The notes beneath the pieces were generated by a model. It saw nothing but the letters and a program-made list of their open reading frames with translations, ran no database searches and was not told the origin of the DNA. A stretch of 15,075 nt of DNA from Azolla caroliniana (lineage: Eukaryota > Plantae > Polypodiophyta), in contig JBHGNT010000819.1 in the NCBI GenBank assembly GCA_043228905.1, forward strand, positions 1 through 15,075. The letters run 5' to 3'. Shown one piece after another: positions 1-15,075 of the stretch; position 1 is the first letter of the stretch; every line of letters begins with the position of its first letter. Position numbers and translations under genes: made by a program.

Positions 1-12
1 CGTCGCTTCTAA
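1..12 (+). CDS. 3' end (RRF-stop) of an upstream copy of the 2S albumin-like gene, cut by the window edge
   Basis: CGTCGCTTCTAA matches the last codons of the other copies and is followed by the same 3' flank. Confidence 0.85.
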   Translation, partial: RRF

Positions 13-495
13 ATAGTACATAAACCTTGTTCAAATTATTCTCGTGGTCTCTCTCTAATTTCTCGTAAGTGTTTACGAACAAGTGCGTAAACGTAAACAC
101 GAGCACCAACGTCCCTCCAACACGAACGTAAACACGAGCACCAACGCATAGAATTTGCCTATAGGGACCGCAAACCACCCAAACGGAAAAAAAAACATCA
201 AAGCAGGACACCCATACCGCACACGCCACGGCAACGGCTAAGGCTAAGGTCAACTTGTACACGCGGCGAATGTGAACTTGCTTCCACACTTGCCCGATAG
301 GACACTCCTAGTGTGGTAGTCCGGTTAGCTTTCCTTGTCGTCGTCGTTACCAACCCCTCGTCCGTCCGAACGAGCGAGTACGGACACCGGTCTATCTACG
401 TTCATCGATGTAGCACACTCGGGAGCCACCACTCGTCCCCGCAGTAGCCTCCGCGTGCTTAGTGTCTCGGCACTAGCGCGTTCTAGTTTAATGTG

Positions 496-789
496 CACGT
501 GCCCGCACACCCCTACGCGCACGCGCGAGTGCGCACATTTACCTATGTATGTATAAATGTTATGTTGCTCGACAAGCTCTCGCGCGAGGAGGAGGAGTAC
601 CCGCTACAGGTTGCGCCCAGATTGTCTGGTGACAATACGACACCTAGGACTAGCCTAGACGTGTGGGAGGGTGGACTAGTTGGTATGGGTCTTGGGCAAG
701 AGTTGTACGCAGGACACACACGTTATGGTAATGGGAGTGGTGAGTGACATGCATGTGCTCTGATTGCATGGCCATGTGTATATATTAAA
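496..789 (+). promoter_or_regulatory. Seed/spore-maturation-type promoter, copy 1 (G-box, ACGT cores, RY elements, TATA)
   Basis: CACGTG at 496-501; ACGTGT at 659-664 and on the minus strand at 718-723; CATGCATG at 748-755; TGCATG at 765-770; TATATATTAAA at 779-789, 77 nt before the ATG. RY plus G-box is the established B3 (ABI3/FUS3/LEC2) plus bZIP module of storage-protein promoters. Confidence 0.75.
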
Positions 790-855
790 GGTGGAGGGAG
801 CAATGTCAATACAATCCATTAGGAGACAAGCACCGGGATCATAAGGACAATCGCA

Positions 856-1616
856 ATGGCAAAGCTTACTTCCGTATTCCTCATGGCCGTGATCATGCTC
901 GCCGCGTGTACCGCGGCCAATGCTAGGTCTGTAGGGCGGGACCGTGAAGAGGAGCGACGCGATCGACGTCGTGAGGGAGACATTGACGAGGAGAGGCGCG
1001 ATCGACGCCGAGAGGGGGAGTGCGATGACGAGAGGCGCGAGCGACGTCGTGAGGGGTTCCTTGAGGAGGGGCGCCGCTACAGAGACAACAAGAGAGACTC
1101 CGAAGAGGAAAGGGAACGTCGTAGCCGTGGTCGCGATGAGCCACGTGACGAGGAACTGAGGCGAGAGTGCGGTGATTTCATCGACAAGCAGATCCGAGAG
1201 CTACAAGAGCGCTCCGAAAGAGAGGAAGGTGAACAAGGACGTCGCTCCCCATGGATCGAAAACACTCGATACTCAACGTCGAACGAATCCCCGCCGAAGA
1301 TCGATGCGATCGCCTACGTGATGCCTTGTATGCTGACGAGGAGGAACGACGCAATGATGAAGGCCGACGCCATGGCCAACAATCAAGGGAACACCGTAGC
1401 TGGGAGGAAGAGGACGAGGAGCGCGAGAGAGATAGCAGCCGTGAGCGACGAGAGGGTGACGAACGCCGCCACCGCATGTCTCGACGACAAGAGGACGAAC
1501 GTCAACAACGTCGCCAATTCAAGGCCGATGACGAGGAAAGAGCTCTAGGCGTCGCCGCCTCCCGCCTACTCCAACAGTGCGATCTTCGCCCTCGTGCTTG
1601 TATTCGTCGCTTCTAA
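856..1616 (+). pseudogene. Frameshifted copy 1 of the 2S albumin-like gene (25-bp deletion)
   Basis: GACCCTCGGAACGGTGCTGCAGGAA is missing at ~1276. This removes the CC motif and shifts the frame, so the ORF ends at 1548 while the normal stop is at 1614-1616. A sequencing or assembly error is possible. Confidence 0.8.
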
Positions 1617-1715
1617 ATAGTACATAAACCTTGTTCAAATTATTCTCGTGGTCTCTCTCTAATTTCTCGTAAGTGTTTACGAACAAGTGCGTCTCCCCAA
1701 TCGCGCATTACACCC

Positions 1716-1777
1716 ACACGAACGTAAACACGAGCACCAACGTCCCTCCAACACGAACGTAAACACGAGCACCAACG
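1716..1777 (+). repeat. 27-bp perfect direct repeat x2 in the 3' flank (present in each unit; first repeat truncated in the leftmost unit)
   Basis: ACACGAACGTAAACACGAGCACCAACG at 1716-1742 and 1751-1777, separated by TCCCTCCA. Confidence 0.95.
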
Positions 1778-2125
1778 CATAGAATTTGCCTATAGGGACC
1801 GCAAACCACCCAAACGGAAAAAAAAACATCAAAGCAGGACACCCATACCGCACACGCCACGGCAACGGCTAAGGCTAAGGTCAACTTGTACACGCGGCGA
1901 ATGTGAACTTGCTTCCACACTTGCCCGATAGGACACTCCTAGTGTGGTAGTCCGGTTAGCTTTCCTTGTCGTCGTCGTTACCAACCCCTCGTCCGTCCGA
2001 ACGAGCGAGTACGGACACCGGTCTATCTACGTTCATCGATGTAGCACACTCGGGAGCCACCACTCGTCCCGCAGTAGCCTCCGCGTGCTTAGTGTCTCGG
2101 CACTAGCGCGTTCTAGTTTAATGTG

Positions 2126-2419
2126 CACGTGCCCGCACACCCCTACGCGCACGCGCGAGTGCGCACATTTACCTATGTATGTATAAATGTTATGTTGCTC
2201 GACAAGCTCTCGCGCGAGGAGGAGGAGTACCCGCTACAGGTTGCGCCCAGATTGTCTGGTGACAATACGACACCTAGGACTAGCCTAGACGTGTGGGAGG
2301 GTGGACTAGTTGGTATGGGTCTTGGGCAAGAGTTGTACGCAGGACACACACGTTATGGTAATGGGAGTGGTGAGTGACATGCATGTGCTCTGATTGCATG
2401 GCCATGTGTATATATTAAA
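2126..2419 (+). promoter_or_regulatory. RY/G-box/TATA promoter, copy 2
   Basis: Same motifs and spacing as copy 1 (G-box 2126, RY 2378-2385, TATA 2409-2419). Confidence 0.75.
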
Positions 2420-2485
2420 GGTGGAGGGAGCAATGTCAATACAATCCATTAGGAGACAAGCACCGGGATCATAAGGACAATCGCA

Positions 2486-3271
2486 ATGGCAAAGCTTACT
2501 TCCGTATTCCTCATGGCCGTGATCATGCTCGCCGCGTGTACCGCGGCCAATGCTAGGTCTGTAGGGCGGGACCGTGAAGAGGAGCGACGCGATCGACGTC
2601 GTGAGGGAGACATTGACGAGGAGAGGCGCGATCGACGCCGAGAGGGGGAGTGCGATGACGAGAGGCGCGAGCGACGTCGTGAGGGGTTCCTTGAGGAGGG
2701 GCGCCGCTACAGAGACAACAAGAGAGACTCCGAAGAGGAAAGGGAACGTCGTAGCCGTGGTCGCGATGAGCCACGTGACGAGGAACTGAGGCGAGAGTGC
2801 GGTGATTTCATCGACAAGCAGATCCGAGAGCTACAAGAGCGCTCCGAAAGAGAGGAAGGTGAACAAGGACGTCGCTCCCCATGGATCGAAAACACTCGAT
2901 ACTCAAGACCCTCGGAACGGTGCTGCAGGAACGTCGAACGAATCCCCGCCGAAGATCGATGCGATCGCCTACGTGATGCCTTGTATGCTGACGAGGAGGA
3001 ACGACGCAATGATGAAGGCCGACGCCATGGCCAACAATCAAGGGAACACCGTAGCTGGGAGGAAGAGGACGAGGAGCGCGAGAGAGATAGCAGCCGTGAG
3101 CGACGAGAGGGTGACGAACGCCGCCACCGCATGTCTCGACGACAAGAGGACGAACGTCAACAACGTCGCCAATTCAAGGCCGATGACGAGGAAAGAGCTC
3201 TAGGCGTCGCCGCCTCCCGCCTACTCCAACAGTGCGATCTTCGCCCTCGTGCTTGTATTCGTCGCTTCTAA
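2486..3271 (+). CDS. Secreted Arg/Glu-rich 2S albumin-like storage protein (prolamin superfamily), copy 2, 261 aa
   Basis: Hydrophobic signal peptide MAKLTSVFLMAVIMLAACTAANA with a probable A-N-A cleavage site. Albumin-like blocks LRRECGDFI, PSERCCRNVERIPAEDRCDRL and AASRLLQQCDLRPRAC. Start context gcaATGGC; intronless; RY/TATA promoter upstream. Confidence 0.85.
   Translation: MAKLTSVFLMAVIMLAACTAANARSVGRDREEERRDRRREGDIDEERRDRRREGECDDERRERRREGFLEEGRRYRDNKRDSEEERERRSRGRDEPRDEELRRECGDFIDKQIRELQERSEREEGEQGRRSPWIENTRYSRPSERCCRNVERIPAEDRCDRLRDALYADEEERRNDEGRRHGQQSREHRSWEEEDEERERDSSRERREGDERRHRMSRRQEDERQQRRQFKADDEERALGVAASRLLQQCDLRPRACIRRF
2576..2692 (+). repeat. Three imperfect 39-bp (13-aa) intragenic tandem repeats (present in each CDS copy)
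   Basis: EEERRDRRREGDI / DEERRDRRREGEC / DDERRERRREGFL, aa 31-69. Confidence 0.9.
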
Positions 3272-3780
3272 ATAGTACATAAACCTTGTTCAAATTATTC
3301 TCGTGGTCTCTCTCTAATTTCTCGTAAGTGTTTACGAACAAGTGCGTCTCCCCAATCGCGCATTACACCCACACGAACGTAAACACGAGCACCAACGTCC
3401 CTCCAACACGAACGTAAACACGAGCACCAACGCATAGAATTTGCCTATAGGGACCGCAAACCACCCAAACGGAAAAAAAAACATCAAAGCAGGACACCCA
3501 TACCGCACACGCCACGGCAACGGCTAAGGCTAAGGTCAACTTGTACACGCGGCGAATGTGAACTTGCTTCCACACTTGCCCGATAGGACACTCCTAGTGT
3601 GGTAGTCCGGTTAGCTTTCCTTGTCGTCGTCGTTACCAACCCCTCGTCCGTCCGAACGAGCGAGTACGGACACCGGTCTATCTACGTTCATCGATGTAGC
3701 ACACTCGGGAGCCACCACTCGTCCCGCAGTAGCCTCCGCGTGCTTAGTGTCTCGGCACTAGCGCGTTCTAGTTTAATGTG

Positions 3781-4047
3781 CACGTGCCCGCACACCCCTA
3801 CGCGCACGCGCGAGTGCGCACATTTACCTATGTATGTATAAATGTTATGTTGCTCGACAAGCTCTCGCGCGAGGAGGAGGAGTACCCGCTACAGGTTGCG
3901 CCCAGATTGTCTGGTGACAATACGACACCTAGGACTAGCCTAGACGTGTGGGAGGGTGGACTAGTTGGTATGGGTCTTGGGCAAGAGTTGTACGCAGGAC
4001 ACACACGTTATGGTAATGGGAGTGGTGAACCATGTGTATATATTAAA
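3781..4047 (+). promoter_or_regulatory. Promoter of copy 3, lacking both RY elements
   Basis: GTGACATGCATGTGCTCTGATTGCATGG (28 nt) is replaced by a single A at 4029. The G-box (3781) and TATA (4037-4047) remain. Confidence 0.75.
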
Positions 4048-4113
4048 GGTGGAGGGAGCAATGTCAATACAATCCATTAGGAGACAAGCACCGGGATCAT
4101 AAGGACAATCGCA

Positions 4114-4872
4114 ATGGCAAAGCTTACTTCCGTATTCCTCATGGCCGTGATCATGCTCGCCGCGTGTACCGCGGCCAATGCTAGGTCTGTAGGGCGGGAC
4201 CGTGAAGAGGAGCGACGCGATCGACGTCGTGAGGGAGACATTGACGAGGAGAGGCGCGATCGACGCCGAGAGGGGGAGTGCGATGACGAGAGGCGCGAGC
4301 GACGTCGTGAGGGGTTCCTTGAGGAGGGGCGCCGCTACAGAGACAACAAGAGAGACTCCGAAGAGGAAAGGGAACGTCGTAGCCGTGGTCGCGATGAGCC
4401 ACGTGACGAGGAACTGAGGCGAGAGTGCGGTGATTTCATCGACAAGCAGATCCGAGAGCTACAAGAGCGCTCCGAAAGAGAGGAAGGTGAACAAGGACGT
4501 CGCTCCCCATGGATCGAAAACACTCGATACTCAAGACCCTCGGAACGGTGCTGCAGGAACGTCGAACGAATCCCCGCCGAAGATCGATGCGATCGCCTAC
4601 GTGATGCCTTGTATGCTGACGAGGAGGAACGACGCAATGATGAAGGCCGACGCCATGGCCAACAATCAAGGGAACACCGTAGCTGGGAGGAAGAGGACGA
4701 GGAGCGCGAGAGAGATAGCAGCCGCCACCGCATGTCTCGACGACAAGAGGACGAACGTCAACAACGTCGCCAATTCAAGGCCGATGACGAGGAAAGAGCT
4801 CTAGGCGTCGCCGCCTCCCGCCTACTCCAACAGTGCGATCTTCGCCCTCGTGCTTGTATTCGTCGCTTCTAA
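4114..4872 (+). CDS. 2S albumin-like storage protein, copy 3, 252 aa (9-aa in-frame deletion)
   Basis: Same translation as the other copies except a 27-bp in-frame loss at ~4721-4724 (SSRERREGDERRHR becomes SSRHR). Confidence 0.8.
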   Translation: MAKLTSVFLMAVIMLAACTAANARSVGRDREEERRDRRREGDIDEERRDRRREGECDDERRERRREGFLEEGRRYRDNKRDSEEERERRSRGRDEPRDEELRRECGDFIDKQIRELQERSEREEGEQGRRSPWIENTRYSRPSERCCRNVERIPAEDRCDRLRDALYADEEERRNDEGRRHGQQSREHRSWEEEDEERERDSSRHRMSRRQEDERQQRRQFKADDEERALGVAASRLLQQCDLRPRACIRRF

Positions 4873-5381
4873 ATAGTACATAAACCTTGTTCAAATTATT
4901 CTCGTGGTCTCTCTCTAATTTCTCGTAAGTGTTTACGAACAAGTGCGTCTCCCCAATCGCGCATTACACCCACACGAACGTAAACACGAGCACCAACGTC
5001 CCTCCAACACGAACGTAAACACGAGCACCAACGCATAGAATTTGCCTATAGGGACCGCAAACCACCCAAACGGAAAAAAAAACATCAAAGCAGGACACCC
5101 ATACCGCACACGCCACGGCAACGGCTAAGGCTAAGGTCAACTTGTACACGCGGCGAATGTGAACTTGCTTCCACACTTGCCCGATAGGACACTCCTAGTG
5201 TGGTAGTCCGGTTAGCTTTCCTTGTCGTCGTCGTTACCAACCCCTCGTCCGTCCGAACGAGCGAGTACGGACACCGGTCTATCTACGTTCATCGATGTAG
5301 CACACTCGGGAGCCACCACTCGTCCCGCAGTAGCCTCCGCGTGCTTAGTGTCTCGGCACTAGCGCGTTCTAGTTTAATGTG

Positions 5382-5675
5382 CACGTGCCCGCACACCCCT
5401 ACGCGCACGCGCGAGTGCGCACATTTACCTATGTATGTATAAATGTTATGTTGCTCGACAAGCTCTCGCGCGAGGAGGAGGAGTACCCGCTACAGGTTGC
5501 GCCCAGATTGTCTGGTGACAATACGACACCTAGGACTAGCCTAGACGTGTGGGAGGGTGGACTAGTTGGTATGGGTCTTGGGCAAGAGTTGTACGCAGGA
5601 CACACACGTTATGGTAATGGGAGTGGTGAGTGACATGCATGTGCTCTGATTGCATGGCCATGTGTATATATTAAA
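5382..5675 (+). promoter_or_regulatory. RY/G-box/TATA promoter, copy 4
   Basis: Same motifs and spacing as copy 1. Confidence 0.75.
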
Positions 5676-5741
5676 GGTGGAGGGAGCAATGTCAATACAA
5701 TCCATTAGGAGACAAGCACCGGGATCATAAGGACAATCGCA

Positions 5742-6527
5742 ATGGCAAAGCTTACTTCCGTATTCCTCATGGCCGTGATCATGCTCGCCGCGTGTACCGC
5801 GGCCAATGCTAGGTCTGTAGGGCGGGACCGTGAAGAGGAGCGACGCGATCGACGTCGTGAGGGAGACATTGACGAGGAGAGGCGCGATCGACGCCGAGAG
5901 GGGGAGTGCGATGACGAGAGGCGCGAGCGACGTCGTGAGGGGTTCCTTGAGGAGGGGCGCCGCTACAGAGACAACAAGAGAGACTCCGAAGAGGAAAGGG
6001 AACGTCGTAGCCGTGGTCGCGATGAGCCACGTGACGAGGAACTGAGGCGAGAGTGCGGTGATTTCATCGACAAGCAGATCCGAGAGCTACAAGAGCGCTC
6101 CGAAAGAGAGGAAGGTGAACAAGGACGTCGCTCCCCATGGATCGAAAACACTCGATACTCAAGACCCTCGGAACGGTGCTGCAGGAACGTCGAACGAATC
6201 CCCGCCGAAGATCGATGCGATCGCCTACGTGATGCCTTGTATGCTGACGAGGAGGAACGACGCAATGATGAAGGCCGACGCCATGGCCAACAATCAAGGG
6301 AACACCGTAGCTGGGAGGAAGAGGACGAGGAGCGCGAGAGAGATAGCAGCCGTGAGCGACGAGAGGGTGACGAACGCCGCCACCGCATGTCTCGACGACA
6401 AGAGGACGAACGTCAACAACGTCGCCAATTCAAGGCCGATGACGAGGAAAGAGCTCTAGGCGTCGCCGCCTCCCGCCTACTCCAACAGTGCGATCTTCGC
6501 CCTCGTGCTTGTATTCGTCGCTTCTAA
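5742..6527 (+). CDS. 2S albumin-like storage protein, copy 4, 261 aa
   Basis: Translation identical to copy 2. Confidence 0.85.
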   Translation: MAKLTSVFLMAVIMLAACTAANARSVGRDREEERRDRRREGDIDEERRDRRREGECDDERRERRREGFLEEGRRYRDNKRDSEEERERRSRGRDEPRDEELRRECGDFIDKQIRELQERSEREEGEQGRRSPWIENTRYSRPSERCCRNVERIPAEDRCDRLRDALYADEEERRNDEGRRHGQQSREHRSWEEEDEERERDSSRERREGDERRHRMSRRQEDERQQRRQFKADDEERALGVAASRLLQQCDLRPRACIRRF

Positions 6528-7036
6528 ATAGTACATAAACCTTGTTCAAATTATTCTCGTGGTCTCTCTCTAATTTCTCGTAAGTGTTTACGAACAAGTG
6601 CGTCTCCCCAATCGCGCATTACACCCACACGAACGTAAACACGAGCACCAACGTCCCTCCAACACGAACGTAAACACGAGCACCAACGCATAGAATTTGC
6701 CTATAGGGACCGCAAACCACCCAAACGGAAAAAAAAACATCAAAGCAGGACACCCATACCGCACACGCCACGGCAACGGCTAAGGCTAAGGTCAACTTGT
6801 ACACGCGGCGAATGTGAACTTGCTTCCACACTTGCCCGATAGGACACTCCTAGTGTGGTAGTCCGGTTAGCTTTCCTTGTCGTCGTCGTTACCAACCCCT
6901 CGTCCGTCCGAACGAGCGAGTACGGACACCGGTCTATCTACGTTCATCGATGTAGCACACTCGGGAGCCACCACTCGTCCCGCAGTAGCCTCCGCGTGCT
7001 TAGTGTCTCGGCACTAGCGCGTTCTAGTTTAATGTG

Positions 7037-7330
7037 CACGTGCCCGCACACCCCTACGCGCACGCGCGAGTGCGCACATTTACCTATGTATGTATAAATG
7101 TTATGTTGCTCGACAAGCTCTCGCGCGAGGAGGAGGAGTACCCGCTACAGGTTGCGCCCAGATTGTCTGGTGACAATACGACACGTAGGACTAGCCTAGA
7201 CGTGTGGGAGGGTGGACTAGTTGGTATGGGTCTTGGGCAAGAGTTGTACGCAGGACACACACGTTATGGTAATGGGAGTGGTGAGTGACATGCATGTGCT
7301 CTGATTGCATGGCCATGTGTATATATTAAA
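7037..7330 (+). promoter_or_regulatory. RY/G-box/TATA promoter, copy 5, with an extra ABRE created by a SNP
   Basis: Same motifs as copy 1. C>G at 7185 gives GACACGTA (TACGTGTC on the minus strand, 7180-7187). Confidence 0.75.
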
Positions 7331-7396
7331 GGTGGAGGGAGCAATGTCAATACAATCCATTAGGAGACAAGCACCGGGATCATAAGGACAATCGCA

Positions 7397-8182
7397 ATGG
7401 CAAAGCTTACTTCCGTATTCCTCATGGCCGTGATCATGCTCGCCGCGTGTACCGCGGCCAATGCTAGGTCTGTAGGGCGGGACCGTGAAGAGGAGCGACG
7501 CGATCGACGTCGTGAGGGAGACATTGACGAGGAGAGGCGCGATCGACGCCGAGAGGGGGAGTGCGATGACGAGAGGCGCGAGCGACGTCGTGAGGGGTTC
7601 CTTGAGGAGGGGCGCCGCTACAGAGACAACAAGAGAGACTCCGAAGAGGAAAGGGAACGTCGTAGCCGTGGTCGCGATGAGCCACGTGACGAGGAACTGA
7701 GGCGAGAGTGCGGTGATTTCATCGACAAGCAGATCCGAGAGCTACAAGAGCGCTCCGAAAGAGAGGAAGGTGAACAAGGACGTCGCTCCCCATGGATCGA
7801 AAACACTCGATACTCAAGACCCTCGGAACGGTGCTGCAGGAACGTCGAACGAATCCCCGCCGAAGATCGATGCGATCGCCTACGTGATGCCTTGTATGCT
7901 GACGAGGAGGAACGACGCAATGATGAAGGCCGACGCCATGGCCAACAATCAAGGGAACACCGTAGCTGGGAGGAAGAGGACGAGGAGCGCGAGAGAGATA
8001 GCAGCCGTGAGCGACGAGAGGGTGACGAACGCCGCCACCGCATGTCTCGACGACAAGAGGACGAACGTCAACAACGTCGCCAATTCAAGGCCGATGACGA
8101 GGAAAGAGCTCTAGGCGTCGCCGCCTCCCGCCTACTCCAACAGTGCGATCTTCGCCCTCGTGCTTGTATTCGTCGCTTCTAA
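7397..8182 (+). CDS. 2S albumin-like storage protein, copy 5, 261 aa
   Basis: Translation identical to copy 2. Confidence 0.85.
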   Translation: MAKLTSVFLMAVIMLAACTAANARSVGRDREEERRDRRREGDIDEERRDRRREGECDDERRERRREGFLEEGRRYRDNKRDSEEERERRSRGRDEPRDEELRRECGDFIDKQIRELQERSEREEGEQGRRSPWIENTRYSRPSERCCRNVERIPAEDRCDRLRDALYADEEERRNDEGRRHGQQSREHRSWEEEDEERERDSSRERREGDERRHRMSRRQEDERQQRRQFKADDEERALGVAASRLLQQCDLRPRACIRRF

Positions 8183-8691
8183 ATAGTACATAAACCTTGT
8201 TCAAATTATTCTCGTGGTCTCTCTCTAATTTCTCGTAAGTGTTTACGAACAAGTGCGTCTCCCCAATCGCGCATTACACCCACACGAACGTAAACACGAG
8301 CACCAACGTCCCTCCAACACGAACGTAAACACGAGCACCAACGCATAGAATTTGCCTATAGGGACCGCAAACCACCCAAACGGAAAAAAAAACATCAAAG
8401 CAGGACACCCATACCGCACACGCCACGGCAACGGCTAAGGCTAAGGTCAACTTGTACACGCGGCGAATGTGAACTTGCTTCCACACTTGCCCGATAGGAC
8501 ACTCCTAGTGTGGTAGTCCGGTTAGCTTTCCTTGTCGTCGTCGTTACCAACCCCTCGTCCGTCCGAACGAGCGAGTACGGACACCGGTCTATCTACGTTC
8601 ATCGATGTAGCACACTCGGGAGCCACCACTCGTCCCGCAGTAGCCTCCGCGTGCTTAGTGTCTCGGCACTAGCGCGTTCTAGTTTAATGTG

Positions 8692-8985
8692 CACGTGCCC
8701 GCACACCCCTACGCGCACGCGCGAGTGCGCACATTTACCTATGTATGTATAAATGTTATGTTGCTCGACAAGCTCTCGCGCGAGGAGGAGGAGTACCCGC
8801 TACAGGTTGCGCCCAGATTGTCTGGTGACAATACGACACCTAGGACTAGCCTAGACGTGTGGGAGGGTGGACTAGTTGGTATGGGTCTTGGGCAAGAGTT
8901 GTACGCAGGACACACACGTTATGGTAATGGGAGTGGTGAGTGACATGCATGTGCTCTGATTGCATGGCCATGTGTATATATTAAA
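8692..8985 (+). promoter_or_regulatory. RY/G-box/TATA promoter, copy 6
   Basis: Same motifs and spacing as copy 1. Confidence 0.75.
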
Positions 8986-9051
8986 GGTGGAGGGAGCAAT
9001 GTCAATACAATCCATTAGGAGACAAGCACCGGGATCATAAGGACAATCGCA

Positions 9052-9837
9052 ATGGCAAAGCTTACTTCCGTATTCCTCATGGCCGTGATCATGCTCGCCG
9101 CGTGTACCGCGGCCAATGCTAGGTCTGTAGGGCGGGACCGTGAAGAGGAGCGACGCGATCGACGTCGTGAGGGAGACATTGACGAGGAGAGGCGCGATCG
9201 ACGCCGAGAGGGGGAGTGCGATGACGAGAGGCGCGAGCGACGTCGTGAGGGGTTCCTTGAGGAGGGGCGCCGCTACAGAGACAACAAGAGAGACTCCGAA
9301 GAGGAAAGGGAACGTCGTAGCCGTGGTCGCGATGAGCCACGTGACGAGGAACTGAGGCGAGAGTGCGGTGATTTCATCGACAAGCAGATCCGAGAGCTAC
9401 AAGAGCGCTCCGAAAGAGAGGAAGGTGAACAAGGACGTCGCTCCCCATGGATCGAAAACACTCGATACTCAAGACCCTCGGAACGGTGCTGCAGGAACGT
9501 CGAACGAATCCCCGCCGAAGATCGATGCGATCGCCTACGTGATGCCTTGTATGCTGACGAGGAGGAACGACGCAATGATGAAGGCCGACGCCATGGCCAA
9601 CAATCAAGGGAACACCGTAGCTGGGAGGAAGAGGACGAGGAGCGCGAGAGAGATAGCAGCCGTGAGCGACGAGAGGGTGACGAACGCCGCCACCGCATGT
9701 CTCGACGACAAGAGGACGAACGTCAACAACGTCGCCAATTCAAGGCCGATGACGAGGAAAGAGCTCTAGGCGTCGCCGCCTCCCGCCTACTCCAACAGTG
9801 CGATCTTCGCCCTCGTGCTTGTATTCGTCGCTTCTAA
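9052..9837 (+). CDS. 2S albumin-like storage protein, copy 6, 261 aa
   Basis: Translation identical to copy 2. Confidence 0.85.
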   Translation: MAKLTSVFLMAVIMLAACTAANARSVGRDREEERRDRRREGDIDEERRDRRREGECDDERRERRREGFLEEGRRYRDNKRDSEEERERRSRGRDEPRDEELRRECGDFIDKQIRELQERSEREEGEQGRRSPWIENTRYSRPSERCCRNVERIPAEDRCDRLRDALYADEEERRNDEGRRHGQQSREHRSWEEEDEERERDSSRERREGDERRHRMSRRQEDERQQRRQFKADDEERALGVAASRLLQQCDLRPRACIRRF

Positions 9838-10346
9838 ATAGTACATAAACCTTGTTCAAATTATTCTCGTGGTCTCTCTCTAATTTCTCGTAAGTGTTTA
9901 CGAACAAGTGCGTCTCCCCAATCGCGCATTACACCCACACGAACGTAAACACGAGCACCAACGTCCCTCCAACACGAACGTAAACACGAGCACCAACGCA
10001 TAGAATTTGCCTATAGGGACCGCAAACCACCCAAACGGAAAAAAAAACATCAAAGCAGGACACCCATACCGCACACGCCACGGCAACGGCTAAGGCTAAG
10101 GTCAACTTGTACACGCGGCGAATGTGAACTTGCTTCCACACTTGCCCGATAGGACACTCCTAGTGTGGTAGTCCGGTTAGCTTTCCTTGTCGTCGTCGTT
10201 ACCAACCCCTCGTCCGTCCGAACGAGCGAGTACGGACACCGGTCTATCTACGTTCATCGATGTAGCACACTCGGGAGCCACCACTCGTCCCGCAGTAGCC
10301 TCCGCGTGCTTAGTGTCTCGGCACTAGCGCGTTCTAGTTTAATGTG

Positions 10347-10640
10347 CACGTGCCCGCACACCCCTACGCGCACGCGCGAGTGCGCACATTTACCTATGTA
10401 TGTATAAATGTTATGTTGCTCGACAAGCTCTCGCGCGAGGAGGAGGAGTACCCGCTACAGGTTGCGCCCAGATTGTCTGGTGACAATACGACACCTAGGA
10501 CTAGCCTAGACGTGTGGGAGGGTGGACTAGTTGGTATGGGTCTTGGGCAAGAGTTGTACGCAGGACACACACGTTATGGTAATGGGAGTGGTGAGTGACA
10601 TGCATGTGCTCTGATTGCATGGCCATGTGTATATATTAAA
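10347..10640 (+). promoter_or_regulatory. RY/G-box/TATA promoter, copy 7
   Basis: Same motifs and spacing as copy 1. Confidence 0.75.
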
Positions 10641-10706
10641 GGTGGAGGGAGCAATGTCAATACAATCCATTAGGAGACAAGCACCGGGATCATAAGGACA
10701 ATCGCA

Positions 10707-11492
10707 ATGGCAAAGCTTACTTCCGTATTCCTCATGGCCGTGATCATGCTCGCCGCGTGTACCGCGGCCAATGCTAGGTCTGTAGGGCGGGACCGTGAAG
10801 AGGAGCGACGCGATCGACGTCGTGAGGGAGACATTGACGAGGAGAGGCGCGATCGACGCCGAGAGGGGGAGTGCGATGACGAGAGGCGCGAGCGACGTCG
10901 TGAGGGGTTCCTTGAGGAGGGGCGCCGCTACAGAGACAACAAGAGAGACTCCGAAGAGGAAAGGGAACGTCGTAGCCGTGGTCGCGATGAGCCACGTGAC
11001 GAGGAACTGAGGCGAGAGTGCGGTGATTTCATCGACAAGCAGATCCGAGAGCTACAAGAGCGCTCCGAAAGAGAGGAAGGTGAACAAGGACGTCGCTCCC
11101 CATGGATCGAAAACACTCGATACTCAAGACCCTCGGAACGGTGCTGCAGGAACGTCGAACGAATCCCCGCCGAAGATCGATGCGATCGCCTACGTGATGC
11201 CTTGTATGCTGACGAGGAGGAACGACGCAATGATGAAGGCCGACGCCATGGCCAACAATCAAGGGAACACCGTAGCTGGGAGGAAGAGGACGAGGAGCGC
11301 GAGAGAGATAGCAGCCGTGAGCGACGAGAGGGTGACGAACGCCGCCACCGCATGTCTCGACGACAAGAGGACGAACGTCAACAACGTCGCCAATTCAAGG
11401 CCGATGACGAGGAAAGAGCTCTAGGCGTCGCCGCCTCCCGCCTACTCCAACAGTGCGATCTTCGCCCTCGTGCTTGTATTCGTCGCTTCTAA
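10707..11492 (+). CDS. 2S albumin-like storage protein, copy 7, 261 aa
   Basis: Translation identical to copy 2. Confidence 0.85.
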   Translation: MAKLTSVFLMAVIMLAACTAANARSVGRDREEERRDRRREGDIDEERRDRRREGECDDERRERRREGFLEEGRRYRDNKRDSEEERERRSRGRDEPRDEELRRECGDFIDKQIRELQERSEREEGEQGRRSPWIENTRYSRPSERCCRNVERIPAEDRCDRLRDALYADEEERRNDEGRRHGQQSREHRSWEEEDEERERDSSRERREGDERRHRMSRRQEDERQQRRQFKADDEERALGVAASRLLQQCDLRPRACIRRF

Positions 11493-12001
11493 ATAGTACA
11501 TAAACCTTGTTCAAATTATTCTCGTGGTCTCTCTCTAATTTCTCGTAAGTGTTTACGAACAAGTGCGTCTCCCCAATCGCGCATTACACCCACACGAACG
11601 TAAACACGAGCACCAACGTCCCTCCAACACGAACGTAAACACGAGCACCAACGCATAGAATTTGCCTATAGGGACCGCAAACCACCCAAACGGAAAAAAA
11701 AACATCAAAGCAGGACACCCATACCGCACACGCCACGGCAACGGCTAAGGCTAAGGTCAACTTGTACACGCGGCGAATGTGAACTTGCTTCCACACTTGC
11801 CCGATAGGACACTCCTAGTGTGGTAGTCCGGTTAGCTTTCCTTGTCGTCGTCGTTACCAACCCCTCGTCCGTCCGAACGAGCGAGTACGGACACCGGTCT
11901 ATCTACGTTCATCGATGTAGCACACTCGGGAGCCACCACTCGTCCCGCAGTAGCCTCCGCGTGCTTAGTGTCTCGGCACTAGCGCGTTCTAGTTTAATGT
12001 G

Positions 12002-12295
12002 CACGTGCCCGCACACCCCTACGCGCACGCGCGAGTGCGCACATTTACCTATGTATGTATAAATGTTATGTTGCTCGACAAGCTCTCGCGCGAGGAGGAG
12101 GAGTACCCGCTACAGGTTGCGCCCAGATTGTCTGGTGACAATACGACACCTAGGACTAGCCTAGACGTGTGGGAGGGTGGACTAGTTGGTATGGGTCTTG
12201 GGCAAGAGTTGTACGCAGGACACACACGTTATGGTAATGGGAGTGGTGAGTGACATGCATGTGCTCTGATTGCATGGCCATGTGTATATATTAAA
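12002..12295 (+). promoter_or_regulatory. RY/G-box/TATA promoter, copy 8
   Basis: Same motifs and spacing as copy 1. Confidence 0.75.
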
Positions 12296-12361
12296 GGTGG
12301 AGGGAGCAATGTCAATACAATCCATTAGGAGACAAGCACCGGGATCATAAGGACAATCGCA

Positions 12362-13147
12362 ATGGCAAAGCTTACTTCCGTATTCCTCATGGCCGTGATC
12401 ATGCTCGCCGCGTGTACCGCGGCCAATGCTAGGTCTGTAGGGCGGGACCGTGAAGAGGAGCGACGCGATCGACGTCGTGAGGGAGACATTGACGAGGAGA
12501 GGCGCGATCGACGCCGAGAGGGGGAGTGCGATGACGAGAGGCGCGAGCGACGTCGTGAGGGGTTCCTTGAGGAGGGGCGCCGCTACAGAGACAACAAGAG
12601 AGACTCCGAAGAGGAAAGGGAACGTCGTAGCCGTGGTCGCGATGAGCCACGTGACGAGGAACTGAGGCGAGAGTGCGGTGATTTCATCGACAAGCAGATC
12701 CGAGAGCTACAAGAGCGCTCCGAAAGAGAGGAAGGTGAACAAGGACGTCGCTCCCCATGGATCGAAAACACTCGATACTCAAGACCCTCGGAACGGTGCT
12801 GCAGGAACGTCGAACGAATCCCCGCCGAAGATCGATGCGATCGCCTACGTGATGCCTTGTATGCTGACGAGGAGGAACGACGCAATGATGAAGGCCGACG
12901 CCATGGCCAACAATCAAGGGAACACCGTAGCTGGGAGGAAGAGGACGAGGAGCGCGAGAGAGATAGCAGCCGTGAGCGACGAGAGGGTGACGAACGCCGC
13001 CACCGCATGTCTCGACGACAAGAGGACGAACGTCAACAACGTCGCCAATTCAAGGCCGATGACGAGGAAAGAGCTCTAGGCGTCGCCGCCTCCCGCCTAC
13101 TCCAACAGTGCGATCTTCGCCCTCGTGCTTGTATTCGTCGCTTCTAA
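12362..13147 (+). CDS. 2S albumin-like storage protein, copy 8, 261 aa
   Basis: Translation identical to copy 2. Confidence 0.85.
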   Translation: MAKLTSVFLMAVIMLAACTAANARSVGRDREEERRDRRREGDIDEERRDRRREGECDDERRERRREGFLEEGRRYRDNKRDSEEERERRSRGRDEPRDEELRRECGDFIDKQIRELQERSEREEGEQGRRSPWIENTRYSRPSERCCRNVERIPAEDRCDRLRDALYADEEERRNDEGRRHGQQSREHRSWEEEDEERERDSSRERREGDERRHRMSRRQEDERQQRRQFKADDEERALGVAASRLLQQCDLRPRACIRRF

Positions 13148-13656
13148 ATAGTACATAAACCTTGTTCAAATTATTCTCGTGGTCTCTCTCTAATTTCTCG
13201 TAAGTGTTTACGAACAAGTGCGTCTCCCCAATCGCGCATTACACCCACACGAACGTAAACACGAGCACCAACGTCCCTCCAACACGAACGTAAACACGAG
13301 CACCAACGCATAGAATTTGCCTATAGGGACCGCAAACCACCCAAACGGAAAAAAAAACATCAAAGCAGGACACCCATACCGCACACGCCACGGCAACGGC
13401 TAAGGCTAAGGTCAACTTGTACACGCGGCGAATGTGAACTTGCTTCCACACTTGCCCGATAGGACACTCCTAGTGTGGTAGTCCGGTTAGCTTTCCTTGT
13501 CGTCGTCGTTACCAACCCCTCGTCCGTCCGAACGAGCGAGTACGGACACCGGTCTATCTACGTTCATCGATGTAGCACACTCGGGAGCCACCACTCGTCC
13601 CGCAGTAGCCTCCGCGTGCTTAGTGTCTCGGCACTAGCGCGTTCTAGTTTAATGTG

Positions 13657-13950
13657 CACGTGCCCGCACACCCCTACGCGCACGCGCGAGTGCGCACATT
13701 TACCTATGTATGTATAAATGTTATGTTGCTCGACAAGCTCTCGCGCGAGGAGGAGGAGTACCCGCTACAGGTTGCGCCCAGATTGTCTGGTGACAATACG
13801 ACACCTAGGACTAGCCTAGACGTGTGGGAGGGTGGACTAGTTGGTATGGGTCTTGGGCAAGAGTTGTACGCAGGACACACACGTTATGGTAATGGGAGTG
13901 GTGAGTGACATGCATGTGCTCTGATTGCATGGCCATGTGTATATATTAAA
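13657..13950 (+). promoter_or_regulatory. RY/G-box/TATA promoter, copy 9
   Basis: Same motifs and spacing as copy 1. Confidence 0.75.
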
Positions 13951-14016
13951 GGTGGAGGGAGCAATGTCAATACAATCCATTAGGAGACAAGCACCGGGAT
14001 CATAAGGACAATCGCA

Positions 14017-14802
14017 ATGGCAAAGCTTACTTCCGTATTCCTCATGGCCGTGATCATGCTCGCCGCGTGTACCGCGGCCAATGCTAGGTCTGTAGGGCGG
14101 GACCGTGAAGAGGAGCGACGCGATCGACGTCGTGAGGGAGACATTGACGAGGAGAGGCGCGATCGACGCCGAGAGGGGGAGTGCGATGACGAGAGGCGCG
14201 AGCGACGTCGTGAGGGGTTCCTTGAGGAGGGGCGCCGCTACAGAGACAACAAGAGAGACTCCGAAGAGGAAAGGGAACGTCGTAGCCGTGGTCGCGATGA
14301 GCCACGTGACGAGGAACTGAGGCGAGAGTGCGGTGATTTCATCGACAAGCAGATCCGAGAGCTACAAGAGCGCTCCGAAAGAGAGGAAGGTGAACAAGGA
14401 CGTCGCTCCCCATGGATCGAAAACACTCGATACTCAAGACCCTCGGAACGGTGCTGCAGGAACGTCGAACGAATCCCCGCCGAAGATCGATGCGATCGCC
14501 TACGTGATGCCTTGTATGCTGACGAGGAGGAACGACGCAATGATGAAGGCCGACGCCATGGCCAACAATCAAGGGAACACCGTAGCTGGGAGGAAGAGGA
14601 CGAGGAGCGCGAGAGAGATAGCAGCCGTGAGCGACGAGAGGGTGACGAACGCCGCCACCGCATGTCTCGACGACAAGAGGACGAACGTCAACAACGTCGC
14701 CAATTCAAGGCCGATGACGAGGAAAGAGCTCTAGGCGTCGCCGCCTCCCGCCTACTCCAACAGTGCGATCTTCGCCCTCGTGCTTGTATTCGTCGCTTCT
14801 AA
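14017..14802 (+). CDS. 2S albumin-like storage protein, copy 9, 261 aa
   Basis: Translation identical to copy 2. Confidence 0.85.
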   Translation: MAKLTSVFLMAVIMLAACTAANARSVGRDREEERRDRRREGDIDEERRDRRREGECDDERRERRREGFLEEGRRYRDNKRDSEEERERRSRGRDEPRDEELRRECGDFIDKQIRELQERSEREEGEQGRRSPWIENTRYSRPSERCCRNVERIPAEDRCDRLRDALYADEEERRNDEGRRHGQQSREHRSWEEEDEERERDSSRERREGDERRHRMSRRQEDERQQRRQFKADDEERALGVAASRLLQQCDLRPRACIRRF

Positions 14803-15075
14803 ATAGTACATAAACCTTGTTCAAATTATTCTCGTGGTCTCTCTCTAATTTCTCGTAAGTGTTTACGAACAAGTGCGTCTCCCCAATCGCGCATTACACC
14901 CACACGAACGTAAACACGAGCACCAACGTCCCTCCAACACGAACGTAAACACGAGCACCAACGCATAGAATTTGCCTATAGGGACCGCAAACCACCCAAA
15001 CGGAAAAAAAAACATCAAAGCAGGACACCCATACCGCACACGCCACGGCAACGGCTAAGGCTAAGGTCAACTTGT

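Follow-up and report, generated by a model that had tools for sequence, protein, structure and literature searches.

Near-identical gene arrays in which the spacers are identical as well are textbook knowledge for the rRNA, 5S and histone genes. To our knowledge, no plant reserve protein is known to be encoded by arrays of this kind; in the α-zein and gliadin clusters and in the related array of Cycas, the copies are diverged and the spacers differ. The Cycas array is a tandem array of the vicilin-like AMP type (PMC9023351). In ferns, 2S-type proteins were found in spores by older biochemical work, and matteuccin, to which the protein presented here is likened by description, is a 2.2S protein from ostrich fern spores (both as cited in PMC4973428). 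Here we describe an array from the fern Azolla caroliniana, analysed in a stretch of 15,075 nt of contig JBHGNT010000819.1 (assembly GCA_043228905.1), which we refer to as the window.

Array Organization

The window holds 9.1 head-to-tail units, each with its own promoter, CDS and 3′ flank. A full unit is 1655 bp long and consists of a 786-bp CDS and an 869-bp spacer, which is in good agreement with the ~870 bp between CDSs given in a preliminary description of this DNA. That description counted at least ten copies of a 1655-bp unit. As the final 12 nt of a further CDS stand at the start of the window, ten units are indeed touched, although whole CDSs number only nine, of which seven encode the intact 261-aa protein. 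The array is open at both ends of the window, as had been noted, with nine to ten units inside. We looked for an RNA gene within the unit and found none. The coordinates of all features are given in Table 1; from one CDS start to the next the distances are 1630, 1628 and 1628 bp, followed by five of 1655 bp.

Table 1. Positions of array units, coding features and promoter elements in the window.
Feature	Position	Strand	Remarks
Partial unit 0 (last 12 nt of CDS plus spacer)	1..855	+	Alignment; 27-bp deletion with adjacent G>A at 88|89
Partial unit 0, extra C in C-run	~437-440	+	MAFFT alignment
Unit 1, 1630 bp	856..2485	+	CDS from 856; 25-bp deletion at 1274|1275
Unit 2, 1628 bp	2486..4113	+	CDS 2486-3271 intact, 261 aa
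Unit 3, 1628 bp	4114..5741	+	CDS 4114-4872, 252 aa
Unit 4, 1655 bp	5742..7396	+	CDS 5742-6527 intact; sole SNP at 7185
Units 5-9, identical	7397..15075	+	Last unit truncated by window end
Intact CDSs, units 5-9	7397-8182, 9052-9837, 10707-11492, 12362-13147, 14017-14802	+	
Signal peptide, residues 1-23	7397..7465	+	By eye: hydrophobic core, A-N-A then R24
Three 39-bp (13-aa) Arg/Glu-rich repeats	7481..7597	+	N-terminal part
Albumin-like domain, C105 to C257	7709..8167	+	
Two 30-nt direct repeats, 3′ flank	8279..8343	+	35 bp start to start
G-box CACGTG	8692..8697	+	In block conserved among array variants
ACGTGT (ACGT-core, ABRE-like)	8855..8860	+	In conserved block
RY element CATGCATG	8944..8951	+	Once per unit, ~100 bp upstream of ATG
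Second TGCATG	8961-8966	+	
TATA box TATATATTAAA	8975..8985	+	67-77 bp upstream of ATG at 9052

The units were compared in a MAFFT alignment taking in every unit of the window. The five units starting at 7397, 9052, 10707, 12362 and 14017 are mutually identical over 7,679 nt, and differences within the window amount to 0–1 per unit. The only SNP is found in unit 4, which has G at 7185, where C stands in every other unit as well as in the public contig L005. The alignment therefore bears out two earlier statements, that copies 4–9 are identical but for one SNP and that complete gene units make up a homogenised array. The identity of units 5–9 could partly be a consensus effect of repeat assembly or polishing.

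The four leftmost units carry one private deletion each, of 25–27 bp, and two of the nine whole CDSs are damaged. In unit 1 the deletion causes a frameshift and the loss of the CC motif, leaving an ORF of 230 aa (856–1548). In unit 3 a 27-bp deletion at 4720|4721, flanked by a 4-nt GCCG microhomology, is in frame. The spacer of unit 2 has lost 27 bp, with a G>A change, at 4028|4029, and the CDS at 4114 consequently lacks its upstream RY element.

Homologous Arrays in Public Assemblies

The exact 261-aa protein is encoded on two MEGAHIT contigs, L005 and L006 (ENA ERZ27227308 and ERZ27227309), each of which is 1774 bp long, i.e., 1655 + 119 bp, with identical 119-nt ends. Because of these ends we interpret both contigs as a cyclic assembly path. 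L005 differs from the window unit by one base. Contig L009 has a 1640-bp unit with a spacer one base off that of the window, and its protein is, in the parts read, the same as the window's except for a 15-bp in-frame deletion. The unit of L003 is 1650 bp, and that of L007 and L010 is 1857 bp with an intact 295-aa ORF. Each array variant closes on itself within its own sample.

The preliminary description had named an assembly artefact or concatemer as a possible objection; we considered an artefact as well as an extrachromosomal circle, with a single-copy gene or eccDNA written out repeatedly. Cyclic short-read contigs would suit a circle no less than an array, counts of identical units are unreliable past the read length, and the odd deletions gather at one end of the window. 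However, the same unit was recovered as cyclic contigs (1655 + 119 bp) in short-read assemblies of other samples, and at least three projects, working with different assemblers, yielded assemblies in which the unit closes on itself. The depth of the public contigs, 440–657x in k-mer coverage (uncalibrated), and the fixed linear order of the unit-private variants, unlike that of a rolled-out circle, also argue against it, and we regard an assembly artefact or a written-out circle as very improbable. The cyclic contigs speak neither for nor against the rolling-circle or eccDNA-derived origin of the array that the preliminary description held possible.

The CDS of the window differs from those of L003 and L004 by ~6%, mostly at synonymous positions, and the mid-spacer is largely unalignable. 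Identity within an array is far above that between homologous arrays, and the units are arranged head to tail, each a complete gene with its spacer, as in arrays under concerted evolution. Going by these sequences, the units are uniform within an array and different between arrays.

Either very recent amplification or continuing concerted evolution had been proposed as the source of this uniformity. In the first case, separate lineages would have amplified a single-copy gene very recently, and uniformity would reflect youth rather than homogenisation. The identity of units 5–9, spacers included, fits this, and since the mid-spacer of the window type can hardly be aligned with that of the L003 type, a different junction, and with it an independent amplification, could hide there. 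On the other hand, the 3′ flank, the mid-spacer block ACGGCTAAGGCTAAGG, the G-box block and the promoter are colinear among the units of 1640, 1650, 1655 and 1857 bp from different samples. L009 shares the window's spacer, and yet its consensus unit lacks 15 bp of the CDS, a variant that has spread through its array. As colinear arrays diverged by ~6% exist in other samples, with identical units within each, we favour concerted evolution and consider very recent amplification quite unlikely. The array is probably old, and unequal crossing-over and gene conversion would have kept its units uniform over the long term.

Encoded Protein

As judged from its sequence, the product of the array gene is a secreted, very arginine-rich fern relative of the seed 2S albumins, with a borderline family match. 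The gene is intron-less. By hand count, the mature protein contains 29% Arg, balanced by Glu and Asp to a net charge near zero. Inspection of relatives indicated that the signal peptide segment is kept in P0001 (nearly the same), L003 and L007, and that L001 has an analogous hydrophobic start at its N terminus.

The full-length window protein scores 21.7 bits (E 2.5e-4) against PF00234, for which the curated cut-off is 21.7. The domain alone reaches 23.2 bits (E 8.3e-5) and the 252-aa copy 22.0, and the relatives L001, L003 and L004 stay under the cut-off with 20.1–20.6 bits. This is the only credible Pfam match; a weak conotoxin match over residues 3–58 covers the signal peptide and the N-terminal repeat region. 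The CC...RC motif aligns with cereal bifunctional inhibitors and a 2S albumin, in PDB sequence matches with E ≥ 0.04. The nearest ESM Atlas clusters all have PF00234, and 13 of 15 weak Foldseek matches belong to the prolamin superfamily (2S albumins, cereal inhibitors, LTPs), with no match at E < 1. The AF2 model is all-helical but weak, with a pLDDT of 70.5 for the whole protein that falls to 55.4 when the domain is taken alone, and the VIA structure search was dominated by the long N-terminal helix.

Six cysteines are conserved (C105, C146, C147, C159, C250 and C257), and a long, length-variable Arg/Glu-rich insert spans C159 to C250. C56 is not conserved, being Tyr in L003 and L007. When compared with the eight-cysteine skeleton C...C...CC...CxC...C...C, the protein has six of the eight cysteines and is thus not a canonical 2S albumin; the identity assigned to it earlier holds at the level of the superfamily, through the borderline Pfam match and the cysteine motifs. 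In the alignment the CxC site reads D-R-C, as opposed to C-R-C in the ragi inhibitor. Since Asp replaces the first cysteine of CxC and a single cysteine precedes CC, we infer that the C1–C5 bridge has been lost. Asn136, in a low-confidence loop ahead of the CC helix, is a candidate chain-processing site.

Upstream Region

CATGCATG occurs eight times in the window, with 0.17 occurrences expected, and is kept in all array variants. Together with the second TGCATG it lies about 25–35 bp upstream of the TATA box. In the spacer alignment and the proximal alignment (four variants), the blocks with the G-box, ACGTGT, CATGCATG, TGCATGG and TATA are retained, in contrast to the mid-spacer, which is unalignable between variants. 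In these alignments the promoter motifs stand out as conserved islands inside a fast-evolving spacer. The same layout is seen in the promoter of the distant homologue L001, with ACGTGT, GCATG cores and TATAAATA, and a homologue at 44–49% identity still retains all six cysteines along with the promoter motifs. An RY element near the TATA box and ACGT-core elements, the hallmarks of maturation-phase storage promoters, are common to the relatives. This favours a maturation-type promoter that would respond to an ABI3/LEC2-type B3 factor and a bZIP factor.

A real functional array could also serve to make a defence protein or peptide precursor instead of a reserve, be it an antimicrobial, an enzyme inhibitor or Arg-rich peptides from the three N-terminal repeats. 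Antifungal activity is established for many 2S albumins, the PDB sequences that match best come from bifunctional amylase/trypsin inhibitors and from chitin-binding Moringa 2S albumins, and the repeated 13-aa Arg-rich modules could be cut out. We nevertheless find a defence role unlikely. The Arg content is offset by acidic residues, unlike in cationic antimicrobial peptides, and the RY/G-box promoter indicates a maturation programme. Moreover, the insert is hypervariable, with proteins of 261 to 295 aa among the variants, and such free change in length is more in keeping with a bulk reserve than with a specific inhibitor.

Coding Selection

Between the window and L003, ~29 synonymous and ~14 replacement differences were counted by hand from the alignments in ~230 codons. 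Under neutrality, synonymous and replacement differences are expected at roughly 1:3. Judged by this count, the ORF is under purifying selection. ORFs are open in five independent variants (in cut contigs, over the parts read). Non-coding satellite DNA was considered and rejected, given the coding selection and these five variants.

A gene-derived satellite would be selfish or structural DNA whose ORFs are open merely because the copies are young. The damage already present in two of nine copies would suit it, but the excess of synonymous over replacement differences between variants, about 2:1, the ORFs kept open in independent variants and the retention of the six cysteines and promoter motifs in a homologue as distant as 44–49% identity speak against it. 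We hold a satellite to be highly unlikely.

Discussion

Taken together, we think it probable that the locus is a genuine chromosomal array of a functional gene, old and concertedly homogenised, and that it encodes a nitrogen-rich reserve of the spore or sporocarp. An ABI3/LEC2-type B3 factor and a bZIP factor would act on the maturation-type promoter of many identical copies, and these promoter-driven copies would let maturing spores or sporocarps make a nitrogen-rich reserve protein in a burst. It is the composition and the promoter motifs that suggest a role as spore nitrogen reserve, and gene dosage may be high. A bolder reading, which we offer tentatively and consider rather doubtful, is that a pol II protein gene is kept like rDNA, in tens to hundreds of copies homogenised array-wide across the fern genus, as the main Arg-rich spore nitrogen reserve in a nitrogen-fixing symbiosis.

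The array offers a protein-coding case for the joint study of concerted evolution, purifying selection and dosage, and public data already contain several variants to work with, of 1640, 1650, 1655 and 1857 bp. It also has a bearing on where seed reserves came from. If the reading as an rDNA-like reserve array is true, 2S-albumin-type reserves are older than seeds, and such arrays may be overlooked in comparative genomics, being masked as repeats ahead of gene prediction. If spores express the array, the module of seed maturation, with its RY/ABI3-type control of a prolamin-superfamily reserve, predates seeds, and the absence of the array from annotations would be a repeat-masking artefact.

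With the seed 2S albumins (napins, Arabidopsis At2S1-4 and the Arg-rich 2S albumins of conifers) the array protein shares a signal peptide, a borderline PF00234 match, the CC motif followed by ...RC... and a ...C...LRPxAC tail, a hypervariable insert that separates the third helix from the fourth and the absence of an intron, and their promoters have in common the RY and ACGT-core elements adjoining a TATA box. It differs from them in having six cysteines instead of eight, roughly double the usual size, 29% Arg matched by Glu/Asp and three additional N-terminal repeats, and in being encoded by an array of identical units instead of a small cluster of diverged paralogues.

With the 45S and 5S rDNA and the histone repeats, the array shares head-to-tail units of gene and spacer that are near-identical within the array, spacers included, clear differences between the arrays of different samples, and damaged units at one side of the stretch analysed. 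In contrast to these, it encodes a secreted, tissue-specific-looking protein from a polymerase II TATA promoter, with no RNA gene in the unit. The α-zein and gliadin clusters and the vicilin-like AMP array of Cycas likewise raise the dosage of reserve-type genes by local duplication; the array described here differs from them in its identical spacers and in a unit of just 1.66 kb.

Layout of the array and unit variants

Internal repeats of 39, 19 and 18 bp, identified with Tandem Repeats Finder, come back every ~1.63–1.66 kb over the whole window. The start of the long ORF is found nine times (see table), and in a full unit of 1655 bp the CDS takes up 786 bp and the spacer 869 bp. At its 5′ edge the window holds the final 12 nt of another CDS and its 3′ edge lies inside a spacer, so the array continues past both edges. 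The nine ORF starts, the near-identity of the aligned units and the two open edges bear out the tandem array of complete genes that had been reported in the preliminary description.

As had been proposed there, all units in the window were aligned, using MAFFT, and their SNPs counted. No differences were seen among the five rightmost units, a count to be read bearing in mind that an assembler cannot count units identical beyond the read length and that polishing may flatten true variation. The unit starting at 5742 has a single SNP, the four leftmost units carry one private deletion apiece of 25 or 27 bp, and the left partial unit has an additional C within a C-run. The CDSs could be read without splicing. 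The same 261-aa protein is encoded by seven of the nine CDSs; one is frameshifted, and one has lost nine residues and has its own promoter lacking the RY element.

The four deletions are nearly equal in size (27, 25, 27 and 27 bp) and, with one in each leftmost unit, all lie toward one end of the window. A G>A change adjoins two of the four, and the microhomology spans just 0–4 nt. This spectrum is odd for natural mutation, and the deletions may be end-joining scars or consensus errors close to the contig end. We also observed a run of nine A residues at the equivalent site of all nine units; two short-read contigs from two projects, L005 and L009, have AAAAGAAAA instead. A homopolymer error in the consensus may explain the difference, as may a variant fixed within this array block.

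Coordinates of features in the window and in public contigs (L numbers) carrying variants of the array.
Feature	Sequence	Position	Strand	Detail
First 30 nt of long ORF, nine copies	window	856, 2486, 4114, 5742, 7397, 9052, 10707, 12362, 14017	+	
Private deletions in spacers	window	88|89, 4028|4029 (junctions)	+	27 bp each
Private deletions in CDSs	window	1274|1275, 4720|4721 (junctions)	+	25 bp, 27 bp
SNP	window	7185		
A9 run	window	8384–8392		
Overlapping ORF (example)	window	7618–8043	−	
Overlapping ORF (example)	window	7713–8114	+	
Duplicated 3′-flank start	L003	655–760		51-bp tandem copy; likewise in L004
Expanded 3′-flank start	L007	1102–1227		CT-rich
1640-bp unit	L009			depth 657x
1857-bp unit	L007, L010			depths 440x, 443x
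Contig from CDS 29-mer search or protein look-up	L008			depth 596x

The unit in independent assemblies

The exact 261-aa protein is present on two MEGAHIT contigs (ENA ERZ27227308 and ERZ27227309). Both are 1774 bp long and have identical 119-nt ends spaced 1655 bp apart, as produced by k=119 de Bruijn assembly of a self-closing repeat unit. Compared with a window unit, one of them (L005) has a single base difference; at the SNP site it agrees with the majority of units. Three further contigs from another ENA series were found by searching with a CDS 29-mer, and a fourth by protein look-up; these four are L007 to L010. Contig depths of 440–657x suggest many copies, depth not being equivalent to copy number without a single-copy contig from the same sample. 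A 1650-bp version of the unit was found in JGI samples 3300047530 and 3300047541.

The preliminary description had allowed that the array might be an assembly artefact. This is made very unlikely by the self-closing contigs with the exact protein in public assemblies, where the unit was found independently as cyclic short-read contigs. As for other causes of the array, RNA genes gave no match in Rfam at E≤1 or with ARAGORN, and a transposon was rejected as the unit has neither terminal inverted repeats nor long direct repeats.

Divergence between array types

Within the window the units have 0–1 differences each; between array types ~15% of synonymous sites differ, and the spacers much more. 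The array types are colinear and their units differ little in length; each type forms a closed unit in the sample it comes from. The 1640-bp unit of L009 has a spacer one base apart from that of the window and a 15-bp in-frame CDS deletion, which stands in the array consensus and represents a variant that spread through an array. Judged from sequence, this pattern is as expected of an old array whose uniformity would be maintained by gene conversion and unequal crossing-over. The preliminary description had offered recent amplification or concerted evolution; the colinear, self-closing variants and the L009 deletion favour the latter and speak against the former. Independent recent amplification in separate lineages would agree with the poor mid-spacer alignment between array types, but would also have to account for colinear units of similar length and for the spread of the L009 variant, and we consider it quite unlikely.

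The 1650-bp and 1857-bp units have open frames with ~93–95% protein identity to the window. Counting by hand, codon by codon, in two CDS alignments (A6 and A7) of the window with the 1650-bp unit of L003 gave ~29 synonymous and ~14 replacement differences over ~230 codons, with ~20 ambiguous columns (repeat region) left out. Without selection, replacements are expected to make up roughly three quarters of changes. These hand counts give a rough omega of 0.15–0.2. The CDS indels are all in frame and confined to the repeat regions, the proteins being 261–295 aa long. In L003, L004, L007 and L008 the CDS insert varies in length by repeat steps of 18 and 30 nt.

The middle of the spacer is unalignable between variants and contains large indels. 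Conservation persists in islands: the beginning of the 3′ flank, one short block in mid-spacer, blocks at the G-box CACGTG and at ACGTGT, and the last ~170 bp upstream of the ATG, which contain CATGCATG and TGCATGG as well as the TATA box and the leader.

Promoter elements

The element CATGCATG occurs once per unit, giving eight copies in the window where 0.17 are expected; the single absent copy is due to the 27-bp promoter deletion. The same arrangement of elements is seen upstream of the signal peptide in L001, a public contig with a distant homologue. Seed storage-protein promoters, which are bound by B3 factors of the ABI3/FUS3/LEC2 type and by bZIP factors, are classically marked by RY and ACGT-core elements beside a TATA box. 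In a fern, mature sporangia express ABI3- and LEC2-type genes (PMC5379062).

The encoded protein

By eye, the N-terminus is predicted to be a typical signal peptide, with a hydrophobic core and A-N-A preceding Arg24. It is followed by three 13-aa Arg/Glu repeats and by a domain with the motifs ...CGDFIDKQIRE..., ...SRPSERCCRNVERIPAEDRC... and ...ASRLLQQCDLRPRAC.... A hand count of the protein gave 68 Arg, 49 Glu, 25 Asp and 4 Lys. Arg makes up 29% of the mature chain, whose net charge is about zero. Overlapping long ORFs of 133–141 aa in other frames or on the minus strand are Ser/Leu- or Thr/Asn-rich by-products of GAR/CGN codon bias and no separate genes.

The full protein scores exactly at the curated Pfam cut-off for PF00234 (protease inhibitor/seed storage/LTP family) and the domain alone 23.2 bits; three scanned relatives score 20.1–20.6 bits for this family, below that cut-off, and have no second Pfam family. 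When the PDB was searched by sequence, the CC...RC stretch aligned with bifunctional inhibitors of cereals and with a 2S albumin of Moringa, the best match reaching E 0.04 in a profile search. In this alignment the window protein has Asp where the canonical CxC has its first Cys. Only six cysteines are conserved throughout the family, as far as the L001 protein. In disulfide maps of 2S albumins the two cysteines missing here form one pair, so that the loss of a single bridge would be coherent.

Structure models were of moderate quality for the full length (pLDDT 70) and of poor quality for the domain alone (pLDDT 55). Foldseek gave no match at E<1, and 13 of 15 weak matches are prolamin-superfamily proteins. 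In a wide VIA search, coiled coils aligned to the N-terminal helix made up the bulk of the results. The ESM Atlas contains the sequence, adjoining PF00234 clusters, with scores that serve as leads only.

Relatives in databases

Word and full HMMER searches of the protein libraries returned just P0001, P0002 and a 45-aa fragment, P0003; predicted protein sets contain hardly any members of this family. P0001 is a diverged relative carried by L002 (ENA ERZ1034419, 928 bp, depth 1.5x). Its signal peptide is nearly identical, its N-terminal repeats are longer and cysteine-rich, and the end of the called ORF looks out-of-frame. L002 may represent a paralogue or another species' version. The distant homologue on L001 (ENA ERZ27227291, 1491 bp) lies in AT-rich DNA and has 44–49% identity. 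Its signal peptide was left out of the called gene; counted from the MMKK start, the ORF is 267 aa long. It shares the six cysteines and the promoter layout with the window, and the contig has no sign of a tandem unit.

Possible function and comparison with known storage proteins

From these sequence features we infer a high-dosage nitrogen reserve made in spore maturation, since the product appears to be secreted and to belong to the storage-albumin superfamily, with extreme Arg content balanced by acidic residues and a freely length-variable insert, and has a maturation-type promoter and many identical copies. The latter two would together drive synthesis of the reserve protein as spores mature. 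In Azolla the sporocarps serve as resting stages that contain nutrient reserves (PMC8386757). The main alternative to a nitrogen reserve is that the product is a defence protein or an inhibitor.

The array was not found described in the literature on fern and Azolla storage proteins or on concerted evolution of storage-protein arrays, and storage proteins go unmentioned in the Azolla/Salvinia genome paper. A 2023 comparative study including Azolla filiculoides reported 2S albumin genes from seed plants only, and 2S albumin, 7S and 11S genes are stated to be absent before gymnosperms, with A. filiculoides in the species set (PMC10006428). The latter claim conflicts with the gene family presented here and with older work on fern spore proteins.
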